Shown here: positions 1-64,000 of the stretch, piece after piece
Layout of the letters: every line of letters starts with the position of its first letter
Position numbering within the stretch: position 1 is the first letter of the stretch
Source of the DNA: an uncultured Bacilli bacterium
Lineage (GTDB): Bacteria; Bacillota_I; Bacilli_A; RF39; UBA660
Direction of reading: 5' to 3'
DNA length: 64,000 nucleotides
Assembly: GCA_947627385.1 (NCBI GenBank)
Contig: CANQVV010000001.1
Span: 40,865 to 104,864 of the forward strand
The notes under the pieces: generated by a model
What the model was told of the DNA's origin: nothing
Databases searched by the model: none
Seen by the model: the letters and a program-made list of their open reading frames with translations, nothing else
Position numbers and translations under genes: made by a program

Positions 1-107
1 GTCAAGATTTTATTTTATTTTTGTTGATAACTTATATAAAATTTTAAATAAAAAAAGAAGTTAAGTAATTAACTTCCAAATGATACAAGATCGTAATTTA
101 TATCTAT

Positions 108-1073
108 TTAATTTAAATAAAGTTTTCTTTTTACGGGCATAATACCACTTATTGATGGATCTATTAAAACATCTCTATCTAATATATTAAATAATGCCTC
201 AGCATAGTTATCTTTATCAAGATAATTTATTACACTATAAAATATTCTAATTGCATGAAGCATTAAAAATAAATTACCATTAGTTTTTTCAATTAATTTT
301 AAAATATCAGCATCATTAAATATAAAACGGATTCGTAAATTAAATGGTGGCTTTTTTAAATATAAATTACCATTCATAATATGGGCATCTAAAATATTAC
401 AAACTGTATCAATATTTTGACTATAATTAGTATATATAACTGTGTTATGTTTTTCTAAATTAGCCATTTGATTTAAATTTTTGATATCTGATACTGCTAC
501 TACAACTCTTAAATAATCTTTTAATGTATTAAATAAAAAGGTTTGATAAATATTATTAGAACTATGTTCTTTATCAAAATTATCGATAACTAAGGTAATA
601 TTTTTAAAATCTAAACAATGAGTTAACAAATTTAAAAATTCTTCTAATAATATTTGGGGATTATTAACATATTCTTTGGGAATACGAGTATTGTTTAAAT
701 TATAATTATGAGTACTAAGCATTACTCTAAGATCAAACATAATTGTATCTATTTTTTTGATAAAAAGGCCCAAATAAATATTTAAAACTTTGGAATAATT
801 TTCTTGAATATAAGTGATCATTGATTTAATCATCATACAAATATAATATAATTCATTTAAATCTTTATTAGGTAAATAAAAAATACTAGGTTGTGGTGTA
901 GCATCAATTACAGGCGTAATAAAATTATTATTTTCTTGAACATAATTTTCCAAAACTGTTGATTTACCACTACCAGGTAAACCAGCTAAAATGATTCCAT
1001 TTTGTTTACTATCTTCAATTTTATAAATTACTTCTTTTATTACTTTTTCATCAATATTTTTTAATTTATTCAT
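108..1073 (-). CDS. P-loop NTPase of unknown function (Walker A GLPGSGKST)
   Basis: 321 aa ORF with a Walker A motif near the N-terminus. No recognisable PilB/GspE signature. Confidence 0.5.
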   Translation of the reverse strand: MNKLKNIDEKVIKEVIYKIEDSKQNGIILAGLPGSGKSTVLENYVQENNNFITPVIDATPQPSIFYLPNKDLNELYYICMMIKSMITYIQENYSKVLNIYLGLFIKKIDTIMFDLRVMLSTHNYNLNNTRIPKEYVNNPQILLEEFLNLLTHCLDFKNITLVIDNFDKEHSSNNIYQTFLFNTLKDYLRVVVAVSDIKNLNQMANLEKHNTVIYTNYSQNIDTVCNILDAHIMNGNLYLKKPPFNLRIRFIFNDADILKLIEKTNGNLFLMLHAIRIFYSVINYLDKDNYAEALFNILDRDVLIDPSISGIMPVKRKLYLN

Positions 1074-1127
1074 AATTATCCCTTTATTGCTTAGATATTA
1101 TATATAATTTTTATTAGTAAGTAAAGA

Positions 1128-1706
1128 TTATTTTAATAAAAATTTTAAAGAATTAAATATAATTGGTGATACATAATATAAAACTATATCAATTATAAAA
1201 ATTATTAATATAGAATATAAACATTTACGAAAATTAATTAATATTTTTTTACTAGTTTCACTATTTTTATATAATAAATAACCAATAACATACCTAGAAA
1301 TATTAATTACTTTATAAGTGAAGAAAACAATTAAAATAAAAACTAATAATTTATTAATTAATAAGTATAAGAAAAAATATATTATGCCTTTAATTTTAAA
1401 ACTAGCATAAAAAATATTAAGTAAAAATCCCCAAGATATTCCCTCATAGAAAATATAAAAGATAGATAAAAATATACCAATACCAAAGAAAGATGAAATT
1501 AATAAAGTAGATAAAATTATTAAATTTTTTAAAATAGCATTATATTTAAAAGTATTAAAATTAGCTAAGGTATTAAGAATATCATTTTTAGTATTATTAT
1601 CTAAAAGTTGATAATAAATAATACCAAGTAAAATGCCAATTAAAACAATTGTTACGACAAATAATAAGTACTTTTTGTGTTTCATAATTAATTTTTGCAT
1701 ATTCAT
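1128..1706 (-). CDS. spoIIM: stage II sporulation protein M-like membrane protein (SpoIIM/DUF95)
   Basis: 192 aa polytopic membrane protein. Size and TM layout resemble B. subtilis SpoIIM. Assigned from memory of that family. Confidence 0.5.
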   Translation of the reverse strand: MNMQKLIMKHKKYLLFVVTIVLIGILLGIIYYQLLDNNTKNDILNTLANFNTFKYNAILKNLIILSTLLISSFFGIGIFLSIFYIFYEGISWGFLLNIFYASFKIKGIIYFFLYLLINKLLVFILIVFFTYKVINISRYVIGYLLYKNSETSKKILINFRKCLYSILIIFIIDIVLYYVSPIIFNSLKFLLK

Positions 1707-1871
1707 CTCCTCTAAAAAATATGCAAATACACTTTAAAAAATACCAAATATATGATATATTTGGTATATTGAAGGAGCGATTATTGATGAATAAAAAAAC
1801 TAGAAAATTATTAGTATGGATTATGCTTTTATTAATGGTTGCTAGTGCTATTGCCGGAATTATTGTTTATT

Positions 1872-2639
1872 TTATATCATAAAGAAAACAAGTAAACGGG
1901 AAAATTTTTCTATAAAGATAAACACTATTGTAGAAGCTGCAATTAAAAATGGACCATATGGAAGTTCATTTTTTTTGAGCAAATATATTGATGCAATTGC
2001 ATAAGGCATTGCTAAAAAAGCAGAAAAAACAATGGTTATTAATCCTAAATAAAAGCCATAATAACCATATCCTAAGGACACGCCAATTATAAAACAAAGT
2101 TTAATGTCCCCGCCTCCTAAGGATTCTCTTTTAAAGATTTTATCACCAATTATTTTAACAATATACATAAAAACAAATAATATTATTCCATAAATAATAG
2201 CTAAAAACATTCCTTTAAGACCAACTTCAAAATATTTTATTATTATAAGTAAAATTCCACTAATAATAAGAGGACTATCTAAAATAATCATATATTTTAA
2301 ATCACTAATAAAGATAATTAAAGTTAGAGATACTAAAACAAGATAAGTAGCATAATCTAGTGTTAAACCATAATAATAATATCCCCAAAGAAATAATAAA
2401 CCACTAATTATTTCTACAATAAAATGCTCAATAGCAATTTTTTGACCACAATGTCGACATTTTCCTAACTGAAAAATATAAGATAATATTGGGATTAATT
2501 CATACCATTTTAAAACTGTATGACAATGATCACATCTACTTCTACTAGTAATGATATTTTCTCTTAAAGGAAGTCTTGTTCCTACTACTAAATAAAATGA
2601 TCCTAAAATTGCTCCGACTATAAATGCTAACAAAATCAT
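1872..2639 (-). CDS. prepilin peptidase (A24 family, PilD/ComC-like)
   Basis: N-terminal CxxC...CxxC zinc motif (CDHCHTVL...CRHCGQKI) followed by a polytopic membrane domain. Confidence 0.8.
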   Translation of the reverse strand: MILLAFIVGAILGSFYLVVGTRLPLRENIITSRSRCDHCHTVLKWYELIPILSYIFQLGKCRHCGQKIAIEHFIVEIISGLLFLWGYYYYGLTLDYATYLVLVSLTLIIFISDLKYMIILDSPLIISGILLIIIKYFEVGLKGMFLAIIYGIILFVFMYIVKIIGDKIFKRESLGGGDIKLCFIIGVSLGYGYYGFYLGLITIVFSAFLAMPYAIASIYLLKKNELPYGPFLIAASTIVFIFIEKFSRLLVFFMI

Positions 2640-2647
2640 AAATACTC

Positions 2648-4210
2648 CTACATAATATCTTCATACATACCAAACATTGGTACAACAACAGCAATTATTA
2701 TTCCACCTACTACTAAGGCTAAAACACTTATTAAAATAGGTTCAATAAAAGATTTTAAATTATTGACAACATTACGATGAAGACCTTGATAATATTCACT
2801 AACTTTTTGCATCATTTCATCAAGTTCACCAGTTGATTCACCAGTAACAATCATAAAATAAGCTACATCAGGAACGGCCCAATGATCTTTAAAAGCCTCC
2901 GATATTTTTTCACCTTTAACAATATTATTGATGGTTCTAAACAATATACCTTTATAAATTTCATTATTAGTTATTTTACTTAAAATATCAATACTTTCGG
3001 TAATAAAAACATTATTTCTTAAAAGAGAAGCAAAAGTTTTAGTAAATATTGTCAGTTCATTATAAATAATAATATCTTTGATAACGGGAATATGCATAAA
3101 TAAAATTTGTAAATTTCTTCTAAATGGTTTTACATTTTTATAAGCCACGATAATAATTATTATAGTTAATATAATTATTGCTGAAATTGCTACAATATTG
3201 TTCTTTAAAAAGTTACTAAAATTAATAACAAATGCTGTTAAACCATTTAACTCTAAATCGTTTTTTTCATAAGTTTCCACAAATTTTGGAATAATAAATA
3301 TTAAGATAAAAGTTACTACTGCTAAGGCAAAAACACTAATAATTGCCGGATATGTCATGGCACTTTTCATTTGTTTACGAGTATCATCAACCTCAGTATA
3401 ATAATTAGCCATATCATCCAAAGTATCAGTTAAAGTACCACTAGCTTCGGCAGCTTTAATCATATTAATTAAAAGAGGTGGAAAAATATTACCTTGTTTT
3501 TCTAAGGCAGTTGAGAATGTTGCTCCTAGGGTAAGTTCATAAGAAATAGCTTGAAATACCCGCATTTTACTTTTCTTCTTAGAAACTTGTTTGGAAAGTA
3601 TTTTAACAGAATCATTTAAAGGGATACCTGCTTTTAAATAAGTTGATAATTGAGTTAACCAAAATATTAATTCTTTGGTACTCATTTTAGGACTACCAAT
3701 TGATGATTCTTTATATAAGAAATTAATCATTGGACTAGTCTTAATACTATAAACAGTATAGCCTTCATTAACTAAAAAAGCATTAATATCTAGTTTAGAT
3801 AAACCATTCATTGTACCAGTAATAATTTTACCATTCTTATCCCGAACTTTAAAACGATAAACATTAACTTCTTTACTTCGAGTAGCTCCGGTTGTTTGTA
3901 AATCACGGACTAATTCTTTATAATCTTGTTCTAGTTTAGCCAAAGTTTTAGCACTATAATTATAAACTTTTTCTTTTTTCCGGCGTTTATCATCATCCTC
4001 ATAAATAGTACCATAAGCTTCCTTAGTTCTTTTATAGCCTTTACCTAATCGCCAAGCAAAGAAATTGTATAAATAAACAAATAAATCATAAGTACTAGCT
4101 TTAAGGCCAATTAAAGCATAAGAAAAAATATAAAAAGGTAATAATAAAATATTTTTAAAAATATCGGTTATGGAAATATGTTTTTTTTCACTTTTATCCT
4201 TTTCTTCCAT
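2648..4210 (-). CDS. type II secretion / type IV pilus platform protein (GspF/PilC family)
   Basis: Cytoplasmic N-domain motif YRFKVRDKNGKIITG...EGYTVYSIK, then two T2SSF repeats. The first ~100 codons of the ORF may lie upstream of the true start. Confidence 0.75.
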   Translation of the reverse strand: MEEKDKSEKKHISITDIFKNILLLPFYIFSYALIGLKASTYDLFVYLYNFFAWRLGKGYKRTKEAYGTIYEDDDKRRKKEKVYNYSAKTLAKLEQDYKELVRDLQTTGATRSKEVNVYRFKVRDKNGKIITGTMNGLSKLDINAFLVNEGYTVYSIKTSPMINFLYKESSIGSPKMSTKELIFWLTQLSTYLKAGIPLNDSVKILSKQVSKKKSKMRVFQAISYELTLGATFSTALEKQGNIFPPLLINMIKAAEASGTLTDTLDDMANYYTEVDDTRKQMKSAMTYPAIISVFALAVVTFILIFIIPKFVETYEKNDLELNGLTAFVINFSNFLKNNIVAISAIIILTIIIIIVAYKNVKPFRRNLQILFMHIPVIKDIIIYNELTIFTKTFASLLRNNVFITESIDILSKITNNEIYKGILFRTINNIVKGEKISEAFKDHWAVPDVAYFMIVTGESTGELDEMMQKVSEYYQGLHRNVVNNLKSFIEPILISVLALVVGGIIIAVVVPMFGMYEDIM

Positions 4211-4309
4211 CTTATGCTACTCCCTTATTTTATCTATTTTTTATTATAGCATAAATATATTAGTGTTTCTAGTCTAAAAAAAGCATAAAATATATTAGGT
4301 GATTTATTT

Positions 4310-4588
4310 ATGTTTGGACCAAGAAGTATATTACCTACTTTTTCACTAACAAAAATGCTTGGTGGCTTATCTAAAACTCTTGGAGTTGTCAATCAAATTA
4401 TCCCCATTTATAAAGAAGCTAAACCAATGATTAGTAATGCTCGAAATGCAATAAGTTTAATTAAAGAATTTGGTAATACTACAACTAATAAAGTAATGAC
4501 TAATACCGCTAAAAATTTAGGACCAATCAAAGAAAAAATAAACAATATAAATATTAGCAATCAAAAAGGTCCTACTTTCTTTCAATAA
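4310..4588 (+). CDS. small hypothetical protein (92 aa), Asn/Thr/Lys-rich
   Basis: Good RBS (AGGTGAT, 6 nt, ATG). No recognisable domain. Confidence 0.35.
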   Translation: MFGPRSILPTFSLTKMLGGLSKTLGVVNQIIPIYKEAKPMISNARNAISLIKEFGNTTTNKVMTNTAKNLGPIKEKINNINISNQKGPTFFQ

Positions 4589-5192
4589 GACCTTTAAGTA
4601 ATAAATTATCTAATTTTAAATGCAGTTTTTTTAAAGCTGGTACTTTACTTATAATTTCATTATTCTTATCAATTAAATATTGATAATATTCATCATTATT
4701 ACTTATACCAAATTTTAATTCTTTATAATTAAGTCTTTGTTTACCTATATTACATAATAATATAATATAATAATGTCCTTTTTCTAAGATAGCTTTTTCA
4801 TCAATTATTTTATATCCTCTTTTATTTAGTTCTTTTCTTAATCGATAATGTTCATTATTACTAGCAAGAACTAATCTAGAAGGAGTTTTTTTATGTTCAA
4901 TTATTTTTAAAATATTACTTGTACCCATGCCAGCAATAACGGCAGTTGTTATATTTACATCAATATTCTCAAAACCATCTGATAAAAAACTTTGAATATC
5001 TAAATGATATTTTTTAAAATTATTTTGAGCTACACTTAATGCTTGTTTAGAAATATCACTCACATATACTTCTTGACATAAATTATGTTGTTTTAAATAG
5101 ATAGCTAAATAACCATGATCACAACCAACATCTAAGACTATATCCTTAGTACTTATTTCATCAGCTAAGGCTTTTATTCTTTCACTATTCAT
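4572..5192 (-). CDS. trmK: tRNA (adenine22-N1)-methyltransferase TrmK
   Basis: SAM-MTase motif VLDVGCDHGYL. Conserved position directly downstream of sigA, as yqfN in Bacillus. Confidence 0.8.
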   Translation of the reverse strand: MNSERIKALADEISTKDIVLDVGCDHGYLAIYLKQHNLCQEVYVSDISKQALSVAQNNFKKYHLDIQSFLSDGFENIDVNITTAVIAGMGTSNILKIIEHKKTPSRLVLASNNEHYRLRKELNKRGYKIIDEKAILEKGHYYIILLCNIGKQRLNYKELKFGISNNDEYYQYLIDKNNEIISKVPALKKLHLKLDNLLLKGLIERK

Positions 5193-6298
5193 TAGTTATC
5201 TAGAAAATCTTTCAATTTCTTAGCTCTTGATGGATGTCTTAATTTTCTTAGAGCTTTGGCTTCAATTTGTCTTATTCTTTCTCTGGTGACATTAAATCTT
5301 TTGCCAACATCTTCTAAGGTATGACAAGTGCCATCGATAAGACCAAATCTAAGTTCAAGAACTTCTTGTTCTCTTGGTTGTAATGTTTGTAACACATCTT
5401 TAATTTCTTCTTTTAAAATTTCATTTTCAGTATATTCCTCTGGTGATAAACTGCTTTCATCTTTTAAGAAATCTCCTAAATGTGAATCATCTTCTTCCCC
5501 AATTGGAGTTTCTAATGAAACTGGTTCTTGACTAATTTTGATAACTTCTCTAACTTTATCAACAGAAATTCCCATCTTTTTAGCAATTTCTTCATCAGAA
5601 GGTTCACGATTAAGTTCCAAAGTCATTTGTCTTTGTACTCTAACCATCTTATTAATTGTTTCAACCATGTGAACTGGTACTCTTATAGTTCGAGCTTGAT
5701 CAGCAAGAGCTCTGGTAATAGCTTGTCTTATCCACCAAGTAGCATAGGTTGAAAATTTATAACCCTTATCATAGTCAAATTTTTCAACAGCTTTCATTAA
5801 ACCAATATTACCTTCTTGAATTAAATCTAAGAATAGAAGTCCCCGACCAACATAACGTTTAGCAATACTAACAACCAAACGTAAATTAGATTCAGCTAAA
5901 ATTCTTTTAGCTTCTTCATCACCATCAGCAATTCGAATACTAATATTCATTTCTTCTTCGGAAGAAAGTAAACTAATTCGACCAATTTCTTTTAAATACA
6001 TTCTAACTGGATCATTAATATTAACATCTTTGGTTATTTCATTATCATCTAAAATAATTGGCTCTGTTTCTAATTCAGCTGGATTTTCCCCAGCATCAGT
6101 AGCATCCTCAGCATCTTCCTCTGTAATAACTGTAATTCCTGCATCAACAAAGGAATTATATAAATCATCCAAAGAATCACTATCAATATCTAAACCTTTT
6201 AAGGACTCTGCTAATTCTTCAAAGGTAATAAAACCTTTTTCTTCTCCTTTTTTGATTAATTCTTCTTTTCTTTCTGCAAATGTTTTAATTTCTACCAT
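5192..6298 (-). CDS. rpoD: RNA polymerase primary sigma factor SigA/RpoD
   Basis: Regions 1.2 to 4.2 recognisable ([38 protein letters not shown]). dnaG-rpoD synteny. Confidence 0.95.
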
Positions 6299-6301
6299 TT
6301 T

Positions 6302-8053
6302 CTACACTTCCTTTTTTACATCCATCATTTTTTTATGAATAGCAATTTGCTTATTAATATTTTCTATTTGTTCATTTATATCAATAGAATTATTTATTTT
6401 TTCTTTTATTTTATTAATATCATCTTGCTCCAATAATTTAATCGTCGCATTTAAATAATCTAAAAATTCCCTATCATCTAATTCTTCTATTTCTACTATT
6501 CCACTTATATTATTAACAAATTCTCTAATTTTATCGTCTGATTCAGCATAACTTAAAAAATCAGCCAAATTTATTTTACCATATTTTTTTATATAATATT
6601 CAATTTCTGTAATTAAATATCTTTCCAAAGGATTTTTTAAATATCCTAATTTGCTATTAAACATTTTTAGATATTTTTTATCACTCATTAAATAATATAA
6701 AAGATAATTAACACAAGTAGTATATTTATCTTTTTTAGATAAAGTTATATCTTTTTTTATTATTAATGGTTTATTTTTATTATCAAAATTAATTTCTTGT
6801 TTTAATATTTCATAATCTATATCATATTCTTTACTTAATTTTTTTAAAGTAATTTCTTTCGTTAAATTATCACTATTATCAAGCATTTTTAATACTGATT
6901 TTATATAATTAATTAATTCATCAGTATTATTCAAATTTTTATTTTCTTTTAATTGCAATAATTTATAATCAAAGAAATCAATACTATGTTTAATTGTATC
7001 TTGAAAAGCCTCTATGCCAAATTTAACAATATATTCATCTGGATCTTTGGCTCCCTTTAATCTTACTACTCTAACTTCTAAATTATTTTTTATTAATTCA
7101 TCCCCAACATTTAAAGTAGCCATTTCCCCAGCATTGTCATTATCAAGCATTAATATAATTGGTACTCTTAGTTTTTTCAATATTTCTATTTGTTCTTTGG
7201 TTATAACTGTTCCCATTAAAGCTAAAACATTTTTTATACCACTAGAATGCATTCTAATCGCATCCATATTACCTTCGACTATAATAGCACATTTACTTTC
7301 ATGAATATATTTTTTAGCATTATAATAATTAAAAATAATATTGCCCTTTTTATAAATTATAGTTTCTTTGGTATTTACATATTTAGCACTATCTTCACCA
7401 TTAAATATTCGTCCCGTAAAGCCAACAACTTCTCCATTTAAATTAGTAATTGGTATCATTATTCGATTAACAAATTTATCATATCCTGTTAAACCATCTT
7501 TATTTATAAGACCTAATTCTTCTAATTTATTAATATCATATTTTTTCTTTGTTAAAACATTATATAAATAAGTATTATCAGGAAGAGCTAAACCAATTTG
7601 AAATTCTTTAATAATTTCTTCATTAATACTTCTTTCTTTTAAATATTCTTTGGCTTTAATTCCTTCTTTACTATTTAAATTATTTTGAAATATTTTCGAA
7701 GCAAAATCCATTATTTCATATTCTTTTTGATACTTACTAACTGTTTTTTTAGTTTCCGTATATTGAAGAGGAATCCCTACTTTATCAGCAACTTTTTTAA
7801 CAGCTTCCATAAAAGAAATATTTTCATAATCTTTTACAAATGTAAAAACATTACCTCCCTTATTGCAAACAAAACATTTAAATAATTGTCTTTCTTTTGA
7901 TACTGACATACTTGGGGTATGATCATCATGAAATGGACATTTACCAAAATAATTCTTACCTTGCATTTTAAGAGGTATATAATCAGATATAATACTAACA
8001 ATATCTGCTGAATTTCTTATTTCATTAATTTTATCTTCTTCTATGAATTGCAT
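6302..8053 (-). CDS. dnaG: DNA primase DnaG
   Basis: Zinc ribbon CPFHDDHTPSMSV...CFVC, TOPRIM domain EGNMDAI. Sits upstream of rpoD. Confidence 0.95.
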   Translation of the reverse strand: MQFIEEDKINEIRNSADIVSIISDYIPLKMQGKNYFGKCPFHDDHTPSMSVSKERQLFKCFVCNKGGNVFTFVKDYENISFMEAVKKVADKVGIPLQYTETKKTVSKYQKEYEIMDFASKIFQNNLNSKEGIKAKEYLKERSINEEIIKEFQIGLALPDNTYLYNVLTKKKYDINKLEELGLINKDGLTGYDKFVNRIMIPITNLNGEVVGFTGRIFNGEDSAKYVNTKETIIYKKGNIIFNYYNAKKYIHESKCAIIVEGNMDAIRMHSSGIKNVLALMGTVITKEQIEILKKLRVPIILMLDNDNAGEMATLNVGDELIKNNLEVRVVRLKGAKDPDEYIVKFGIEAFQDTIKHSIDFFDYKLLQLKENKNLNNTDELINYIKSVLKMLDNSDNLTKEITLKKLSKEYDIDYEILKQEINFDNKNKPLIIKKDITLSKKDKYTTCVNYLLYYLMSDKKYLKMFNSKLGYLKNPLERYLITEIEYYIKKYGKINLADFLSYAESDDKIREFVNNISGIVEIEELDDREFLDYLNATIKLLEQDDINKIKEKINNSIDINEQIENINKQIAIHKKMMDVKKEV

Positions 8054-8093
8054 ATTTTTGCCCCTCTAATTATATATATTATCCCTATATAGT

Positions 8094-8864
8094 CTATTTC
8101 CTTTTTTTTGAAGACATTTTTTGTAATTTTTGACAACTTTCGTCATATTTTAATAATAATTGAGCACTTTTCTCTTGATGAGCTGTCATTTCTTCTTCTG
8201 ATACTTTGGCTTTGGCCATCTCTAAAAGTTTTAAATAATCATCTTCATTTGTTTCTAAATCCTCTTGTAATATTCTAACAATTTGGATAGCTATATTTTC
8301 TGGCATACCATCTGGAACAGTACCACAACTAATATAAAAATCAATAACATTTTGAGCAGCATACTCTTCTGATAAAACGGCATCTTGCTCTTTACCAAAG
8401 ATTCTATTATAAAGATTAATTGAATTATCACTTACTTTTTTAGTAATAAAAGTCATGCAATTACCTGTAATTCGATCACATTTTGCAAAAACATCTCTAA
8501 ATTCTACTAAACCATGTTCAAAATTTTGCTTTAAAACACTATAATTTTTGATTACGATACACATATATATGCCAAGAATGATACTAAGTGGTAAAGCAGT
8601 TATTGTAATTAAAACTGCAATCAAACCTAAACGTTTTAAAAATTTATGTACGCTTTCAGTATAATTATTCATATCAATACACGCTTCATTTATTTTTAAA
8701 GCCGCACTATATTGGCGCATTTGCAGTAAATTTAACTTTAATGCTAGTAATTGACCACGATAAAGAGTCATATCTTCCATAGACATTATCTTATTAAAAT
8801 ATGTTGATATTTCTCTTTCTACATCTTCTATTTCTTTTACTAAATCATCAAGCATGTAATCCAC
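8094..8864 (-). CDS. hypothetical membrane protein
   Basis: 256 aa with one central TM segment. No known domain. Confidence 0.4.
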   Translation of the reverse strand: MDYMLDDLVKEIEDVEREISTYFNKIMSMEDMTLYRGQLLALKLNLLQMRQYSAALKINEACIDMNNYTESVHKFLKRLGLIAVLITITALPLSIILGIYMCIVIKNYSVLKQNFEHGLVEFRDVFAKCDRITGNCMTFITKKVSDNSINLYNRIFGKEQDAVLSEEYAAQNVIDFYISCGTVPDGMPENIAIQIVRILQEDLETNEDDYLKLLEMAKAKVSEEEMTAHQEKSAQLLLKYDESCQKLQKMSSKKRK

Positions 8865-8941
8865 CCCTAAACAAGAATAATATTATACTAAAATTTAGCA
8901 AATAGTCAAGAAAAAAAGAATGGTCAAAACCATTCTCCATA

Positions 8942-9127
8942 TTAATTTTCATCCTTTGTTGCTAGTACTTGTTCACCTTTATAATTACCACATTTAGTAC
9001 ATGCTCTATGAGGTCTTAAAGGCGCGCCACATTTAGGACAAGTTGTAATTGCTCCGACTTCTTTTTTTAAATGAGTTCGACGCATATTTTTTTTAGTTTT
9101 ACTTGTTCTTCTAAAAGGAACTGCCAT
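8942..9127 (-). CDS. rpmF: 50S ribosomal protein L32
   Basis: MAVPFRRTSKTKK...CPKCG; conserved yceD-rpmF pair. Confidence 0.95.
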   Translation of the reverse strand: MAVPFRRTSKTKKNMRRTHLKKEVGAITTCPKCGAPLRPHRACTKCGNYKGEQVLATKDEN

Positions 9128-9129
9128 AA

Positions 9130-9609
9130 CTAATCATCACCTTTCAATAAATCTTCTAATTTTTTAAGACGAGGATCAATCTCATCTTGCTTATTATCTT
9201 CTCTAAAAAATTCCCAACCATCACCTTTAAGACTTTGACTTTTAGTTTGGGTATAACTAATTGGGACTTCCAATACAATATTTTGCCATAAAATTTGCTT
9301 TAAATCAAGTATATTTTCACTTTTTTGCTCATAACTTTCATAATTTTCACCAAGTTCATCAATATTTTCTTCAATATTAATATCAATAGGATATAATACT
9401 TCTTCTAAGGAAATAGCATCAGCCAAAACTAAATTTCCTTTTACTTGACATTCTAAGATAGCATCTTGATTACTATTTAAATATACTCTACCACAAGCTT
9501 TCATATCTTTAAAATCTAATATTCTTTTATCTAAATCTTCATCCTTAACTAAATCATAATTAAAATCTATGCTATTTTTATAATTTAATTCATCTAAATT
9601 AATAATCAT
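9130..9609 (-). CDS. YceD/DUF177 family protein
   Basis: Acidic 159 aa protein directly upstream of rpmF, the usual position for this family. Confidence 0.8.
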   Translation of the reverse strand: MIINLDELNYKNSIDFNYDLVKDEDLDKRILDFKDMKACGRVYLNSNQDAILECQVKGNLVLADAISLEEVLYPIDINIEENIDELGENYESYEQKSENILDLKQILWQNIVLEVPISYTQTKSQSLKGDGWEFFREDNKQDEIDPRLKKLEDLLKGDD

Positions 9610-9711
9610 AAAAGTCTCATCTTCCTTCTTATTTCATAAGACATTATAATAAAATCTCTAAATTATTGCAAGATTTAGAAATAAATGCTAATATTTATTT
9701 AGGTGAAAAAG

Positions 9712-10002
9712 ATGTATAAATTAAAATATTATTCATTAAGTAAAGAAGAAAAAAATAAATTAAAAGAATCTTTTTATCAAACAGATATGGGCAAAGATCT
9801 TAAATATCGTTTAAATAGATTATTTATTATTGGTATTTTAGGTATTCTTTTTAGTATTTATCTTTTTATCTTCCATAGTAGTATGTGGGATATATATATT
9901 GGTGTTATTTTAACAATTGCTAGTATTATATTTATTATTGGCAGTTTTAAAGTAAGAATTCAAAAATTAAATGATTATTTAGTTAAAAATAAAAGGAAAT
10001 AA
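9712..10002 (+). CDS. small 2-TM membrane protein
   Basis: ATG at 9712 preceded by AGGTGA. Two hydrophobic helices. Confidence 0.4.
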   Translation: MYKLKYYSLSKEEKNKLKESFYQTDMGKDLKYRLNRLFIIGILGILFSIYLFIFHSSMWDIYIGVILTIASIIFIIGSFKVRIQKLNDYLVKNKRK

Positions 10003-10035
10003 ATTAAATTATTTCTTTTTTAATACAATAATATT

Positions 10036-10410
10036 ATGAGAGATATACCCAGAGATTTAAAATTACTAAAAGAAGAAGATATTATTTGGTACATATATTA
10101 TTTTATTGTTACCTTTGCTTTAATTGCTAATAGTTTTGAAGAAAAATATATATACACAAATAATAAAAATTATCGTAATAGTGGTCGAAAAATTAATATT
10201 ACACTTTTAATTATTGCTTTTATAATTTATTTCTATTATACAATTATTGCTATTCAAGATTTAGATTTAGCTACAAATAATACTCCCAAAAGACAAAGAA
10301 TAGCTACGGAAAGACTTATTACAACATTGGTATTTTTAGTTGGTGGTGCTCTCTCTTTATATACCGAATTAGATGATAATGCTGGTGATGTTGATTTAGC
10401 TATCTTCTAA
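10036..10410 (+). CDS. small membrane protein
   Basis: 124 aa with three hydrophobic segments. Confidence 0.4.
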   Translation: MRDIPRDLKLLKEEDIIWYIYYFIVTFALIANSFEEKYIYTNNKNYRNSGRKINITLLIIAFIIYFYYTIIAIQDLDLATNNTPKRQRIATERLITTLVFLVGGALSLYTELDDNAGDVDLAIF

Positions 10411-11555
10411 CTTAGATGATAATATATTTTATTCATTTCTAAATTTTGACCTTTTAAAGCAAATAATTCGGAAACACTCATTACTTGATAACCTTTACTA
10501 TATAAGAGAGGTAAAAGAGATAAAATAGCATTTACACTACTATCATAAGAATCATGAAACAAAATAATATCACCATCTTTAACATTATCAATTACATAAT
10601 TTATTAAATAATCACTATTGCGGTAACGCCAATCATTAGTGTCTAAATTCCATAAAACATAGGAAACATTAAGTAAATTTAATTGACTATTTTTGATTGA
10701 ACCATAAGGTGGTCTTAGTATTTTTAAATCTTCTCCATATATATTTTGATAAATTTCATTCATTTTATTATAATCATTTATTATTTCTTCATCACTACTT
10801 TTTTTCATATTCATATGACTATAAGTATGACTACCTATTTCATTACCAGTATTTTTGATACTTATAAGTAAGTCTTTATTATTTATTGCTCTTTCACCAA
10901 CAATAAAAAAAGTAGCATGAAAATGATTATCACTAAGGGCATTTAAAATTTTATCAGTTTTATTCTTATTTGGACTATCATCAAAAGTTATAGCAATGGC
11001 TTTTTTAGCATTAGTATAATTATAACCATTTTCATTTTCATACTCTTTATCTAGTAAAACAGTAAAATTTAAATAATCTTTTATTTCATTATAATTTACT
11101 TTTAAATATAATATTTCTTCTACTTCGGGACTTATTTGATAATTATTAAAATATATTACCATTTCATTATCCCTTAAAATATAAGATTTTAAAACATTTT
11201 CATTCATTAAAGCCTCAGCTACAAATTTAGGATATTTAAGTTTAATTAAATCATTTATTTTTTGATTATATTCATTTATTTTATCTTCTTTAATTAAATC
11301 ATCAATCCTAATTTCATGTTCTGTTTCATATTCATAAATCTTACTTAAATAATGATCTTGACTATCTTTATATAAATAACTAGTTACACTTTCACCTAAG
11401 GTATTTTTTTCAATTAAAACATAATTATTATCATTTTCATAAAAACATAAATCAACTTGTTTAATTTCCTTTTTAGGAAATGATATAAGATAGACTATTA
11501 CACCTATTAATATAACTACTATTAAATTTTCTAAATTAAAAATTTTTTCTTTCAT
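10407..11555 (-). CDS. polysaccharide deacetylase (NodB/CE4) with N-terminal anchor
   Basis: NodB motifs ITFDDSPN and HSYSH. N-terminal TM. Possibly a cortex/peptidoglycan deacetylase. Confidence 0.8.
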   Translation of the reverse strand: MKEKIFNLENLIVVILIGVIVYLISFPKKEIKQVDLCFYENDNNYVLIEKNTLGESVTSYLYKDSQDHYLSKIYEYETEHEIRIDDLIKEDKINEYNQKINDLIKLKYPKFVAEALMNENVLKSYILRDNEMVIYFNNYQISPEVEEILYLKVNYNEIKDYLNFTVLLDKEYENENGYNYTNAKKAIAITFDDSPNKNKTDKILNALSDNHFHATFFIVGERAINNKDLLISIKNTGNEIGSHTYSHMNMKKSSDEEIINDYNKMNEIYQNIYGEDLKILRPPYGSIKNSQLNLLNVSYVLWNLDTNDWRYRNSDYLINYVIDNVKDGDIILFHDSYDSSVNAILSLLPLLYSKGYQVMSVSELFALKGQNLEMNKIYYHLS

Positions 11556-11640
11556 ATTTCATCTTTATTAGTATGGATAATATTTAAAAATTCATTTACA
11601 AAAGAAATTATTTTTTTTATAATTTATTTAGAGGTATATT

Positions 11641-12126
11641 ATGAGAAGAGATAAGATAAATTATTATTTGGATATTGCTGAGGCAGTTATTACCAGAGGA
11701 ACTTGTTTAAGACGTAATTTTGGCGCTATTATTGTAAAAAATGATGAAATAATTTCTACGGGATATGTTGGAGCTCCCCGAGGAAGACGTAATTGTTGTG
11801 ATTTAAAATATTGTACCAGAGAAAAATTAAATATCCCAAGAGGTGAACGTTACGAATTATGTCGCAGTGTTCATGCGGAACAAAATGCTATTATTTCTGC
11901 TTCCCGTCGTGATATGCTTGATTCAACTTTATACTTAGTTGGTAAAAATTATGATGATGGCAAATACGTTAAAAATGCTATGCCCTGTGCTTTATGCAAA
12001 AGAATGATTATTAATGCGGGAATTAAAGAAGTAATTATTCGCAATACCAAAGATGATTATACAATTGTCAATGTCAAAGATTTTATCTCAAATGATGAAT
12101 CACTTGAAGGTGTAAAAGGCTATTAA
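11641..12126 (+). CDS. comEB: dCMP deaminase (ComEB-like cytidine/deoxycytidylate deaminase)
   Basis: Zinc motifs HAEQNAI and PCALCKRMI. 161 aa. Confidence 0.8.
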   Translation: MRRDKINYYLDIAEAVITRGTCLRRNFGAIIVKNDEIISTGYVGAPRGRRNCCDLKYCTREKLNIPRGERYELCRSVHAEQNAIISASRRDMLDSTLYLVGKNYDDGKYVKNAMPCALCKRMIINAGIKEVIIRNTKDDYTIVNVKDFISNDESLEGVKGY

Positions 12127-12141
12127 ATTAGTCTTTTTTTA

Positions 12142-12594
12142 TTATTTAAAAATATCTTTATATAAAATTATTCTGCGAGTATAAGAATCTTTTATTAAAG
12201 GATGACCATTTCTAGTATGACCACAATATTCTCTTTCAAAACTTTCTAATATACTATTAATATACATAATATTTTCAATTGTAACTTGTTCTTTTACTAT
12301 CATATCAAAGAGTTCACTATTTATATCTTCAAACATATCATAATCATAATCTTCTATAATATGTAAATAATCATGGGAAGTTTTGCGGTTAAGTAAAGCT
12401 AAATTCCATAAATAATATCCCGTATCAAAGCCATTTTTTTCACACTCACAACGTGATACAACAACATGATGAAAAGAAAGGGAGTTAATATTTTTAAAAG
12501 GATATCCCATAAAATCAAATTTTAATTTTTTTAATAAATATTTTTTTAGCATTATATTTTTTAAATCTGAATTACGCATATTACCACTACCCAC
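12142..12594 (-). CDS. HNH-like nuclease domain protein
   Basis: SFHHVV...WNLALLNRKTSHDYLH resembles an HNH His-Asn-His core. Weak call. Confidence 0.4.
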   Translation of the reverse strand: MGSGNMRNSDLKNIMLKKYLLKKLKFDFMGYPFKNINSLSFHHVVVSRCECEKNGFDTGYYLWNLALLNRKTSHDYLHIIEDYDYDMFEDINSELFDMIVKEQVTIENIMYINSILESFEREYCGHTRNGHPLIKDSYTRRIILYKDIFK

Positions 12595-12654
12595 TGAATC
12601 ACTAATATAGTTATAACATTTTTTTTAAATATTGAAAATGCTTTTTGACAAAAT

Positions 12655-14265
12655 TTATACTTTTTTTATAATATATGGATCATCTTTTGTTCCAGTTCCT
12701 AATAAAGTTATATTACTTGATAAATAAAAGACAGGTCTCACATAAAATGCTTGACCAAAATTATAATGACCAGCTAGACCTTCTGATGGACTATATGTTC
12801 CATTTATATATGATTGAGCATAAAAGGCATATTCATAATAATAACCTCTTCGAGATAATAAAAGTTCACTTTTTCTAACACCATTATTATTAATATGAAT
12901 CCAATTACTAAGGCCAATTGCAGGAGAAATAATATAGGTATTAGCATATGCTAAATAAAAATCAGAATAATTTAAAATACCTATTTTGGCATTAACAAAA
13001 TCGGTCCAAACATTATCTACTGGATAATAATATGTTACAGTTCCTTTATATCCCCCATTAGTAGCTACCGTTTCAGTTCTTCCCAAAGAATCACTTTCAG
13101 CTTTTACATAATATAATGAACTTTTTTTACCACTTTCAACTTCAAAAAAATTAATAATACTTTTAGTATTAGCTGTTACTAAATCACCATATAGCCATTG
13201 ATGATCTGATATCAAATCATACCAATTAATGTCTAAATTATTTGGTACATAATCATTATTATTTAAAAAATTTGTTCCATTTATAGCTTTGTAAGACTCA
13301 GTATCTGGCCAAATAACATTATCATCATAACTTCTTGACCATTGAAATAAATTATTTCCAAGTGAATCTTTTTTTATTATTTTTAATTCATTGGTAAATG
13401 TATCTATTCCCATTATCCTATACATATGATGTTCTTCATCTTCTAAACATTCATTTTTATTTGTGGTGCCAAAACATATATAATTATTCTTTATTGTATC
13501 ATTTGTACCTTGAAATCTTCTAAGAGTATCTTCTCTTTCAGCTGTACTTTTTAAATTTTCCAATTGAGTTGAAGAATTTTTTTCCAAAATTTTTTCTACA
13601 TCACTTTTTTCTACACTATTACACTTAATATTTGATATTTTTAAAGAAACTAATAATTCTTTACCTGCCAAATAAATTTGACTATTATTTTTATTGTTTA
13701 TTTTTAAATAACTTTTAATATCTTGACTACCATTAATATTAATAACAAAATCTAATGTAAAATTCATTTGACCAGTTTCTTTTAAATCATATAAATCTAT
13801 AAATTTGACGGAAGTTCCACCAGAAATAAATAAAAATGCATCATCATTTTCTAATACACTTCCCATACTATTTAAAGAAGTATCTAAATTAACCATAACA
13901 TTTACTGAACATTTATTTCTTAAAGTCAAATTTTCAGAAACTAATTTTGCAACAATAGTCTTAGCTTCATCATCAGAAGTTACATAGCTTTTACTATTAT
14001 CACTTGTTGAATAGTATGATCCAATATTTTCTAAAACCATATCAGAATTTTTCAAATTAATATGTAATTTACTTTCTAAACCATTTAATGCAATACTTTC
14101 TGAGGGTGGCATTTTAATATTAATGGTTGAATTTGCTACTGTACTTACAATATCTACATTAAAATATGCATACGTTGCCCCGATTACTAATACTAGTAAT
14201 GTTACAACTCCAATTATTGATGTCATTATCATTTTTCTTTTATCTTGATTACCATTGTCTTCCAT
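12655..14265 (-). CDS. secreted protein with TasA/SipW-cognate-type signal peptide (GATYAYFNV)
   Basis: N-terminus KRKMIMTSIIGVVTLLVLVIGATYAYFNVD matches the SipW-dependent signal class (TIGR04088-like). C-terminal GTGTKDDPY motif. Strong RBS AAAGGAG. Confidence 0.6.
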   Translation of the reverse strand: MEDNGNQDKRKMIMTSIIGVVTLLVLVIGATYAYFNVDIVSTVANSTINIKMPPSESIALNGLESKLHINLKNSDMVLENIGSYYSTSDNSKSYVTSDDEAKTIVAKLVSENLTLRNKCSVNVMVNLDTSLNSMGSVLENDDAFLFISGGTSVKFIDLYDLKETGQMNFTLDFVININGSQDIKSYLKINNKNNSQIYLAGKELLVSLKISNIKCNSVEKSDVEKILEKNSSTQLENLKSTAEREDTLRRFQGTNDTIKNNYICFGTTNKNECLEDEEHHMYRIMGIDTFTNELKIIKKDSLGNNLFQWSRSYDDNVIWPDTESYKAINGTNFLNNNDYVPNNLDINWYDLISDHQWLYGDLVTANTKSIINFFEVESGKKSSLYYVKAESDSLGRTETVATNGGYKGTVTYYYPVDNVWTDFVNAKIGILNYSDFYLAYANTYIISPAIGLSNWIHINNNGVRKSELLLSRRGYYYEYAFYAQSYINGTYSPSEGLAGHYNFGQAFYVRPVFYLSSNITLLGTGTKDDPYIIKKV

Positions 14266-14444
14266 AAATCTTTACTCCTTTTATTATTATGGATAAATTA
14301 TTACTCTTTAATGTATATCTTACTTCTTTATTTTATCATATTTATCGTATTTATGTATATGTTATTAATTCTATTTTGTTATATTATGTAAATTATTATT
14401 GTTGATAACTTCCATATTATACAATTCTTCCTACTTTACAAAGT

Positions 14445-14472
14445 AATTATATAATACCCCCCCCGGAGTCAA
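14445..14472 (-). promoter_or_regulatory. candidate sigma-A promoter: TTGACT, then CC, G8, TATTA (15 nt spacer), then TATAAT
   Basis: Minus strand reads TTGACTCCGGGGGGGGTATTATATAAT. This is the only 8-nt G/C homopolymer in the window. It is about 185 nt upstream of the start of CDS 12655..14265. Confidence 0.45.
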
Positions 14473-14520
14473 GATTTTGCTTTTATTTTGTTTATATTAT
14501 GTCAAAAAAATAAGTAAATT

Positions 14521-14826
14521 TTAATTTTCACTTATTTTTTTATAAATATCTTTTATTTCTTCCGGAGTTCGATAGCCAATTTCTTTTTGCATTAAAAGGC
14601 CATCTTTATAAAAACATAATGTAGGAACACTCATAATGCCAAATTTCATAGCTAAATCAGTATATTTATCTGCATCAACTTTTAACACATCCATATAATC
14701 AATTTCTTCTAGGATTGGCGCAAGCATTTTACAAGGTCCACACCACTCAGTATAAAAATCAACTAAAATATAACCTTTGGCTACTATATCATCAAAGTCT
14801 TTGGCATTTTCTAAATGTTTAACCAT
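14521..14826 (-). CDS. trxA: thioredoxin
   Basis: WCGPC active site. 101 aa. Confidence 0.95.
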   Translation of the reverse strand: MVKHLENAKDFDDIVAKGYILVDFYTEWCGPCKMLAPILEEIDYMDVLKVDADKYTDLAMKFGIMSVPTLCFYKDGLLMQKEIGYRTPEEIKDIYKKISEN

Positions 14827-15548
14827 TTTAATGCTCCTTCACCAAATAAGACATCTTGAAGACCTACTTTACCCGTATCAACTAATTCTTGGGCTCTTTC
14901 TTTGGAAATCATACGATAACTTATTTCAATTTGTAAAATTCGTAAATTTAAGGCTTTTAATTCTTCCTCAGTATATTCTTTCTTTTCAGTTATAGCATTA
15001 GTAATTTCACTAATGGCATTTCTTGAACTTCCAAAATAATTAGCTATTAATGGTGTATGATTTAACATAAAATCAGCAACCTTACTTTCATGGATAAAAC
15101 CGGCTGTAACTGTAAATGCTGATAAGACAAATAATATAACATAAACATAAATCCATGATTCTAAAAAGCCTAATATAGCGCCACAAATTTTAGATGGAAT
15201 AACCCAAATAACAGTAAATTTTAATAAAGTATCAATAAAACCGGTAACAGCAATTATAATATTTAATAAGCAATATAATAAAACAAAAATTAAAATGAAA
15301 GCAATAGCGTGATATATTAAAACATTTAATGAAACTAAATTAGCTAAGGCCCCAAATTTAAAGAATGGTAAATGATCAATTAAAAAATTAGCCAAAACAT
15401 CTTTTAGGGCATAACTAATCATTACAATTGCAACTAAGCCAACAAAATTTACTATTGTTTTAATAAGTCCTCTTTTCCATCCAGCAAGTAATCCAAGTAA
15501 AATAAATACTACAATTATAATATCAATAACATAATTCATTCTATTCAT
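14811..15548 (-). CDS. cvpA: CvpA family membrane protein
   Basis: Four-TM N-terminal CvpA-like domain followed by a C-terminal extension. Confidence 0.6.
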   Translation of the reverse strand: MNRMNYVIDIIIVVFILLGLLAGWKRGLIKTIVNFVGLVAIVMISYALKDVLANFLIDHLPFFKFGALANLVSLNVLIYHAIAFILIFVLLYCLLNIIIAVTGFIDTLLKFTVIWVIPSKICGAILGFLESWIYVYVILFVLSAFTVTAGFIHESKVADFMLNHTPLIANYFGSSRNAISEITNAITEKKEYTEEELKALNLRILQIEISYRMISKERAQELVDTGKVGLQDVLFGEGALKWLNI

Positions 15549-15621
15549 CTCCTATTGTAATTATATTATATTTATAATGAAAAATAAAGTAGATTATGAT
15601 AAAATTATTTTGAGGTGTAAA

Positions 15622-16545
15622 ATGACTATTGTATTTAAAGTATCAGATAATTTAAAAAATAAAATAATTGAATATTATAAAGATAAAGTACGGGAAAAAA
15701 CTCCTCCTTATGCTATATTTCAAGCTGAGGAAGAAGATACAATAATTACATTATACGAAAGTGGAAAAATAATGTTTCAAGGAACAAGTGCCGATATTGA
15801 TGCTAATCTTTGGATTGATTTAGAAAAAAAATTAAATAAAAGAGTTATTAATATCGATGGTACCGAAACCAAAGTTAAAGAAAAAAGTAACGATGATGTC
15901 ATAGAATTATCTACTATTGGTTCTGATGAAGTTGGAACCGGAGATTTTTTTGGACCAATTGTAGTCACAGCAACTTATGTTTCTCTAAATGATTTTGAAT
16001 TTCTAAAAGCATTAGGGGTACGTGATTCTAAAAAATTAACTGATCAAAAAATAAAAGAAATTGCCCCTAAAATAATGCAAAAAATTCCTTATGTAACTAC
16101 AATATTAGATAATGAAACTTATAATAAGCATTATAGTAAAAATAATAATATGAATAAATTAAAAGCAATATTACATAATAAAGCTTTATATGAATTAAAA
16201 AGTAAAAATAATTTCAATTATGCCAAAATTGTTATAGATGAATTTTGTAGTAAAGAAAATTTTTACAAATATATTGAAAATGTTCCTGATAAAGTTATGC
16301 ATATTACATTTATGATGAAAGCCGAAGATAAAGTATTAAGTGTTGGCTGTGCTTCAATTATTAGTAGATTCATATTTTTAAGAAAAATGGACGAACTTTC
16401 AGATAGCATTCATATTCCTCTTCCAAAAGGAGCCGGAGCAAGTGTCGATAAAGTTGCCAAAGAAATTAAAGAAAAATATGGCATAGAAAAATTAAAAACT
16501 ATTGCTAAAATGAATTTTAGCAATGTAAATAGATTAGATGATTAA
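15622..16545 (+). CDS. rnhC: ribonuclease HIII
   Basis: N-terminal TBP-like domain, then RNase H fold (DEVGTGDFFGPIVV). GAGGTG RBS before the ATG at 15622. Confidence 0.85.
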   Translation: MTIVFKVSDNLKNKIIEYYKDKVREKTPPYAIFQAEEEDTIITLYESGKIMFQGTSADIDANLWIDLEKKLNKRVINIDGTETKVKEKSNDDVIELSTIGSDEVGTGDFFGPIVVTATYVSLNDFEFLKALGVRDSKKLTDQKIKEIAPKIMQKIPYVTTILDNETYNKHYSKNNNMNKLKAILHNKALYELKSKNNFNYAKIVIDEFCSKENFYKYIENVPDKVMHITFMMKAEDKVLSVGCASIISRFIFLRKMDELSDSIHIPLPKGAGASVDKVAKEIKEKYGIEKLKTIAKMNFSNVNRLDD

Positions 16546-16568
16546 TCATATAGCAAAAAAGAAAACAG

Positions 16569-17204
16569 TTATATTCTGTTTTCTTCTTTTATAGTATCAA
16601 AATAATTGTTACCTTTTTCACTAAATGCTTCACTACCATTTACTTTAATAGAATGTGATCTAAATGATAAGTAATTATGCATAATGTTTTCTGTATAAAG
16701 AAAATCAATAATTGCATTATAACCCACAGAATCTATTTCATTCATATGTCTTTTATAACTACCACTAGCATAAACTGTAAATTGATTAGGTGAAATAGCT
16801 TGATAATAAAGGTTCATTCCTTTGTCTTTGCCAAATTTATTATCAATACTTCTAATCCAGTTTTTACTATGAGTACGATTATAAATGGTATTAATAACGG
16901 CATAAGCATCTTCATAAGTGTCATCTGCTTCGGCTAAAACAATACCACATAATACTTGAAATTCATAATTACTTAAATTATATTTATCTAAGATATATTT
17001 TATTTTCTCTTGTTTTTCTAATACAACCTCAGTATAAGTATCTAGTTTAGGATATTCAGTAATATTAATAATGGTTCCCTTTGGTGGTATAACTAAACAT
17101 ATTATCACTAGATATACAACTGGTAATATTAAATATTTTAAATTTTTCTTCAACCCACTCCACACATTGTGGAGGAGGGGCACAAAATCGACTAAATTAT
17201 TCAT
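16569..17204 (-). CDS. SleB/CwlJ-family cell wall hydrolase (Hydrolase_2) with N-terminal anchor
   Basis: LCGIVLAEADDTYEDAYAVINTIYNR matches the spore cortex-lytic enzyme catalytic motif. Start reassigned to the ATG at 17204, which has a GGGGGA RBS. Confidence 0.7.
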   Translation of the reverse strand: MNNLVDFVPLLHNVWSGLKKNLKYLILPVVYLVIICLVIPPKGTIINITEYPKLDTYTEVVLEKQEKIKYILDKYNLSNYEFQVLCGIVLAEADDTYEDAYAVINTIYNRTHSKNWIRSIDNKFGKDKGMNLYYQAISPNQFTVYASGSYKRHMNEIDSVGYNAIIDFLYTENIMHNYLSFRSHSIKVNGSEAFSEKGNNYFDTIKEENRI

Positions 17205-17345
17205 ACATTCCCCCTGAATGAACAAATTAATTATAGCACATATTACATTATATGTCAAATTATGTAAAAATATTATTATATATTTGCCAAAAATTAACAA
17301 TAACTATTTTGCATATTAGACAAAATTAGACAAAAAAATTAGAGA

Positions 17346-20279
17346 CTAAATATTCTCTAATTTTACTCCTACCACTTTACTAATACCAGCATTTTGCATT
17401 GTTATACCATATAATACATCAGCATATTCCATCATTCTTTTTTTATGGGTAATTAAAATATATTGACTATCCAATTTCTTTTTATTTAAATATTCACCAA
17501 ATAAATCAACGTTTACTTCATCAAGTGCGGCTTCTACTTCATCTAAAACAATAAATGGCACTGGGGAAACATTAAGAATAGCAAATAATAAGCATATAGC
17601 TGTAAGTGATTTTTCACCACCAGATAAACTTTGGGTATTATGAGCTTTTTTACCAGGTGGAATAATTATCATCTCAATACCGGTATTTAAATAATCATTC
17701 GGATCAGTAAGTTCTAATTTACCAATTCCTCCTTGAAACATTATTTTAAATACTTTACTAAATTCTGCACTTACCTTATCAAAAGTATTTTTAAATTTTT
17801 CACTCATTATATTATCCATATCTTGAATAATAACTAATAAATTATTCATAGATACTTCTAAATCATTTTTTTGATTGAATAAAAATTCATATCTACTACT
17901 TATTCTTTCATATTCTTTAATACTACCAGTATTAACTTCTCCCAAAGTTTTAATTTCACTCTTAATTTTATGAACCTTATTTCTAGCTAGTGATTCCTCA
18001 ATATCCAGTTCATAATTTTCTTTGGCATATTCATACGTCATATTGTATTCTTCATTTAAAGTAAGTAGTAAATTATCTAATTTAATATTCATTTTAGCTA
18101 CATTAACACTAACCATATTAAGTTCATTAGATATATTTTTATATTCAGAATTATTTTTATTATTTTCTTCCTCTAATTCTCTTAATTGATTATTTAAATC
18201 ATCTTTTTTACTTTTAAGTTCTAAAATATCTTGTTCTAATTTTTCTTTTTCAATTAATAAAGTATTTACCTTATTCATTAAATTTTCTAATTTTTTATCT
18301 AAATTATTACTTTTTAAATTAGTAAGACTAGCTATATCATTTTTTACTACTTTTAAATTATCTTCCAAAGTATCTAAAAAATGAATTTTAGATGTTTTAG
18401 TACTATTTAAATTAATTATTTCACTAGTCATTTTATTTAATTTTTCATTTATTAATTCAAAATCTTTATTAATTATATTAATTTCATCATTTAAATTAGT
18501 AATTTCTTTTATTAAATTATCTAAGTTATTTTTATTAATTTCTAATTCACTTTTTAAATTTAAATTGGAATTTTTTTTAGTAGTTCCACCACTTATTGAT
18601 CCACCAGCATAAATAATACTGCCATCTAAGGATACTACACGATATTTATATTCAATTGTTTTAGCAATTAAATTCATACTATCAATATCATTAGCTACTA
18701 TGACATTGCCAAGTTGATTTTCAATAATATTTTGATAAATTGCATTATACTCTACCAAATTTGCTAAAATACCTACATAACCATTAATATTTTCTAATCT
18801 ATTAATAACACTTTTATCTATATAACGGGATTTAATTATATCAAGTGGTAAAAATGTTGCTCTCCCTAACTTATTGTCTTTCAAATAATTAATGGCATTT
18901 TTAGCAGCCTCAGCATTATCAACAATTAAAAAATTTGCTGTTGAACTCAAAGTAACATCAAGACATTCTAAATATTCTTCTTTACAACTAATTAAATTAC
19001 CAATTGTATTATGAATTCCTTTAAGTCTAGGATTATTTAAAATATTCTTTACACTTAATGGTAACTTTTCATTATTTAAAATATTATTTTCTAGTATATC
19101 TATTTTATTTTCTAATTGTAATTTGTATTTATTTTTATCATCAAGTTCATTATTATAAGAATTTTTTTTAGCTAAAATATTTTTATAATCAATATTAATT
19201 TTATTTAAAGCATCTTGCTTTTCCGTAATATTTTGATTTAAAATATCTATTTCTTTATTACTTACTTCTATTTCTTTAATTAAATTTAATTCATCATTTT
19301 TTAAATTAATTAAATTATTTTTTATTTTATCTTCACTATATTCATATTTAGTTCTTTCAATTTCAATTCTTTTTTCACTATCCAAAGAAGATATTTCTGT
19401 TGTCAAATCTAATAATTTTTTATTTTGAGTATTTATTTTATCATCTATTTTATAAATATCTAATTTTAATTTTTCAATTTTATCAGAAGATAAACCATTT
19501 CCCATTTTTTCTAATTTAGTGGTTAATTCTTTTTCTCTATCATTTGCCATAGTATATTCTTTATTTAAACTAGTAATATCCTTAGTTATTAATGCTATTT
19601 CAATATTTTTTAAATCATCACTTAATTCAAAATATCTTTTAGCAACTTCGGCTTGGGCTCTTAAAGGTTCAACTTCCTCAGATAATTCATTAATTACTAA
19701 ATTAATTGCCTCTAAATTATCTTTGGTCTTATCCAATTTCTTTAAAGATTCTTCTTTCCTTTTTTTATATTTTAAAACACCAGCGGCACTTTCAATGATA
19801 ACTCTTCTCTCTTGGGGTTTAGAATTAACAACATCAGTTACTGTTCCTTGGGAAATAATATTAAAAGCATTACTTGATGAACCACTATCAATAAAAAGAT
19901 CTGTTATATCTTTAAGTCTAACCTTAGCATTATTAATAAAATATTCACTTTCACCATTTTTATAAACACTTCTTTTTACTTCAATTTCACTAAATTCACT
20001 ATTTAAATATTTATCACTATTATCAAATGTTAATGTTACTGAGGCTTTATTTAGGGCATCTTTGCTTTCACTACCACTAAAAATAACATCACTCATTTGG
20101 ACGCCACCACGAATAGATTTAACAGATTGTTCACCTAATACCCAACGAATAGCATCAACAATATTGGACTTACCACTACCATTAGGTCCTACAATAGCAG
20201 TTATTCCTTTTTTAAATTCAAAGATGGTTTTGGTAGCAAATGATTTAAAACCATCTAATCTAATACTTTTTAAATACAT
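17346..20279 (-). CDS. smc: chromosome segregation protein SMC
   Basis: 977 aa. N-terminal Walker A GPNGSGKSN. Hinge region. C-terminal signature LSGGEKS and Walker B VLDEVEA. Confidence 0.95.
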   Translation of the reverse strand: MYLKSIRLDGFKSFATKTIFEFKKGITAIVGPNGSGKSNIVDAIRWVLGEQSVKSIRGGVQMSDVIFSGSESKDALNKASVTLTFDNSDKYLNSEFSEIEVKRSVYKNGESEYFINNAKVRLKDITDLFIDSGSSSNAFNIISQGTVTDVVNSKPQERRVIIESAAGVLKYKKRKEESLKKLDKTKDNLEAINLVINELSEEVEPLRAQAEVAKRYFELSDDLKNIEIALITKDITSLNKEYTMANDREKELTTKLEKMGNGLSSDKIEKLKLDIYKIDDKINTQNKKLLDLTTEISSLDSEKRIEIERTKYEYSEDKIKNNLINLKNDELNLIKEIEVSNKEIDILNQNITEKQDALNKINIDYKNILAKKNSYNNELDDKNKYKLQLENKIDILENNILNNEKLPLSVKNILNNPRLKGIHNTIGNLISCKEEYLECLDVTLSSTANFLIVDNAEAAKNAINYLKDNKLGRATFLPLDIIKSRYIDKSVINRLENINGYVGILANLVEYNAIYQNIIENQLGNVIVANDIDSMNLIAKTIEYKYRVVSLDGSIIYAGGSISGGTTKKNSNLNLKSELEINKNNLDNLIKEITNLNDEINIINKDFELINEKLNKMTSEIINLNSTKTSKIHFLDTLEDNLKVVKNDIASLTNLKSNNLDKKLENLMNKVNTLLIEKEKLEQDILELKSKKDDLNNQLRELEEENNKNNSEYKNISNELNMVSVNVAKMNIKLDNLLLTLNEEYNMTYEYAKENYELDIEESLARNKVHKIKSEIKTLGEVNTGSIKEYERISSRYEFLFNQKNDLEVSMNNLLVIIQDMDNIMSEKFKNTFDKVSAEFSKVFKIMFQGGIGKLELTDPNDYLNTGIEMIIIPPGKKAHNTQSLSGGEKSLTAICLLFAILNVSPVPFIVLDEVEAALDEVNVDLFGEYLNKKKLDSQYILITHKKRMMEYADVLYGITMQNAGISKVVGVKLENI

Positions 20280-20289
20280 AACTAATCAC

Positions 20290-20940
20290 TCACTTTGCAG
20301 ATTTTTTATAAGCATCAAAGGCAGCATGTTGTTCAGCTTCTTTTTTACTTTTACCACTACCTCTTCCATAGATAATATTATCTATTTTAACTTCAACTTC
20401 AAATGTTTTATTATGAGCTTCACCATATTCATTAACTAATACATATTCCAAAGATTTTTTATCAGTTTGGACAAGTTCTTGTAAAAGAGATTTATAATCA
20501 TCAAAGAAAATAAAATCTTTCTCAATATAAGGAACAATTATTTTATAAATATATTTTTTGGCAAATTCAAAACCATATGTTAAATAAATAGCACCAAGTA
20601 TACTTTCAAAAACATCAGCAATAATAGTATCATTAACATTATCTTCTTGACCATGGCCTACTTTTATTAAAGGAATGTATCCCATATCTTTGGCATAATG
20701 TGCCAATGCTTGCTCACAAACAAAACTTGCTCTTTTTTTAGTCATTATTCCTTCTTTATAATCAGAATTCTTATAAAAATATTCACTTATAATAAGTTCT
20801 AGTACAGCATCACCAAGATATTCTAATCTTTCATAATTTTCACAATTTTTATGTTCATTAGAATAACTACTATGCGTAAGTGCTTCTTCTAATAATTTTT
20901 TATCTATCTTTTCTAAATTATATTTCTTTATAAAGTCCAT
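20290..20940 (-). CDS. rnc: ribonuclease III
   Basis: ERLEYLGDAVLEL signature plus dsRBD. rnc-smc synteny. Confidence 0.95.
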   Translation of the reverse strand: MDFIKKYNLEKIDKKLLEEALTHSSYSNEHKNCENYERLEYLGDAVLELIISEYFYKNSDYKEGIMTKKRASFVCEQALAHYAKDMGYIPLIKVGHGQEDNVNDTIIADVFESILGAIYLTYGFEFAKKYIYKIIVPYIEKDFIFFDDYKSLLQELVQTDKKSLEYVLVNEYGEAHNKTFEVEVKIDNIIYGRGSGKSKKEAEQHAAFDAYKKSAK

Positions 20941-21096
20941 ACTATCACCATATAAAGATTATATCATAAAAACAAACAAATAAAAAATAGTATTTCTACT
21001 ATTTCTTAATTATTATAAATCCAAGATAATTGGATTCATTTTTAATATACTATCAGAAGAAAACGCTAATATTACTTTTTCAAGTCAAGAAAAAAT

Positions 21097-21115
21097 TTTA
21101 TAAAAAAGTCTATTA
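21097..21115 (-). terminator. rho-independent terminator of CDS 21113..21445
   Basis: Hairpin AAGTCTA/TAGACTT followed by a T-run on the minus strand. Confidence 0.5.
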
Positions 21116-21445
21116 TCTAGACTTTGTAGTAGGTATTTCAAGAAAATCAAAACTTTCATACCAATATGGTTCTTTTTGTTCTATTAAAGTAAAACCATTA
21201 TCTTCTAATTTAGCAAAAGCTATCTTTCCTTGTTTAGAACATTCTTTTTTTACACCATCACTTTGATGATTTTCAGCTAAACTTTCTAATCCATTATTTA
21301 AAGCCATAATAGTAATTGGGCATACTTCCTTAGTATGATTAGTAGTAGCATGCTCAATGGCTATGGCTCCACCTTTGATTAAAAATGCTGCTAAAATAAT
21401 CGTACCAAACTTAACTTCCTTTTTATTCTTTTTTGATTTTTTCAT
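21113..21445 (-). CDS. hypothetical membrane-anchored protein
   Basis: 110 aa with an N-terminal TM segment. Confidence 0.4.
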   Translation of the reverse strand: MKKSKKNKKEVKFGTIILAAFLIKGGAIAIEHATTNHTKEVCPITIMALNNGLESLAENHQSDGVKKECSKQGKIAFAKLEDNGFTLIEQKEPYWYESFDFLEIPTTKSR

Positions 21446-21503
21446 ATATCCCCCTTAAATGCATTAAAATAATAGCATAACCATTAATTTTTGTCAAATT
21501 AAA

Positions 21504-21524
21504 ATCCCTATAAATAGGGATTAA
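21504..21524 (-). terminator. hairpin terminator after tRNA-Ser
   Basis: AATCCCTA-TAAA-TAGGGATT is a perfect 8-bp stem, followed by T-rich sequence on the minus strand. Confidence 0.5.
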
Positions 21525-21533
21525 AATTCAATA

Positions 21534-21624
21534 TGGCGGAGCAGGAGAGATTTGAACTCTCGCGACAGTTACCCGTCCTACACCCTTAGCAGGGGCGCCT
21601 CTTCAGCCTCTTGAGTACTACTCC
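21534..21624 (-). tRNA. tRNA-Ser (anticodon GCT)
   Basis: 91 nt cloverleaf with long variable arm. Anticodon loop CTGCTAA. Encoded CCA. Confidence 0.9.
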
Positions 21625-21731
21625 ATACCAAGAATTACTTTTATATTTTAACATAAGTAAAAAATTTAGTCAATTACTATTACTATATGTATTCTATAAA
21701 TGTATTCTTAGTATATACAATAAATAATAAT

Positions 21732-23276
21732 TTATACTTCATTAAAATCTGTTACTTGATTAATATTATTTTGATATTCATTAATTACTAATCCTTTGGT
21801 TGTAAGAAGCATCCCAGCAATAGAAACGGCACTTGTAAGTGAATTAATTACAACTAATGTTGGATCAATTACTTCGGAAGTTACAATATCTTCAAATTTA
21901 TCTTTTTTAACATTATATAATATTTGATAATCATTTAATTTTATTTTGGAAAATATTGTATTATAATCCAGACCAGCATTTATTAATATTTGTTCTAATG
22001 GTTTTAGTAAAGCTTCTTTTAAAATAATGGCGCCATTATTTGAACTTGTTAAAACACTACTAATTTTACTTAAAATTACCCCCATTCCCGGTAAAATGCC
22101 TTCATAAGCTACGGAAACAGCACATAAAGCATCATCAAAGCGCATCTTTTTTTCTCTTCTTTCAGTAATTGTTTTAGCCCCCACTAATATCTCTACACTT
22201 CCCTTTTCTAACATTGTTAAGCGTTTTTGAATGAAATCTTTTTCAGTTATAGTATTTTTTAAATCTTCATTTAAATTAATAAGTAACTTCTTTACTTGAT
22301 CATTAAATTTGAAATTAATTATAACTTCATTATTATTAATTGTTACTTTTTCAACGGTATTAATATCATTCATTGTAATAATTTGGTTATTAATTATATT
22401 ACTATTACTAATTGCACTTAAATCTTGTAATATTTGTATTTGCCTGATACCAAATTCAGGAGTTTTTAGTAAAATAACTTTTTCATTATTTTCTAAATTA
22501 TATTCTAAAATATTTTGAATAAATAAATCATCATAATCATTGGCAATAATAATTAAATCTTTTTTTAATTTATTTACTCTATTTATAACTTCACTAACTA
22601 TTTCTAAATTACTTAAATATCCATTATAAAGCATCATATAACTATTAAAAAATTCTTTACTTTCTAAACCATTTAAAAAATAGGGAGAAGCCAATAAACT
22701 TGAAAATCGATAACCTTTTAAGTAACGAATCATACACTTATCTTGATCATATTCTTTAATAGTTATAGCACTTTTATCTAATACTTGTAAGTATGCTTCA
22801 CTAACAATTTGACCTATTTCATTATCATTGCTAGAAACACTTGCTACCAATTTAATTTCTTCTTTACTAGGTGTTCGCGATATTTTTTGAATTTGTTCAA
22901 CAATTTCATTTAAGGTGTTATCTAATTCTTTTTTTAAAATAATAGGATTTATTCCTTCTTTAACTAACTTTAACCCAGTATTAAAAATACTTTGTAATAA
23001 TACTAAGGTTGTAGTAGTACCATCACCAACTTTTTCATTAGTATTAATAGCGGCTTCTTTGGCTAATTCTAAAATAGTATTAACCACTTCATTTTCACTA
23101 GCAATATTTTCTGCAATAGTTACACCATCATTGGTAATAAACGGACTAAATGCTGAATGATCAATAATAACATTGTTACCTTTTGGTCCCATAGTTATTT
23201 TAACATTATCACAAAGTAAATTAATTGCTTCTTGCATATAATTATATAATTCTTGATTACTAACAACTTTTTTCAT
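21732..23276 (-). CDS. divergent GroEL/Cpn60-family chaperonin paralog (no GroES partner, no GGM tail)
   Basis: GPKGNNVII, ITNDGVTIA and GDGTTTTLVL match the GroEL equatorial motifs. The GGG motif is GMG (LPGMGVIL). The Gly-Gly-Met C-terminal tail is missing. Its start overlaps the stop of the upstream gene. Confidence 0.7.
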   Translation of the reverse strand: MKKVVSNQELYNYMQEAINLLCDNVKITMGPKGNNVIIDHSAFSPFITNDGVTIAENIASENEVVNTILELAKEAAINTNEKVGDGTTTTLVLLQSIFNTGLKLVKEGINPIILKKELDNTLNEIVEQIQKISRTPSKEEIKLVASVSSNDNEIGQIVSEAYLQVLDKSAITIKEYDQDKCMIRYLKGYRFSSLLASPYFLNGLESKEFFNSYMMLYNGYLSNLEIVSEVINRVNKLKKDLIIIANDYDDLFIQNILEYNLENNEKVILLKTPEFGIRQIQILQDLSAISNSNIINNQIITMNDINTVEKVTINNNEVIINFKFNDQVKKLLINLNEDLKNTITEKDFIQKRLTMLEKGSVEILVGAKTITERREKKMRFDDALCAVSVAYEGILPGMGVILSKISSVLTSSNNGAIILKEALLKPLEQILINAGLDYNTIFSKIKLNDYQILYNVKKDKFEDIVTSEVIDPTLVVINSLTSAVSIAGMLLTTKGLVINEYQNNINQVTDFNEV

Positions 23277-24019
23277 AATTCATCCCTCACTTCTAATAAA
23301 TATGGCCAATACTTTTTTGGCATAAAATTTTGTCTACATGACAAATTTTTTCTTTCTTTAATTCCTATCGTTTGATAAAACAATTGCCATAAACTAGCAA
23401 ATTCATCTTCATCTACACTTTTATTATGAGCATTTATTATTAAATCAGAAGTTTTAATAATATAAAAATTCTGTTTATCATAAATACTTATTATTTTTCT
23501 CTCAACATCTTCAATCATCCAATATTCATTTTTAAGTCTATTTTTAAAATGAATAGATAATAAATATAAAATATCATTATCCGGTTTAATCTTAGCATAT
23601 AAAACTTTATTTTTTAGTTCTACAAAACGAACAAATCCTTTCATTTTATGATTTTCCCGACTTACTTTTTGACTTATTCTTAATGTTTCACTAACACATT
23701 TTAAATTACGCATATAATTTAAATTATTTTTATATTTTGGATAATTAAGTAAATAATAATAAATTATTAACTCTTTGTTATTTTCATTAGATATAAAAAC
23801 ATAGTAAATAATTTTTAAAATATACTTATCATACAATTGTAAATATAATTTTATTATATCTTGCTTATTTTCTAATTTTAAATTGATTATATTTTCAAAC
23901 ATATCAGCATTATAATTAATAGGTTTTATATTAAAAGGTCTTGTATTATTACTTAATAAATAATTTATTAACTCTAAAAGATTTAAAAAATTGCCATTAT
24001 ATAAATAAACATTTGCCAT
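23273..24019 (-). CDS. DUF4130/TIGR03915-like probable DNA metabolism protein (partner of the radical-SAM DNA repair-like protein)
   Basis: ~250 aa. C-terminal RQNFMPKKYWPYLLE motif, recalled for this family. Translationally coupled to the radical-SAM gene upstream. Confidence 0.6.
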   Translation of the reverse strand: MANVYLYNGNFLNLLELINYLLSNNTRPFNIKPINYNADMFENIINLKLENKQDIIKLYLQLYDKYILKIIYYVFISNENNKELIIYYYLLNYPKYKNNLNYMRNLKCVSETLRISQKVSRENHKMKGFVRFVELKNKVLYAKIKPDNDILYLLSIHFKNRLKNEYWMIEDVERKIISIYDKQNFYIIKTSDLIINAHNKSVDEDEFASLWQLFYQTIGIKERKNLSCRQNFMPKKYWPYLLEVRDEL

Positions 24020-25233
24020 TAAAACAATTGCAACTGCTTTCCATAAGTTAATTGTTTTACATTATCATTTAATACTAAATTAGCTTCGATAAAATTTTTA
24101 TTAAAATATTCTGGATTAAAATCAAATTTACCATTACATGTAATAAAATATCTAGCTCTTTTTAATACTACACCCATTTTTTTTAAATCTTTAAAAGTTA
24201 ACTTAAAATGACGTCTCGAAGTTATTATTCTCTTAGCAGATGTAACACCTATCCCAGGTATATGTAATAAATCTTGATAACTACAAGTATTTACTTCTTT
24301 GGGAAATTCTTGTAAATGTTTTAATGCCCAAGAAGCTTTGGGATCAACTAAAATATTTAAATTAGGATTTTTTTCATCTAAAATATCTGAAACTTTAAAG
24401 CCATAATAACGTAATAACCAATCCGCTTGATATAATCTATTTTCTCTTTTTAATGGGGGAATTTCTAAACTAGGCAAAAGTGTATCCTTATTAATAGGAA
24501 TATATGCTGAATAAAACACTCTTTTTAATCGATAATTTTGGTACATTGAAAAACTTTTATTCATAATATCTAAATCACTTTCTTTGGTGGCACCGATTAT
24601 CATTTGCGTACTTTGACCAGCCGGAACATAATCTTTATTATGATTATCTTTAACATATTGCATTATTTTTTGAACCTTATCACCACTTTTATTGGGAGCT
24701 AATAATTTTAAACCATTTTCAGTAGAAAGTTCAATATTGGCACTAACGCGATCAGCAAGCAGCCCTATTTTTTTTAATAAATGTTCACTAGCCCCGGGTA
24801 TTGCTTTAACATGGATATAGCCACCAAAATGATATTTACCTCTTAAAAGTTGCAAAGTTTCGATAAGTAAATTCATTGTATCATCAGGTGATTTTATAAT
24901 TCCTGAACTTAAAAATAACCCTTCAATATAATTTCTTCGATAAAAATTAATAGTTATTTCACATATTTCTTCTGGGGTGAATATTGCTCTTTTTATATTA
25001 TTACTTTTACGATTAATACAATATTTACAATCAAAGATACAAGCATTAGTTAATAAAATTTTTAATAACGATATACATCTGCCATCAGATGAAAAAGAAT
25101 GACAAATACCAGCATAAGAAGTATTGCCTAAATTACTGCTGCCACGCCCATGGGAACCACTAGATGAACAAGAGGCATCATATTTAGCACTTTCAGCAAG
25201 TATTTGTAATTTTTCTTTCAATTCCATATTCAC
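24019..25233 (-). CDS. putative DNA modification/repair radical SAM protein (TIGR03916-like) with C-terminal helix-hairpin-helix
   Basis: CxxxCxxC cluster CIFDCKYC. C-terminal HhH LLHIPGIGVTSAKRII. 404 aa. Confidence 0.7.
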   Translation of the reverse strand: MNMELKEKLQILAESAKYDASCSSSGSHGRGSSNLGNTSYAGICHSFSSDGRCISLLKILLTNACIFDCKYCINRKSNNIKRAIFTPEEICEITINFYRRNYIEGLFLSSGIIKSPDDTMNLLIETLQLLRGKYHFGGYIHVKAIPGASEHLLKKIGLLADRVSANIELSTENGLKLLAPNKSGDKVQKIMQYVKDNHNKDYVPAGQSTQMIIGATKESDLDIMNKSFSMYQNYRLKRVFYSAYIPINKDTLLPSLEIPPLKRENRLYQADWLLRYYGFKVSDILDEKNPNLNILVDPKASWALKHLQEFPKEVNTCSYQDLLHIPGIGVTSAKRIITSRRHFKLTFKDLKKMGVVLKRARYFITCNGKFDFNPEYFNKNFIEANLVLNDNVKQLTYGKQLQLF

Positions 25234-25312
25234 TCACCAATTATATTATAACAATGTTTTTATCAAAAAGCAAACATTTGTTTATAACTTGGCAAATATT
25301 AACAATATCAAT

Positions 25313-25963
25313 TTAAAGATTTAATAAATTAGAAAAATATGAAGGATATGGCAATTCCAATTCAATTAATTTTTTAGTAATTGGATGACTAAATGTAAGT
25401 TTATACGCCATTAAATATAGTCTATCGGCTTTTATTCCATGATACTTTTTATCTCCCACTATTGGATATCCTAATTCACTTAAATGCACTCTTATTTGAT
25501 TTTTACGTCCTGTTAAAATATTAATTTTAAGTAAAGTATATTTATTATTACTTTTTAATTTTTCATACTTAGTAATAGCTAATTTACCATTAGAAGAATT
25601 AGTACTATATACTAAATTAGTTTTAGTTTCTTTTAAATAAGATTTTATAGTACTTCTATCCTTTTTAACTATGCCACTAACAATGGCTAAATATTCTCTT
25701 TTTACATCATGCCAATTATCTTGTAATAATTTTTTAACATGCATATTTTTAGCAAACATTATTAAACCAGATGTATCTTTATCTAAACGATGAACGATAA
25801 ATACTTTATTATTTTTATTTTGTTTTTTTAAATATTCTGATACTTGATAATATAAATTATGTTCATTAAAATTATCCGTACTAATGGTTAGAAGTCCTGG
25901 TAATTTATCTATTACAATAATATCTTTATCTTCATAAATAATTTTTAACTTTTCTTTTTTCAT
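25313..25963 (-). CDS. RluA-family pseudouridine synthase
   Basis: Catalytic motif HRLDKDTSGL. Confidence 0.85.
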   Translation of the reverse strand: MKKEKLKIIYEDKDIIVIDKLPGLLTISTDNFNEHNLYYQVSEYLKKQNKNNKVFIVHRLDKDTSGLIMFAKNMHVKKLLQDNWHDVKREYLAIVSGIVKKDRSTIKSYLKETKTNLVYSTNSSNGKLAITKYEKLKSNNKYTLLKINILTGRKNQIRVHLSELGYPIVGDKKYHGIKADRLYLMAYKLTFSHPITKKLIELELPYPSYFSNLLNL

Positions 25964-26499
25964 TTTATAATTAAATCTTTCTTGTTATATTTTTTTAAAG
26001 CCTTAATTATTTCATCTTTTTTGGCAATTTCTAAATATAAATAACATGGTGTATCAGTTAAAATAGTTATAGTATACTCACCAAAGATAATAGCTTTTAT
26101 TTTATCCCAATCAAATACTACTTTTAAATCATAAAATGAATCACTACCAATCCCATATTCATCAATAAATAAATTTGTTTGAAAATTTTGTTTCTTTCTA
26201 ATTAAATAAAGATAAAAAATATTAATTATTACAAATAATAAATATATTATAGTAACTAAATATAACCATAAAGATCCAATCATTAAATTATGATTAAAAT
26301 ATCCTCCTATATTGATTAATAAATTAATCAAAAAAATAGTTAAAGTTATTATTAATATGGTTTGAATATAAGATAAACTTTGAGCTTTTCTATTTTTTAA
26401 AATTTTTCTTTTATGCAAAGCAAAACCACGAGCTTCATTAAAACAATTAAAATAATTATCAGTAATATTACATTCTATTTTCATATTATTTATCCTCAT
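25960..26499 (-). CDS. hypothetical membrane protein
   Basis: 179 aa with two central TM helices. Confidence 0.4.
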   Translation of the reverse strand: MRINNMKIECNITDNYFNCFNEARGFALHKRKILKNRKAQSLSYIQTILIITLTIFLINLLINIGGYFNHNLMIGSLWLYLVTIIYLLFVIINIFYLYLIRKKQNFQTNLFIDEYGIGSDSFYDLKVVFDWDKIKAIIFGEYTITILTDTPCYLYLEIAKKDEIIKALKKYNKKDLIIK

Positions 26500-26538
26500 T
26501 TATATTATAACAGAAATATATGCAAATAAAAAGAAGCA

Positions 26539-27864
26539 TTAAGCTTCTTCATTCTGATTATTTTGACCTCTTTCAACATAAGTTTCATATTTTACTTCGG
26601 ATACTTCATTTTTTGCTAAATTATAAGCTACTGTTTTAGTACATGTATATTGACCACCAAAAACTTCAAAATCAACTAATAATACTAATTCATTATTTTT
26701 ATTTAAGTAAACATTTTCAATATTATTTAAATTATCATCTAAATCTTTCTTTAAATTATTATATTCTTCGGCAAAACCTGGAAAATCTTTAACTTCTTCA
26801 TACGATTTATCAATCAAAGAATTAGCAAATTCTTTCACTTTATCTTTAACGTTATCTAAATTTTGTTCTTTTAACATAACAGCAGTAGAAATTTCTTTAC
26901 TAGTTTTTAAGTCAACATTATAAGCTTTAACCCAAGTAGAACTATTACCACCTTCAATACTTAATATTGATAAAATATTATCATTAATAAAATATTCATA
27001 AGTTATAACATTTATTTCACCAAAGAAACCAGTTGCTATTCCATTACTATCATTAACTGCTTCACTTTTTAATTTTTCATTGATAGCTTTTACATCTTCA
27101 CTATCTATATTAATAGCAGGATATTCATAATAATTATGATAAGTTTGACCTGATATATTACCATAAACATCAGATTTTACAGATTTAACAGTATAAACTA
27201 AATTTTTACTTTCGTCTATCTTTTTAATATTACTCATCATTTTAGAAGTTTCAACTTTATTCTTAACTTCATCATTTATTAATTTTTCATTTTTAGTCCA
27301 AGTTTTATTAATTTTATTAAAATCAATTTCTTTTTTATCTGTTAAATTTAAATGAACAGTATCTTCTTGTTTTTTAACAAATATAATATCTTTTTGATAA
27401 TTTAATTCTGATTCTTTAACATATTCTTTATCACTATATCCCAAATTATATATTTTATGTGAATTTGTTGTAACAGCATACCAATTATATAAATCATCTA
27501 TTTTATTATATAAATATTCAAAAGTATATTGTTCATAAGCTGCTACTATGTTAGAAATTGGTTTATTATCTTTAATAGTATAAATCTTAGTTATATAATT
27601 ATTATTTAATTTAGGAAGAGTAATTAATAATTCTGGAACTTTATTATTATCTAAATCTATTAAAGTAACATCTGCTTCCTTAGCCCCTTCAAATGTTTCT
27701 TCTTTATTTAATAAATTTTCATAAATTTTAGTATAATCTTTATTACCATTATTAAATACTATGTAAATTACTAAACCAACAATAATTATAATTAACAATA
27801 ATATTATCCATAAATAACTTTTTTTAAAATCTTGTTTCTTTTTAGAATTTTTTTCCTTTTTCAT
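26539..27864 (-). CDS. hypothetical N-terminally anchored extracytoplasmic protein
   Basis: 441 aa. One N-terminal TM. No known domain. Confidence 0.4.
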   Translation of the reverse strand: MKKEKNSKKKQDFKKSYLWIILLLIIIIVGLVIYIVFNNGNKDYTKIYENLLNKEETFEGAKEADVTLIDLDNNKVPELLITLPKLNNNYITKIYTIKDNKPISNIVAAYEQYTFEYLYNKIDDLYNWYAVTTNSHKIYNLGYSDKEYVKESELNYQKDIIFVKKQEDTVHLNLTDKKEIDFNKINKTWTKNEKLINDEVKNKVETSKMMSNIKKIDESKNLVYTVKSVKSDVYGNISGQTYHNYYEYPAINIDSEDVKAINEKLKSEAVNDSNGIATGFFGEINVITYEYFINDNILSILSIEGGNSSTWVKAYNVDLKTSKEISTAVMLKEQNLDNVKDKVKEFANSLIDKSYEEVKDFPGFAEEYNNLKKDLDDNLNNIENVYLNKNNELVLLVDFEVFGGQYTCTKTVAYNLAKNEVSEVKYETYVERGQNNQNEEA

Positions 27865-27894
27865 TTCACACCATATCCTTAATACTAATTATAT

Positions 27895-30060
27895 TTATTC
27901 TTCTTTATTTTTTTCCTCATTGGTTTTTCTTTTTGGCAATGCTTCTTTTCTAGATAAATTTAAACGTCCTCGATTATCATAGCCGAGAGATTTAACAATT
28001 ATCTCATCACCTACTTTTACTATATCACTTGGTTTATTAACTCGTTTTTCATCAAGTTGAGAAACATGAACCATACCTTCACAACCAGGCCAAAGTTCAA
28101 CAAAACAACCAAAATCTTCAACTTTTACAACTTTACCAGTATAAACTTTACCAGTTTCTACTTCTCTTACAACTTCTTCGATCATTTTACGAGTTTTATC
28201 AATAATTGCTTGATCAGTATGATAAATTATAACACGACCATCATCTTCTAAATCAACTTTAACAGCATTTTTATCATTAACGGTTTTAACATTTGAGGCC
28301 TCTAAAATAATTTTAGTAATCATTTCGCCACCTCGGCCAATAACATCTTTGATTTTTTCAGGATCAATTGTAAATGTATCAATCTTAGGAGCATATGGAC
28401 TTAATTCTTTTCTTGGCTCTTTAATAACTGTTTCAAATAAATCCAAAATTTGCATCCGTGCCTTTTTAGCTTGGGCAAGAGCTTCTTTTAAAATATTTCT
28501 ATTAACACCATCTATTTTGATATCCATTTGTAATGCACAAATACCTTCTCTGGTACCAGCAACTTTAAAATCCATATCACCTAAATGATCTTCCATTCCT
28601 TGAATATCAGTTAGAATTGTATATTTATCATCATTAGTAATAAGACCCATAGCAATACCAGCCACCGGAGCTTTAATTGGTACTCCGGCTGCCATTAGAG
28701 ATAAGCAACCAGCGCAAATACTAGCTTGACTTGATGAACCATTACTTTCTAGAATTTCAGATACTACTCTTATAGTATACGGAAATTCTTCTTCACTTGG
28801 TATTACTTGTAATAATGCTCTTTCACCTAAGGCACCATGACCTATTTCTCTTCTTCCTGGTGAACCATAACGACCTGTTTCACCTACACTAAATTGAGGA
28901 AAATTATAATGTAGCATAAATCTTTTTTCTTCTTCTAAGGAAAGTCCATCAAGCATTTGACTTTCACCTAGGGCTCCTAGTGTTGTAATTGATAAACTTT
29001 GCGTTTGACCTCTGGTAAATAATGCTGAACCATGAGTTCTTGGTAAAATATCAATGCTAGCACTAAGTGGTCTTATTTCATCCATAGCTCTTCCATCAAT
29101 TCTAATTTTTTCATTAACTACTATTCTTCTAAATACTTCATATTGAACATTTTCAAATACTTTGGCTACCTTAGTTAATAATTCTGTTAATTCATCAGTT
29201 TCTAGTTCACTATTATTTTCTTTATATTTTTCTAATAATTCTTCTTTAATATTATCAATAGTTTCATACATTGTAGCTTTGTCTTTTATTCTAAGAGCAC
29301 TATCTAATTTTTCTTCAATTTCATCTTTAATTTCTTTACTTAATTCTTCGGTTATTTCTAGTTTTTCATATTCCATTTTTTCTTCGCCAATTTCAGCAAT
29401 AATAGAATTTTCAAAAGCCACTAATTTTTTAACTGCTTCATGACCAAAAAGTAGTGCTTCTAACATAACATCTTCACTAACTTCTTTGGCCCCTGCTTCA
29501 ACCATATTAATGGCATCCATTGTTCCTGCTACTGTTAAATCAATATCTGAAAGTTCAGCTTGTTCAACTGTGGGATTAATAACAAATTCACCATTAACTC
29601 GACCTACTTTAACCGCTGCCACTGGACCATTAAAAGGAATTTTACTAATACATGTGGCAAGTGATGATCCTAATAAAGCTGCTAATTCCGGAGCATTATC
29701 TTGATCAACACTTAATACGGTATTAACTATTTGGACTTCATTACGAAAATCCTCAGGAAATAATGGTCGCATTGGTCGATCAATCATCCTAGCTGCAAGA
29801 GTCGCAGCATCAGTTGGTCTTCCTTCACGTTTAATAAATCCTCCTGGTATTTTTCCTACGGAATATAACTTTTCGTTGTATAAAACCATAAGTGGGAAAA
29901 AATCAGATAATAAATTAGCTGTTTTCGATACAACCGCCGTGCTAAGTACAACGGTGTCATTTACTCTTACTAAAACACTACCATGGGCTTGTTTTGCAAG
30001 TTCACCATGTTCAATAACTATTTTTCGACCATAAAAATCTAATTCGAATACTTTTTTCAT
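27895..30060 (-). CDS. pnp: polynucleotide phosphorylase
   Basis: Two RNase PH domains, a KH domain and an S1 domain. rpsO-pnp synteny. Confidence 0.95.
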
Positions 30061-30112
30061 TTCTAAACCTCTTTCTAAAATAAAAAGACACTAAAAATAT
30101 TGTGTCCCTTTG

Positions 30113-30382
30113 TTATTTTCTTAAATTTAATTTTTTGATTACTTCACGATAACTTACTACATCGTTTTCTTTTAAGTAGTTAAGTAATTTTTTTCTTCTA
30201 CCTACTTTCATAAGTAATCCTCTTTTTGAATGATAATCATGAGTATGTTCTTGCATATGAGAAGTTAAATTGTTAATTTCATTAGTAAGAATTGCAATTT
30301 GAACTTCGGCTGAACCACAATCTTTATCATTCTTAGCAAATTCTTTAATTATTTTTGCTTTTTCATCTTTGCTTAAAGCCAT
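30113..30382 (-). CDS. rpsO: 30S ribosomal protein S15
   Basis: 89 aa. GSAEVQIAILT...HDYHSKRGLL. Confidence 0.95.
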   Translation of the reverse strand: MALSKDEKAKIIKEFAKNDKDCGSAEVQIAILTNEINNLTSHMQEHTHDYHSKRGLLMKVGRRKKLLNYLKENDVVSYREVIKKLNLRK

Positions 30383-30487
30383 AATTTCTTCCTTTCTATT
30401 AAATTAATTGGTTTAAACTGAGACAAAATCGGAAACTTTTTGTCTAAGTAAAAACTTCTACAAATAATTATATTATAAAATAACTAA

Positions 30488-30514
30488 ATTGTAAACAAAA
30501 TTGTAAACAAAATT
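30488..30514. repeat. tandem direct repeat (ATTGTAAACAAA) x2.2
   Basis: Visible in the truB-rpsO intergenic region. Confidence 0.6.
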
Positions 30515-30525
30515 TTTATTTTCTA

Positions 30526-31362
30526 TTAGAATAATATCTTTAATTTACCAATTTTATTTTCAAAATAATATAATGCTATATCACAACCTTTGTCTTGAAA
30601 TAAGACAAATCCTTTTTCATTCATTTCTAATTTATTACCATTAATTATTTTTTTAGCTAAAATATTTGTAACTGGTTTTATTTTAACATCTAACATATCG
30701 GTTAAATTTAATATTTGATAATTATTATTAGCAATATCATTTAATGTATAAGAATTTTCAATCTTAAATTTACCTTGTCTAGTTCTAATTAAATTATTCA
30801 TAGTACCAATAGTATTTAAATTTTTACATATAGTTTGAATTAAACTACGAATATAAGTACCTTTACTTACTACTACTCTAAATTTAAGTAAGTCATTATG
30901 ATAATCTAAAAATTCTATTTCTTTAATGTCTACTTTTCTTTTTGGTAGTTCAACATCTTCATTATTTCTAGCATATTCATATAATCTTTTACCATTAACA
31001 TGGACTGCTGAATAAATTGGTATTTCTTCTTCATATATACCAATTAAATTATTTAAAACCTCTATTATATCTTGTTTATTATATTCCTTAACTGATATAG
31101 ATTCTAAAATATTACCAGTTATATCATCAGTATCTGTTTTTATTCCAAATTTAATAGTAGCAATATACTCTTTATCTTCATTAGTTATTAAATCAACAAG
31201 TTTAGTATATTTATTAGTAAGACATACTAGAACACCAGTTGCCATCGGATCAAGGGTACCAGTATGACCAATTTTTTTAATATTTAATATATGACTTAAT
31301 TTGTTTACAACATCACGACTAGTCATATCTTTATCTTTATTAATAACTATACCTATATTCAT
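30526..31362 (-). CDS. truB: tRNA pseudouridine55 synthase TruB
   Basis: GHTGTLDPMATGVL catalytic motif. Confidence 0.9.
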   Translation of the reverse strand: MNIGIVINKDKDMTSRDVVNKLSHILNIKKIGHTGTLDPMATGVLVCLTNKYTKLVDLITNEDKEYIATIKFGIKTDTDDITGNILESISVKEYNKQDIIEVLNNLIGIYEEEIPIYSAVHVNGKRLYEYARNNEDVELPKRKVDIKEIEFLDYHNDLLKFRVVVSKGTYIRSLIQTICKNLNTIGTMNNLIRTRQGKFKIENSYTLNDIANNNYQILNLTDMLDVKIKPVTNILAKKIINGNKLEMNEKGFVLFQDKGCDIALYYFENKIGKLKILF

Positions 31363-31371
31363 TTAAAACCA

Positions 31372-31728
31372 TTAATCATTTTGATGAATTTCTGTAATTA
31401 TTTTTTCAATCTTAGTTGCATATTCAATCGATTCATCATAGATAAATTTAAGTTCGGGAATATTTCTAATTTCAATTCTTTGAGCAAGTTTTCCACGTAG
31501 AAATGGTGCAGCTTCATTCATTTCTTTGGTAATTTGTTCATGTTCTAAATTACTAATTGATGTAAAATAAACTTTGGCATAACTTAAATCTTTACTAACA
31601 GAAACATCAGTTAAAGTAATTGTTTTTAATAAATCATCATTGGTTTCAGTTAAAATAATATTACTTAAATATTTTAAAATATCACTAGCAATTCTCTCAA
31701 TTTTATGACTAGGCATGTTTAACCTCAA
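31372..31728 (-). CDS. rbfA: ribosome-binding factor A
   Basis: 118 aa. Lies downstream of infB. Confidence 0.85.
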   Translation of the reverse strand: MRLNMPSHKIERIASDILKYLSNIILTETNDDLLKTITLTDVSVSKDLSYAKVYFTSISNLEHEQITKEMNEAAPFLRGKLAQRIEIRNIPELKFIYDESIEYATKIEKIITEIHQND

Positions 31729-33817
31729 CTAATTCAAATACTTCAAGTGAATCATTTTCTTTAATATCATTAAAGTTTTCTAAGGTAATACCACATTCAA
31801 AACCTTTTTTCATTTCTTTAACAGAATCTTTACCTCTTTGTAAAGTAGCAATTTTATCCTCAGCAATAACAATGCCATCTCTAATTACTCTTACATTAGC
31901 ATTATTTTTAACAATACCATCAGTAACATAACAGCCAGCAATATTACCAATTTTAGAAAATTTAAAGATTTTACGTATTTCGACAGTACCAATTACTTTT
32001 TCTTCATATTCAGGATCAAGCATACCAGTAATAGCTTGTTCCATTTCTTCTACTAATTTATAGATAATAGTATAAAGACGAATATCAACATTATATTCTT
32101 TGGCTATTTCTTTCGTTATATTACTAGGAACTACATTAAAACCAATTATAATGGCATTTGAAGCATTAGCTAAAACAACATCTGATTCAGTTATTGTACC
32201 AATACCACTTCTGATAACTTTAACAACAACATCCCCAATTTGAATTTTTTGTAACGCATTTTTTACCGCTTCTTCACTACCACGAACATCACATTTTAAA
32301 ACCACATTAACTTCTTTTTGGCCTGATTCAATTTTCTTAAATAAATCATCTAAGGATACAACATCATTTTTATATTTAGAAGCTTTTTGATTTTTTCTCT
32401 TTTCCGCAATTTCTTTGGCTTTGGCCTCCGTTTCAAAAGCCATAAATTTGTCACCAGCTTCGGGATTATCTGAGATACCTGTAACTTCAACTGGAGTTGA
32501 TGGACCAGCTTCTACAATTGATTCACCTAAATCATTTTTCATAGTTCTAACTTTACCAAAATATTCTCCAACCACAATTGGATCACCTATTCTTAAAGTA
32601 CCATTTTGAATAATGAATGAAGCAATACCACCAATGTTTTTATCAACTTTTGATTCAATAACGGAACCAGTGGCATAACGATTAGGATTAGCTTTATAAT
32701 CATTAACTTCGGCAATTGTTTCAATAGTTTCTAAAAGCAAATCAACACCTTCGCCGGTATGAGCTGAAATATTAATAAATGGCGTATCACCACCCCATGC
32801 TTCTGGGGTTATTCCAGCCTCAGCCATTTCCGTTAAAATCTTTTCTGGATTAGCTTCTGGTTTATCAATTTTATTGACAGCAACAATTATTGGTACATTA
32901 GCACTTTTAGCATGATCAATAGCTTCTTTTGTTTGTGGCATTACACCATCATCAGCAGCAACAATAATAATTACAATATCAGTAACACTAGCTCCTCTTG
33001 CCCGCATTTCTGTAAAAGCAGCATGACCAGGAGTATCAATAAATGTAATTAAATTACCATTATGATTTATTTGGTAAGCTCCAATATGTTGTGTTATTCC
33101 TCCAAATTCTCCTTCAACAACATGAGAATGACGAATATAATCTAAAAGAGTTGTTTTACCATGATCAACATGGCCCATAATAGTAACAATTGGTGGCCTT
33201 TTAACTAAATCTTCTTCTTTATCAATTATTTCAAATTCTTCAAAATTAGCTAAATCTTGGGTTTCTTCTTTCTTTAAAGTTTTATGATAATCAAGAACTA
33301 CTATTTCAGCATTTTCAAAATCAATTGAATCATTTAAACCAAGCATTAAACCAAGAGACATTAATTTTTTTATTATATCAGTACCACTAACATTTAAATT
33401 ATCAGCTAGTTCTTTAACACTCATTCCTTGTTTATATAAAACAATATCTTCATTAGCATTAGAATTACTCATTAATTTTTCTTTATGCTTATACATCTCT
33501 TTTTTCAATATTTGATAACTTTCTTTATTATCTTGAATATTGTCTTTTTTCTTCAATTTTTGTTTTTTAGAAGTAGTTGTTTCTGTAATATTATTACTTT
33601 CCATAATATCTCTGGCAATATTTTCAACTAACTCATCTTCATCATAAGTAATTTCTTCATCAGTACTAATTAAATTCAAAGTATTATCTAACATAATAAT
33701 ATCATCATCAACTAATTCATAATCTCCATTAGAAGCATTAATTCCTAGTTCTTTACACTTTTTTAAAACTTCGGCAACTGATAAATTAATATCTTGGGCA
33801 TATTCTTTAACAGTCAT
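31709..33817 (-). CDS. infB: translation initiation factor IF-2
   Basis: G-domain GHVDHGKTTLLD, DTPGH, NKID. Confidence 0.95.
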   Translation of the reverse strand: MTVKEYAQDINLSVAEVLKKCKELGINASNGDYELVDDDIIMLDNTLNLISTDEEITYDEDELVENIARDIMESNNITETTTSKKQKLKKKDNIQDNKESYQILKKEMYKHKEKLMSNSNANEDIVLYKQGMSVKELADNLNVSGTDIIKKLMSLGLMLGLNDSIDFENAEIVVLDYHKTLKKEETQDLANFEEFEIIDKEEDLVKRPPIVTIMGHVDHGKTTLLDYIRHSHVVEGEFGGITQHIGAYQINHNGNLITFIDTPGHAAFTEMRARGASVTDIVIIIVAADDGVMPQTKEAIDHAKSANVPIIVAVNKIDKPEANPEKILTEMAEAGITPEAWGGDTPFINISAHTGEGVDLLLETIETIAEVNDYKANPNRYATGSVIESKVDKNIGGIASFIIQNGTLRIGDPIVVGEYFGKVRTMKNDLGESIVEAGPSTPVEVTGISDNPEAGDKFMAFETEAKAKEIAEKRKNQKASKYKNDVVSLDDLFKKIESGQKEVNVVLKCDVRGSEEAVKNALQKIQIGDVVVKVIRSGIGTITESDVVLANASNAIIIGFNVVPSNITKEIAKEYNVDIRLYTIIYKLVEEMEQAITGMLDPEYEEKVIGTVEIRKIFKFSKIGNIAGCYVTDGIVKNNANVRVIRDGIVIAEDKIATLQRGKDSVKEMKKGFECGITLENFNDIKENDSLEVFELVEVKHA

Positions 33818-33832
33818 CTTTAATCTCCTCTC

Positions 33833-34093
33833 TTATTTTAATAAATCATTTAATTCATTATATAAATCATCATTTATTTTTATTTCTAAAATTCTTTCTA
33901 AAATTCCACTTTTCTTAGCTTTTTCAAAAACTAATGAATCTTTTTTTAAATAAGCACCCCGTCCATTTTTTTTACCGGTTAAATCAATTTCCACATTACC
34001 TTCGGGAGTTCTTACAATTCTAACTAAATCTTTTTTCTCACATTTTTCTTTGGTTACTACGCAAGTTCGCATAGGTATTTTTCTCTGTTTCAT
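33833..34093 (-). CDS. ylxR: YlxR/DUF448 RNA-binding protein
   Basis: PMRTCVVTKEK motif between nusA and infB. No L7Ae (ylxQ) gene here. Confidence 0.8.
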   Translation of the reverse strand: MKQRKIPMRTCVVTKEKCEKKDLVRIVRTPEGNVEIDLTGKKNGRGAYLKKDSLVFEKAKKSGILERILEIKINDDLYNELNDLLK

Positions 34094-34098
34094 TAAAA

Positions 34099-35214
34099 TT
34101 ACTCCTTATTTCCTTCTTCATTTATTTGTGATAAGGTTTTAATTTCAATTTTATATTTAGTAAGTTTACTTGCAAGTCTAATATTACTTCCTTTCTTACC
34201 AATTGCTAAACTTAAATTATCATCAGTAACAATTGCAAGAGCTTCTTTTTTAACTTCATCAGTAATATTAACTATAACATTTTTAGCAGGTGACAGAGCA
34301 TTAGCAATAAATTTAGTTGGATCTTCATCATACAAAACTAAATCAACCCGTTCACCATTTAATTCTTTTAAAATGTTGCCAATTCGACTTCCACGTTCAC
34401 CAATACAAGCTCCGATAGCATCAATTCGCTCATTTGTTGAATAAACAGCTACTTTACTTCTATTGCCAGCATCTCTGGCTACGCCATATAAAATTATTGA
34501 ACCATCTTGTAATTCCGGAATTTCAACTTCAAATAATCTTTTAACAAAACCGTAATGTTTTCTTGATGTTAAAATGACTGGACCCTTAGCACCATTTTCA
34601 ACTTTGGTAATATAAACGCGAATATTAGAACCCATTTGAATTGTTTCACCAGGTATAATTTCTGATTTAGGAAGTATTCCTCTGGTTCTACCTAAATCAA
34701 TATAATAATTCTTTTGATCTTCCATTGCTACTAAACCAAGCATAAGTTCAAATTCTTTATCTTGAAATTCCTCAATTATACTAGCTTTTTCAGCTTCACG
34801 AATTTTTTGAGTAACTACTTGTTTAGCAGTACCTGCTGCTACACGGCCAAAATCTTTGGGAGTTACTTCTTTTTCAATAGTATCTCCTATCTTAGCCGAA
34901 GGATCTATTTTTTGGGCATCTTCAAGTAATATTTGTGCATCAATATTTATCTCTGGTGGAATATCAACAATATTTCCTTCTTCATCAGTTGTTTCACTAC
35001 CTTCATCTATTTCTGGTACAACAACTAAATAAGAAAATACTTTAATTTCACCAGTTTCTCTATTAATATCTACTCTAACATTAGTTTTACTATCAAAATT
35101 TTTCTTATAAGCTGTTTGAAGTGCTAACGTCATTGCATCAAACACAACATCTTCGCTAATATTTTTTTCTTTTACAATTGCATTAAGTGCTTTAATAAAT
35201 GCTTTACTATCCAT
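34099..35214 (-). CDS. nusA: transcription termination/antitermination factor NusA
   Basis: S1 domain plus two KH domains. 371 aa. Confidence 0.95.
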   Translation of the reverse strand: MDSKAFIKALNAIVKEKNISEDVVFDAMTLALQTAYKKNFDSKTNVRVDINRETGEIKVFSYLVVVPEIDEGSETTDEEGNIVDIPPEINIDAQILLEDAQKIDPSAKIGDTIEKEVTPKDFGRVAAGTAKQVVTQKIREAEKASIIEEFQDKEFELMLGLVAMEDQKNYYIDLGRTRGILPKSEIIPGETIQMGSNIRVYITKVENGAKGPVILTSRKHYGFVKRLFEVEIPELQDGSIILYGVARDAGNRSKVAVYSTNERIDAIGACIGERGSRIGNILKELNGERVDLVLYDEDPTKFIANALSPAKNVIVNITDEVKKEALAIVTDDNLSLAIGKKGSNIRLASKLTKYKIEIKTLSQINEEGNKE

Positions 35215-35217
35215 TTT

Positions 35218-35472
35218 CTAACCTCTTTCCTTGCTAATTACATCTAAAATGTATTCACTATCACAAATATCATACTTATCAACTATGGGATTAATTATAT
35301 GTGTGGCCTCGACTATACCATCTAAATCTATACCACCAACTTTATCCAAAACAACAGTTAAAAACTGATATTTCCCCTTTTTTTCAATAAATATATCATC
35401 GACTATAATATTTTTTGGCTCTAACACTTGAACCAACTTCTCTCTTAACTTTTCTACGCTTTCCATACTCAC
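35218..35472 (-). CDS. rimP: ribosome maturation factor RimP (short, N-domain only)
   Basis: 84 aa directly upstream of nusA. Resembles the RimP N-domain. Confidence 0.6.
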   Translation of the reverse strand: MSMESVEKLREKLVQVLEPKNIIVDDIFIEKKGKYQFLTVVLDKVGGIDLDGIVEATHIINPIVDKYDICDSEYILDVISKERG

Positions 35473-35672
35473 CTCAAACTATAAATAAAAGCAGGATTTT
35501 TGTCCCACTTAAATTGCAAATTAATTATATCAAATTTATTTTTAATAAACAAGTTTTTTATTTAAATTTCTAATTTATAAGTAGTAATAAATAATTCTTT
35601 ATTAGTTATATATTCTATAACATACACATATATAATGTACTTAGAGGTGTTTTTCCTTTTTATTTTATTTTT

Positions 35673-36182
35673 TTATTTAACAAAGCCATTTTGGACTAAT
35701 TTAGTTTCATTAACAACTAGAAAAGCATTTTTATCATATTGTCTAATTAATTTAGTTAATTCTTTTAATTTTCGATTACTAACTTGAATATATAACATAT
35801 CTTTATTTTTACCATCATAATCATTTTTAAGTTCAATAACAGAAACCCCATATCCTTTTTTACGAAGTTTATTAATTAATTTATCATATCCTTCTTCTAT
35901 AATTACTTGCACTCCTACTATTCCTTTTATAAGTTTATTAGATAAATATGAACCAATAAAAGTTCCTGTTGCATATCCCCCAGCATAAGATACAGCAATA
36001 TAAAAAGTATTGCCTACGGTATTAAGAGCTTCCTTGGCTACTAAATACCAAATCAATACTTCAAAAAACGCAATTACGAAAGGTTCAATAACTTTTCCTT
36101 TTACAAAAAATACAGTTCTTAATGTTCCTAATGTTACATCAATTATTCGGGCGGTAAATATTTTTAAACAAGTAAGTAACAT
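35673..36182 (-). CDS. DUF2179/UPF0316 family membrane protein
   Basis: N-terminal TM pair plus C-terminal soluble domain, typical of this family. Confidence 0.6.
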   Translation of the reverse strand: MLLTCLKIFTARIIDVTLGTLRTVFFVKGKVIEPFVIAFFEVLIWYLVAKEALNTVGNTFYIAVSYAGGYATGTFIGSYLSNKLIKGIVGVQVIIEEGYDKLINKLRKKGYGVSVIELKNDYDGKNKDMLYIQVSNRKLKELTKLIRQYDKNAFLVVNETKLVQNGFVK

Positions 36183-36197
36183 TAGAAATCCTCCTTC

Positions 36198-36413
36198 TTA
36201 ATTTGTAAAGACAAGTATTAAGATTAGAAGTATAAAGAATAAGGCAAAACCTAGAACAAAGCCCCACATTACAGCATCTTTGGGTTCTTCTCTTTTTTCT
36301 ATTTTTTCAGCATCATTATTGTACATAGCACTTTTTAATTTTACTTCTTTTTTCTTTTCTTTATTATCTTCTACTAAATCGTCTTTTTTTAAGCCTTCAA
36401 ATTTATTCTTCAT
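36198..36413 (-). CDS. small membrane protein (71 aa)
   Basis: Lys/Glu-rich N-terminus with a C-terminal TM. Confidence 0.35.
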   Translation of the reverse strand: MKNKFEGLKKDDLVEDNKEKKKEVKLKSAMYNNDAEKIEKREEPKDAVMWGFVLGFALFFILLILILVFTN

Positions 36414-36535
36414 TATATATTTTCCTACTTTCTAATAAAATTATACCAAAAATTATTAATAAATAACTAGTTTTATTTTTAATTGACAATTATTATACAT
36501 TTAAAAAATTACTTTACATTTTTTAAATAAGTGAT

Positions 36536-37267
36536 ATGATTAAAAAAGCTAGAAAGGATTTATTATTGATGCACCAAGATAAAACACAAAAATTATATAT
36601 TGCTATTGATGACTCAGGTATTATTACTAATAAAGAAAAATATGCCATCTATGGTGGAATTATATTATTTAGTGAAAAACAATTAAATAATTTTATAATT
36701 AAATATAAAAATATTATAAAAAAAATAAAATATAAATCTTATTATCACTCTAATCAAGAATTAAAACATAGTAATTTAAAAAATACTGATGTTATTAAAA
36801 TAATGCATTACTTAAATAATTTTGAATTAATTGCTTGTATAGTAGATAATTCTAAAATATATAAAAGCATTTTAAATAAGCCTAAATCCAAAGGAAGATT
36901 TATTGACTATGCTATTAAAATGCTTATTAAAAATAGTATAAAAGATTTAATAAAGAATAAAAAATTAAACCCTAATCAAAATTTAGAAATATATTTATAT
37001 GTTGATGAAACTAGTTATAAAAGTAATGGCTATTATAATTTAGAAGAAAGTATTTATGAAGAACTTAAATATGGTATTCATAATATTAAAGATAATAACA
37101 ATTTTAAAAATATAATTAATGGTAATTTAAAAGTTTTTTTAAGTTATGAAATATCAAAGAAAAATTATTTTGTGCAAGCCGCTGATATTATTGCCGGACA
37201 TACTAGAAAACAAATGCTGCAAAATAAAAAAATGAGCTTTTTAAAGCATCAAATTTTTTTACCTTAA
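36536..37267 (+). CDS. DUF3800 family protein
   Basis: N-terminal LYIAIDDSG and C-terminal VQAADIIAGH, the hallmark motifs of DUF3800. Confidence 0.6.
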   Translation: MIKKARKDLLLMHQDKTQKLYIAIDDSGIITNKEKYAIYGGIILFSEKQLNNFIIKYKNIIKKIKYKSYYHSNQELKHSNLKNTDVIKIMHYLNNFELIACIVDNSKIYKSILNKPKSKGRFIDYAIKMLIKNSIKDLIKNKKLNPNQNLEIYLYVDETSYKSNGYYNLEESIYEELKYGIHNIKDNNNFKNIINGNLKVFLSYEISKKNYFVQAADIIAGHTRKQMLQNKKMSFLKHQIFLP

Positions 37268-38278
37268 TTAAATGTAGATTTCCCATAAATTTTTTATTTG
37301 ACTTTTTATACGATCAAATTCCCATAATATACTACTACGTTCTTTACTATTAGGATCATTTACTTTAAATTTACCATCTTCTACTTTGGCAATGACAATA
37401 TAATGACCATTAATAGTAAAATCACCTTTACGCAAATTACAAATAATATAATGATTATTATTTAAAGCATTTTTCATACTACTTTCAGATAACGGCAGTT
37501 CATTTACTTTTAAACCATAATCTTTGGCTCCTTCTCTAATTAAATCCCAAGTAGTACCTGAATTTTCCACATAATAACCTTTTTCCTCAGCTAATTTTGC
37601 TACTTCATAAGGAGTAATTGAATTATCTTTTTTTAAAGCCGCAATAACCATAGCTAAGGAAGTAGGGCCACAACCACTTATTGCAATATTACTTGTTCCA
37701 TAATCACCATAACCCCATCTTTCATCCCATTGAAATAACTCAGGAATTTTTTCACTAAAAGAACCGATATTATCACTATAAACTTTTCCTTTTTTATTAG
37801 GATAATCCAGAACAAAAGAAGTAAGTTCTCTATTCATCGATAATGACATTAATAATTTCTCCGGATATTCATCATAATTATTAATTATTTGATTAATTCG
37901 TTTATCTAATTTACTAAATTCTTTTAATCTTTTTAATATAAATGGTTTTACATCTTTATTTTCATCTTTATTACTAAAAAATTCTTCATCATAATATCTT
38001 AATACAGAAACATCATCATAACTTTTAGGAGTATTATCTTCAATTTCTTCATCATTATTATTTATTTCTTCATCATTATTTATTTCAGGTTCATTTACTT
38101 TTTCATTATTATTTACTTTCTTATCAAAAATAGATTTTATAACAAAAAAACTACCAAATACTAATAATAAAATAACTATAATTTTAACAATATTATTTAT
38201 TTTTTTCTTTTTTCTTTTCATATTTTTCTCCATTAAATAAAATGGCGTCCCCGAGAAGATTTGAACTTCCGACCCCAC
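37268..38278 (-). CDS. membrane-anchored peptidase C39-like domain protein (YvpB/BtrH-like)
   Basis: N-terminal TM, acidic linker, then GCGPTSLAMVIAAL (Cys-containing C39-like motif). Confidence 0.55.
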   Translation of the reverse strand: MGSEVQIFSGTPFYLMEKNMKRKKKKINNIVKIIVILLLVFGSFFVIKSIFDKKVNNNEKVNEPEINNDEEINNNDEEIEDNTPKSYDDVSVLRYYDEEFFSNKDENKDVKPFILKRLKEFSKLDKRINQIINNYDEYPEKLLMSLSMNRELTSFVLDYPNKKGKVYSDNIGSFSEKIPELFQWDERWGYGDYGTSNIAISGCGPTSLAMVIAALKKDNSITPYEVAKLAEEKGYYVENSGTTWDLIREGAKDYGLKVNELPLSESSMKNALNNNHYIICNLRKGDFTINGHYIVIAKVEDGKFKVNDPNSKERSSILWEFDRIKSQIKNLWEIYI

Positions 38279-38319
38279 GCTTAGGAGGCGTGTGCTCTAT
38301 CCAGCTGAGCTACGAGGAC
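38243..38319 (-). tRNA. tRNA-Arg (anticodon CCT)
   Basis: 77 nt. Anticodon loop CTCCTAA. Encoded CCA. Confidence 0.9.
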
Positions 38320-38382
38320 ACACTTTTATTTTACTAAACTATCATTTACTATTCAATAGACTTTAATTTATTATTGACAATA

Positions 38383-39873
38383 TTATAAATGATAATATTT
38401 AATAGCATTTTTATCATCATTAATAATGATTTCTGTAAAATCATTGCCAAATCTTATTTCATTCGTTTTAAAAAAGCTATTATAAATAATATTATCTTTA
38501 AACATAAGTATAGTTGTTTCTATAATTTGTGGTAACATATCATTAGGAATCAATTCTTGAATATTGCAATTAATTCCTTTAATCATATATACTTTACCAT
38601 CAAATCCAAGACATTTTGTATACTCCTTTTCATAACCTGAAATAATAAAACTACCAGTTATACTTTTTTTAAAATTATTTATTATATCTAATTCCTCTTT
38701 ATTAAATTTATTAGGATTGATTTGAATAAATTCATCAATTATTTCATCTTTATGTTGCCATAAATAATCATCTATTACGTATAAATCCATTGGATTAAGT
38801 TCATTTTGTTTATAAATTTTTTTTATATTAGAAAGATGTTTTTTATTGTTAATATATTCTAATAGAGCAAAATATAATTTATAAAACAACTTAGCATCAG
38901 CAGTACTTAAACAAGCATTATCTTGTTCAATTTTAAAATTTTTTCGTAAATCAAGTGCTTTCTTTACTTCTTTTTTATAGTTTTTAGGCGTATATCCATT
39001 TAATACTCCACTTGGCGTCTCATCTAAGGCTTCTTTAATAATTTCTATTAATTTATCATCTTTAATAAATAAGTTTAAATGATCATAATCATAAAGTAAT
39101 CTAGCATCATCAATAACCTGAAAATAAAAAGTTTTTAATTTTAAATTACTCACTTCATCATACATTTTTTTAACCTTAATGTTTCTAATTGGAAAACCAT
39201 AATAAAATATATCATAATAGTCTCTTATATCAAATTTAAAGTTACCAGCTATTCCCAGTTCTTTTCTTCTGCTAAAAATTTCATCTAATTCATCCCAATA
39301 ATTTCGATAAAATAACTCTTCTTCCTCTTCATTATGGATATAAATATAATGATAATCTACATAAAAATGAAATAACGGATGTGCTAAATAAGCATTATAA
39401 GTTTTTTCATCCAATTTAAATATACCATTTAACATAGAATAAAAAGCTTTACTTAATAAAGTACCATTTATTTTAATAACACTAACCATAAAAGTAACTA
39501 ATTCATCATCACTTTTTTTACTTCTTTTATTAAATAATTTTAATGCTTTATCAACATTATCTATTTGTTCTTCAAAAATACTATATGTTACTTTACTAAA
39601 AATAAACTTTTTATGAAGTTCATCTATTTCCCATTCATATTTTTTTATATCATTTCTAGTTAATTTGTTATTTCTATTATATTTTAAAAATAGTAATTCT
39701 TTTTCTGTACAAATATGATATAAATAATCTTCTTGGCTATATTCCTTAATAATACTATCTAACATTTTAATTCTAGTTATATTATCATAATCTTTAATAT
39801 TGTATACAATTGCCATATAAGCATCATATATTATATCCTTAGGTAATTTTTTATATTCTTCTTTTAATTTCAT
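38383..39873 (-). CDS. hypothetical protein (496 aa)
   Basis: Large soluble ORF with no recognisable domain. Confidence 0.4.
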   Translation of the reverse strand: MKLKEEYKKLPKDIIYDAYMAIVYNIKDYDNITRIKMLDSIIKEYSQEDYLYHICTEKELLFLKYNRNNKLTRNDIKKYEWEIDELHKKFIFSKVTYSIFEEQIDNVDKALKLFNKRSKKSDDELVTFMVSVIKINGTLLSKAFYSMLNGIFKLDEKTYNAYLAHPLFHFYVDYHYIYIHNEEEEELFYRNYWDELDEIFSRRKELGIAGNFKFDIRDYYDIFYYGFPIRNIKVKKMYDEVSNLKLKTFYFQVIDDARLLYDYDHLNLFIKDDKLIEIIKEALDETPSGVLNGYTPKNYKKEVKKALDLRKNFKIEQDNACLSTADAKLFYKLYFALLEYINNKKHLSNIKKIYKQNELNPMDLYVIDDYLWQHKDEIIDEFIQINPNKFNKEELDIINNFKKSITGSFIISGYEKEYTKCLGFDGKVYMIKGINCNIQELIPNDMLPQIIETTILMFKDNIIYNSFFKTNEIRFGNDFTEIIINDDKNAIKYYHL

Positions 39874-40123
39874 TTACTTCAAAAAGTCCCTTTCTTACCT
39901 ACATTATATTATATAATTATCATATACACAATCAAAAATTATTCTTTACAATTATTCAGCATTAAAATTTTTGATTGATTATTTTACGTTTTTAGAATAT
40001 ACTAAATTTATAGGAAATGTATTTTCACATTGCCTTATGTTTTTGACTGATGCTAACGAATTATTAGATATTCTATTAATTCGCAGCATCTTTTTTTACT
40101 AATATACATATTTTTGTTATCAT

Positions 40124-40150
40124 TTTTTGACATATAAAAAGCAAGCATTT
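40124..40150 (-). terminator. rho-independent terminator of the spoVA operon
   Basis: AAGCAAGCA-TTT-TGCTTGCTT hairpin followed by a T-rich run on the minus strand, directly after the spoVAEb stop. Confidence 0.6.
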
Positions 40151-40156
40151 GCTTGC

Positions 40157-40504
40157 TTAATCTTTTGCTTTAAAAATAAGTGTAAAGATAAAAGAAAATA
40201 CAACCACAGTTACAATTGCTATTCCTGATGAACATAATAATTTAGAAAACAATCCTAAAATACCGCCTTCTTCAAATCCAGCTAAACCAGATTGGTAAAG
40301 CATATGACCAAAATTAGCAATTAATGCTGTGGCCCCAGCACCAGCCCAAGCAACAATTTTATCATAGATACCTAAAAATGATAAAAAAGCTCCGATAACA
40401 GTAACACTACTTGTTATATGTCCTGGTGTTAGTTTAGTATTATCTAGTACTATTTGGCAAATAAGACAAACTAAGCCAGCAAAAATAAAGGCTTGAAAAT
40501 ACAT
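40157..40504 (-). CDS. spoVAEb: stage V sporulation protein AEb
   Basis: 115 aa membrane protein paralogous to SpoVAC. Third gene of the spoVAC-D-Eb triad. Confidence 0.85.
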   Translation of the reverse strand: MYFQAFIFAGLVCLICQIVLDNTKLTPGHITSSVTVIGAFLSFLGIYDKIVAWAGAGATALIANFGHMLYQSGLAGFEEGGILGLFSKLLCSSGIAIVTVVVFSFIFTLIFKAKD

Positions 40505-41478
40505 TATACTACCTCCAAACTAACGGCATGAGCAATTGCCGGAATAGGACTTTTTTGATTTACAAAGGTTGGACTATGTAAAGCACCAGTTCCAATAATT
40601 AAGATTTTTTTATATTTTCCAGAAGGAATAATTTTATTAAATAGAACTAATGGCAAACAAGCCGGACCTGAGCCACCCGAATAGGTGTCTTGACTTTTTA
40701 GATATAATTCACATCCAGCATCTAGATGATTTTTTATTTTTAAATTATATCTTCGATTTAAATATTCTTTAAAAATACTGCCACCAACACAACCAAGATC
40801 ACCAGTTAATATCAAATCATAATAATCAAGATTTCTTTTTAAATCCATTAAGTGTTCATATAAAGTGTTAGCAGCAGCCGGAGCCATTACTGCTCCAAGA
40901 TTATTAGCATCTTTAATCCCCATTTCACAAACTTTACCAATGGTAGCTGATTCAATTTTTATTCTTCCTTCTTCTTTTGATAAAAGAGTACTTATACCTG
41001 CTGTTGCTGTAAATGTAGAGGTATGTGGTTTGGGAGAGCCATATTCAATCGGATAACGAAATTGTCTTTCAGCACTTAAATTATGACTACTAGTAACTCC
41101 TAAAACTTTTTTGATATCACGATTATTTAAAAACATACCACCTACAATTAAACTTTCTGGAAAAGTTGCACAAGCACTATATATTCCTAAAAGAGAGATG
41201 GGAATATTATTACAAGCATAACTTGTAGCTGAAATTTGATTAAGTAAATCACCACCAACGATTAAACTAATTTCATCATATTTAAGACGATTTCTGTCTA
41301 ATAAACGATTCATTACTACGTATTGCATTTTTACCTCAGCTTTTTCAAATGTTTTTTCACCATAATAGTAATCATCCATTTTTAAATCAATTTTTTTAAG
41401 TTTACTATTACTTTCCAAAGGCCCGGATAAAGTTAACCAATCATTAATGTATATATTATTAAATTTAACACTAGACAT
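40504..41478 (-). CDS. spoVAD: stage V sporulation protein AD
   Basis: 324 aa thiolase-fold protein. Conserved position. Confidence 0.85.
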   Translation of the reverse strand: MSSVKFNNIYINDWLTLSGPLESNSKLKKIDLKMDDYYYGEKTFEKAEVKMQYVVMNRLLDRNRLKYDEISLIVGGDLLNQISATSYACNNIPISLLGIYSACATFPESLIVGGMFLNNRDIKKVLGVTSSHNLSAERQFRYPIEYGSPKPHTSTFTATAGISTLLSKEEGRIKIESATIGKVCEMGIKDANNLGAVMAPAAANTLYEHLMDLKRNLDYYDLILTGDLGCVGGSIFKEYLNRRYNLKIKNHLDAGCELYLKSQDTYSGGSGPACLPLVLFNKIIPSGKYKKILIIGTGALHSPTFVNQKSPIPAIAHAVSLEVV

Positions 41479-41920
41479 AAAAAGCCACCTTTAACAAAAT
41501 TAGAAAGAAAGCACTAATAATACCATAAACAATAACCGAACCAGCTAATTTAAAAAGATTAGCGCCAATACCAGTAACTAAGCCATCACGTTTATAATCA
41601 ATCGCTGCACTTTGAACACTATGAGCAAAGCCAGTTGTAGGAATTATAAGCCCACATTTAGCCTTAGATACCCAATTGTCAAACTTACCAATTGCAGTCA
41701 TAAATGATGCAAAAAGGATTAGAATAAATGCAAGCCACGAACAAGAGTCAACCCGTGATAAACCAAATGACTCCATTAAAATATTTACGATGACTTCACC
41801 AATAAAACCAACCAAGCCACCGACTAAAAAAGCAACGATGGCATTTCTTAATTTAGGTTCTTTTGGTGACATTTCTTTAACTAATTTTTGATATTCTTCT
41901 TTATTCATATCTTTCACCAT
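41471..41920 (-). CDS. spoVAC: stage V sporulation protein AC
   Basis: 149 aa four-TM protein. First gene of the triad, downstream of sigF. Confidence 0.85.
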   Translation of the reverse strand: MVKDMNKEEYQKLVKEMSPKEPKLRNAIVAFLVGGLVGFIGEVIVNILMESFGLSRVDSCSWLAFILILFASFMTAIGKFDNWVSKAKCGLIIPTTGFAHSVQSAAIDYKRDGLVTGIGANLFKLAGSVIVYGIISAFFLILLKVAFYV

Positions 41921-41953
41921 TTTTATTATGATAAAAAATAAAAATAATTATAC

Positions 41954-42592
41954 TTACATTTGTAAATATTCTCGCATTTTAGATATTCCCTTTTTTTCAT
42001 ATCTAGATACCATTACTTGGGTCATATTAAGTTTTTTGGCAACTTCACTTTGAGTTAAATCTTCAAAATATCTCGATTTAATAATATCTTTTTCTGACTG
42101 ATTTAAAACTTTAAAACTATCATAAATTAATATTTTAGTATCAAAATCAATATCTGTACCTATGCATTCATAAGCACATCGTTCATCTTCACTATTACTA
42201 TCCAAAGATAAAATACTATCGGCACAACCACAAGCCATTTCTATTTCATCAAGTGGTAAACCTAAAAATTCAGCCATTTCTAAATTTGTAGGTATTTTAT
42301 TTAATCTTTGGGCTAAAATATATCTAGCTTGTTCTATTTTTTTATATAATCTTAGTATGTCTTTACTTATTTTTAAATTTTTATTACTAGCTAATAGATA
42401 CATTTCTCCAAAAATATAATCATGAGCATAAGTAGAAAATTTAGTATTACTATTTTTTTGATACTTTTTTAATGCTTTAAGTAACCCTACTACTCCGGCT
42501 TGATATAAGTCATTTTTATCAATACCATAAAAATGACTTGCTATCTTCCAAATCATTTTTTCATTATCTTTTAATATCTGTTCATAGTTCAC
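41954..42592 (-). CDS. sigF: sporulation sigma factor SigF-like (compact, 212 aa)
   Basis: Sigma-70 regions 2 and 4 (TQVMVSRYEKKGISKMR). Sits between spoIIAA and spoVAC, as sigF does in Clostridia. Confidence 0.75.
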   Translation of the reverse strand: MNYEQILKDNEKMIWKIASHFYGIDKNDLYQAGVVGLLKALKKYQKNSNTKFSTYAHDYIFGEMYLLASNKNLKISKDILRLYKKIEQARYILAQRLNKIPTNLEMAEFLGLPLDEIEMACGCADSILSLDSNSEDERCAYECIGTDIDFDTKILIYDSFKVLNQSEKDIIKSRYFEDLTQSEVAKKLNMTQVMVSRYEKKGISKMREYLQM

Positions 42593-42596
42593 CCTT

Positions 42597-42929
42597 TCAC
42601 ACCTCTATCATATTTAAAGCTGCTTTTTCTGATGCCACCATCTTAATATGTAAACGTTTTAATTTAAGCAATACTGCATCTGGTACCTGACATAAAAATA
42701 TTTTGCCATTATTTTTCTTGATGATACACTTTGAATTTAAAATAGCATCTACACCCAATTCAGAAATACTTTTTAAATTAGCTAAATTATAAATTAAATA
42801 TTTAATTTTATGTTTAGTTAAAATAGGTATTAAATAATAATTTATTTTACTGCAACCTTTTTTGTCAAAATTACCATTTAATCTTACAAAAAGTACTTCC
42901 TTATCATATTCCAAATCCATTTTTAACAT
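42597..42929 (-). CDS. spoIIAA: anti-sigma factor antagonist SpoIIAA-like (STAS domain)
   Basis: STAS motif NLANLKSISELGVDAIL with a phosphorylatable Ser. Start taken at the ATG with an AGGTGA RBS, not the TTG used by the ORF track. Confidence 0.7.
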   Translation of the reverse strand: MLKMDLEYDKEVLFVRLNGNFDKKGCSKINYYLIPILTKHKIKYLIYNLANLKSISELGVDAILNSKCIIKKNNGKIFLCQVPDAVLLKLKRLHIKMVASEKAALNMIEV

Positions 42930-42974
42930 ACATTCACCTGCTATTTTAATATAGAACAATATTTTTTTATTTTA

Positions 42975-43010
42975 AACACTTTCGACAAATGATAGCAAAA
43001 GATGTCAAAA
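42975..43010. promoter_or_regulatory. putative Spo0A boxes (TGTCGAA on minus; TGTCAAA) upstream of spoIIAA
   Basis: TTTCGACAAATG...GATGTCAAAA lies 20-50 nt upstream of the spoIIAA start. Confidence 0.4.
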
Positions 43011-43032
43011 AAATAACCAAGTTTGTACTTGA

Positions 43033-44388
43033 TTATTTAGTAAACTTATACCACAAAAGTAAATTAGATTTATCTACCGGATTAGGTATATTTGTATAGT
43101 TTGCTTTGATTTCTGATTCACTTAATGCTCGATCAAATATTAAAGCATCACTAAATGTTGCATATGCAAATGCACCGCCATAAAGGCTACCTGGATTGGC
43201 ACCTAAAAAAATTGGTTCAGTTGACCCTCTTATATTATCAGTAATTGGATAATTAGCTGTTTCTACTCCATTAATATATATTTTTATTGTTTGACCATCA
43301 TATGTTGCTACTAATGTATACCAAGTACCAATTTTTATTTCTTCACTTGAATTTACAGCTTTATAACCATTAATCTGTGGATAAAAGCACAAATTACTAG
43401 AACAATCTGAGTAATGATATATAAAGCCCATTCCAGCAACCTCCCAATTTCCTATAATATGTTGAGAATCACCTTCAATATTTATTCTAACTCTTGTTAT
43501 TAATGATACTATATTTTTAAAATCATAATTAGCAAGTCCTGCATTAACCCAACCATTTTTATTATCATCACTGGTTGTTATTCCTTCATTATCTATTTTA
43601 ACTATATTATTGGCTATTCCTACATTACCATTACCACTTAAATCTTCTATTATTGTATCTCCTAAATTGGTTATCACACTGATGGCACTCTTAAATGTTT
43701 GACCTTTGGTACTATTATCATAAGTTGTTGTATGAGATACTCCACTTTTCTCTTCTCCTGTCGATAAATCATACATTGCTGTATCCCCTTCATAATAATC
43801 TACCCATAAATATATTTTATAAGTATTGGTTGTATTTTTTTCAATACTAGTTCCATCTATTACATAACTTTCTCTATTATTATAACTACTAGTGGCACTC
43901 TTACTATCTAAATTCTTATTTAATAACTCTGAGGTTGTATTTCCTGTCGGTAACATTTGCAAACTAGTTAAATAATTGGGCTTTTTCCAAACCACTTCAC
44001 TTCCTGTACCTATCTTTTTCTTGACTTGGTATCTTATTTTACTACTTGCTATACTACTTTCTCCACTTTTTGTTAATGTTGTTAGTATTAACGAATAACT
44101 TACTTTATTACTACAATTATTTTTTACTTGTACTTTGATAGGATTTGTTATATTTGCTGTGGCATAACTATCTGTTACCGGATAATTAAATGGCAAACTA
44201 ATATTTCCACTACTATCATTGGCTATACTTATATCTATACAATCAGTTTTAGTTGTTATAGTTGAATTAGCTATACTTCCTGTTACATTTACTTGAAAGT
44301 AAGCATATGTACTTGTTACTGTTACTATTATTAATAATACTACAAACATTACTGCATATATTAGATATTTTTTGTTATTATCTTCCAT
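43033..44388 (-). CDS. secreted LamG (concanavalin-like) domain protein with TasA/SipW-cognate-type signal peptide (TSTYAYFQV)
   Basis: N-terminus YLIYAVMFVVLLIIVTVTSTYAYFQVN. C-terminal Laminin_G_3-like WYTLVATYDGQTIKIYINGVE...IFLGANPG. Start at the ATG at 44388 with an AGGAGA RBS. Confidence 0.65.
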   Translation of the reverse strand: MEDNNKKYLIYAVMFVVLLIIVTVTSTYAYFQVNVTGSIANSTITTKTDCIDISIANDSSGNISLPFNYPVTDSYATANITNPIKVQVKNNCSNKVSYSLILTTLTKSGESSIASSKIRYQVKKKIGTGSEVVWKKPNYLTSLQMLPTGNTTSELLNKNLDSKSATSSYNNRESYVIDGTSIEKNTTNTYKIYLWVDYYEGDTAMYDLSTGEEKSGVSHTTTYDNSTKGQTFKSAISVITNLGDTIIEDLSGNGNVGIANNIVKIDNEGITTSDDNKNGWVNAGLANYDFKNIVSLITRVRINIEGDSQHIIGNWEVAGMGFIYHYSDCSSNLCFYPQINGYKAVNSSEEIKIGTWYTLVATYDGQTIKIYINGVETANYPITDNIRGSTEPIFLGANPGSLYGGAFAYATFSDALIFDRALSESEIKANYTNIPNPVDKSNLLLWYKFTK

Positions 44389-44440
44389 TTTTATTCTCCT
44401 GTTTTTACAAAACAATACGTTTTATACATTTATATCTTAT

Positions 44441-44476
44441 AACATTATGTTTTAAAAATCAATATAACATTTTGTT
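44441..44476. promoter_or_regulatory. two palindromic operator-like sites AACATtATGTT / AACATttTGTT in a divergent intergenic region
   Basis: Perfect 5-1-5 inverted repeat at 44441..44451 and a 4/5 copy at 44466..44476, between the divergent XRE and LamG genes. Confidence 0.45.
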
Positions 44477-44510
44477 ATATTATAAAATTTACACAGAGGT
44501 TAAAAATATT

Positions 44511-44747
44511 ATGGATCGTTTAAAAGAAATTAGAGAAGACAGAAATTTAAAACAAAAAGATATCAGTAAAATGCTTAATGTTTCCCAAGTAGCTTATAGT
44601 TACTATGAAATTGGCAAAAGACAAATACCAATTGATATTTTAAAAAAACTTGCAAAAATATACAATGTATCTACTGACTATTTATTATATTTAACTGATG
44701 AAAAGAAGCCTTATCCAAAAAGTATGATTAATAAAGAAAAAAATTAG
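44511..44747 (+). CDS. XRE-family helix-turn-helix transcriptional regulator
   Basis: 78 aa. LKQKDISKMLNVSQVAYSYYEIGKRQIP is an HTH_3 motif. Confidence 0.8.
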   Translation: MDRLKEIREDRNLKQKDISKMLNVSQVAYSYYEIGKRQIPIDILKKLAKIYNVSTDYLLYLTDEKKPYPKSMINKEKN

Positions 44748-44767
44748 TTCAAAGAAGACTAATTTTT

Positions 44768-45451
44768 TTATATTTTCATTATAGTTTGTAATTTTTTTAC
44801 TATCTTTTTTTCAATTCTAGATATATATGATTGAGAAATACCTAACATTTCTGCTACTTCTTTTTGGGTATATTCCTCAGTATTATTAAGGCCATATCTT
44901 AAAGTCATTATTTCTTTTTCTCGATCATCTAATACTTCAATTTCTTTTTGTAAAGTTTCTTTATCCATTACTTTTTCAAATTCTTTGGGTACAACATCTT
45001 CGTCAGTTCCTAAAATATCTTCTAATCTAAGTTCATTACCTTCGGCATCATAATTTAATGTTTCTTCTAAACTTATCTCTATTTTTTTTCGTTTATTTTT
45101 TCTTAAAAACATTAATATTTCATTAGCAATACACCGTGATGCATAAGTTGCTAGTTTTATATTTTTATCTATTTTATAGGTATTAATACCTTTAATTAAG
45201 CCAATAGAACCAATAGATACTAAGTCTTCGATATCAAAACCTGTATTTTCATATTTTTTGGCTAAAAAAACTACTAATCTTAAATTATGTTCAATTAAAA
45301 TATTACGAGCTTCAATATCACCTTGATGAGCCTTAATTAAATATTCTAATTCTTTTTCTTTGGATAAAGGTGGTGGTAATTTATCAGTGGCTCCGACAAA
45401 AAAACAATCTTGATATTTTCTTTTTAAAAAAGCTATTATCTTTTTAAACAT
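44768..45451 (-). CDS. sigE: pro-sigma-E (sporulation sigma factor SigE) with N-terminal propeptide
   Basis: Pro-sequence ...LPPPLSKEKELEYL, then regions 2 to 4. Directly downstream of spoIIGA. Confidence 0.85.
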   Translation of the reverse strand: MFKKIIAFLKRKYQDCFFVGATDKLPPPLSKEKELEYLIKAHQGDIEARNILIEHNLRLVVFLAKKYENTGFDIEDLVSIGSIGLIKGINTYKIDKNIKLATYASRCIANEILMFLRKNKRKKIEISLEETLNYDAEGNELRLEDILGTDEDVVPKEFEKVMDKETLQKEIEVLDDREKEIMTLRYGLNNTEEYTQKEVAEMLGISQSYISRIEKKIVKKLQTIMKI

Positions 45452-45454
45452 ATT

Positions 45455-46204
45455 TTATTCCTCCAATAAATGATAATTAAGTAAACAATCGATACTTTCA
45501 AATCCTTTAAAAGTATCGGATAATCCTAGTAAATAATTTGTATAAATTTGTTTTTCAATTATAATATTTTTAACACCAATACAAGGAAGTAAACTTTTTT
45601 TATTAACAGTATTAATTGGTACATATATAGGACTTCTTATATTATATATGCCTTTTAATTTATTTTTATTTATTAAAATTATATATTTACCTGTAATTGG
45701 ATCTTTTAATTTATTGCCACTATCAATAAAACCATTTAAAAGTAATTTGCGATTATTTTTTAAAGTTATTGTAACAATTTTATAATAATTAATCATTTCT
45801 TTTAATTTTTTTTGCTCTTTAACATATAAATATAAAATTAAAGGAGCAAATATTAAAATAAGTAAATATGATAAATTATTAAATTCTAATTTTAAATAAT
45901 ATAAAAAACCAGCTAATATAACACTTGTCATATATAAATAAATAATATTATTAAAAAAATATTGGATATTTTTATAACCATAAGTAATTATTAACATTAA
46001 AATTGATGTCAATATTTTTAAGATAAATAAAAAATATTTATTAAAAGGAAGAAAAATTATTAAAGTAGATATGGCACCAAAAAAAGAACCTAAAAACAAT
46101 CTTTTTAACTTAGTATTTCGTTTCAAAGTAACACTTACTGTCATTAGAAGTAAGAAATCATAAATAAAATTAAGGATTATAAGTAAATCTATATAGATTG
46201 TCAT
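45455..46204 (-). CDS. spoIIGA: sigma-E processing peptidase SpoIIGA
   Basis: Five-TM N-domain plus aspartic protease motif GFIDSGN. Confidence 0.85.
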   Translation of the reverse strand: MTIYIDLLIILNFIYDFLLLMTVSVTLKRNTKLKRLFLGSFFGAISTLIIFLPFNKYFLFILKILTSILMLIITYGYKNIQYFFNNIIYLYMTSVILAGFLYYLKLEFNNLSYLLILIFAPLILYLYVKEQKKLKEMINYYKIVTITLKNNRKLLLNGFIDSGNKLKDPITGKYIILINKNKLKGIYNIRSPIYVPINTVNKKSLLPCIGVKNIIIEKQIYTNYLLGLSDTFKGFESIDCLLNYHLLEE

Positions 46205-46231
46205 TTTATCACCTAATTTATTATATAAAAA

Positions 46232-46256
46232 AAATACGGCAAAATTTGTCGTATTT
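46232..46256. terminator. symmetric hairpin with flanking A/T runs (bidirectional terminator) after ftsZ
   Basis: AAATACG-N11-CGTATTT with an A-run on one side and a T-run on the other. Confidence 0.5.
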
Positions 46257-46265
46257 TTTTATTTC

Positions 46266-47321
46266 TTAAAATAAATCATTATTTCTTAAAAATGGTGGAA
46301 TTTCAATATCTTCATCTGGTTGAACAGTTCTTCTTTTAGGAATTTCTCCTTCTTCATATAAATCTTCGGTATCACCTTCATCAAAGCCCGTAGCAATTAC
46401 AGTTACAATAACTTCATCAGTTAAATTATCATTTTTGATTGCTCCGAAGATAATATTAACATCACCCTTAGCAGCTTCTCTAACTGTTTCAACTGCATCT
46501 TCAATTTCAAATAAAGTTAAATTTGCTCCACCAGTAACATTAACAATTGCATTTTTAGCTCCATCAATAGTAGCTTCTAGTAAACTATTAGCAACAGCTT
46601 GTCTAGCAGCTTCAATGGCTCTATTTTCACCAGCATTGCAACCAATTCCAATAATTGCAGTTCCACTTTTTTCCATAACAGCTTTAACATCAGCAAAGTC
46701 TAAGTTAATAACACCAGTTACAGCAATTAAATCTGATATAGATTGAACACCTCTATGTAATACATTATCTACTTCTTTAAATGCATCACCAAAGGTTGTT
46801 GTCTTATCAATAATATCTCTTAATTTATCATTTGGTATAACAATTAAAGTATCTACGTGTTTTTTTAATTCTTCAATTCCAATTAAGGCATTTTCAGTTC
46901 TTCTCTTACCCTCAAATCTAAATGGTTTTGTAACAATACCAACAGTAAGAGCTCCTAGTTCTTGGGCAATTTCCGCAATAATTGGAGCAGCACCAGTACC
47001 AGTTCCACCACCCATACCACAAGCTACAAAAACCATATCAGCACCTTTAAGAGCATCTTCTATTTCGCCTTTGCTCTCTAAGGCTGCTGCTCTACCAACT
47101 TCGGGATTAGCTCCGGCTCCACGGCCACCAGTAATTGATTTACCAATTTGAATTTTATTTGTAGCTTTGGAAGCATTTAATACTTGTAAATCAGTATTGA
47201 CTACATAAAACTCAACACTTTTAACTCCTTCTTCAATCATTCGGTTAACAGCATTACAGCCGCCACCACCTACACCAACTACTTTAATCTTAGCAATTTG
47301 ATCCATTTGTAAATCGTTCAT
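46266..47321 (-). CDS. ftsZ: cell division protein FtsZ
   Basis: GGGTGTG tubulin signature. 351 aa. Confidence 0.95.
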
Positions 47322-47334
47322 CTTTTATCTCTCC

Positions 47335-48576
47335 TTAATTATCAAAAAAGTATCCAAATAATTTTCCTAATAAAGAATTATCAGGTATACTTATCCCTTT
47401 ATCTGTTCCACTTAATACTTCTATTTCTTCTTTATCAAATACAGAAAATTCAACATTTCGAAGTTTTAATCGACTATTGTAATATTTAATAGTACCTACG
47501 GCAGTACTATATTTATTATGTCTTGCCCCTATCTCTTCAACATTACCAATAATCCCCGTATTGCCTAAAATTTCTTCAATCAAAATGTCAAAATCAACGC
47601 TTTCTGTTACTCCTCCTGTAAACATTATATAACTTATTTCTTTTTTTGTTAAGAGATTTATTTGTTTTTTTGCTAAACTAATTATCTCTGTTAATCTGCT
47701 CATTACTACTTCTGAGGCATCATATTGATTTATTTTAATATTTTCATCATGTTTATCTTTCAAAGTTACTGATTCGTTAGGTTGAGAAAGTCTTGTATGT
47801 GCAAGAGCTAAATGTTCTTTAATATTTTTAGCATCTTCAAGAGATATTTTATAAACATAAGATAAATCATTATCAATTGTATTTCCACCAATATCAATAA
47901 CCTCTAAATTAGTCAAAATTCCGCGGTTAAATATTGAAACAGTGGTTGTTTCGGCTCCAATATTGACTACGGCACCAATTTCTTTGGCAATAGCTTTATC
48001 TTTATGTTCATAAAAATCAGCCAAAGGTGATATTACGACATCAACTAATTCCACTCCAATATTTTTAAGACATGTATTAATTCCTTCAATATTTTTTTTA
48101 GGAACAGTTACAATAATTGACTTCATCGTTAACTTATCAGCAATCATATTCAAAGGATTATTGACAACTTCATCATTAACCTTAAAACTAGTAGGAAGAA
48201 CTGTTACTAATTCCCGATTATCAATAACTTTATTATAAACACATTTTTGCATAGCCTTTATAATATCATTATTATTTATAACTTTATCTGGGGAAGTTGT
48301 AGCAATTGTTCCGCTACTTAAAAAACATTCTGTATAAGCACAAGGAACACTAGCAATAACTTTTTTTACTGGTATTCCTAATATAGTTTCTGCTTTTTTA
48401 AAGATTTCATCAAAAGCTTCGGTAGCACTTTCACCATTAATAACATAGCCTTTTTTGATACCTCTTGATGGAGTTTCAACACATGCTAAAATATTGACTT
48501 TATTTTTTACAATTTCCCCTACCACTAATTTTATTAGTGAGGAACCTACATCTAGACTGGCTATAAATTTTCGCAT
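47335..48576 (-). CDS. ftsA: cell division protein FtsA
   Basis: Actin-like ATPase fold. ftsA-ftsZ synteny. Confidence 0.9.
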   Translation of the reverse strand: MRKFIASLDVGSSLIKLVVGEIVKNKVNILACVETPSRGIKKGYVINGESATEAFDEIFKKAETILGIPVKKVIASVPCAYTECFLSSGTIATTSPDKVINNNDIIKAMQKCVYNKVIDNRELVTVLPTSFKVNDEVVNNPLNMIADKLTMKSIIVTVPKKNIEGINTCLKNIGVELVDVVISPLADFYEHKDKAIAKEIGAVVNIGAETTTVSIFNRGILTNLEVIDIGGNTIDNDLSYVYKISLEDAKNIKEHLALAHTRLSQPNESVTLKDKHDENIKINQYDASEVVMSRLTEIISLAKKQINLLTKKEISYIMFTGGVTESVDFDILIEEILGNTGIIGNVEEIGARHNKYSTAVGTIKYYNSRLKLRNVEFSVFDKEEIEVLSGTDKGISIPDNSLLGKLFGYFFDN

Positions 48577-48655
48577 AGTCTCACTCCTATTTTCCTATTT
48601 CTAATTATACCTAAAAATAAAGGTATAAGCAAGTTTTTTGCAAAAAAAAGAATTA

Positions 48656-49204
48656 CTATTTTAAATTTTTTAGTAATTCGTCTTTTTTCATAGCACTATA
48701 ACCTTTAATACCAGCATCTTTTGCAAGTGCTTTTAATTCACTTAAAGTTTTAGTACTTAAATCTTCAACTTTTTCGGTAACCTTTTTTACTTCTTTTTTA
48801 ACTTCTTCTTTTACTTCTTTAACTGCATTTTCTGTTCTTTTAACTTTACCATTTAAAGCATCCTTAGCAACAGTTACTAATTTAGTAAAAGATTCAGCAT
48901 CATTAATAGCTATTTCAGATAACATTTTACGGTTAATTTCAATACCAGCTTTATTTAAACCATCCATAAATTTAGAATAACTGATATCATTCATTCTGCA
49001 TGCTGCATTAATTCTTGTAATCCATAATTTACGGAAATTTCTTTTATTTTGTCTTCTATCTCTAAAAGCATATGCTCCACTATGGAATACTTGTTCTTGG
49101 GCAGTTTTATATAATCTATGTTTACTTCCAAAATAACCTTTTGCTTGTTTTAAAACTTTACGTCTTCTATTTTTTGATACGTTTCCGCCTTTAACTCTTG
49201 CCAT
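48656..49204 (-). CDS. rplT: 50S ribosomal protein L20 with a ~65 aa Lys/Glu-rich C-terminal extension ending in a Rho_N/SAP-like motif
   Basis: N-terminal 118 aa are canonical L20. Tail: ...[13 protein letters not shown]...[30 protein letters not shown]. Confidence 0.9.
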
Positions 49205-49216
49205 TATTTATTCCCC

Positions 49217-49408
49217 CTATCTGATAACAGATTTTAATCTGTTAGCTTCTCCTTTTCCTAAAATTCCTTTATTTCTTCTTTGACGTACTGCTTTGGCAGA
49301 ATCTTTACTTGTTTTATGATTACCATTACCTTTCTTATAAGTAAGAGTACCATTCTTTTTAACTTTAAATACTTTACTACTTGCTTTATGTGTTTTTTGT
49401 TTTCCCAT
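49217..49408 (-). CDS. rpmI: 50S ribosomal protein L35
   Basis: 63 aa basic protein between infC and rplT. Confidence 0.9.
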   Translation of the reverse strand: MGKQKTHKASSKVFKVKKNGTLTYKKGNGNHKTSKDSAKAVRQRRNKGILGKGEANRLKSVIR

Positions 49409-49431
49409 AATAATTCTCTCCTTCTACTTCT

Positions 49432-49953
49432 TTATTTTTTAGGCGCTAATAACAAAGACATTTGTCTTCCTTCGAGTTTTGGTTCTACTTCAATTTGACT
49501 AATATCACTAAGAGCATTAGCAAACTTTAATAAAACTTCTTCTCCTAATTCAGTATGGGCCATTTGGCGTCCTTTAAATCTGATAAAAGCCTTAATTTTG
49601 TGACCTTTTTTCAAATATTCGGCAGCATTTCTCTTACGCGTTTCAAAATCACCTATATCAATTGTAACTGACAAACGATATTCTTTGACTTCTTTATTAC
49701 TTTCTCTTTGTTTTTTTTGAGCTTCTTTTAACTTCTTTTGACGTTCATAACGGTATTTATTATAATCCATTATTTTAGCTACCGCTGGCGTACTATTTTC
49801 ACTCATTAAAACTAAATCAAGTCCCGCATAACTTGCTAATGTCTTGGCATCTTCAATATTTTTGACACCCATTTTTTCACCATTAGGACCAATTACCATA
49901 ACCTCTGCTACTTTAATTTGATCATTAATTTGTAGCTCTTCTGTTTTTGCTAT
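49432..49953 (-). CDS. infC: translation initiation factor IF-3 (probable non-AUG ATA/ATT start)
   Basis: The ORF-track Met sits inside the conserved N-domain. In-frame upstream codons give IAKTEELQINDQIKVAEVMVIGPNGEKMGV. GGAGGTG is 5 nt before the ATA at 49953. Confidence 0.8.
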   Translation of the reverse strand: MAKTEELQINDQIKVAEVMVIGPNGEKMGVKNIEDAKTLASYAGLDLVLMSENSTPAVAKIMDYNKYRYERQKKLKEAQKKQRESNKEVKEYRLSVTIDIGDFETRKRNAAEYLKKGHKIKAFIRFKGRQMAHTELGEEVLLKFANALSDISQIEVEPKLEGRQMSLLLAPKK

Positions 49954-49975
49954 TGTAACACCTCCAAAATTAAAA

Positions 49976-49997
49976 AGTGAGTATCATTATACCCACT
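49976..49997 (-). promoter_or_regulatory. infC leader hairpin with U-run (candidate L20-responsive attenuator)
   Basis: AGTGGGTATA-ATGA-TACTCACT plus TTTTTAATTTT immediately before the infC RBS. Confidence 0.45.
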
Positions 49998-50171
49998 TAA
50001 AAACCTTATTTATTATTCTTTATATTTGGCTTTTAACCTATCACTACTTGGCAATCAGGTGGATATAAATCGCTTTCCTTTTTAAAACACTAATAGTTTA
50101 ACACTATATTATATGTTTTGTCAATTATTTTATACAATTATGTTATAATAAATTACATAAGGAAAAGATTT

Positions 50172-50687
50172 ATGATAATTAAAGGATATAAAGCATTTAA
50201 TAGTGATAAAACCAATAGGTATGGTCAAAAATTTATAGAGGGTCAAGTTTATCATAACAATCATGATTTAAAATTTGGTAATAATGGCCATGGTTTTCAT
50301 ATGTGTACTCTTCTTTGTGATGTTTTTCGTTATTTTGATAGTAATGCTGTTGTTGCCCAAGTTATCGGCTTTGGCAATTGTGTTAATTATAACGATGAAT
50401 ATAATGGTTATTATAATATGTACGCTGTTTCCAATCTATACATAGAACGTTTTTTAACAAGAGAAGAAATTATTAATATAATGCTTAATAGTTCTGATTT
50501 TGAAATTCAAAAATTTTTAAGAACTTTTACTTTAACTGTCAAAGAAAGTGAATTATTTTTGCAAAAATTTGAAAATAATAAACAACTTATAAATTTTATT
50601 TTATATTATCAATATGGTTATATAAATATATTTAAGGAAAATAATAGTAAAGATATTTTAAAAAGGATTAAAAAAAGAACTAATTAG
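50172..50687 (+). CDS. hypothetical protein (MIIKGYKAFNSD... family)
   Basis: RBS AAGGAAAAG before the ATG at 50172. No known domain. Confidence 0.45.
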   Translation: MIIKGYKAFNSDKTNRYGQKFIEGQVYHNNHDLKFGNNGHGFHMCTLLCDVFRYFDSNAVVAQVIGFGNCVNYNDEYNGYYNMYAVSNLYIERFLTREEIINIMLNSSDFEIQKFLRTFTLTVKESELFLQKFENNKQLINFILYYQYGYINIFKENNSKDILKRIKKRTN

Positions 50688-50689
50688 TT

Positions 50690-52438
50690 CTAATTTTTTT
50701 TATTTATTTTATCTTCGATAAATTTAATAAATTCTTCCTTGGATACAGTTATAGTATCTTCACTACCATAAAGTCGATAACTAACATTATTATTATCAAC
50801 TTCTTTTTGGCCAATTATTAAAGTAATTGGAATTTTATGCATAACACTTTCACGCATTTTATATCCTAATTTTTCGTTACGTTCATCAAGTTCTACCCGA
50901 TAATCACTAAGCATTTCTTTTAAACTTTTAGCATATTCTAAATGATATTCATTATTAACAGGAATAATATTTATTTGAACTGGTGATAACCATAATGGCA
51001 AAGCTCCTTTTGTTTCTTCTAAAATGAAAGCAGTAAATCTATCAAATGTACCAAAGATAGCGCGGTGTAGCACAACTGGAATTTGCTTATTACCATCCGA
51101 ATCTATATAAGAAAGTTCGAATCTTCTTGGTAAAAGAAAATCAAGTTGACAAGTTGATAAAGTTACCTCCGGACCAATTGCTGGTTTTACTTCTACATCA
51201 AGTTTAGGACCATAGAAGGCAGCCTCCCCAATTGCTTCATAATAATCAAGATGTAAGTCATTTAATACTTCTCTTAATTTATCTTCGGCATCATTCCACA
51301 TTTTATCATCATCAAAATATTTTTCTTTATCACTCTTATCTCTTAATGATAATCTAAATTTATAATTTTTAATACCAAAATCATGATAAACATCTAAAAT
51401 TAGTTCAACAACTTTTTTAAATTCTTCTCCTATTTGATCAGGTCTCACAAAAAGGTGAGCATCATTTTGACACATACAACGGACACGTTCTAACCCTTTA
51501 ACTGCTCCGCTAGCTTCATAACGAAAATCAGTGGCAAATTCCCCAATGCGTATAGGTAAATCACGATAAGAATGTAAGTCATTTGCATAAACTAACATAT
51601 GATGAGGACAATTCATTGGTCTTAAAACAAATTCTTCTTCATCAACTTTCATTGATGGGAACATATTTTCTTTATAATGATCCCAATGTCCTGATGTTTT
51701 ATATAAATCAACTGTTCCAACACAAGGAGTATAAACATGTTTATAACCTAATTTTTGTTCTTTTTTATAAATATAATTTTCTAATTCTTTTCTGACAATT
51801 GCCCCATTTGGAAGCCATAAAGGCATACCTTTGCCAACTAAATCATGAGTCATAAAAATATTTAAATTTTTGCCAATTTTACGATGATCTCTTTCACTTG
51901 CTTCTTGAAGTTCTTGTAAATAATCATTAAGTTCTTCTTCTGATGGAAAACAAACGCCATAAATTCTTTGAAGCATTTTGTTATTTTTATCGCCTTTAAA
52001 GTATGCTCCACTAAATTTAAGAAGCTTAAAATATTTTAATTCTTTAACTGATTCAACATGAGGGCCACGACAAAGATCCGTAAAATCACCTTGACTATAA
52101 CAAGAAATAACTGTATTATTTTCATCCATTCTGGTAATTAAATCTATTTTATATGGATCATCTTTAAACATTTCTAAGGCTTCTTCCTTAGTAATTTCAT
52201 GTCTTATTATTTTTTTACCATCTTTGGCAATTTTTTTCATTTCATGTTCAATTTTAGAAATATCATCATCAGTAATAACTTTATCTCCTAAATCAATATC
52301 ATAGTAAAATCCCTCAGCAATAACTGGGCCTACCCAAAATTTAGCCTTAGGATATAAATGCTTTACTGCTTGGGCTAAAAGATGAGCACAACTATGATTT
52401 AAAACACTTAATTTTTCATCTTCTAATATATTTTTCAT
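50690..52438 (-). CDS. thrS: threonyl-tRNA synthetase lacking the N-terminal TGS domain
   Basis: Starts at the N2/editing domain (HSCAHLLAQAVKHLYP...GPVIAEGFYYDIDL). Class II motifs present. 582 aa. Confidence 0.9.
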   Translation of the reverse strand: MKNILEDEKLSVLNHSCAHLLAQAVKHLYPKAKFWVGPVIAEGFYYDIDLGDKVITDDDISKIEHEMKKIAKDGKKIIRHEITKEEALEMFKDDPYKIDLITRMDENNTVISCYSQGDFTDLCRGPHVESVKELKYFKLLKFSGAYFKGDKNNKMLQRIYGVCFPSEEELNDYLQELQEASERDHRKIGKNLNIFMTHDLVGKGMPLWLPNGAIVRKELENYIYKKEQKLGYKHVYTPCVGTVDLYKTSGHWDHYKENMFPSMKVDEEEFVLRPMNCPHHMLVYANDLHSYRDLPIRIGEFATDFRYEASGAVKGLERVRCMCQNDAHLFVRPDQIGEEFKKVVELILDVYHDFGIKNYKFRLSLRDKSDKEKYFDDDKMWNDAEDKLREVLNDLHLDYYEAIGEAAFYGPKLDVEVKPAIGPEVTLSTCQLDFLLPRRFELSYIDSDGNKQIPVVLHRAIFGTFDRFTAFILEETKGALPLWLSPVQINIIPVNNEYHLEYAKSLKEMLSDYRVELDERNEKLGYKMRESVMHKIPITLIIGQKEVDNNNVSYRLYGSEDTITVSKEEFIKFIEDKINKKN

Positions 52439-53064
52439 TATTTTTCCTCCTTAATATGAATTTCTACTTCTATATCTTTATTTATTAATTTTTTAAATTT
52501 TTCTCCTAAATTAAGATCACCAATTATACTTCCATAATGAATAGGAATTACTTTTTTGGGCTTTATCTCATTTATATATTCAGCGGCTTCCAGATAATCC
52601 ATAGTAAAATGACCACCAATAGGGATAAAACAGACATCAACTTGTAAATTTTTATTTTCATCTAAAACATCAGTATCTCCCATAATATAATAAGATTTAT
52701 TATCAACATTTATAATATATCCTACATAATTTGCCTCTTTTGGATGAAAGAGTTTATGTAAATTATAAGCTCTAACAGTCTTAAAATTTAAATCATTTAA
52801 GCAATAATCTTTATTTGGTTCAACTACTAAAACATTGGTTGTTATTTTTTTAGCTTCTTTTTCTAAAATTTGGGGTACAACTAAAATAGTAGAATTTTTC
52901 AAAATATTTTTAATTGAATCTTTATCATAGTGATCATAATGATCGTGGGTTATAAAAATATAATCAGCATCATGTAATGGGTGATCTATTTTAAAAGGAT
53001 CAAAATAAATATTTTCTTTATTACTAAGTTTAATTGCTGATTGAGTAAATACTTTTATTGGCAT
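52438..53064 (-). CDS. MBL-fold metallo-hydrolase
   Basis: HxHxDH motif ITHDHYDHYD. Start overlaps the thrS start region. GGAGGA RBS. Confidence 0.75.
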   Translation of the reverse strand: MPIKVFTQSAIKLSNKENIYFDPFKIDHPLHDADYIFITHDHYDHYDKDSIKNILKNSTILVVPQILEKEAKKITTNVLVVEPNKDYCLNDLNFKTVRAYNLHKLFHPKEANYVGYIINVDNKSYYIMGDTDVLDENKNLQVDVCFIPIGGHFTMDYLEAAEYINEIKPKKVIPIHYGSIIGDLNLGEKFKKLINKDIEVEIHIKEEK

Positions 53065-53085
53065 TTTATCCTCCTTTTCATTTTA

Positions 53086-53275
53086 AATAAAAAAAGATGC
53101 TACCTAAGGAGTCATTATGACGGTACCATCCTTTTATTTACTTAATTTAATAATAACGGTTTTAAACCGGAGTTGATTAGACTCTCTACTGAGAATAGTA
53201 ATTATTAAACTGTTTGTTAATTTGCACCATCCATTAACTCTCTTCAAAACAATTATTTAATAATCGTATTTCTCG
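53086..53275 (-). ncRNA. T-box leader (tRNA-sensing riboswitch) upstream of the MBL-thrS operon
   Basis: Minus strand has the AGAGAG (GA) motif, the T-box sequence AAAGGATGGTACCGTC (53119..53134) and an overlapping terminator (GATGGTACC...GGTAGCATC, then U-run). Confidence 0.7.
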
Positions 53276-53283
53276 TCATCAAT

Positions 53284-53535
53284 TTACGAATTAATTTTAT
53301 CACTATTTAAACTTTTTGACAATCCCTTTTGAGGAACTAAATCAATACCGCCTTTACTAAAAGGATTACATTTTAAAATTCTTTTAATACTTAGAATTGT
53401 TCCCTTAAAAGCTCCATATGTATTAATAGCTTCCCGAGCATAATTAGAACATGTTGGATAATATTTACACCTATTATGACTAGATAAAGGTAAACTTTGA
53501 TATAAATCAATTAATTTTAATAATAATTTTTTCAT
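53284..53535 (-). CDS. yidD: membrane protein insertion efficiency factor YidD
   Basis: CKYYPTCSNYAREAINTYGAFKG...CNPFSKGGIDLVP matches the YidD signature. Start taken at the internal ATG. Confidence 0.7.
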   Translation of the reverse strand: MKKLLLKLIDLYQSLPLSSHNRCKYYPTCSNYAREAINTYGAFKGTILSIKRILKCNPFSKGGIDLVPQKGLSKSLNSDKINS

Positions 53536-53634
53536 ACTACTATTATAATATCTTTTAAAACACTTAACAAGATAAGAAATTACCAAAAATAGGTATTGTA
53601 CTTTTAAATATTTTATACTATACTTTAATTGTCA

Positions 53635-53648
53635 CGAACAAATGTTGG
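53635..53648. promoter_or_regulatory. Cheo/LexA-like box CGAACAAATGTTGG
   Basis: 12/14 match to CGAACATATGTTCG, 16 nt upstream of the ATG of the Y-family polymerase gene. Confidence 0.45.
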
Positions 53649-53663
53649 TTTGGAGGTGGAATA

Positions 53664-54908
53664 ATGTATCCTAAAAGAAGTATTTTATGCATTGATTTAA
53701 AAAGCTTTTTTGCTTCCGTAGAATGTGTTGAAAAAGGACTAGATCCCTTTAATTACCCTTTGGTAGTGGCCAATGCAAAACAAGGAAATGGGGCAATTAC
53801 TTTGGCTGTTACTCCTTATTTAAAAAAGATGGGAGTTAAATCACGAGGTCGTATTTATGAGATTGATCCTCATATTAAATACTATATTGCTAATCCGAGA
53901 ATGAATTTATATATTGAATATAGTAAAAAAATTATTAGTATCTATCTAGATTTTGTCAGTGAAGAAGATTTACTTGTTTATTCGGTTGATGAATGTTTCT
54001 TAGATATTACTAATTATTTAAAAATGTATCAAAAAACAGATATAGAATTAGCTAAGGAAATTTTAAATACTATTTATCAGAAAACCAAATTAACCGCTAC
54101 ATGTGGTATTGGTGATAATATGCTTTTAGCCAAAGTAGCTATGGATATAGAAGCTAAACATAATAAAAATAATATTGCCAAATGGACTTATGATGATGTT
54201 CAAAATAAATTATGGACTATCTCTCCTCTATCTAATATGTGGGGCATTGGAAAAAGAATGGAAAATAATTTAAATAAAATGGGAATTTATAGTGTTGGTG
54301 ATTTAGCAAAATATGATGAAAATAAATTAAAAGACAAATTTGGAATTATGGGTATTGAATTATGGAATCATGCTAATGGAATTGATTTAAGTAAAATATC
54401 TGATCATAAAAAATTAGCTAAAACTGAATCATTTAGTCACTCCCAAGTATTATTTAAAGATTATAATGAAAACAATATCAAAATTATTATTTCAGAAATG
54501 GTTGATGTTGTTACATCCAAAATGCGAAAGCATAATAAACTTACTAAATGTATTGGTTTTGGAATCGGTTATTCCAAAGAAATTGACAATGGTTTTTATC
54601 ATACTTTAAAGTTAGATAACCCTACGGATAATACCGAGGAAATTTTAAAATATTGCTTACTAATATTTGATAAATTTTATGAAAATTTGCCAATTAGAAA
54701 AGTTACTATTTGCTGTGGTAATTTACAAAATAAGCAAGATGTTCAGTTAACTTTATTTACTAATGATAAAAAAATAGATAATATTAATGATACTGTTGAT
54801 AATATTAAAAATAAATTTGGTAAAAATAGTTTATTAAAAGCCTCTAATCTTTTAGATGATTCTACGGCTATTGAACGAAATAAGAAAACTGGTGGTCATG
54901 ATGCCTAA
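53664..54908 (+). CDS. Y-family DNA polymerase (UmuC/DinB-like; UvrX/YqjW type)
   Basis: N-terminal ILCIDLKSFFASVE plus VDECFLD catalytic motifs. 414 aa. Confidence 0.85.
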   Translation: MYPKRSILCIDLKSFFASVECVEKGLDPFNYPLVVANAKQGNGAITLAVTPYLKKMGVKSRGRIYEIDPHIKYYIANPRMNLYIEYSKKIISIYLDFVSEEDLLVYSVDECFLDITNYLKMYQKTDIELAKEILNTIYQKTKLTATCGIGDNMLLAKVAMDIEAKHNKNNIAKWTYDDVQNKLWTISPLSNMWGIGKRMENNLNKMGIYSVGDLAKYDENKLKDKFGIMGIELWNHANGIDLSKISDHKKLAKTESFSHSQVLFKDYNENNIKIIISEMVDVVTSKMRKHNKLTKCIGFGIGYSKEIDNGFYHTLKLDNPTDNTEEILKYCLLIFDKFYENLPIRKVTICCGNLQNKQDVQLTLFTNDKKIDNINDTVDNIKNKFGKNSLLKASNLLDDSTAIERNKKTGGHDA

Positions 54909-55224
54909 TTTTAATGATCGTGGTATTATTAAATGGCAACCATTTAATTCTTGTTTTAATTGTGAAGAAATGATGCAAGATATTGAAAAGGCAAAAAATA
55001 AACAAAAATATCCTATATTATCCGAAGATCAGCTAAGTAATTTAGAGCATCAAATTATTAATGCCTATAATTTAAAATTAACTATTAAAATTTTTTATTA
55101 TTATGATGGTAATATAAAAAATGAAAATGGTCAGATAAATTATTTAAATACACATACTAAAAAATTATATTTAAATAATATAAAAATATACTTTAACCAA
55201 ATATTAAAAATTAGTGAATATTAG
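54898..55224 (+). CDS. YolD-like protein (UmuD-functional partner family)
   Basis: RGIIKWQPF motif. Overlaps the polymerase stop, as in Bacillus yqjW-yqjX / uvrX-yolD. Confidence 0.65.
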   Translation: MMPNFNDRGIIKWQPFNSCFNCEEMMQDIEKAKNKQKYPILSEDQLSNLEHQIINAYNLKLTIKIFYYYDGNIKNENGQINYLNTHTKKLYLNNIKIYFNQILKISEY

Positions 55225-55955
55225 AATACACCTTTCTTTAATAAATTATCAATATCATTATGAAAATTATTTTCTAAAATATATAACATTTTATTAAGAT
55301 AAAATTCTGTTGTATGATAATTTTTAGTATTGTCAAAAGAATATTTATCATTAATTTCATAAGATACATCACCAAGTTCTGTATCAATATGAGCATTATA
55401 CCAACTTATCAAAGGAATTGGAGTTAAACGACCTAATTCATCTCTTTCCTCTGGTATGTTAATTTGTTTCTTATTAAGAATTGCAATAATTTTATAAAAT
55501 AAATCTTCATGAATTTTACCTAATTTTAAATTGATATCAACTAAATCTTTATTAATTAAAGATTTATTAAGAGTATTTTTAGATATTTTTTTCAATATAT
55601 CTTCGCTAACAAATTCACCATTAATAAAAATAGCCGTATGCAATAATTCTATGCCATTATCAGTAAGTAATTCAAATAGACCTAATGCTTTTTCTTTAAA
55701 TTTTGAAAAATCTTGCCATTCAACTTTATCCATATTATATTGAAGATTTATTTGACTAATAGTTAAATTTGTACGTTTTGAATTATTAACAGCTGTTATT
55801 ACGGGTGCAAAAAAGTCATCAGTAATATTTAAAAAATTATATCTATCATATTCATTTTGGAAAAAATTTTGTAATTTATCTATTATTTCTTGATGAGATT
55901 TAAAAATATTAAACCAAAATGTAATACTAAAACAATTTATGTGCATATTTATCAC
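55221..55955 (-). CDS. hypothetical protein (244 aa)
   Basis: No known domain. Confidence 0.4.
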   Translation of the reverse strand: MINMHINCFSITFWFNIFKSHQEIIDKLQNFFQNEYDRYNFLNITDDFFAPVITAVNNSKRTNLTISQINLQYNMDKVEWQDFSKFKEKALGLFELLTDNGIELLHTAIFINGEFVSEDILKKISKNTLNKSLINKDLVDINLKLGKIHEDLFYKIIAILNKKQINIPEERDELGRLTPIPLISWYNAHIDTELGDVSYEINDKYSFDNTKNYHTTEFYLNKMLYILENNFHNDIDNLLKKGVF

Positions 55956-55982
55956 TCCTTTAAGTTAAAAAAATAGCCTTGG

Positions 55983-56570
55983 CTATTTTTTTGTAATTTC
56001 AAATGAATTTACCATATAATCTATTTTAGCTTTTACTTTGCTAAAATATTCTTCGGTATTTGGGTTTTTAATAGTAATTTTATAAGTAACATCATTAGAT
56101 GTAATATATAATTCCTCGGTATATGAATCAACAGTTAAATTACATTTACTATATCCTTTTGTATCTTCATTAATAATACAACCTTTTGGTAAATCTGATT
56201 TTTCGACAATAACAAGAATTTTATCTTCGTCTAAAAATTTAAAATAATCTTGTTTACGATATTTAAAAACTCGAAAATTATTTACATCATAGCGCATACT
56301 ATAATCAAGATCACTAACATATTTTTGGGTTGTTATAAGTTCATCTTTACCACTTATTTTAACATACTCTAATTTTTTATCAGTTGACATATTTATTTTA
56401 ATATGGTTTTTTTCGACAAAAAAGTAATTCATTAAATACAATAAACTTACAAATAAAATAATTACTCCTAAAACAACTAAGGTTTTCATAATGGTAGCAT
56501 TATTACTACTTTTAGTATTAACACTTCTTTTATTAGTTACTTGTTTTGAATTAATTTTATTATTGGCCAT
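55983..56570 (-). CDS. hypothetical N-terminally anchored protein (195 aa)
   Basis: Basic N-terminus, one TM, then a beta-rich ectodomain. Confidence 0.4.
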   Translation of the reverse strand: MANNKINSKQVTNKRSVNTKSSNNATIMKTLVVLGVIILFVSLLYLMNYFFVEKNHIKINMSTDKKLEYVKISGKDELITTQKYVSDLDYSMRYDVNNFRVFKYRKQDYFKFLDEDKILVIVEKSDLPKGCIINEDTKGYSKCNLTVDSYTEELYITSNDVTYKITIKNPNTEEYFSKVKAKIDYMVNSFEITKK

Positions 56571-56694
56571 TTACACCACTACTTTCATTTAAATGATACT
56601 ACATATTACCTAAAACAGCAATATTTATTTCATATAATGATGTCAATAAAATATAAATATATTATTAGTATTTACAATTTAAAATTTTATATAC

Positions 56695-57609
56695 TTAGAC
56701 TTTCTTAGTTTCAGCTTTAAGTTCTTTTTTATAACTTTTAGAAACAATATGATATGTAATTAAAATTATAATCATAATAATTAAAACACTAAATGATAAT
56801 ATCATACTATAATTAATTGTTTTACTTAAAGTTTTAAATATATAAGCATAGTCTAATCTAAATAAAGCATTATTTAATATTAAGAATATTACAGTAATTA
56901 TACTAGTTAAAAGTGAACTAAACATAATTGTTAAAGAATTCCATTTTATCCACTTTGCCTCTTTTAATTTAAATAATATGATGCCTATTATTGAAACAGC
57001 CATTGCTATTCCTAAAATCATAATTAATTTATTACCTAATATAAAACGGATAGTATTAAGTGACTCCATATCTTTTTGACTAAAAGTTTCATCAATAACA
57101 TTTGTCTCTGGTAATAATTCTTGATATTCATTTACTTCCTCACGAATAATTGTTAAAATTTCTTGTTTTTCTTCTGGTTGTATTTCATAATAACCGCTTT
57201 TATTTATATCAGTAATTGCTTTATCGACAAGGCTTTCAATATTATCAGTATTTATCAATTTTTGATTTTTACCAGTCACGATATAATCTGTTATATTGCC
57301 AGTAACATCACCAATTAATCCTTTAACTTCGTCAGAATCCATAATTTTTATAATTACTTCATCTTCGATGCCAAGATTTCTTGTTTCTTCATAAATTGGT
57401 TCAAAAACTTCATCTACTGCTTTTTTAAAGTTTGGATCATCTTGAACCATTTTTTCAATTTCTAAACTAGTAATCATTTCTTTTACTGAGTCTTTCTTAA
57501 TTGTATTCTTTACTGGTAAAAGTAATAATACTCCGCTTGTTGAAACAAATAAAACTAGAACTAAAATTGTTAGTGCCAATCCTTTTAAAAATTTTTCCAT
57601 TTTCTTCAC
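56695..57609 (-). CDS. hypothetical membrane protein (304 aa)
   Basis: N-terminal TM, acidic extracytoplasmic domain, then 3-4 C-terminal TM helices. Confidence 0.4.
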   Translation of the reverse strand: MKKMEKFLKGLALTILVLVLFVSTSGVLLLLPVKNTIKKDSVKEMITSLEIEKMVQDDPNFKKAVDEVFEPIYEETRNLGIEDEVIIKIMDSDEVKGLIGDVTGNITDYIVTGKNQKLINTDNIESLVDKAITDINKSGYYEIQPEEKQEILTIIREEVNEYQELLPETNVIDETFSQKDMESLNTIRFILGNKLIMILGIAMAVSIIGIILFKLKEAKWIKWNSLTIMFSSLLTSIITVIFLILNNALFRLDYAYIFKTLSKTINYSMILSFSVLIIMIIILITYHIVSKSYKKELKAETKKV

Positions 57610-57690
57610 TCCTTGTGTATATTATATCAGAATAATTCTAAAAAAGAAAACATAAAAAAACCCCGTAAATACAGGGAATTATTGTCTCAA

Positions 57691-57767
57691 TGGTGGAGGA
57701 TGTGGGATTCGAACCCGCGACCCCCTGCGTGCAGGGCAGGTGCTCTAGCCAGCTGAGCTAATCCCCC
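57691..57767 (-). tRNA. tRNA-Ala (anticodon TGC)
   Basis: 77 nt. G3:U70 identity pair. Anticodon loop CCTGCAC. Encoded CCA. Confidence 0.9.
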
Positions 57768-57819
57768 AAGAACACGATTATCTTAACACATTTATTTTAG
57801 ATAATCAAGAGTTTTGAGA

Positions 57820-58020
57820 TTATTTTTTTACAACTTTTATTAATCCGTTTTCTAGTTCTTCTAAGGCTCTGCCTAAATCTTTTTTACTAACATACTCATT
57901 TATGCGCATTTGATAATGAGAAGTTTCTTGCATTTGTTTACTTCTTTTAGAAGCAACATGAACTAACATATACTTAGAATCTACAATATTTAATAATTTA
58001 TCTATTGATGGATATAACAT
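57820..58020 (-). CDS. rpoZ: RNA polymerase subunit omega
   Basis: MLYPSIDKLLNIVDSKYMLVHVASKRSKQM matches the RpoZ N-terminus. Confidence 0.85.
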   Translation of the reverse strand: MLYPSIDKLLNIVDSKYMLVHVASKRSKQMQETSHYQMRINEYVSKKDLGRALEELENGLIKVVKK

Positions 58021-58114
58021 TTTAAACCACTGCTCCTTACAATAATATATTACTAAATATTTTTTTATTAATTCAACAATTCAAAGAAATTTGACATTTA
58101 TTTTACCAATTTTT

Positions 58115-58486
58115 TTAAATATCTATATCAACTTTAAAATTATCTTTTTCTTTAATTATTTCAATCATTTTTGAATTTAGTGTTTCATTACTATTAGAAG
58201 GATCAATAATATTGCCATCTTCATCGGAAACTAAAATTTTGCTATCAATTAAATCTTGTACAGAAATATGGGTGGAATTATTTTCCTCAAATAAATCTAA
58301 ATGTTGATTAGCATAAGCTATGGCACTTTTCTTGATTGTTTCTATAATATTATTATGTGCTTTATTAATATCATAATCATTTTCAAAAGCATAAGATGCT
58401 TTGTTAATAATGATAAAATATGCTATCGTAAAGATTACCATTATTATTGTCAAAGCAATTATTTTTTTATCTTTCCATATTTTCAT
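58115..58486 (-). CDS. hypothetical membrane-anchored protein (123 aa)
   Basis: N-terminal TM. No known domain. Confidence 0.35.
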   Translation of the reverse strand: MKIWKDKKIIALTIIMVIFTIAYFIIINKASYAFENDYDINKAHNNIIETIKKSAIAYANQHLDLFEENNSTHISVQDLIDSKILVSDEDGNIIDPSNSNETLNSKMIEIIKEKDNFKVDIDI

Positions 58487-58585
58487 ATTACACCTAATTT
58501 CTATATATATTATATCTTATTTATAATAATATGCCAAGGGATATTAAATTTTTTCCAGAAAAAAATCTCTAAAATAGAGACTTTT

Positions 58586-58906
58586 TTAGAAACAACATTT
58601 TCTGTCGTAAACATTTGAAACAACATTTTCCTCACAAGTAGTAAAACATGGTGTGTAAGTATGTCTATAAACATGATGATTAATTACCCTTGTATTACAT
58701 GGCATAATGTGAGGTACTTCATAACAAAAATATTTATGACATACTCTTTCTTGTGGACATTCTTGAATTGGTGGGCACATCATAGTTTGTTGTGATATTG
58801 GCATACCCATATCACAGCATCCAGAACCCATGTTCATTCCCATATTCATATCCATAGCACCATCAATTTTCGTTTCACTATTATACTCAAATTTACTTTG
58901 TTCCAT
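58586..58906 (-). CDS. CotD-like Cys/His/Met-rich spore coat protein
   Basis: MDMNMGMNMGSGCCDMGMP repeats, then V.H...V..PH...C...V.NHHV motifs resembling inner spore coat protein D. Confidence 0.5.
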   Translation of the reverse strand: MEQSKFEYNSETKIDGAMDMNMGMNMGSGCCDMGMPISQQTMMCPPIQECPQERVCHKYFCYEVPHIMPCNTRVINHHVYRHTYTPCFTTCEENVVSNVYDRKCCF

Positions 58907-58959
58907 AAAAATATTTCCTTTCTAGTTTATCTTATGTAACATTTTAATTTTTGTATGGG

Positions 58960-60393
58960 TTATTTTTTGCAAGTGCCAGGATTAAATTGTTTAATAGGAG
59001 TTGTATCATCTATTTTTTTAAATGTATATCCATGGGCTTGTAAATATTCAATTACAGAAGGTAAAGCATCTTTTGTATTTTGTTTAATATCGTGCATTAA
59101 AATTATATAATTACCATTACCTCTAACATAAGTTTTGATTGTATTAATAATATCATTTACAGAATTTTTTTTGCATGTATCACAACTATCTACATTCCAG
59201 TCAAAATAAACATACCCTTTATCTGTCATTAAATTAGCCAAAGTTTCCATCATATTATTAATATCATTATACTTACAATTAGCAGTATTTGATGTACCAC
59301 CTGGAAATCTAAAATATTTAGGATGAACTCCGGTTTTTTCATAAACTATTTGTTCTATTTTACTAAAATCATTCCAATATGTATCAATAGAACTATATAT
59401 TGACCATTTATGACTATATGTGTGGACTCCAACCGTATGGCCTCGGTCATATTCGTCTTTGATTTTATCTAAGTAACCTGTAAACTGAGAAGTTACAAAA
59501 AATGTAGCTTTGATATTATATTTATCTAATATATTTAAAATTTCAGTTGTATACTTTCCTGGTCCATCATCAAAAGTCAAATAAATTGTACCATTACCTG
59601 TAATTTTATGTTCACTAACAACCACTTTTCTCGTTATAGTTGTTTCATTGCCATCATCATCACTAACACTATATGTAATTTGATAAGTTCCCACACTAGC
59701 TGAGTTTACAGTACCAGATATTTTTATTTTAGAAGTTAAATCACCACTGCATGAATCAATTGCAGTTGCTCCACTTTCTATATATTGCTCATTTAATTCT
59801 AAGTTAATTGTAGAATTTCCTTTTAATGTAATTACTGGTTTTTCTGAATCTATATAACTAATATCTTTTTCTAATTCGGTCTTATTTAAAGAACTATCAA
59901 CAACACTTAAATATATTTTATTATCATTTATTTTATATTCTAATTTGTCAGTAATATCGCCATCATAATTGTCTATAACAGTAGCATCGATTTTAATTGC
60001 AGAATTATTTTTACATAGTTTAATATCACCATTTAGTTTAATTTCTGGCTTTTCATCATCTATTACTTTGACGACTCTTTTAACTTTTTTGGTATGACCA
60101 TTATTTTGAGTAGAATAAATTATGGTATAAGTACCAATTTTATCAGTATTAACCTCACCATCAATATTCAAATCAAGTTTTTTAGAAGCAAATAAATTAC
60201 TCAATGTAGCATTTGCTCCTAATTCGGTATATTTTTTGCCTACTTTGACAATTATTGTTTGACTTCCTTTTAACTTTATTTTCAATTGTGGTATAGCCAT
60301 TAAACAAAAAGGCAAAACTGCTAATAATACCATTACTACTATAAAAATTATTTTTATTTTAGTTTTTCTTTTACTCCTCATAAAAAACACCAT
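58960..60393 (-). CDS. polysaccharide deacetylase with tandem DUF5011 Ig-like domains
   Basis: N-terminal TM. Repeated EKPEIKLNG...TVIDNYDGDIT Ig-like modules. C-terminal NodB domain TFDDGP and HTYSH. Confidence 0.75.
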   Translation of the reverse strand: MVFFMRSKRKTKIKIIFIVVMVLLAVLPFCLMAIPQLKIKLKGSQTIIVKVGKKYTELGANATLSNLFASKKLDLNIDGEVNTDKIGTYTIIYSTQNNGHTKKVKRVVKVIDDEKPEIKLNGDIKLCKNNSAIKIDATVIDNYDGDITDKLEYKINDNKIYLSVVDSSLNKTELEKDISYIDSEKPVITLKGNSTINLELNEQYIESGATAIDSCSGDLTSKIKISGTVNSASVGTYQITYSVSDDDGNETTITRKVVVSEHKITGNGTIYLTFDDGPGKYTTEILNILDKYNIKATFFVTSQFTGYLDKIKDEYDRGHTVGVHTYSHKWSIYSSIDTYWNDFSKIEQIVYEKTGVHPKYFRFPGGTSNTANCKYNDINNMMETLANLMTDKGYVYFDWNVDSCDTCKKNSVNDIINTIKTYVRGNGNYIILMHDIKQNTKDALPSVIEYLQAHGYTFKKIDDTTPIKQFNPGTCKK

Positions 60394-60432
60394 ACACCAA
60401 AAATATTATAGCACAAAAAAAAGTAAGTTGAA

Positions 60433-61035
60433 TTACTTTTTTATAGAATTTTTAAATAATAAATCTTTAACATTATAATAATATTGACAACCGCTTACAA
60501 CTGACAAAATTGTTGCAATTAAAATTAAATAATTTCCTAATTGAACATTGAACAATGAGAAAGGTAAGTTATTAAATAATACAAGTGTCAAACCAATCAT
60601 CATACACATAGTTTTTGCTTTGCCTAAAATACTGGCTGCTACCACTTTACCATGAGATCCACTAACCATTTTGCAAGAATCAACAACTATATCACGAGTA
60701 ATAATTATAACCGGAATTAATATAGGAATAATTCTTTCATAAGCCAAAATAATTAAAAGTCCATTAACTAAAATCTTGTCTGCAATAGCATCAGCTACTT
60801 TACCAAAATCAGTTACAAGATTTTTACTTCTAGCTAAATAACCATCAAGAAAATCAGAAAGCGATGCAATAACAAATATAATTCCTACAATAATATATTT
60901 TAAACTTAATATTTCACCATTTATTACATATTCGGGAAAAGTAAAACCAACATCATACCAAGGAAATAATAATAGTATAAGCATCACAATTCCAAGTAAA
61001 ATTCTAGTTATGGTTATTTTATTAGGTAAGTTCAT
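60433..61035 (-). CDS. pgsA: CDP-diacylglycerol--glycerol-3-phosphate 3-phosphatidyltransferase
   Basis: CDP-alcohol phosphatidyltransferase motif DFLDGYLAR...G...D...D. Confidence 0.85.
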   Translation of the reverse strand: MNLPNKITITRILLGIVMLILLLFPWYDVGFTFPEYVINGEILSLKYIIVGIIFVIASLSDFLDGYLARSKNLVTDFGKVADAIADKILVNGLLIILAYERIIPILIPVIIITRDIVVDSCKMVSGSHGKVVAASILGKAKTMCMMIGLTLVLFNNLPFSLFNVQLGNYLILIATILSVVSGCQYYYNVKDLLFKNSIKK

Positions 61036-61042
61036 ACAATCA

Positions 61043-61510
61043 CTACTTTCTATAACTTACAATATATGCACTTTTTTTATCTATTGTTATTTGATTTACT
61101 GACCAAAATATGGCTAAAATTACAAATATAATTAATAATATATATATAACTACATAAATTAATTTTTGATTTTTAGTACTCTTTTTAGTATAAGGTGAAG
61201 CAATTTTTGAATTTTCTTCTTTAACACTTAATTCAATTGTTTTTTCTATTTCTTTAATAGGTATTTTTGAAGTATATTCAAATAAATATTCATTAAATTC
61301 TTCTAAAATTTTCTCTGCTTCTAAACCAAGATATTTAGCATAATTTGAAATATATTCTTTTAAAGCAAATATATCTTTAAAAGAGCCGATTTTTCCATCT
61401 TCAATATTTGACAAAAAAATTTCATCTATACCCAAATCTTTACTAACTTCACTTAATTCAATACCTGAATTTTCTCTTGTTTCTTTTAAGAGTTCGGCAA
61501 TTTCTTCCAA
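61043..61510 (-). CDS. rodZ: RodZ-like HTH/TM cytoskeletal protein
   Basis: N-terminal XRE-like HTH, C-terminal TM. Conserved position upstream of pgsA (ymfM in Bacillus). Confidence 0.6.
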   Translation of the reverse strand: MEEIAELLKETRENSGIELSEVSKDLGIDEIFLSNIEDGKIGSFKDIFALKEYISNYAKYLGLEAEKILEEFNEYLFEYTSKIPIKEIEKTIELSVKEENSKIASPYTKKSTKNQKLIYVVIYILLIIFVILAIFWSVNQITIDKKSAYIVSYRK

Positions 61511-61534
61511 AATTTTTCACTCCTTAATCAAAAA

Positions 61535-61875
61535 AAATAATATTAATAAGCCATGTTCTGTACTCATATGAGTGACAAATATTTATCTATGCTTTTGCAT
61601 CCGTAAGTTAGTTCATTTTCCGTCTTACAGTTCCCTTACCATAATTTAGGTTTCTCACTCGTGGGGTTTACCGCGTTTCATTTATTTGTTACCAAATAAC
61701 TCGTTTCTGTGGCACTTTAAACCTACTATATCTTTAAAAGATAATTTCGGTGCCGTTAGCTTTTGCTACCTTAGGTTATTTTTTTCCTAAGCACGAACAC
61801 TACAATCATCACAGATTGTGTGAGCATGGACTTTCCTCTACATTAAAATTAATGCAGCATTTGTCTAAATATTAT
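61535..61875 (-). ncRNA. rnpB: RNase P RNA (type B)
   Basis: Minus strand has GTAGAGGAAAGTCCATGCTC (P4), AAAGTGCCACAG, ACGCGGTAAACCCC, GAGAAACCTAAATTATGGTAAGGGAAC and ACAGAACATGGCTTA, each matching B. subtilis rnpB. The P1 helix AATAATATT/AATATTATT overlaps the gpsB stop. Confidence 0.9.
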
Positions 61876-62222
61876 TCTTCTTTACCAAATACAGCTTTTT
61901 CTAGTTGACTAATTCGTTTTAGCAAATCAACATTAGTTAGTGTTCGATTAGATGTTTCTGATGATTTACTTACTTCGAGTTCTTCATTCAATTTACGCAT
62001 TTCTTGTTTCAACTTTGTATTATCTTCCACTAAATCTTTAATGTCTTTTTCTAATTTTTTTATGGTAGAATTGTATTCTGTATAATCACGAATAACCATA
62101 TCAAGAAATTTATCAACTTCCTGAGGTCTATACCCCCTAGCATCAATTTTAAATTCTTTCTCTAAAATATCTTGTGGAGTTAAATAAATTCGGTCACTAT
62201 ACACCCTAACACCTTCTAACAA
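61872..62222 (-). CDS. gpsB: cell cycle protein GpsB (DivIVA domain)
   Basis: LTPQDILEKEFKIDARGYRPQEVDKFLDMVIRDY and C-terminal LLKRISQLEKAVFG. Adjacent to rnpB, as in Bacillus. Confidence 0.85.
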   Translation of the reverse strand: MLEGVRVYSDRIYLTPQDILEKEFKIDARGYRPQEVDKFLDMVIRDYTEYNSTIKKLEKDIKDLVEDNTKLKQEMRKLNEELEVSKSSETSNRTLTNVDLLKRISQLEKAVFGKEE

Positions 62223-62469
62223 TAAAGATTATAAACGATATATGCTTTTTTTGTCAAGTTCTCTAAGATTTATTGTTTCAACCCAAATATCAGCATATTC
62301 TAATTTTTTCAATAATTCGTTTAAAATAAAGTCTACTCGCAATTTAATCACCCAATTTCATAATATCTCTTTTTTCAGAAAAATAAATAGTTTCGACAAA
62401 TGTTGTCAAAATTTTCAATCTCATAAAATAAAAAAGCACATGCTAAATAATGTACTTCTTTTTTAAATA

Positions 62470-62547
62470 TGGTCGAGAAGACAGGATTCGAACCTGCGAC
62501 CTCATGGTCCCAAACCACGCGCACTACCAAGCTGTGCTACTTCTCGA
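62470..62547 (-). tRNA. tRNA-Pro (anticodon TGG)
   Basis: 78 nt. Anticodon loop TTTGGGA. Encoded CCA. Confidence 0.9.
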
Positions 62548-62553
62548 AAATAA

Positions 62554-62630
62554 TGGTGCACCCAAAGGGAGTCGAACCCCTAACCTTTAGATCCGTAGTC
62601 TAACGCTCTATCCAATTGAGCTATGGGTGC
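62554..62630 (-). tRNA. tRNA-Arg (anticodon ACG)
   Basis: 77 nt. Anticodon loop CTACGGA. Encoded CCA. Confidence 0.9.
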
Positions 62631-62747
62631 GCGTTCTTCCTTAATGCACTAACATTATATTACAACAAACTAAAAAAATCAACTAAAATACAGAATTTTT
62701 CAAAATCTCTACTCAATAATTATATAAATCTTGATTTATTTTAAAAA

Positions 62748-63494
62748 TTACACCTGCATTATATAATAAAATAATTCTCTAAGATCTTCTTTCCTAATTT
62801 GGAAACTAACTCCATGAGTATAAAGTTGGGGAGTTCCAATGTTTGTAACCCCATCTTTTATGGAAATACAAATACTTATTTTATCATTTTCAATTAATTT
62901 TAAAAACTCAAAAAAACCTTTTAACTTGTAAATTTCCATTTTTAAATATTTATAATATTGAATATTATTATATTTATATGGATAACCATAAATAATAGCT
63001 AAATTTGTTAATTTTATTTTTAGTTTTGTTTCTAATGTTTTAAATTCCCAATAACATACATCTTCAATAAAATTTCCTTTGTAATACGCTTGAATTATTA
63101 ATTGTTGAATTTCATAATCAACTTTTAATCTGAATTCATAATCATTAACAGATCTTGTGTAATTGCAAAAAATTCTTCTTGAAAAATGCTTTTGATCTAA
63201 ATTACTTTTATCATTATAACCATATTTTTCTAAAATATAACGAGTTGCAAATTCATTATTTCTATATGGTGAACTTGTAAAAAGTGTAATTCTTGTTTTA
63301 GAATATCCCAATTTACATTTTAACTCAACACTTCCAAAATCTGGTTTACATTCTTGATCTTCTTTTTTATTTAATAAACTTTCAAAAGTATATCCCAATC
63401 CAGTTGTGCCTGTACGCAGTGATTTAATCAATCCTGCTTTTCTTATTTTTTTAAATTCTTTAATTAACAACGATACATCGTGATTCATCACCAA
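62748..63494 (-). CDS. MvaI/BcnI-family type II restriction endonuclease-like protein (solitary)
   Basis: Aligns by eye with BcnI along its length (TGLGYTFESLL vs VVGQILERQFG; PDFGSVELKCK...ITLFTSSP vs GDLGEFELKG...LTLFHKKP; ILEKYGY vs IFNRFGYV). Confidence 0.55.
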   Translation of the reverse strand: MVMNHDVSLLIKEFKKIRKAGLIKSLRTGTTGLGYTFESLLNKKEDQECKPDFGSVELKCKLGYSKTRITLFTSSPYRNNEFATRYILEKYGYNDKSNLDQKHFSRRIFCNYTRSVNDYEFRLKVDYEIQQLIIQAYYKGNFIEDVCYWEFKTLETKLKIKLTNLAIIYGYPYKYNNIQYYKYLKMEIYKLKGFFEFLKLIENDKISICISIKDGVTNIGTPQLYTHGVSFQIRKEDLRELFYYIMQV

Positions 63495-63636
63495 ACCTCC
63501 ACAAAATGTTATAACATATGATTTGTGAAAAAAATGTCAACTTTTGGAAAATTTGTAAAAAAATGTAAAAAAAATTTTATAATTGTTTTAGTAACATAGA
63601 GTTCTGATTATAATTAAAATAGAAGGAGCTATTTAA

Positions 63637-63666
63637 ATGGGAAGGAATATTATTTCGCAAAAATAA
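63637..63666 (+). other. 9-codon micro-ORF MGRNIISQK with strong RBS, upstream TTGTAA-N-TATAAT promoter and downstream terminator
   Basis: AGAAGGAGC-7 nt-ATG. -10 TATAAT at ~63585. Hairpin-terminator at 63713..63737. Confidence 0.3.
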
Positions 63667-63712
63667 TAAGAATAAAAAGTTTAAATATACTTAGCTCTTC
63701 TAAAAAATAAAT

Positions 63713-63737
63713 GTCATCATTTGATGACTTTTTTTAT
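63713..63737 (+). terminator. rho-independent terminator (GTCATCA-TTT-GATGAC + T7)
   Basis: Perfect hairpin followed by TTTTTTTAT on the plus strand. Confidence 0.55.
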
Positions 63738-63795
63738 TACAGTAAAATAAATTAATTAATAAGATTAAATGCTCAAAAATTTTATAAAAAATAAA

Positions 63796-63815
63796 ACCTC
63801 GCATTTAACGAGGTA
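63796..63815 (-). terminator. rho-independent terminator after tRNA-Lys
   Basis: CCTCG-TTAAATG-CGAGG followed by TTTTATTTTTT on the minus strand. Confidence 0.55.
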
Positions 63816-63825
63816 ATTAACAAAC

Positions 63826-63901
63826 TGGTGTCTCGTTGGAGATTTGAACTCCAGACCCTTCGATTAAAAGTCGAATGCTCTACCTACTGAGCTAACGAGA
63901 C
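63826..63901 (-). tRNA. tRNA-Lys (anticodon TTT)
   Basis: 76 nt. Anticodon loop CTTTTAA. Encoded CCA. Confidence 0.9.
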
Positions 63902-63908
63902 GAATAAA

Positions 63909-63984
63909 TGGCTGCCCCGGCTGGGTTCGAACCAACGGAATGTCAGAGTCAAAGTCTGATGCCTTACCACTTGGCTACGGGGCA
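63909..63984 (-). tRNA. tRNA-Gln (anticodon TTG)
   Basis: 76 nt. U1:A72. Anticodon loop CTTTGAC. Encoded CCA. Confidence 0.9.
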
Positions 63985-64000
63985 GTATATTTAAAGTGGT

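What the first reader, a model, noticed from the sequence alone, without database searches (positions are those of the whole stretch)
12655..14265. Two paralogous secreted proteins with TasA/SipW-cognate-class signal peptides (TYAYF motif), no sipW in the window
CDS 12655..14265 (…IGATYAYFNVD) and CDS 43033..44388 (…TSTYAYFQVN) both begin with a basic region, a hydrophobic stretch, then (A/S)TYAYF(N/Q)V. This is the hallmark of the SipW-dependent signal class used by TasA/CalY-type matrix and fibre proteins in Bacillus. They also share a module ~100 aa in (NKCSVNV / NNCSNKVSYS). In a spore-former such proteins are candidates for extracellular fibres, biofilm matrix or spore appendages. The cognate SipW-type signal peptidase and any TapA-like anchor would be encoded elsewhere.
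Basis: partly seen in the sequence, partly recalled or inferred. Interest (0 to 1): 0.6.

Follow-up and report, generated by a model that had tools for sequence, protein, structure and literature searches.

The report
TasA-like signal on lectin-headed surface proteins
Two genes of an uncultured, very AT-rich, spore-forming gut bacterium encode secreted proteins with ligand-binding heads that start with the same conserved leader, a divergent form of the leader that Bacillus uses for its biofilm-fibre protein TasA; thousands of unannotated proteins share this leader, and one of the two genes looks switchable through a run of eight G's in its promoter.

Summary
Both CDS lie on the minus strand. 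They share a Lys-rich start, a 19-20-residue hydrophobic stretch and (A/S)TYAYF. Detectable similarity ends at about residue 51, and the "NKCSVNV/NNCSNKVSYS" module is not supported.

This N-terminal module defines a large unannotated family: 2,479 protein clusters, with many copies per genome in gut MAGs labelled "uncultured Bacilli/Tenericutes". It aligns in register with the TasA signal peptide (hhalign 90.5%). That places TasA's known cleavage site at GATYA|YF, with the aromatic P2' residue that hinders LepB cleavage and marks TasA, a SipW substrate. TIGR04088 scores nevertheless stay below the cutoff (P1 14.7 of 19 bits; P2 no hit). No signal peptidase gene lies in the window or beside any relative.

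The proteins are not TasA-like single-domain subunits. Each has a beta-sandwich followed by a binding head: DUF6273 (C-type-lectin-like) in P1 and LamG in P2.

Best reading: exported adhesin-like proteins carrying a divergent SipW-class leader. The window's only G/C run of 6 nt or more (G8) sits in a promoter-like spacer upstream of P1. Such tracts recur upstream of relatives, which suggests phase variation. Cleavage, the peptidase and switching are all untested.

The parts
12655..14265 (-). P1 CDS, 536 aa (identical to P0001)
   Evidence: ORF list; AGGAG at 14275..14279, 8 nt before the ATG; identical protein on 8 public contigs
14167..14265 (-). P1 predicted signal peptide, residues 1-33: Lys-rich n-region, h-region 12-28, c-region G29-A-T-Y-A33; predicted cleavage A33|Y34
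   Evidence: Direct reading; AF2 helix 5-28; register with the TasA signal; conservation table. Cleavage is inferred, not shown
14161..14181 (-). GATYAYF motif of P1 (residues 29-35)
14098..14166 (-). P1 conserved early mature segment (residues 34-56), no confident structure in the monomer model
   Evidence: pLDDT below 50 for residues 28-53; conserved polar, beta-like pattern across the family
13612..14097 (-). P1 beta-sandwich (jelly-roll-like) domain, residues 57-218
   Evidence: AF2 pLDDT about 85-97; only weak TNF/C1q-like Foldseek matches; sequence group A, 25 members
12658..13524 (-). P1 C-terminal DUF6273-like (C-type-lectin-like) head, residues 248-536
   Evidence: Family consensus; PF19789 on homologues; top BFVD structural matches are DUF6273 phage proteins; DUF6273 is described as C-lectin-like (PMC10743442)
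14446..14472 (-). Promoter-like site TTGACT-(15 nt)-TATAAT, 181 nt upstream of the P1 ATG
   Evidence: Direct reading; the scan tool missed it because its spacer range is 16-18 nt
14457..14464 (-). G8 homopolymer (G on the P1 coding strand) inside the promoter-like spacer; candidate slipped-strand switch
   Evidence: The only G/C run of 6 nt or more in the 64 kb; similar tracts upstream of relatives
43033..44388 (-). P2 CDS, 451 aa (identical to P0036)
   Evidence: ORF list; AGGAG 8 nt before the ATG at 44388
44302..44388 (-). P2 predicted signal peptide, residues 1-29; predicted cleavage A29|Y30
   Evidence: Direct reading; AF2 helix 6-25; family HMM 62.9 bits
44296..44316 (-). TSTYAYF motif of P2 (residues 25-31)
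43669..44259 (-). P2 beta-sandwich N-domain, residues 44-240 (sequence group B, 8 members)
   Evidence: AF2 pLDDT about 70-88
43036..43641 (-). P2 LamG / concanavalin-A-like lectin head, residues ~250-451
   Evidence: Pfam Laminin_G_3 E 2e-16; Foldseek matches to LamG/lectin domains, E down to 4.5e-10
44511..44747 (+). Divergent XRE-family HTH gene (78 aa), 122 nt from the P2 start
   Evidence: Pfam HTH_3 E 9e-17; the same arrangement next to P2 orthologue P0039 in a different neighbourhood and next to at least 6 other family genes

Best explanation
P1 and P2 are two distant members of a large, unannotated family of exported proteins. The family occurs in uncultured, very low-GC, spore-forming gut Bacilli.

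The family is defined by a ~55-residue N-terminal module: a Lys-rich n-region, a 19-20-residue hydrophobic core, a nearly invariant G-A-T-Y-A|Y-F, and about 20 polar residues. This module is a divergent version of the TasA/CalY signal peptide. The most likely route is Sec export followed by cleavage between Ala(-1) and Tyr(+1) by an ER/archaeal-type (SipW-like) signal peptidase I encoded elsewhere in the genome. The aromatic residues at P2 and P2' would make it a poor substrate for an ordinary P-type enzyme.

The mature proteins are modular. A short N-terminal segment with no confident structure in the monomer models is followed by a beta-sandwich 'stalk' and then a ligand-binding head: C-type-lectin-like DUF6273 in P1 and LamG in P2. 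Other family members carry Fn3, BspA-type LRR/DUF285 or GLUG domains. They are therefore more likely surface or extracellular adhesins, or glycan-binding proteins, than matrix-fibre subunits.

P1 probably has a phase-variable promoter, because a G8 tract sits in the spacer of a -35/-10-like site. P2 travels with its own divergent XRE regulator.

Shown: the family, the module and its conservation, its similarity in register to TasA leaders, the domain architecture, and the association with poly-G tracts. Inferred: export, the cleavage site, the type of peptidase, adhesin function and phase variation.
For: Module and family: BLASTP of P1 against P2. Conserved N-termini in homologues. A genome scan gave 266 pattern matches, 174 of them confirmed, with many copies per MAG, and 77 ORFs were catalogued. 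A 61-column profile finds 2,479 cluster representatives at E<=1e-3 and 218 at E<=1e-10.

Conservation around the proposed site: G(-5) 90%, A(-4) 92%, T/S(-3) 100%, Y/F(-2) 100%, A/G(-1) 99%+, Y/F(+1) 99%, F(+2) 97%.

Similarity to TasA leaders: hhalign 90.5%, E 1.4e-6, in register, with the reversed control at 0.3%. TasA relatives carry TWAAF, TYAAF, TFAAF or TFAYF. Sub-threshold TIGR04088 hits appear in 8 of 31 plus several more members. One 202-aa member scores 31.7 bits on Peptidase_M73 (threshold 22.5) and is 29% identical to TasA over 84 residues.

Literature: aromatic P2' and bulky P2 residues hinder LepB, and TasA is cut by the ER-type SipW (PMC10269814).

Architecture: AF2 models; LamG; DUF6273; passenger-domain census.

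Poly-G. XRE pairing.
Against: TIGR04088's curated cutoff is not reached by any member tested, and P2 gives no hit at all.

No S26-family peptidase was found in the window or in 1.15 Mb around relatives. This sample is too small to say anything about whole genomes.

Neither protein has a recognisable cell-wall anchor, so a cleaved protein needs some other means of retention; an uncleaved signal anchor would explain surface display more simply.

The N-domains show no detectable homology to mature TasA, and TasA was not among the top 50 structural matches.

The evidence that P2' aromatics block P-type peptidases comes from E. coli LepB, not from Firmicutes enzymes.

The G8 tract has the same length in the two assemblies available, so switching has not been seen.
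Confidence: 0.55

Rival explanations
1. Uncleaved signal anchor. The N-terminal helix stays in the membrane as a type II anchor. GATYAYF is an aromatic belt at the membrane interface, or a docking motif, and the stalk and lectin head are displayed directly on the cell surface.
For: AF2 models a continuous helix of 20-24 residues. Neither protein has another anchoring domain. The passengers are adhesin-type domains that need to be retained at the surface. No dedicated peptidase gene lies nearby.
Against: The substitution pattern follows the (-3,-1) rule: only A/G at -1, only T/S at -3, and Gly at -5. The module aligns in register with a leader that is known to be cleaved. The hydrophobic core (19-20 residues) is about as long as TasA's.
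Confidence: 0.25
2. Ordinary Sec signal peptide cut by the housekeeping P-type signal peptidase I. The motif is conserved only through common descent or gene conversion among paralogues and has no special enzymology.
For: The A-x-A-like site fits any SPase I. Archaeal TasA homologues are thought to use the generic peptidase (PMC9245690). N-termini are 75-84% identical among paralogues within a genome, which fits homogenisation. TIGR04088 scores stay below the cutoff.
Against: Phe at P2' is 97% conserved and P2 is aromatic. None of 143 verified LepB substrates has an aromatic P2' residue, and TasA's P3-P4' region blocks LepB (PMC10269814). The motif is conserved across 2,479 clusters, whose downstream domains are no longer detectably related wherever I compared them.
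Confidence: 0.12
3. TasA/TapA-like fibre components. After cleavage, the conserved N-terminal segment acts as a donor strand. P1 and P2 then either polymerise or plug into fibres built from the small (~200 aa) family members, as lectin-tipped subunits comparable to TapA or AbpB.
For: The anatomy matches TasA and TapA: leader, N-terminal extension, then a beta-sandwich. The extension has pLDDT below 50 in both monomer models. In TasA the donor strand is residues 28-38 and includes F29, the P2' residue; TapA's N-terminus is similar (PMC9674648). TasA-sized members exist, some in tandem with large ones.
Against: There is no homology to the TasA mature domain. No small subunit is visible in the window. 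No multimer model or fibre data exist. Low pLDDT is also what a plain flexible tether would give.
Confidence: 0.15
4. Spore-surface or spore-appendage proteins expressed during sporulation, as the position of P2 between the sigE and STAS-sigma-spoVA operons might suggest.
For: P2 lies between spoIIGA-sigE and STAS-sigma-spoVAC/D/E. TasA was first described as spore-associated (PMC9674648).
Against: P2 orthologues at 85% and 70% identity sit next to PBP/mraY/ftsW and murein-ligase/ireB genes instead. P1 and other relatives lie among housekeeping genes. A Sec-type leader directs export from the cell.
Confidence: 0.05

Closest known systems
SipW-dependent signal peptides of TasA, TapA and CalY (NCBIfam TIGR04088)
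   Same: Lys-rich n-region, hydrophobic core of about 18-20 residues, and a G-x-T-[WYF]-A|[AY]-F box with an aromatic P2' residue. Profile-profile alignment is in register.
   Different: Scores fall below the curated cutoff. What follows the box is Q/T/N-A/V rather than N/S-D. No sipW gene is adjacent. The leader is used on dozens of multidomain proteins per genome, not on one or two matrix proteins.
TasA / camelysin family (Pfam PF12389) and archaeal bundling pilin AbpA
   Same: Leader, then an N-terminal extension, then a beta-sandwich. A few small family members reach the Pfam threshold.
   Different: P1 and P2 are 2-2.5 times longer and carry lectin-type heads. Their sandwich domains are not detectably homologous to TasA. 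No tapA-sipW-tasA-like operon is present.
TapA (B. subtilis) and AbpB (Pyrobaculum), the minor, multidomain partners of TasA-like fibres
   Same: A signal-proximal beta-sandwich followed by distal domains. AbpB's distal domains are proposed to act as adhesins, and TapA's N-terminus resembles the donor strand.
   Different: No sequence or operon link was shown here. The analogy rests on architecture alone.
DUF6273 and LamG receptor-binding heads of gut phage tail proteins and DGR targets
   Same: P1's C-domain matches phage DUF6273 proteins structurally. P2's head is a LamG lectin fold.
   Different: The genes here are chromosomal, carry an export leader, and have no template repeat or reverse transcriptase nearby.
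Homopolymer-controlled contingency genes (Campylobacter poly-G tracts, Neisseria promoter-spacer poly-C/G, Mycoplasma vlp poly-A); from general knowledge
   Same: A G/C homopolymer in a promoter spacer or 5' coding region of surface-protein genes that belong to a multi-copy family.
   Different: Length variation within a population was not observed here. It has not been described for this lineage as far as my searches show.

Membership tests
TIGR04088 SipW-dependent-type signal peptide | HMM score at or above the curated cutoff (19 bits) | tested here: not met
   P1 14.7 bits, P2 no hit. Relatives score 12.4-17.9 bits; 8 of 31 match at E<=1, best E 0.0036.
TIGR04088 SipW-dependent-type signal peptide | n-h-c leader ending in T-[WYF]-A|[AY]-F, with small residues at P3 and P1 and an aromatic P2' | tested here: met
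   Direct reading; frequencies; hhalign 90.5% in register with TasA leaders; TasA-family box census.
TIGR04088 SipW-dependent-type signal peptide | An ER/archaeal-type signal peptidase I (SipW) in the same genome | not testable with these tools
   None in the window or in 1.15 Mb of related loci. Whole genomes could not be searched.
TIGR04088 SipW-dependent-type signal peptide | Cleavage that depends on SipW | not testable with these tools
   Requires experiment.
TasA / camelysin (Pfam PF12389 Peptidase_M73) | Pfam score at or above 22.5 bits | tested here: not met
   P1 8.7 bits (E 1.9, leader region only); P2 none. One distant 202-aa relative scores 31.7 bits.
TasA / camelysin (Pfam PF12389 Peptidase_M73) | Mature domain homologous to the TasA jelly-roll | tested here: not met
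TasA / camelysin (Pfam PF12389 Peptidase_M73) | Operon with tapA and sipW | tested here: not met
   Neighbours are thioredoxin and an HNH-like ORF (assigned by eye) for P1, and XRE, sigE and STAS genes for P2.
LamG / Laminin_G_3 (PF13385), P2 head | Pfam score above threshold and a lectin-type fold | tested here: met
   60.9 bits against a threshold of 27.6; Foldseek probability 1.00 to LamG domains.
DUF6273 (PF19789), P1 head | Pfam score above threshold | tested here: inconclusive
   P1 itself gives no Pfam hit. Homologues do, and the top BFVD structural matches are DUF6273 proteins, E 5e-6 to 8e-6.
Type IV pilin (class III signal; a PilD/PilC pair is in the window) | G|F-T-L-x-E box before the hydrophobic segment | tested here: not met
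   P1 and P2 have no such box, and their motif follows the hydrophobic segment. The only GFTLIE in the window is C-terminal in an unrelated ORF.
Phase-variable contingency gene | Mutable homopolymer in the promoter or 5' coding region | tested here: met
   For P1 only: G8 at 14457..14464 in the spacer of TTGACT-15-TATAAT. P2 has none.
Phase-variable contingency gene | Tract-length polymorphism within a population | tested here: inconclusive
   The window and L001 both have G8. Paralogous loci L054 and L013 have G9 and G5 at the homologous position.
DGR target protein | Template repeat and reverse transcriptase nearby | tested here: not met
   No repeat of either gene's 3' end and no YxDD motif in the window.

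The most novel reading that the evidence does not exclude
The GATYA|YF leader and the conserved ~20-residue segment behind it form a lineage-specific display system. After cleavage by a SipW-type peptidase, the new N-terminus would act as a common donor strand. That strand would plug many different lectin-headed proteins (P1, P2 and their paralogues) onto fibres built from the small TasA-sized family members. Which heads are displayed would be set by poly-G phase variation. This would amount to a Gram-positive, chaperone-free analogue of tip-adhesin pili with a switchable adhesin repertoire.
Probability: 0.15. Interest if true: 0.8.

Novelty: new variant of a known kind. Interest (0 to 1): 0.5.

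Why it matters
Current models do not recognise this leader: every member tested falls below the TIGR04088 cutoff. As a result, thousands of probable surface proteins of uncultured gut Bacilli are left as 'hypothetical'. Recognising the module would give a simple handle for listing the exported, host- or glycan-facing proteins of these organisms. It would also extend the TasA/SipW signal class from a few matrix proteins to a general sorting signal used by a whole lineage, and predict that an ER-type signal peptidase is their key secretion enzyme. The poly-G tracts suggest that these bacteria vary their surface repertoire by contingency switching. This can be tested directly in existing metagenome reads.

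Tried and rejected
- **Homology of P1 and P2 beyond residue ~53.**
- **Homology of the N-domains to mature TasA.** None found. Profile searches of PDB sequences also found nothing.
- **A signal peptidase in the window or beside relatives.** Neighbour clustering found no recurrent partner except an XRE regulator and an ABC ATPase.
- **Type IV pilin reading**, prompted by PilC/PilD in the window. Rejected: the motif is on the wrong side of the hydrophobic segment.
- **DGR target reading**, prompted by DUF6273. No template repeat or reverse transcriptase.
- **Sporulation link from gene order.** Not conserved in orthologues.
- **A third window ORF** (58115..58486, TM followed by KASYAFEND). Not a family member at 8 bits.
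- **Promoter and terminator scans.** Uninformative in this AT-rich DNA. Rfam found nothing near either gene.
- **Literature.** A search for the motif found nothing relevant.
Full report
**1. The observation**

Both ORFs exist at the stated coordinates, on the minus strand: P1 at 12655..14265 (536 aa) and P2 at 43033..44388 (451 aa). Each ATG is preceded by AGGAG at 8 nt.

P1 begins MEDNGNQDKRKMIMTSIIGVVTLLVLVIGATYAYFNVD. P2 begins MEDNNKKYLIYAVMFVVLLIIVTVTSTYAYFQVN. TYAYF occurs at only these two places in the six-frame translation of the window. BLASTP aligns residues 1-51 at 39% identity (E 3e-8) and finds nothing significant further on.

An HMM of the N-terminal module, built from relatives with the window's own proteins left out, hits exactly these two ORFs (62.9 and 60.5 bits). 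The next best hit is about 10 bits. The shared N-terminus is therefore real and far beyond chance.

The claimed second shared module (NKCSVNV / NNCSNKVSYS) is not supported:
- With the first ~53 residues removed, iterative HMMs place P1 in a 25-member group and P2 in a separate 8-member group.
- hhalign between the two domain profiles gives 0.07% probability.

**2. Organism and setting**

The window has 25.4% G+C. It carries SpoIIGA, sigma factors, a STAS protein and SpoVAD, and an RNase P of class B. This fits a low-GC, spore-forming Firmicute.

P1 is identical to a protein on contigs from several gut metagenome assemblies. Relatives come almost only from MAGs named 'uncultured Bacilli bacterium' or 'uncultured Tenericutes bacterium', from Clostridium sp. 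CAG:609 and Firmicutes bacterium CAG:460, and from Candidatus Onthocola (Bacilli incertae sedis).

**3. A large family defined by the N-terminus**

- All close homologues of P1 and P2 are unnamed. Most start the same way: a few Lys, a hydrophobic stretch of 19-20 residues, then (G/S/T)(A/S/I)TYAYF.
- A scan of one genome per species for [VI][IVA]GATYAYF gave 266 matches, 174 of them confirmed. Many lie in the same genome: at least 15 loci in MAG CAKORY and at least 9 in CANPZG. I catalogued 77 such ORFs in the fetched loci.
- A 61-column profile of the module finds 2,479 cluster representatives at E<=1e-3 and 218 at E<=1e-10 among 1.84 billion proteins.
- Over 200 distinct N-termini, numbered relative to the proposed cleavage site: G(-5) 90%, A(-4) 92%, T(-3) 97% (otherwise S), Y(-2) 91% (otherwise F), A(-1) 99% (otherwise G), Y(+1) 91%, F(+2) 97%. 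About 25 polar residues with a beta-like pattern follow. The set was selected by regex, so the core figures are somewhat inflated.

**4. What rides on the module**

*P1.* The AlphaFold model has pLDDT 85.4. It shows a helix at 5-28, a low-confidence segment at 28-53, a beta-sandwich at 57-218, and a mixed alpha/beta domain at 248-536.
- The sandwich has only weak jelly-roll neighbours (TNF/C1q-like, phage fibre tips).
- The C-domain's best structural matches are phage DUF6273 proteins. Homologues hit Pfam DUF6273.
- DUF6273 has been described as C-type-lectin-like and as the variable, ligand-binding part of phage receptor-binding proteins (PMC10743442, PMC11792537).

*P2.* The model has pLDDT 76.8 and the same layout: helix 6-25, low confidence 24-48, sandwich 44-240. 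It ends in a LamG/concanavalin-like lectin domain.

*Other carriers of the module.* They bear Fn3, DUF285 and BspA-type LRR, GLUG, Ig-like and, in a few small proteins, Peptidase_M73 domains. The LamG head of P2 also occurs behind other N-termini, including a true type IV prepilin leader (P0058) and an 'IGFAYLTS' variant.

The module is thus a portable N-terminal signal attached to binding-type passengers. It is not the start of one protein family in the ordinary sense.

**5. Relation to the TasA/SipW class**

The formal test fails. TIGR04088 scores 14.7 bits for P1 against a cutoff of 19 and gives nothing for P2. Relatives score 12.4-17.9 bits.

The resemblance is nevertheless specific:
- hhalign of the module profile against TasA-family N-termini gives 90.5% probability (E 1.4e-6). 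VVGATYAYF aligns with LVGGGTWAAF. The reversed control gives 0.3%.
- TasA relatives carry TWAAF (102 of 109), TYAAF, TFAAF or TFAYF.
- TasA's donor strand, the start of the mature protein, begins at residue 28 (PMC9674648). The equivalent cut here falls at GATYA|YF.
- A Phe at P2' and a bulky aromatic at P2 are the features reported to make TasA a poor substrate for the P-type peptidase LepB, whereas the ER-type SipW processes it (PMC10269814). Both features are nearly invariant here.
- One 202-aa member (L066:9998-10603) passes Pfam's Peptidase_M73 threshold (31.7 bits against 22.5). It aligns to TasA over 84 residues that span the leader and the first strands (29% identity, E 7e-5).

Beyond the leader, the N-domains of the P1, P2 and third groups show no detectable homology to mature TasA (probability <=9%).

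**6. The peptidase**

No S26-type gene is in the window, and none is in the 1.15 Mb around relatives. Clustering of neighbouring genes found no recurrent partner except a small XRE regulator. Family genes are scattered singletons among housekeeping genes.

This says only that the peptidase is not encoded next door. The sample is too small to judge whole genomes. Archaeal TasA homologues are thought to use the generic enzyme (PMC9245690).

**7.

The only G/C homopolymer of 6 nt or more in the whole window is a G8 on P1's coding strand at 14457..14464. It lies inside TTGACT-(15 nt)-TATAAT, 181 nt upstream of the ATG. Two more G's would give the optimal 17-nt spacer.

In 1.18 Mb of window plus loci there are only seven G/C runs of 7 nt or more. 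Five of them sit just upstream of, or in the 5' end of, family genes:
- Four, including the window tract, were found by the automated count, where about 0.23 would be expected by chance.
- One more, in L064, was found by inspection.

A sixth run lies in a second copy of the L064 element.

Details of individual tracts:
- L016 shows the same promoter-spacer arrangement.
- In L007 a G9 lies inside the 5' coding region, out of frame with the RBS-preceded ATG. A G8 or G11 would restore the frame.
- Paralogous loci L054 and L013 have G9 and G5 at the homologous position.

This is the signature of contingency loci. However, the two assemblies of P1's promoter both have G8, so switching itself was not observed.

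P2 has no such tract. It is paired with a divergent XRE gene (44511..44747). The same pair recurs in a different neighbourhood in a 70% orthologue. P2's position between sporulation operons is therefore incidental.

**8. Interpretation**

The best-supported reading (confidence about 0.55) is that P1 and P2 are exported, lectin-headed, adhesin-like proteins that carry a divergent SipW-class leader. Cleavage at A|Y by an ER-type peptidase encoded elsewhere is predicted.

Rivals:
- An uncleaved signal anchor (0.25). It would explain retention at the surface more simply. It fits poorly with the strict (-3,-1) substitution pattern and with the in-register match to a leader that is known to be cleaved.
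- An ordinary P-type site (0.12).
- Spore proteins (0.05).
- A TasA/TapA-like donor-strand role for the conserved segment after the cleavage site. This is compatible with the anatomy, with the low-confidence segment in both models, and with the role of TasA residues 28-38 including F29. It is unsupported by any homology or multimer evidence (0.15). If true, it would be the most interesting outcome.

**9. Novelty**

The signal class and the head domains are known. New elements:
- a divergent variant that current models miss;
- its use as a lineage-wide, multi-copy sorting module on diverse binding proteins;
- the association with poly-G tracts.

I rate this a new variant of a known kind, with interest 0.5.

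Noticed in passing
window 14446..14472 (G8 at 14457..14464, minus strand): The only G/C homopolymer of 6 nt or more in the 64 kb lies in the 15-nt spacer of a TTGACT/TATAAT promoter-like site upstream of P1. Long G tracts recur upstream of family genes elsewhere: 5 of the 7 runs of 7 nt or more in 1.18 Mb.
   Followed up: partly
L007:9986-10060: A G9 tract lies inside the 5' coding region of a P2-like family gene (P0031). From the RBS-preceded ATG (MERQNIVRSGGG...) the frame ends in a stop; a G8 or G11 would read through into the leader. This could be a translational phase-variation switch or a homopolymer assembly error.
   Followed up: partly
L054:60-100 versus L013:9870-9910: Two paralogous family genes in one MAG have homologous upstream regions that differ mainly in the G tract (G9 versus G5).
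   Followed up: partly
L064:9840-9950 and L064:19540-19650: A ~110-nt element containing a G11 or G10 tract is present twice in one contig. One copy lies directly upstream of a family gene.
   Followed up: no
window 44511..44747 (+); L089:4611-4844; L006, L026, L080, L050, L036, L045: A small XRE-family HTH gene is transcribed divergently about 100-150 nt upstream of P2 and of several other family genes. It travels with the P2 orthologue to a different genomic neighbourhood.
   Followed up: partly
window 1872..4210 (-): A prepilin peptidase (A24) and a T2SS-F/PilC-like gene lie side by side after trmK-rpoD-dnaG. I saw no prepilin-type (GFTLIE) gene and no PilB-like ATPase in the window.
   Followed up: no
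window 41954..42959 (-): A STAS (SpoIIAA-like) gene is followed after 4 nt by a sigma-factor gene and then spoVAC/D/E. No SpoIIAB-like kinase gene lies between them, which is unusual for a spoIIA-type operon.
   Followed up: no
window 58115..58486 (-): A 123-aa ORF has an N-terminal hydrophobic segment followed by KASYAFEND, which looks superficially like the TasA box. The family HMM scores it at only 8 bits, so it is not a member.
   Followed up: yes
P0042-P0049, P0056, P0058 (homologues of the P2 LamG head): The same LamG head occurs behind other N-termini: an 'IGFAYLTSNLDIVG' variant (hydrophobic segment followed by G-F-A-Y-L) and a genuine type IV prepilin leader (GFTLIELL). Heads appear to be exchanged between different export or display signals.
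   Followed up: no
L066:7430-12398: Two tandem TasA-sized family proteins (202 and 216 aa; the first passes Pfam Peptidase_M73) lie between a large multi-pass membrane protein (839 aa, YfhO-like by eye) and what looks by eye like a family-2 glycosyltransferase. A 501-aa protein with a variant leader (GLSYGYMSF) and a DUF6273-like end is encoded divergently nearby.
   Followed up: partly
L077:9995-12439 and L033:3741-6064: In two different MAGs a large (~525 aa) and a small (212 aa) family member lie in tandem. This could be a subunit pair.
   Followed up: no
L002, L003, L004 (Logan contigs): Three independent assemblies of P1's locus all break exactly 22 nt upstream of the ATG.
   Followed up: no

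Follow-up and report, generated by a model that had tools for sequence, protein, structure and literature searches.

Genes and features at the locus

In the window, the whole 64-kb stretch of DNA that we analysed, a gene for a 536-aa protein lies within a strain-specific segment that consists of a 237-nt upstream region, the gene itself, 6 nt more and nothing else (Table 1). We retrieved contigs of the same species by exact-protein look-ups and found, in several metagenomes, empty-site alleles (L005, L006, L008, L011, L012, L013) in which trx is followed directly by a 150-aa gene, with flanks 97-99% identical to the window. That the gene and its promoter belong to such a segment was not mentioned in the first-pass annotation of this DNA. 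Both junctions carry TTTTG (14507-14503 and 12653-12649), and no recombinase, terminal (inverted) repeats or regulator gene were found on the 1854 bp. The empty site reads TTTTTTTG/TCAAAAA, a near-palindrome of the form TTTTTG(T)CAAAAA. The neighbouring genes are trx, cvpA, rnhC, the gene for the 150-aa protein and that for dCMP deaminase. The 150-aa gene downstream of the insertion site (12142-12594, minus strand) has no Pfam or NCBIfam match, and its product shows an HH...N...H pattern that is, by eye, reminiscent of HNH nucleases.

Table 1. Features of the locus, with positions in the 64-kb window.
Feature	Position	Strand	Basis or remark
Strain-specific segment (5' module and gene), 1854 bp	12649..14502	-	Comparison with empty-site alleles
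CDS, 536 aa	12655..14265	-	Predicted N-terminal helix, beta-sandwich and C-type lectin-like domain
237-nt 5' module: distal promoter, variable linker, proximal promoter, RBS	14266..14502	-	Alignment to L101
Proximal promoter-like element P1	14330..14359	-	Promoter scan match and conservation among family members
Distal promoter, -10 hexamer TATAAT	14446..14451	-	Conserved in L101 (16-nt spacer there)
Candidate slippage site GGGGGGGG, G8 (C8 on the plus strand)	14457..14464	-	Sequence reading
Distal promoter, -35-like hexamer TTGACT	14467..14472	-	Conserved in L101 with 10 nt upstream
Thioredoxin gene (trx)	14521..14826	-	Immediately upstream of the module

Segment-bearing contigs from other assemblies (ERZ27249505, ERR10663718, ERR10663720, ERR10663721) match the window at 100% identity, over stretches of up to 7.6 kb, and all have G8. 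With the window included, the five assemblies that carry the locus represent one clone, with 0 differences among their consensus sequences, and are therefore a weak test of tract stability. Logan contigs cross the tract unbroken.

The gene product and its family

In the AlphaFold model of the 536-aa protein (pLDDT 79, pTM 0.74), residues 5-32 form a helix, residues from about 57 to 217 a beta-sandwich and those from about 248 to 535 an alpha/beta domain, which is predicted to have a C-type lectin-like fold. The best match of this last domain is the N-terminal domain of the IgA peptidase of Thomasclavelia ramosa (PDB 9qa6), a domain described as C-type lectin-like with 8Q4E as its nearest neighbour (PMC12237041). 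Unlike that enzyme, the window protein lacks both a metallopeptidase domain and an HExxH motif. A sequence-profile search of the PDB with the window protein returned no relative, and the protein has no match to Pfam PF19789 (DUF6273). Of 18 aligned relatives, 2 match this model weakly, and P0027 scores 36.4 bits against a cut-off of 23.5.

The first-pass annotation had called the product a TasA-type secreted protein with a SipW-cognate signal peptide. Its helix carries VIGATYAYF, in line with the family N-terminal consensus KKxIIxxIxGxxxLLxLVIGATYAYF, and together with the model this supports an extracytoplasmic location, secreted or at the surface. The signal class held less well: against TIGR04088 the window protein scores 17.7 bits (E 0.003) where the curated cut-off is 19, and its sister proteins score 12.8 and 14.7 bits, so that the SipW-type signal is a near miss, a resemblance rather than membership. 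Like TasA and TapA of Bacillus subtilis, the protein has a hydrophobic helix that ends in G-A-T-Y-A-Y-F and resembles the SipW-cognate class; unlike them, it scores below the signal cut-off, shows no TasA/camelysin (Peptidase_M73) fold in its mature part and has no sipW in the window. For sipW we used a tblastn search with a SipW probe and a scan for the motif SGSMxP, and found no SipW-like gene in the 64-kb window, next to the 536-aa gene included. The TasA label is thus replaced by a beta-sandwich followed by a predicted C-type lectin-like domain. One family member weakly matches Peptidase_M73. A helix at residues 5-32 in front of beta-sandwich and lectin-like domains is the kind of secreted or surface product that phase-variable promoters control.

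With P0006 as query, the family counts 779 proteins at E<=1e-10 and is restricted to low-G+C uncultured Bacilli such as those of rabbit-gut MAGs. Its members include mosaics (P0013, P0015 and P0016, on L021 and L102): between P0015 and P0016 identity is 100% in residues 1-230 and 67% in the rest, which suggests that recombination took place at the boundary between domains. Being large, mosaic, strain-variable and probably extracytoplasmic, the family is of the sort that contingency loci usually act on. When genome contigs were scanned with the protein, the matches were limited to three distant loci, and the species representatives lacked the gene of the window. Elsewhere in the window a second secreted protein of the same N-terminal class (MEDNNKK...TSTYAYFQV), with a Laminin_G_3 domain, is encoded at 43033-44388 (minus strand); an XRE-type HTH gene (44487-44747, plus strand) lies divergently upstream of it, as in L020 and L021, and the DNA coding for its signal peptide is 80% identical to that of P0015 and P0016. 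This second locus has no G/C tract.

A G8 tract in the spacer of a putative distal promoter

Read on the minus strand, the region upstream of the gene runs ...AAAGCAAAATC TTGACT CC GGGGGGGG TATTA TATAAT TACTTTG..., with CC at 14466-14465 and TATTA at 14456-14452. The near-consensus promoter TTGACT-CC-G8-TATTA-TATAAT of the first-pass annotation is therefore present as described, its -35 hexamer matching the consensus at 5/6 positions and its -10 hexamer at 6/6, and it does lie upstream of the CDS, with 180 nt rather than about 185 nt between the end of the -10 and the ATG (14265). The spacer, made up of CC, G8 and TATTA, is exactly 15 nt long, where a range of 15-16 nt had been given. Promoters of this organism typically have a TG extension, and the absence of one from the distal promoter counts against its being active.

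The window has a G+C content of 25.4%, in agreement with the earlier figure of about 25%, and the claim that the tract is the sole 8-nt G/C homopolymer in 64 kb can be extended, as it is also the sole G/C run of at least 6 nt and the second longest is 5 nt. A mononucleotide model predicts 0.018 runs of at least 8 nt in the 64-kb window and extrapolation of the run-length decay about 0.06 per window, so that about one such tract per Mb is possible by chance. The G8 tract alone is thus unusual and not impossible in a whole genome, and its placement is more informative. With strict criteria (-35 at least 5/6, a perfect TATAAT and a total spacer of 13-20 nt), only 0.10% of the strand-positions in the window put an 8-nt block inside a promoter-like spacer, and with looser hexamer criteria 1.3% do, which makes the location of the tract unlikely to be due to chance.

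TTGAC[AT]-N15-TATAAT occurs once in the window. In a census of pairs with a -35 of at least 5/6 and a perfect -10, the 17-nt spacer class has 9 matches and every other class 1-2, bearing out the earlier statement that 17 nt is optimal. This peak implies that the 15-nt distal spacer is off-optimum in this organism and that spacing should matter. G/C homopolymers commonly need 7-8 nt or more to slip; G8, and likewise the G9 of the sister copy L101 described below, has the length of the slippage tracts in phase-variable promoters controlled by simple sequence repeats (SSRs), and, judged by sequence only, the repeat sits inside a core promoter as in systems of the porA, opc and vlp type.

Other explanations of the tract were tried and rejected. 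High-G+C foreign DNA is ruled out as its origin, since the segment has a native G+C content (22-27%, like the flanks) and the tract is consequently no leftover of such DNA. A coding-frame switch fails because no ORF of at least 20 aa spans the tract. For a plus-strand promoter on the palindromic ATTATATAAT, the best -35-like box is 9 nt away and there is nothing downstream to transcribe. The small ORF MEVINNNNLHNITK (14415-14371) was rejected as a leader peptide: it lies in the region least conserved in L101 (72%), where its ATG is lost.

Two further observations concern base composition and symmetry. The whole window is 75% A+T, yet its A/T runs never exceed 8 nt (A8 seven times, T8 eighteen times). 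Positions 14415-14426 and 14445-14456 form an inverted repeat of 12 nt (11/12) around an 18-nt loop; the distal TATAAT falls in one arm and a second TATAAT (TTGTATAAT) in the other, which is not conserved in L101.

A sister copy with nine G

Contig L101 (ENA ERZ27249022, found in two samples, coverage 12) carries the family gene P0006, whose product is 36% identical to the window protein. Homology of its upstream DNA to the window begins at ACATAAT (14502), the first base of the strain-specific segment, and the left flanks differ. From there to the ATG, identity is uneven: 18/22 positions (82%) at the module start, 16/16 on the -35 side, G8 against G9 in the tract, 13/14 over the 3' part of the spacer, the -10 and 3 nt beyond, 38/53 (72%) over the next 53 nt and 124/124 over the last 124 nt to the ATG (14389-14266). 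Tract length is the sole difference within the 30-nt core from TTGACT to TATAAT, and the wider 38-nt block (14480-14443) has one further substitution, 3' of the -10. In this alignment the distal promoter is a conserved island. As read from the two sequences, the tract sets the spacing between TTGACT and TATAAT, at 15 nt with the G8 of the window and at 16 nt with the G9 of its sister. Of the tract-length heterogeneity proposed in the first-pass annotation, a difference between gene copies (G8 versus G9) is thus seen, and at the window locus the consensus sequences of the one clone available all have G8. Both observed lengths, 8 and 9, are sub-optimal, and the 17-nt allele was not observed.

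Conservation of the block and its flanks in two gene copies could also mean that CCGGGGGGGG is a constant cis element, either a regulator site or a spacer that sets promoter kinetics, in which case G8 and G9 would be tolerated noise. Members in other contexts adjoin divergent XRE-type regulators, which points to a regulated family. We nevertheless think a fixed-function G/C-rich spacer improbable, because no palindrome or repeat of the kind typical of operators includes the tract, the 1854-bp segment is without a regulator gene and a length change in a binding site is normally harmful. A by-product of joining or moving the segment or the 5' module is another conceivable origin of the G run, which is just 38 nt in from the left edge of the segment, the same edge at which homology to L101 starts. 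Such a scar seems very unlikely to us: the tract is off the junctions, which carry only TTTTG, neither a recombinase nor terminal repeats were found, and the run sits precisely between promoter hexamers.

An element acting in RNA would require transcription through the tract. No terminator-like site was found in 14000-15000, hence none between trx and the module, and read-through RNA from trx could therefore include the G run. In such RNA, AAAUCUUGACUCC on the 5' side of the run would pair with the ribosome-binding region GGAGUAAAGAUUU and mask translation, with the run stabilising or tuning the structure; AAATCTTGACTCC (14465-14477) and GGAGTAAAGATTT (14266-14278), 186 nt apart, are indeed complementary at 12/13 positions, and both arms are conserved in L101. 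By our own estimate, however, a 12/13 match has a chance probability of about 0.2-0.3 in 271 AT-rich bases, and each arm is part of a block that is conserved in any case. The 255-nt leader folds no better than shuffled sequences (z = -1.26), and its minimum free energy structure skips the pairing. A search of Rfam at E<=10 gave no match in 14200-14560, so a known RNA element upstream of the gene was rejected, as was a terminator for trx, given the missing site in 14000-15000 and a leader without significant RNA structure. We regard regulation by this pairing as very unlikely.

The module recurs elsewhere in the family. On L102 (P0016) the same module is present on a contig that begins 18 nt downstream of the expected end of the tract, and the contigs of several family genes (L002/L003, L103) break in or beside the module, with the starts of L002 and L003 exactly k-1 = 30 nt short of where the window and L021 first differ. 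These breaks fit a repeated module. The P0055 contig begins 2 nt before the gene, and P0013 and P0057 returned no record. The homologue loci L014-L023, which come from related MAGs and total about 74 kb, have no G/C run of at least 6 nt; eight more distant homologue loci, also free of such runs, have ordinary 17-nt promoters or none that is recognisable. Searches with a flexible-tract pattern returned nothing in JGI metagenomes or viral contigs, the JGI pattern and the first viral pattern ending in TTAC and so being of a form that would miss the TTAT of the L101 type. Upstream of P0023 (L018 2948-2976, L019 131-159), TTGATA-17-TAAAAT has A9 in its spacer, identically in two samples, which may be another case of a homopolymer in a spacer within the family or may just reflect AT-richness.

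A proximal promoter-like element shared by family members

A second promoter-like element, P1, lies 95 nt downstream of the distal G-tract promoter and consists of TATACA (14359-14354), an 18-nt spacer and TATG-a-TAAAAT (14340-14330), the -10 of which is a perfect TRTGn extended -10. Behind it the module has the ribosome-binding site GGAG at 14278-14275 (minus strand). The 29-nt conserved core of P1 is TATATACA(T/C)AAATACGATAAATATGATA, and a 27-nt core occurs in one copy only within the window. P1 is 100% identical before four family members (the window gene, P0006, P0016 and P0015), and the 95-124 nt from P1 to the ATG are likewise 100% identical across these gene bodies, which are only 32-36% identical as proteins. 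One of the four, P0015 on L021 (32% protein identity to the window gene), stands in another genomic context next to a divergent XRE regulator; the conserved stretch is at L021 2900-3000, the 95 nt between P1 and its ATG match the window at 100% identity, and the G tract is absent. P0011 on L017 likewise has P1 and no G tract, its P1 core (at L017 2846-2872) being identical at 28/29 positions and the rest of its upstream region unalignable.

Within the window, 5 of 9 minus-strand matches to TRTGnTAnAAT fall in the approximately 10% of DNA that is intergenic and just upstream of genes, suggesting that this is the organism's usual promoter type. On the strength of this enrichment and of the conservation of P1 across family contexts, we regard P1 as a functioning promoter in this family. 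A search of JGI metagenomes with a 19-nt P1 core returned 77 matches, all unrelated and none beside a family gene, which represent chance matches or KYDKYD-type coding repeats. The presence of P1 before four members, one of them tract-free, indicates that the G-tract promoter is not the sole driver of the gene, and the assumption of the first-pass annotation that it was "the" promoter was accordingly given up. As P1 is independent of the tract, the tract can at most modulate expression and cannot gate it.

Two pairs of direct repeats run in register at 112-113 nt (14374-14392/14487-14505 and 14281-14299/14393-14411). The similarity of the two 113-nt halves exceeds that of shuffled sequences (6/2000) and modestly exceeds that of real AT-rich 113-mers (14/490). 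The repeats point to a stretch of about 113 nt having been duplicated in tandem long ago, with the G-tract and proximal promoters in equivalent positions.

Such a history would suit the main rival to a tunable promoter, namely that the distal promoter is a neutral relic, a decayed and mis-spaced copy that may be one half of the duplication, with expression coming from P1, from trx read-through or from both, and G8/G9 reflecting homopolymer drift. P1, the element conserved in all family contexts, is better conserved than the distal promoter, which counts against a tuning role for the latter. The 15- and 16-nt spacers both miss the 17-nt optimum, the clone is invariant at G8 and trx has no terminator. 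Against a relic, a run of eight or nine G flanked by consensus hexamers should decay in a genome of 25% G+C, whereas this block is the best-conserved distal part of the module in the comparison with L101; and it is improbable that the sole G/C tract would fall by chance exactly within a near-consensus spacer. We consider neutral drift a serious but rather doubtful explanation, and a fixed cis element, anti-Shine-Dalgarno pairing and a recombination scar as lesser rivals.

Slippage as a candidate means of tuning expression

The reading that we prefer, and to which we give about an even chance, is that the G tract is the slippage-tuned spacer of a distal sigma-A-type promoter, a rheostat like that of porA. 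Conservation of the distal promoter block together with a length change between copies was counted in its favour. The distal promoter would be recognised by the housekeeping sigma factor and would form part of a conserved 237-nt 5' module that precedes several genes of a hypervariable family, whose lectin-like products are secreted or surface proteins. Slipped-strand mispairing would alter the tract by +/-1 G and shift the spacer among 15, 16 and 17 nt, towards or away from the 17-nt optimum, thereby tuning promoter strength. The tract would thus act as a heritable, reversible rheostat, as in Neisseria meningitidis porA, with the present G8 allele as a low state. The effect would be graded, given a P1 that is independent of the tract: the switch would add transcription onto the basal or regulated level of P1, with no full on/off. 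Such a slippage "dimmer switch" is of a well-known kind and is here credible but unproven, and a tunable promoter like that of porA or vlp is plausible.

Neisseria, Haemophilus, Bordetella and mycoplasmas provide the textbook cases of switching by homopolymers in promoter spacers, and opc and fetA, with poly-C, are of the same type as porA. To our knowledge such switches have scarcely been documented in the spore-forming Firmicutes of the gut, and we know of none for these uncultured rabbit-gut Bacilli. In N. meningitidis porA, poly-G lies between the -35 and the -10, and 11G gives high expression, 10G 2-fold lower and 9G 13-fold lower expression (PMC3639595). The distal promoter resembles porA in that the spacer between its sigma-70-type hexamers consists mostly of a G/C homopolymer, in that the gene downstream is one for a predicted surface protein, and in that one-base changes alter the spacing, a porA tract two bases below the optimum being in the low or off state (PMC3639595). 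It differs in its host, which is Gram-positive-type, spore-forming and of 25% G+C, in its shorter tract (8-9) and in the second, tract-independent promoter downstream.

Low-G+C relatives of the Bacillota offer a second parallel. According to PMC10502178, which cites Citti & Wise 1995 and Persson 2002, the promoter of the vlp genes of Mycoplasma hyorhinis contains a poly-A tract and Vmm of M. mycoides has TA repeats in the promoter spacer. As described there, vlp and Vmm share with the present family a variable multigene family of surface proteins, and in vlp, as here, the conserved 5' region of the paralogues (promoter, leader and signal peptide) carries a simple-sequence tract while the gene bodies vary (PMC10502178). 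Unlike vlp and Vmm, the present tract is poly-G rather than poly-A or TA, and the proteins are no lipoproteins, having a helix with the GATYAYF motif and predicted lectin-like domains. The family members found here are also dispersed or strain-specific where vlp forms one cluster.

A broader and more tentative proposal, which we rate clearly below the tunable promoter itself, is that the locus belongs to a vlp-like contingency system in an uncultured spore-forming gut Bacillota, with cassette-borne, mosaic lectin-like exoproteins behind a constant 5' module that has a poly-G-tuned distal promoter. If true, this system would unite SSR phase variation, gene-body swapping and presence/absence polymorphism, with cassettes that have a discrete 5' edge coming and going between strains; we know of no description of any of the three in this lineage. 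The mechanism is already known, and what would be new is the host lineage and the packaging into a constant 5' module, swapped gene bodies and a discrete-edge segment. Should the tract work in this way, the lectin-like exoproteins, a family whose fold is related to that of the N-terminal domain in a gut IgA peptidase, would be marked as host- or phage-interaction factors under fluctuating selection. The pattern AATCTTGACTCC(G)nTATTATATAAT would then also provide a sequence handle for reading the expression state from metagenomic reads.

Host and whole window

The window encodes SpoIIGA (Peptidase_U4) with an adjacent sigma-E-like factor in two sporulation-gene regions (41954-42959 and 44768-46204, minus strand), so that the host seems to be a spore-former rather than a mollicute. 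The same regions hold another sigma factor, which has a small ORF upstream. RNase P RNA of class B is found at 61542-61872 (minus strand), and there are six tRNA genes, at 38246, 57694, 62473, 62557, 63829 and 63912. The minus strand holds 60 of the 69 genes of a crude ORF-based count, and the plus strand shows a strong skew of C over G.

What the first reader, a model, noticed from the sequence alone, without database searches (positions are those of the whole stretch)
21732..25233. Translationally coupled operon: radical-SAM DNA-repair-like protein, DUF4130 partner, and a divergent orphan GroEL-like chaperonin
CDS 24019..25233 has a CxxxCxxC cluster plus a C-terminal HhH, as in TIGR03916 (putative DNA modification/repair radical SAM). 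CDS 23273..24019 resembles its usual partner DUF4130/TIGR03915. The stop and start codons overlap (24019; ATGA at 23273-23276). The third gene is a Cpn60-family protein. It keeps the DGTTT ATP-binding signature, but GGG has become GMG, it lacks the GGM tail and it has no groES. A chaperonin paralog fused into this poorly understood DNA-repair/modification pair has not been described, as far as I know.
Basis: partly seen in the sequence, partly recalled or inferred. Interest (0 to 1): 0.7.

Follow-up and report, generated by a model that had tools for sequence, protein, structure and literature searches.

The report
SOS-controlled DNA-repair operon with captive GroEL
A group of uncultured low-GC gut bacteria has welded a fast-evolving, GroES-less copy of the GroEL chaperonin onto a two-gene radical-SAM "DNA repair" operon that appears to be switched on by DNA damage, an arrangement I found described in no paper and one that gives a handle on a widespread repair system of unknown function.

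Summary
Three minus-strand genes overlap at their junctions (TAATG, ATGA): a TIGR03916 radical-SAM/HhH protein (24019..25227), its TIGR03915/DUF4130 partner (23273..24019), and a Cpn60-fold protein, here "CPNL" (21732..23276), that scores below every curated GroEL cutoff.

The trio is not a local accident. It recurs in the same order, with overlapping junctions, in 52 of 53 testable species-level genomes and in every CPNL-anchored contig, while the flanking genes differ.

CPNL keeps the whole GroEL ATP site and, in a confident model, the three-domain fold. It has lost the GGM tail, the R197-E386 and inter-ring contacts, and two apical hydrophobic positions. It evolves far faster than canonical GroEL (mean pairwise identity 43% versus 85-88%) but under purifying selection.

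A conserved Firmicute LexA (Cheo)-type operator overlaps the operon promoter in about 60 genomes. The window's only other strong copy precedes a Y-family polymerase/yolD pair. No CIRCE element or groES is associated with the trio.

Best reading: an SOS-controlled repair operon with a dedicated, GroES-independent, GroEL-derived ATPase. That role is inferred, not shown.

Unresolved: whether these genomes also carry a canonical groESL.

The parts
25272..25283 (-). LexA (Cheo-box)-like palindromic operator AAACAAATGTTT; the PWM 18-mer spans 25269-25286. It overlaps the -35 region of the operon promoter.
   Evidence: Pattern match. The same C[AG]AAC-N4-GTT[TC]G element sits at about -55 from the rSAM ATG in 61 distinct homologous loci, with a perfect GAACATTTGTTC in Clostridium paridis. 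It is the best PWM hit in the window; the second best precedes the Y-family polymerase gene. At 13 bits or more, 65 of 66 hits in 1.01 Mb of related loci are at rSAM promoters.
25245..25273 (-). Putative sigma-A promoter: -35 TTGCTT (25273-25268), 17-nt spacer, extended -10 TGTTATAAT (25253-25245).
   Evidence: Read from the sequence. A TATAAT-like -10 sits at the same distance from the ATG in nearly all homologous loci. The consensus scan is uninformative in this AT-rich DNA, so this is an inference.
24019..25227 (-). Radical-SAM/HhH protein, 402 aa. Cluster motif C63-x3-C67-x2-C70, C-terminal helix-hairpin-helix, SD GGTGAG at 25238-25233.
   Evidence: TIGR03916 at 604.7 bits vs cutoff 343.5, covering 5-401; PF04055; HHH_3 E=1e-5. 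Identity to homologues is 63-79%.
23273..24019 (-). DUF4130 partner protein, 248 aa, with no uracil-DNA-glycosylase domain. Its start overlaps the rSAM stop by 1 nt.
   Evidence: TIGR03915 at 195.5 bits vs cutoff 112.25; PF13566 at 150.4 bits. Junction read.
21732..23276 (-). CPNL: a divergent GroEL-derived ATPase, 514 aa, with a conserved non-GGM C-terminal tail. Its start ATG overlaps the DUF4130 stop (ATGA).
   Evidence: PF00118 at 147.9 bits, below all GroEL cutoffs. Identity to E. coli GroEL is 30%. ATP-site residues are invariant in 55 family members. AF2 pLDDT 91, TM 0.87 to GroEL subunits. The junction overlap is conserved in all of about 58 distinct loci.
21503..21624 (-). Downstream boundary: tRNA-Ser(GCT) at 21534-21624, with its own TTGACT-17-TAAAAT promoter at 21673-21645, followed by the first terminator-like hairpin at 21522-21503.
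   Evidence: ARAGORN and the terminator scan. No terminator-like site lies between the CPNL stop and the tRNA.

Best explanation
This is a three-gene operon that DNA damage most likely switches on. A LexA-type operator overlapping the promoter would keep it repressed until the SOS response is triggered.

The first two products are the widespread but uncharacterised radical-SAM/HhH enzyme (TIGR03916) and its DUF4130 partner (TIGR03915). Others predict that they form a heterodimer acting on nucleic acid.

The third product is specific to one lineage of uncultured low-GC gut Bacilli. It is a GroEL-derived ATPase made in fixed coupling with the pair, because its start codon always overlaps the DUF4130 stop. 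It keeps the ATP-hydrolysis machinery and part of the apical hydrophobic groove. It has shed the features tied to the GroES-dependent double-ring cycle.

I propose that it works without GroES as a dedicated chaperone or assembly factor for the rSAM-DUF4130 complex. For example, it could fold or hold the oxygen- and stress-labile Fe-S enzyme when it is suddenly made after damage.

Shown: family membership, operon anatomy, conservation of the trio, the operator motif and its specificity, the residue conservation pattern, purifying selection, and a confidently predicted GroEL fold.

Inferred: LexA binding and induction, physical interaction of CPNL with the pair, GroES independence, and the chaperone role.
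For: (1) The trio is conserved in order and orientation in 52/53 testable species-representative genomes. It is also found in all CPNL-anchored contigs. The flanking genes differ between loci: RecD2, sigE/ftsZ, ZnuA, Ku/LigD.

(2) The DUF4130-CPNL junction overlaps in every distinct locus: ATGA in 29, and 17-23 nt in about 23.

(3) Operator. The Cheo-type palindrome lies at the same promoter position in 61 loci. At 13 bits or more, 65 of 66 hits in 1.01 Mb lie at rSAM promoters; the other precedes a gene whose product begins like the recombination ATPase RarA (AAA+ Walker A motif; my reading, not profile-tested). In the window the only other strong site lies 14 nt before a Y-family polymerase + YolD pair, which are classical SOS genes. 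The CPNL-less pair in Clostridium paridis carries a perfect GAACATTTGTTC. LexA control of TIGR03916/03915 operons has been predicted in Verrucomicrobia (PMC4951493).

(4) The ATP site is invariant in 55 members: T30, G32, P33, D52, D87, T89, T90, D398, G414, D495.

(5) Canonical features are lost. There is no GGM tail. R197/E386 and R452/E461/S463/V464 are not conserved. L234 and V264 are replaced by small or polar residues. There is no GroES in the window or in about 1 Mb of homologous loci. There is no CIRCE at the operon, whereas canonical groESL of other low-GC gut Bacilli has one.

(6) Rates. CPNL mean pairwise identity is 42.8%, against 70% for rSAM and 85-88% among canonical GroELs of comparable genomes. 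dN/dS is 0.07-0.26, so it is a functional gene and not a relic.

(7) AF2 gives an intact three-domain GroEL fold with pLDDT 91.

(8) An AF3 study independently predicts a confident rSAM-DUF4130 heterodimer (bioRxiv 10.64898/2026.08.19.745780).
Against: There is no direct evidence that CPNL touches the rSAM-DUF4130 complex, or that it has chaperone activity. Its oligomeric state is unknown.

The operator is assigned to LexA by motif similarity and by its neighbours, not by binding data. No lexA gene lies in the window.

The rest of the genome was not available, so a canonical groESL, which the 'dedicated paralog' reading expects, has not been seen. The canonical groESL loci I recovered belong only to distant relatives: RpoD 61%, S2 57-61% and SpoVAD 41% identity.

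The rSAM-DUF4130 pair functions without any CPNL in other bacteria such as C. paridis, so CPNL is not intrinsically required by the pair.
Confidence: 0.55

Rival explanations
1. CPNL is simply this lineage's only chaperonin: the housekeeping groEL, relocated next to the rSAM pair and evolving fast in reduced genomes, with groES lost or elsewhere. On this view the linkage has no functional meaning for DNA repair.
For: No canonical groES/groEL was seen in the 64-kb window or in any +-10 kb flank of about 60 related genomes. These organisms are labelled Bacilli/Tenericutes/Erysipelotrichaceae, a neighbourhood in which, from my own knowledge of the literature, GroEL has been lost repeatedly in Mollicutes. 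My attempts to find a canonical GroEL in a trio-bearing genome failed.
Against: A general chaperonin would not be expected behind an SOS-type operator with no CIRCE. HrcA/CIRCE is in use in these genomes, for example in front of hsp20 in L041.

Its rate of change (43% mean identity; dN/dS 2-3 times that of the neighbouring rSAM) is unlike any housekeeping GroEL; canonical copies in comparable genomes are 85-88% identical.

The GGM tail, ring-ring contacts and part of the GroES/substrate groove are gone. Kumar et al. 2025 report that bacteria with several chaperonins always keep one Gly-Met-tailed copy (PMC11978752).

A relocation by chance would not stay glued by overlapping codons in more than 55 species while all flanks change.
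Confidence: 0.17
2. CPNL is not a protein-folding chaperone. It would be a working subunit of the repair machine: an ATP-driven module that binds DNA or damaged nucleoprotein, or delivers and opens the substrate for the radical-SAM enzyme.
For: A GroEL homologue that binds DNA and associates with the nucleoid exists: M. tuberculosis GroEL1 (PMC2731897). Stoichiometric, translationally coupled synthesis with the pair is conserved. DUF4130 and CPNL divergences track each other closely (r=0.88). A conserved family-specific C-terminal motif (INEYxNNxNKxxDYNEL) replaces the GGM tail. In some genomes the operon lies next to Ku/LigD end-joining genes.
Against: Nothing in the sequence points to DNA binding. 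The tail is acidic/aromatic, not basic or His-rich. The retained Y203/F204 and hydrophobic helix H/I positions fit polypeptide binding. The r=0.88 correlation can arise simply because both genes evolve fast in the same genomes.
Confidence: 0.15
3. The trio is a mobile anti-phage defence or DNA-modification cassette rather than a chromosomal repair operon.
For: The cassette sits in different genomic contexts in different species. Radical-SAM and DNA-modifying enzymes occur in defence systems (general knowledge).
Against: None of the three proteins hits PADLOC. No integrase, transposase or repeats flank the cassette in the window. GC content matches the surroundings. The operator is shared with a Y-family polymerase gene. 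rSAM, DUF4130 and CPNL divergences are consistent with vertical descent.
Confidence: 0.04

Closest known systems
[quoted passage not shown]
   Same: The first two genes are full members by curated profile, adjacent and overlapping, and preceded by a LexA-type site. This matches predictions for Verrucomicrobia and the SOS linkage noted by Aravind and co-workers (PMC4951493, PMC3765255).
   Different: DUF4130 here has no uracil-DNA-glycosylase domain. A third, Cpn60-derived gene is fused into the operon, which none of the papers found on this pair mentions.
Specialised GroEL paralogs in bacteria with multiple chaperonins (e.g. mycobacterial GroEL1: KasA client, DNA binding; chlamydial GroEL2/GroEL3)
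   Same: A group I chaperonin fold with a non-GGM C-terminus, no adjacent groES, faster evolution and a presumably narrow role (PMC5904260, PMC2731897, PMC1892554, PMC11978752).
   Different: CPNL is much more divergent: 25-31% identity to E. coli GroEL, and NF038370/NF038369 scores of 77 and 63 bits against a cutoff of 600. It is translationally coupled to non-chaperone genes. It sits behind an SOS-type operator rather than a heat-shock control element. A coexisting canonical copy has not been demonstrated.
Canonical GroEL-GroES (TIGR02348 / PF00166), HrcA-CIRCE regulated in Firmicutes
   Same: The same three-domain fold (TM 0.87 to GroEL subunits) and a fully conserved nucleotide site.
   Different: It scores below the equivalog cutoff (321.8 vs 582.1). 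It has no groES, no CIRCE and no GGM tail. R197-E386 and the inter-ring contacts are lost, and K51 is N in 54/55 members. Mean family identity is 43%, against 85-88% for canonical copies in similar genomes.
Co-chaperonin-independent phage GroEL-like proteins (e.g. PDB 6tmt 'putative GroEL-like chaperonine')
   Same: A GroEL homologue encoded without an adjacent GroES.
   Different: Only a remote sequence relation (70.6 bits). CPNL is chromosomal, lineage-wide and operon-embedded.

Membership tests
[quoted passage not shown] | Full-length match to the curated HMM above its cutoff | tested here: met
   604.7 bits vs 343.5, residues 5-401 on profile positions 1-412 of 415
[quoted passage not shown] | CxxxCxxC [4Fe-4S]/SAM motif and C-terminal helix-hairpin-helix | tested here: met
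   C63-x3-C67-x2-C70 read in the translation. PF04055 at 38.7 bits. HHH_3 at 26.0 bits (E=1e-5), just under its 27-bit cutoff.
[quoted passage not shown] | Encoded next to a TIGR03915 partner in one operon | tested here: met
   1-nt overlap at 24019. Adjacent in all homologous loci.
[quoted passage not shown] | Radical-SAM chemistry on DNA | not testable with these tools
   No member has a published activity in the papers found
TIGR03915 / PF13566 DUF4130 | Match to the curated HMMs above cutoff | tested here: met
   TIGR03915 at 195.5 vs 112.25; PF13566 at 150.4 vs 27
TIGR03915 / PF13566 DUF4130 | Fused uracil-DNA-glycosylase domain (present in many members, not all) | tested here: not met
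   The 248-aa protein shows only the DUF4130 hit. This is not a defining feature of the HMM family.
Chaperonin GroEL (TIGR02348 equivalog and NCBIfam GroEL subfamilies) | Score at or above the curated cutoff | tested here: not met
   TIGR02348 at 321.8 vs 582.1; the best subfamily, NF009487, at 344.1 vs 352
Chaperonin GroEL (TIGR02348 equivalog and NCBIfam GroEL subfamilies) | Nucleotide-binding and hydrolysis residues (T30, G32, P33, D52, D87-T91, D398, G414, D495) | tested here: met
   Invariant in 55 family members. The exceptions are T91 (S in 6), K51->N (54/55) and a variable G415.
Chaperonin GroEL (TIGR02348 equivalog and NCBIfam GroEL subfamilies) | Adjacent groES co-chaperonin gene | tested here: not met
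   No GroES-like sequence in the window or in about 1 Mb of homologous loci (best E=0.02). Canonical loci L069-L102 all have Cpn10.
Chaperonin GroEL (TIGR02348 equivalog and NCBIfam GroEL subfamilies) | Gly-Met-rich C-terminal tail | tested here: not met
   The tail is ...INEYQNNINQVTDFNEV. The family consensus is INEYxNNxNKxNDYNE.
Chaperonin GroEL (TIGR02348 equivalog and NCBIfam GroEL subfamilies) | Apical hydrophobic substrate/GroES-binding residues (Y199, Y203, F204, L234, L237, L259, V263, V264) | tested here: inconclusive
   Y203, F204, L237, L259 and V263 are kept or conservatively replaced. Y199 becomes L/I/V. L234 becomes S/A and V264 becomes S/A/N.
Chaperonin GroEL (TIGR02348 equivalog and NCBIfam GroEL subfamilies) | Heptameric double-ring assembly and ring-ring contacts (R452, E461, S463, V464) | tested here: not met
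   The contact residues are not conserved. The oligomeric state itself is not testable here.
Cpn60/TCP-1 superfamily (PF00118), group I fold | Pfam match above the gathering score and a three-domain fold | tested here: met
   147.9 bits vs 34.3. AF2 pLDDT 91; Foldseek TM 0.87 to 4v4o/5opx GroEL chains. Thermosome/CCT models score only 30-62 bits.
Firmicute SOS (LexA) regulon | Cheo-box-type palindrome (GAAC-N4-GTTC-like) overlapping the promoter, conserved in orthologous promoters and shared with known SOS genes | tested here: met
   The site is shared with the Y-family polymerase/yolD pair. The consensus itself comes from established knowledge of B. subtilis LexA.
Firmicute SOS (LexA) regulon | LexA binding and damage induction | not testable with these tools
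   No lexA in the window; no expression data
Known anti-phage defence systems (PADLOC-DB 2.0) | Any of the three proteins matching a defence-system model | tested here: not met
   0 families at E<=0.01 for all three proteins

The most novel reading that the evidence does not exclude
The GroEL derivative is an integral, ATP-driven third subunit of a damage-induced radical-SAM DNA-repair machine. It would be a chaperonin cage or ring repurposed to load, shield or remodel the enzyme-DNA (or DNA-protein) substrate. It would not be a folding helper. On this reading the lineage may have no conventional GroEL/GroES at all.
Probability: 0.15. Interest if true: 0.85.

Novelty: new variant of a known kind. 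Interest (0 to 1): 0.66.

Why it matters
The TIGR03916/TIGR03915 pair is reported in about a fifth of sequenced bacterial genomes (PMC4951493) and is linked to the SOS response there and in PMC3765255. No biochemical function was found for it in the papers read. A lineage in which the pair is permanently coupled to a GroEL-derived ATPase gives an experimental lever. One can co-express the three proteins, ask what CPNL binds, and see whether it is needed to obtain active enzyme.

For chaperonin biology it would be a clear natural case of a group I chaperonin captured by a single pathway. CPNL is co-translated with non-chaperone genes, has no GroES nearby, carries a new conserved C-terminal motif, and is apparently under DNA-damage rather than heat-shock control. 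It is therefore a test bed for which GroEL features are dispensable outside the canonical cycle.

If these genomes turn out to lack canonical groESL, it would also be a new route of chaperonin reduction in the Mollicutes-like Bacilli.

Tried and rejected
(1) PADLOC scan of all three proteins gave nothing.

(2) Full-text literature searches (DUF4130; TIGR03915/6; radical SAM + GroEL; LexA + chaperonin; GroEL-like + radical SAM) found only the two-gene pair. The supplements of the AF3 DUF paper are not held, and the 2015 multiple-chaperonin review is not held.

(3) I tried several routes to show a canonical groESL in a trio-bearing genome.
- I searched with the least divergent CPNL (L050) and then with the best canonical hit (P0131).
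- Cluster look-up gave no accessions.
- Six context look-ups returned canonical groES-groEL with CIRCE, but only from distant relatives or bulk metagenomes.

(4) Looking for CIRCE at the trio found none at the operon. It occurs only elsewhere in some flanks, e.g. before hsp20.

(5) The sigma-70 consensus scan is uninformative in 25% GC DNA: 38 found vs 37 expected.

(6) Counting the raw pattern RAAC-N4-GTTY in the window alone is not above chance: 3 vs 4.35 expected. The evidence for the operator is its cross-species positional conservation and PWM specificity, not that count.

(7) A more distant tail-less GroEL-like cluster (P0404) was checked for the same linkage. It sits in a different context, so the linkage is specific to the CPNL clade.

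(8) The NJ tree is used only for CPNL monophyly. Deeper placement is unreliable because of long branches.


Full report
**What is there.** The region lies in a window of about 25% GC from a spore-forming Firmicute. By my reading of the ORF translations, sigE/spoIIGA, sigF, spoVA and ftsAZ lie in the same window. Three minus-strand ORFs occupy 21732..25233.

- The 5' gene matches TIGR03916 full length (604.7 bits, cutoff 343.5), with Radical_SAM and an HhH match. It carries C63-x3-C67-x2-C70.
- The middle gene matches TIGR03915 (195.5 vs 112.25) and PF13566/DUF4130.
- The 3' gene is a Cpn60_TCP1 protein (147.9 bits) that falls below every curated GroEL cutoff. TIGR02348 scores 321.8 vs 582.1 and the best subfamily 344.1 vs 352. 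It scores only 77 and 63 bits on the chlamydial GroEL2/3 models and 30-62 bits on thermosome/CCT models.

I call the third protein CPNL. The junctions are as described: TAATG at 24019, and ATGA at 23273-23276 with a GAGGGA Shine-Dalgarno.

Two corrections apply. The rSAM start is more plausibly ATG 25227, because GGTGAG lies upstream, homologues align from this Met, and public gene calls give 402 aa. The GGG->GMG change is private to this genome. A tRNA-Ser with its own promoter, followed by a terminator-like hairpin, lies downstream. The window holds no groES and no second groEL.

**Is the linkage real?** The exact CPNL protein and three homologues at 50-59% identity all sit in rSAM-DUF4130-CPNL trios, with unrelated flanking genes.

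I scanned one genome per GTDB species with the rSAM protein. This returned 59 loci. Nearly all are uncultured 'Bacilli/Tenericutes/Erysipelotrichaceae' MAGs from rabbit, mouse, ruminant, chicken and other animal guts.

tblastn shows the trio in 52 of the 53 loci with enough downstream DNA. The exception is Clostridium paridis (rSAM 55% identical), which has only the pair. A CPNL-anchored scan of JGI metagenomes added four more trios.

In all of about 58 distinct loci the CPNL start overlaps the DUF4130 stop: ATGA in 29, and 17-23 nt in about 23. The cassette is therefore a conserved, translationally coupled unit. It was acquired before this lineage diversified.

**What kind of GroEL is it?** Aligned to E. 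coli GroEL, 55 family members keep the nucleotide site intact. T30, G32, P33, D52, G53, D87, G88, T89, T90, D398, G414 and D495 are invariant.

In the apical domain S201, Y203 and F204 are largely kept. L237, L259 and V263 stay hydrophobic. L234 and V264 become small or polar.

Several canonical features are gone.
- The R197-E386 salt bridge and the inter-ring contacts (R452, E461, S463, V464) are not conserved.
- K51 is Asn in 54/55 members.
- The (GGM)4M tail is replaced by a family-specific conserved motif, INEYxNNxNKxNDYNE.

AlphaFold2 with a 72-sequence family alignment gives a confident three-domain model (pLDDT 91, pTM 0.83). Only the last 13 residues are disordered. Foldseek matches GroEL/Cpn60 subunits best, with TM 0.87 to GroES-bound chains of 4v4o and 5opx. 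The modelled conformation is not evidence of function.

CPNL is 25-31% identical to E. coli GroEL, or 37% for a slow-evolving subclade around L050. Canonical GroELs from other low-GC gut Bacilli are 56% identical to E. coli GroEL.

Mean pairwise identity within the trio genomes is 70% for rSAM, 49.7% for DUF4130 and 42.8% for CPNL. Canonical GroELs of comparable low-GC genomes are 85-88% identical to one another.

Between close species pairs, CPNL has dN/dS of 0.07-0.26. That is purifying selection, similar to DUF4130 and 2-3 times the rSAM value.

An exhaustive search of 1.84 billion cluster representatives finds roughly 55-60 full-length 50%-identity clusters scoring above the canonical-GroEL level. 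An NJ tree places all trio-linked CPNLs, including the L050 clade, in one group. One more distant tail-less GroEL-like cluster that I checked (P0404) lies in a different context.

**Regulation.** I aligned the 160 nt upstream of rSAM across the loci. This reveals a conserved palindrome, C[AG]AAC-N4-GTT[TC]G, mostly at -55 from the ATG and overlapping the -35 region. The window copy is AAACAAATGTTT at 25272-25283. This is the Firmicute LexA (Cheo-box) consensus known from B. subtilis. C. paridis, which has only the pair, carries a perfect GAACATTTGTTC.

A PWM built from these sites has its best window hit at the rSAM promoter. Its second-best hit is at 53633-53650, 14 nt before a gene pair that Pfam identifies as a Y-family polymerase (IMS domains) and YolD, which are textbook SOS genes.

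Across 1.01 Mb of homologous loci, 65 of 66 hits at 13 bits or more are rSAM promoters. The single outlier precedes a gene whose product begins like the recombination ATPase RarA, with an AAA+ Walker A motif. That is my reading and was not profile-tested.

The raw pattern count in the window alone is not above chance. The argument rests on positional conservation and specificity.

No CIRCE element is associated with the trio. CIRCE precedes groES in every canonical locus recovered. It also occurs elsewhere in several trio-bearing contigs, for example before hsp20 in L041. LexA control of TIGR03916/03915 operons has been predicted in Verrucomicrobia (PMC4951493). The pair was linked to SOS systems by Aravind and co-workers (PMC3765255).

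**Interpretation.** The best-supported reading is an SOS-controlled three-gene operon. The first two products probably form the heterodimer that a recent AF3 study independently predicts to act on nucleic acid. CPNL is a lineage-specific GroEL-derived ATPase produced in fixed coupling with them.

CPNL retains the ATPase and part of the polypeptide-binding groove. It has lost the GroES-cycle and double-ring features. I therefore favour a GroES-independent, dedicated chaperone or assembly role for the Fe-S enzyme complex. This step is inferred. No interaction or activity has been tested.

There are three rivals.
- (a) CPNL is the sole, relocated housekeeping chaperonin. This is made unlikely by the regulation, the rate and the lost features, but it is not excluded because I could not examine whole genomes.
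- (b) CPNL is a DNA- or nucleoprotein-directed module, by analogy with mycobacterial GroEL1 (PMC2731897).
- (c) The trio is a mobile defence or modification cassette. There is no support for this, and PADLOC is negative.

**The open point.** It remains unanswered.

The canonical groES-groEL loci I recovered are 25-31% GC, carry CIRCE and are 56% identical to E. coli GroEL. They come from organisms only distantly related to the trio bearers: RpoD 61%, ribosomal protein S2 57-61% and SpoVAD 41% identity. Other attempts hit bulk metagenomes.

Kumar et al. [quoted passage not shown] If that rule holds here, these genomes have either a canonical copy or no conventional chaperonin at all. Either outcome leaves CPNL as a specialised derivative.

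**Novelty and score.** Specialised GroEL paralogs and the rSAM/DUF4130 pair are each known. I found no paper describing a GroEL derivative hard-wired by overlapping codons into this pair behind an SOS-type operator across a whole lineage.

I rate it a new variant of a known kind, with interest 0.66. It is surprising to chaperonin specialists. It also makes the function of a widespread orphan repair system more tractable. The mechanism is still inferred.

Noticed in passing
window 53633-53650, with genes 53664..54908 (+) and 54856..55224 (+): A Y-family DNA polymerase (IMS domains) and an overlapping YolD-like gene are preceded, 14 nt before the ATG, by CACGAACAAATGTTGGTT. This is the second-best match in the window to the operator PWM, so it is a likely second SOS unit.
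   Followed up: partly
L041 2433-9433 (Candidatus Onthocola stercoravium contig DVHV01000010.1); CIRCE-like sites also in L035, L037, L042, L047, L049, L052, L054, L061: In this clade the trio lies next to an end-joining cluster: Ku, an ATP-dependent ligase, LigD Prim-Pol/phosphoesterase and DUF1848. A CIRCE element (TTAGCACTC-N9-AACTGCTAA) sits in front of an hsp20 gene. HrcA/CIRCE control therefore exists in trio-bearing genomes, but not at the trio.
   Followed up: partly
L032 6498-6513, upstream of the minus-strand gene 5078..6406: This is the only strong operator-PWM hit outside rSAM promoters in 1 Mb of related loci. It precedes a gene whose product begins like RarA/MgsA (AAA+ Walker A motif); the assignment is my reading and was not profile-tested.
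   Followed up: partly
L050 11976..13550 and proteins P0121-P0127: A slow-evolving CPNL subclade (37% identical to E. coli GroEL, 44% to canonical Clostridia GroEL, GGG retained) is still embedded in the trio. It is useful as an intermediate for reconstructing how CPNL diverged. The MAG is labelled Muribaculaceae although the locus is 26.6% GC, so it is probably mislabelled or mis-binned.
   Followed up: partly
proteins P0404, P0406, P0407, P0410, P0412, P0414, P0420, P0424, P0440, P0450, P0469, P0489; locus L103: Many other tail-less, 500-526-aa GroEL-like clusters with AT-rich amino-acid composition exist in metagenomes. The one looked up (P0404, L103) is not in a trio. It sits after a 75-aa ORF and before unknown genes and a sulfotransferase. 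The others have unknown contexts.
   Followed up: partly
proteins P0397 (1078 aa) and P0405 (1081 aa): Two double-length proteins each carry two DGTTT motifs, so they appear to be tandem Cpn60 fusions. They come from GC-rich organisms and were not examined further.
   Followed up: no
window about 25284-25300 and the equivalent positions in related loci: A T(T)GCCAAAAATT-like element lies 5-30 nt upstream of the operator. A strict form, CCAA[AG][ATG][AT]T, occurs in 13 of 65 upstream regions against about 3 expected. The spacing is variable and the role unknown.
   Followed up: partly
window 40140-40157: A perfect 18-nt palindrome, AGCAAGCATTTGCTTGCT, lies just downstream of the spoVA genes. 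It is the third-ranked PWM hit (12.7 bits) but its half-sites differ (AAGC/GCTT). It is probably unrelated, perhaps a terminator stem or another operator.
   Followed up: no
window 24019..25227, N-terminus of the rSAM protein: Three further cysteines lie upstream of the CxxxCxxC motif: C20, C42 and C51, in DASCSSSG...GICHSF...DGRC. The same three motifs are seen in the two homologues read (C. paridis and L041), which could point to an auxiliary cluster or metal site. Wider conservation was not checked.
   Followed up: no
loci L069-L078 (protein P0131): The canonical GroEL of a prevalent 28% GC gut bacterium ends in ...KKEEKSCNCGHNDAEQGMY instead of GGM repeats. It still has groES and CIRCE. 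Tail loss alone is therefore not diagnostic of a non-canonical chaperonin in these lineages.
   Followed up: no

Follow-up and report, generated by a model that had tools for sequence, protein, structure and literature searches.

SpoIIAA, SpoIIAB and SpoIIE are counted as part of the universal core of endospore formation, and textbooks use them to explain how genes come to be expressed specifically in the forespore once the cell has divided asymmetrically. In Bacillus and Clostridium, the spoIIA operon begins with the gene for the STAS-domain antagonist, continues with that for the anti-sigma kinase and ends with that for a SigF-type sigma factor (spoIIAA-spoIIAB-sigF), with SpoIIE as the phosphatase. 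RsbV-RsbW-sigma-B and other GHKL partner-switching modules likewise place an antagonist of STAS fold upstream of the sigma factor. Not every STAS antagonist follows this scheme. RsfA of Mycobacterium tuberculosis lacks the serine, is redox-controlled and has UsfX as its anti-sigma factor, and HsbA of Pseudomonas aeruginosa binds the non-GHKL anti-sigma factor FlgM.

For the uncultured order RF39, a survey of KO annotations in RF39, RFN20 and ML615J-28 (Field, Bowerman and Hugenholtz 2024; PMC10868615) states, in its account of sporulation genes, that spoIIAB and spoIIE are reduced in presence or entirely absent, and predicts that sporulation takes place under 'markedly different regulation'. 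The statement rests on KO calls from few high-quality RF39 MAGs; the supplement mentions o__RF39 at least five times. SpoIIE is given there as missing from the sister orders ML615J-28 and part of RFN20 as well. Absence of the two genes at the KO level was therefore already reported, in one sentence of that account. Relative to the same account, what is new here is the retention of an apparently non-phosphorylatable STAS protein, its place in a two-gene operon, the compact sigma factor and the conserved predicted promoters. Spore formation in RF39, an order that has never been cultured, is itself a prediction; the transfer of RF39 sequence variants to chicks together with known spore-formers, observed in one study, lends it indirect support.

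The locus described here lies in a 64-kb stretch of DNA, which was analysed at its full length and is called the window below. Like the Bacillus and Clostridium spoIIA operon, it has a STAS gene first and a SigF-type sigma gene last, shows signs of Spo0A-dependent control, is preceded by a dacF-like gene in many relatives of the window, and is followed directly by spoVA genes with a forespore-type promoter. It differs in that SpoIIAB is missing from the operon, the position of the phospho-acceptor serine holds Glu or varies, the sigma factor is about 35-40 residues shorter at the N terminus, the promoter resembles a sigma-A type with 0A boxes and not a sigma-H type, and SpoIIE is reported as absent from the RF39 lineage (PMC10868615). 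The order of antagonist and sigma and the STAS fold are shared with RsbV-RsbW-sigma-B, whereas the GHKL anti-sigma kinase and the phosphorylatable serine are absent here and the context is one of sporulation. As with RsfA and HsbA, the STAS protein would regulate a sigma pathway without phosphorylation or through a non-GHKL partner; those two proteins, however, have an identified anti-sigma factor and no link to sporulation.

Gene order in the window

The window has a G+C content of about 25%, and its minus strand carries most of the genes. Read in the direction of transcription, the region of interest comprises ftsA, ftsZ, spoIIGA, sigE, a small XRE-type gene on the opposite strand, a gene for a LamG protein (460 aa), the STAS gene, the sigma gene, spoVAC, spoVAD and spoVAEb. 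The features that bear on the operon are as follows:

45455-46204, minus strand: spoIIGA, downstream of ftsA-ftsZ
44768-45451, minus strand: sigE, downstream of ftsA-ftsZ and after spoIIGA
42948-43007, minus strand: predicted operon promoter region, with three tandem Spo0A-box-like heptamers and TTTAAA-17-TATATT
42597-42929, minus strand: STAS-domain protein, a SpoIIAA-like antagonist homologue of 110 aa (Pfam STAS; NCBIfam spore_II_AA below cutoff)
41954-42592, minus strand: compact SigF-type sporulation sigma factor of 212 aa, with a GTG start
41924-41953, minus strand: predicted forespore-type (sigma-F/G-like) promoter GTATA-N18-CATAATA, starting directly after the sigma stop codon
41471-41908, minus strand: spoVAC (Pfam SpoVAC_SpoVAEB 96 bits; NCBIfam spore_V_AC 144 bits)
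40504-41478, minus strand: spoVAD (Pfam SpoVAD 346 bits)
40157-40504, minus strand: spoVAEb (NCBIfam spore_V_AE 99 bits; Pfam 79.5 bits)

The listed spoVAC ORF begins at 41920, and its likely start is the ATG at 41908 behind the ribosome-binding site GGTGA. The three spoVA genes follow the clostridial-type order spoVAC-spoVAD-spoVAEb, with Pfam scores above the gathering cutoffs; the Pfam and NCBIfam matches bear out the downstream triad that had been named in the first-pass annotation. With spoIIGA and sigE, the remaining early sporulation sigma cascade is encoded in the window, and both this pair and the spoVA genes are intact.

STAS and sigma genes as a two-gene unit

Between the stop codon of the STAS gene (TGA, 42597-42599) and the GTG at 42592 with which the sigma gene begins lie 4 nt, one fewer than the 5 nt first given for this gap. 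No gene fits into such a space, and the earlier remark that there is no room for spoIIAB holds. For comparison with sister genomes, one genome per species was scanned and 80 loci were returned. All derive from uncultured gut MAGs labelled 'Bacilli', 'Tenericutes' or 'Mycoplasma sp.', with rabbit, goat, human, chicken and mouse as hosts. They include Mycoplasma sp. CAG:776, CAG-776 being a genus of the family UBA660 in the order RF39, and Ca. Coprovivens, of the family CAG-1000 in the same order. As the highest sigma identity to the window among the 80 loci is 77%, the source species itself is absent from the representatives.

The STAS gene directly precedes the sigma gene in 78 of these 80 species-level genomes, at distances of -41 to +18 nt and frequently with an ATGA overlap. 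A spoIIAB gene stands between the two in none of the 78 operons. The comparison with sister genomes, which the first-pass annotation had proposed, therefore recovers the same two-gene unit, and the observation that spoIIAB is missing from the sigF operon extends from the window to 78 of the 80 related species. The accompanying premise of spoIIAB as an invariable middle gene does not hold in this lineage.

The flanks of the pair vary widely, and the pair itself is the invariant unit. Upstream lie dacF-like genes (in many loci), ssb, hsp20, genes for membrane proteins or others, and no kinase; downstream, spoVAC-D-Eb is present in about 49 loci and missing from this position in another subclade. 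STAS and sigma are co-inherited and, judged by order and spacing, translationally coupled. The wider STAS family was sampled by a search of 1.8 billion cluster representatives, which yielded 180 related STAS clusters. Even distant relatives (29-36% identity) have a sigma gene directly after the STAS gene, in these cases encoding 213-224 aa (P0126, P0161, P0206, P0215 and P0230).

In two species, the sigma and spoVA genes are present and STAS is missing altogether:

L034 ('Bacillales' MAG), 5814-6000: dacF-like gene, 187 nt, then sigma; no STAS gene
L073 (Ca. Coprovivens sp.), upstream of 5980: no STAS gene

The STAS protein is therefore dispensable in some backgrounds. When the sigma factors of these two species were compared with the others, their changes showed no clustered pattern.

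Search for the SpoIIAB kinase and SpoIIE phosphatase

A Pfam scan of the 60 window ORFs detected no HATPase_c, HATPase_c_2 or PP2C domain. We also derived a SpoIIAB profile, checked against the PDB, from the proteins of B. subtilis and G. stearothermophilus, and ran tblastn alongside it. Across the 64-kb window and about 700 kb of related loci, neither approach revealed a SpoIIAB-like gene (best E-value 0.02), and the same DNA yielded no GHKL kinase and no PP2C phosphatase. A relocated SpoIIAB just upstream of STAS was considered for the recurrent ORFs of 129 aa and 160-170 aa found there, and was rejected, as these encode hsp20, ssb and membrane proteins.

The positive control was P0270, a STAS protein with the canonical F-I-D-S-S-G-I-G motif encoded in a STAS-HATPase_c_2-sigma operon, in a genome of 27% G+C. 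Applied to this operon, the same profile returned E=9e-42, and the kinase is 45-47% identical to Bacillus SpoIIAB. SpoIIAB is thus easily recognised even in AT-rich relatives.

A STAS protein without the phospho-acceptor serine

The STAS ORF is listed as 42597-42959; the conserved start is the ATG at 42929 (MLKMDLEY, with the ribosome-binding site AGGTGA), which gives a protein of 110 aa. It scores 33.3 bits against Pfam STAS (cutoff 22.6) and 37.6 bits against NCBIfam spore_II_AA (TIGR02886), which does not reach the curated cutoff of 114.75 and is nonetheless the top-scoring family. Its closest PDB relatives are SpoIIAA structures (E=1e-7), and it aligns without gaps to 1TH8_B and 1AUZ. By these measures, it is the nearest counterpart of SpoIIAA.

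In SpoIIAA, the serine phosphorylated by SpoIIAB is the first S of D-S-S-G, the residue that is mutated to Ala in 1TID. The corresponding column, at the start of helix alpha2, is occupied by Glu in the window protein (SISELG vs DSSGLG). Among 79 orthologues, the column holds Glu in 60, Gln in 4, Asn in 3, Gly, Asp and Ala in 2 each, and a few other residues, with Ser in none. The Asp and Gly beside it and the next helix (D-A-L-L-N-T-K-C) are strongly conserved in the same 79 proteins, as is the beta3-alpha2 partner-binding face as a whole (N-L-x-x-L-x-x-I-D-E-S-G-x-D-A-L-L-N-T-K-C). The former SpoIIAB-binding face is in fact the best-conserved part of the protein.

The pattern recurs in 150 cluster representatives of the wider family, where the phosphosite is hypervariable (E, S, N, K, I, L, Y, Q, D, M or T) and the flanking Asp and Gly stay conserved. 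A minority of this family retains Ser, for example in the DSSG motif of P0215 and P0230, and the operons of these members likewise contain no kinase gene. Based on the residue at this column, the window STAS protein is predicted not to be open to control by Ser phosphorylation. Domain fusions within the STAS family were examined as a pointer to its partner, and none was informative.

Across the related species, the median dN/dS is 0.33 for STAS and 0.30 for sigma, and the median identity to the window protein is 50% and 54%, respectively. The STAS gene is kept under purifying selection and is not decaying.

A compact SigF-type sigma factor

The sigma factor encoded at 41954-42592 (minus strand) carries Sigma70 regions r2, r3 and r4. 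Its NCBIfam scores are 132 bits for SigB/F/G, 131 for SigF, 98 for SigG and 75 for SigB, all far under the curated cutoffs; for the SigF model TIGR02885, 130.8 bits compare with a cutoff of 321. The closest solved relative is G. stearothermophilus SigF (1L0O_C, E=1e-25), to which the alignment begins at residue 31. The match to the full-length SigF/SigG model begins at position 35 of 252 (NF004052), so that about 35 N-terminal positions are absent. What is missing is region 1.2 of the full-length group-3 architecture of canonical SigF and SigG. Together, the missing model positions and the late start of the structural alignment justify the description of this protein as compact. With the Pfam STAS match and the SigF-like scores, they sustain the first-pass view of a STAS antagonist abutting a compact 212-aa sigma factor.

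This size recurs widely, with more than 2000 homologues of 212-213 aa and all relatives between 212 and 224 aa. The housekeeping SigA, also encoded in the window, has regions 1.1 and 1.2 in their normal form. A zinc or redox site in region 3 was considered and rejected, as its four Cys residues are not conserved. Because sigma and STAS do not reach the curated cutoffs for annotation, annotation pipelines and sporulation predictors will mis-score RF39 genomes.

Additional sigma-like genes occur near some loci. Downstream of spoVA, one subclade has divergent sigma-70-family genes for proteins of about 300 and about 510 aa (L023:6876-8402, L014:10085-11978 and L011:5802-7994). They are RpoD/RpoS-like by NCBIfam, at scores far below cutoffs, and an assignment to SigG was rejected.

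Predicted promoters of the pair and of spoVA

Upstream of the STAS gene, three Spo0A-box-like heptamers follow one another on the minus strand with 3-nt spacers and a 10-nt period: TGACATC (43001-43007), TGCTATC (42991-42997) and a perfect TGTCGAA (42981-42987). After them come TTTAAA (42971-42976), a spacer of 17 nt and TATATT (42948-42953), elements that resemble a sigma-A promoter and not a sigma-H promoter. TGTCGAA occurs 5 times in the window against 2.3 expected, and a lone occurrence is not significant. In 72 of 79 species, however, it is found at a fixed position upstream of STAS, against a background of 0.095 per 280 nt. This conservation supports the sporulation assignment that the first-pass annotation had drawn from Spo0A-box-like sites; the TGTCAAA site that it had listed as well lies at 43003-43009 on the plus strand.

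In the anchored alignment, the promoter, the ribosome-binding site and the start (ATG TTA AAA) match up base by base in 72 species, with the consensus TTTTGnCAnCnTTTGTCGAAnnTGTTTAAAA...CTATATT...AGGTGA...ATGTTAAAA. Given the conserved tandem boxes, Spo0A~P most likely activates transcription of the STAS-sigma pair.

The second predicted promoter sits in the 33-nt spacer between sigma and spoVAC and leaves a very short leader before the spoVAC ribosome-binding site. GTATA-N17/18-CATAATA is present in 44 of the 49 related loci with a downstream spoVAC, and the copy at this position is the sole match in the 64-kb window. We take GTATA-N18-CATAATA to fit the forespore sigma-F/G consensus, and spoVAC-D-Eb is predicted to be driven from it. 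At the level of sequence, the conserved promoters and the neighbouring spoIIGA-sigE argue for a working sporulation cascade.

In-frame TGA codons in four species

In four species, TGA takes the place of a conserved Trp codon early in the sigma gene (L019:6043, L030:715, L031:6043 and L033:3559). Elsewhere in these species Trp is encoded by TGG and TGA serves as a stop, as in code 11, and genetic code 4 was rejected for these loci on that basis. The same four species are also without the Spo0A box, and in three of them STAS, too, ends in a TGA that shares the sigma reading frame. Beyond the in-frame TGA, the sigma ORF has a dN/dS of 0.10-0.15, a sign of strong purifying selection from which the gene can be taken to be functional. 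This suggests conserved UGA read-through, which could act as a translational throttle on sigma-F.

An apparent natural STAS-sigma fusion, P0105 (322 aa; L081:779-1747, NCBI GCA_037193545.1), was rejected as an artefact of code-4 annotation, since its junction codon is TGA while its other Trp codons are TGG. On the same contig, sigE lies directly upstream of STAS.

Regulation of sigma-F in RF39

We favour, with a probability of roughly 0.6, the reading that the locus is a reduced two-gene spoIIA operon in a lineage that lost SpoIIAB (and, according to the literature, SpoIIE), and that its STAS protein regulates sigma-F independently of phosphorylation. The first-pass annotation had put the choice as one between a relocated spoIIAB and an altered mechanism, and the latter is favoured by four lines of evidence. 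The phospho-acceptor Ser is replaced, by Glu in the window and never with Ser retained in 79 orthologues; the two-gene unit stays the same where its flanks differ greatly; no SpoIIAB-like gene lies in or near any locus, although the control was found at E=9e-42; and spoIIAB and spoIIE are among the genes that the KO survey gives as reduced or absent in RF39 (PMC10868615). If the kinase is lost and the STAS protein cannot be phosphorylated, the developmental switch of sigma-F must differ from the textbook one.

With the kinase/phosphatase partner switch lost, sigma-F would no longer be governed by phosphorylation and dephosphorylation. The STAS protein may have been re-used as a phosphorylation-independent regulator that works through the same beta3-alpha2 face as canonical SpoIIAA, either by binding sigma-F directly or through a non-GHKL partner. 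Our estimate belongs to the loss of the partner switch together with phosphorylation-independence. Direct binding of STAS to sigma-F is a tentative proposal that we hold to be clearly less probable; a literature search for STAS proteins that bind a sigma factor directly returned nothing relevant. Similarly tentative are two fuller versions of the proposal. STAS might, as a direct, phosphorylation-independent regulator of a minimal sigma-F, replace the four-protein switch of SpoIIAA, SpoIIAB, SpoIIE and sigma-F, or sigma-F might operate without an anti-sigma factor, under Spo0A-dependent transcription only, with the UGA throttle added in one subclade. A plausible evolutionary route would begin with the loss of SpoIIE, after which phosphorylation would be a dead end and the kinase and phosphosite would be lost in turn. 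SpoIIE is placed first in this route because the KO survey reports it as missing also from ML615J-28 and part of RFN20 (PMC10868615).

The alternatives differ in how much of the canonical system they retain. A SpoIIAB might persist elsewhere or have diverged past KO thresholds, with STAS still antagonising it through binding that is controlled without Ser phosphorylation. We consider this unlikely, though with a real share of the probability. The search covered the 64-kb window and about 700 kb of loci, and the lineage evolves fast, as the scores of sigma and STAS far below the NCBIfam cutoffs show; a similarly divergent SpoIIAB might escape KO thresholds. The strong conservation of the partner-binding face would also suit a persisting SpoIIAB, and M. 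tuberculosis RsfA is an example of a non-phosphorylatable antagonist that binds an anti-sigma factor. The phosphosite, on the other hand, is hypervariable, and an acidic residue at this position of SpoIIAA (S58D) blocks binding to SpoIIAB in B. subtilis. A kinase as similar to its Bacillus counterpart as that of the 27% G+C relative should have been detectable, yet none was found in the DNA searched, and the KO survey points in the same direction with spoIIAB reduced or absent in RF39 (PMC10868615). The sporulation programme might instead be decaying, STAS being a leftover in the course of loss and sigma-F either unregulated or no longer in the service of sporulation. Such decay could account for the two species that already lack STAS and for the four with an in-frame TGA in sigma and no Spo0A box, and it would suit RF39 genomes that are strongly reduced, in the neighbourhood of orders described as having lost sporulation repeatedly (PMC10868615). 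It is nevertheless improbable in view of purifying selection on both STAS and sigma across about 80 species, which persists even downstream of the in-frame TGA (dN/dS 0.10-0.15), of a promoter architecture conserved base by base, and of intact spoIIGA-sigE and spoVA genes.

Two further explanations carry little weight. Since the sigma factor scores under every equivalog cutoff and its formal top match is the SigB/F/G subfamily, the pair could in principle serve general stress, as an RsbV/sigma-B-like module, or consist of another group-3 sigma factor and its antagonist. That it is not a sporulation module is very improbable: SigF (131 bits) outscores SigG (98) and SigB (75) and provides the top PDB match, the synteny is that of sporulation genes, with a dacF-like gene upstream in many loci and spoVA downstream, the Spo0A boxes are conserved, and sigE-spoIIGA lie nearby. 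A frameshifted, collapsed or missed spoIIAB, the objection raised in the first-pass annotation, would make the structure an artefact of assembly or annotation. It is practically excluded by the 4-nt gap and by recurrence of the structure in 78 assemblies that were made independently, from different hosts and with different pipelines.

Under the favoured reading of a reduced two-gene operon, RF39 would be a whole order of abundant gut bacteria that kept a spo0A-controlled sigF, spoIIGA-sigE and spoVA when the kinase and phosphatase were gone, which would mean that the switch is replaceable. The order would offer a natural minimal system for asking what else restrains and releases sigma-F. Should STAS act directly, or sigma-F have no anti-sigma factor, endospore-type development would be compartmentalised without the supposedly universal partner switch.

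Other genes in the window

Several further genes of the window were noted in passing. The LamG protein encoded between sigE and the STAS gene (43033-44415, minus strand, 460 aa) combines a hydrophobic segment at its N terminus with a LamG/concanavalin-like domain at its C terminus. The XRE-type HTH gene between the LamG gene and sigE (44307-44747, plus strand) is listed with an ORF that overlaps the LamG start; its true start is probably an internal Met for that reason (MDRLKEIRE...). Elsewhere in the window lie a prepilin peptidase (A24) gene and a T2SS-F/PilC-like gene (entry coordinates 1872-4210, minus strand), which together with the LamG protein suggest a type IV pilus or competence-like apparatus. 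A gene for an MvaI/BcnI-family restriction endonuclease is located at 62748-63494 (minus strand). Three large conserved ORFs without a Pfam family, all on the minus strand, encode 536 aa (12655-14265), 441 aa (26539-27864) and 496 aa (38383-39873); the last of these comes after spoVAEb, as it also does in two of the related loci (L001 and L002).
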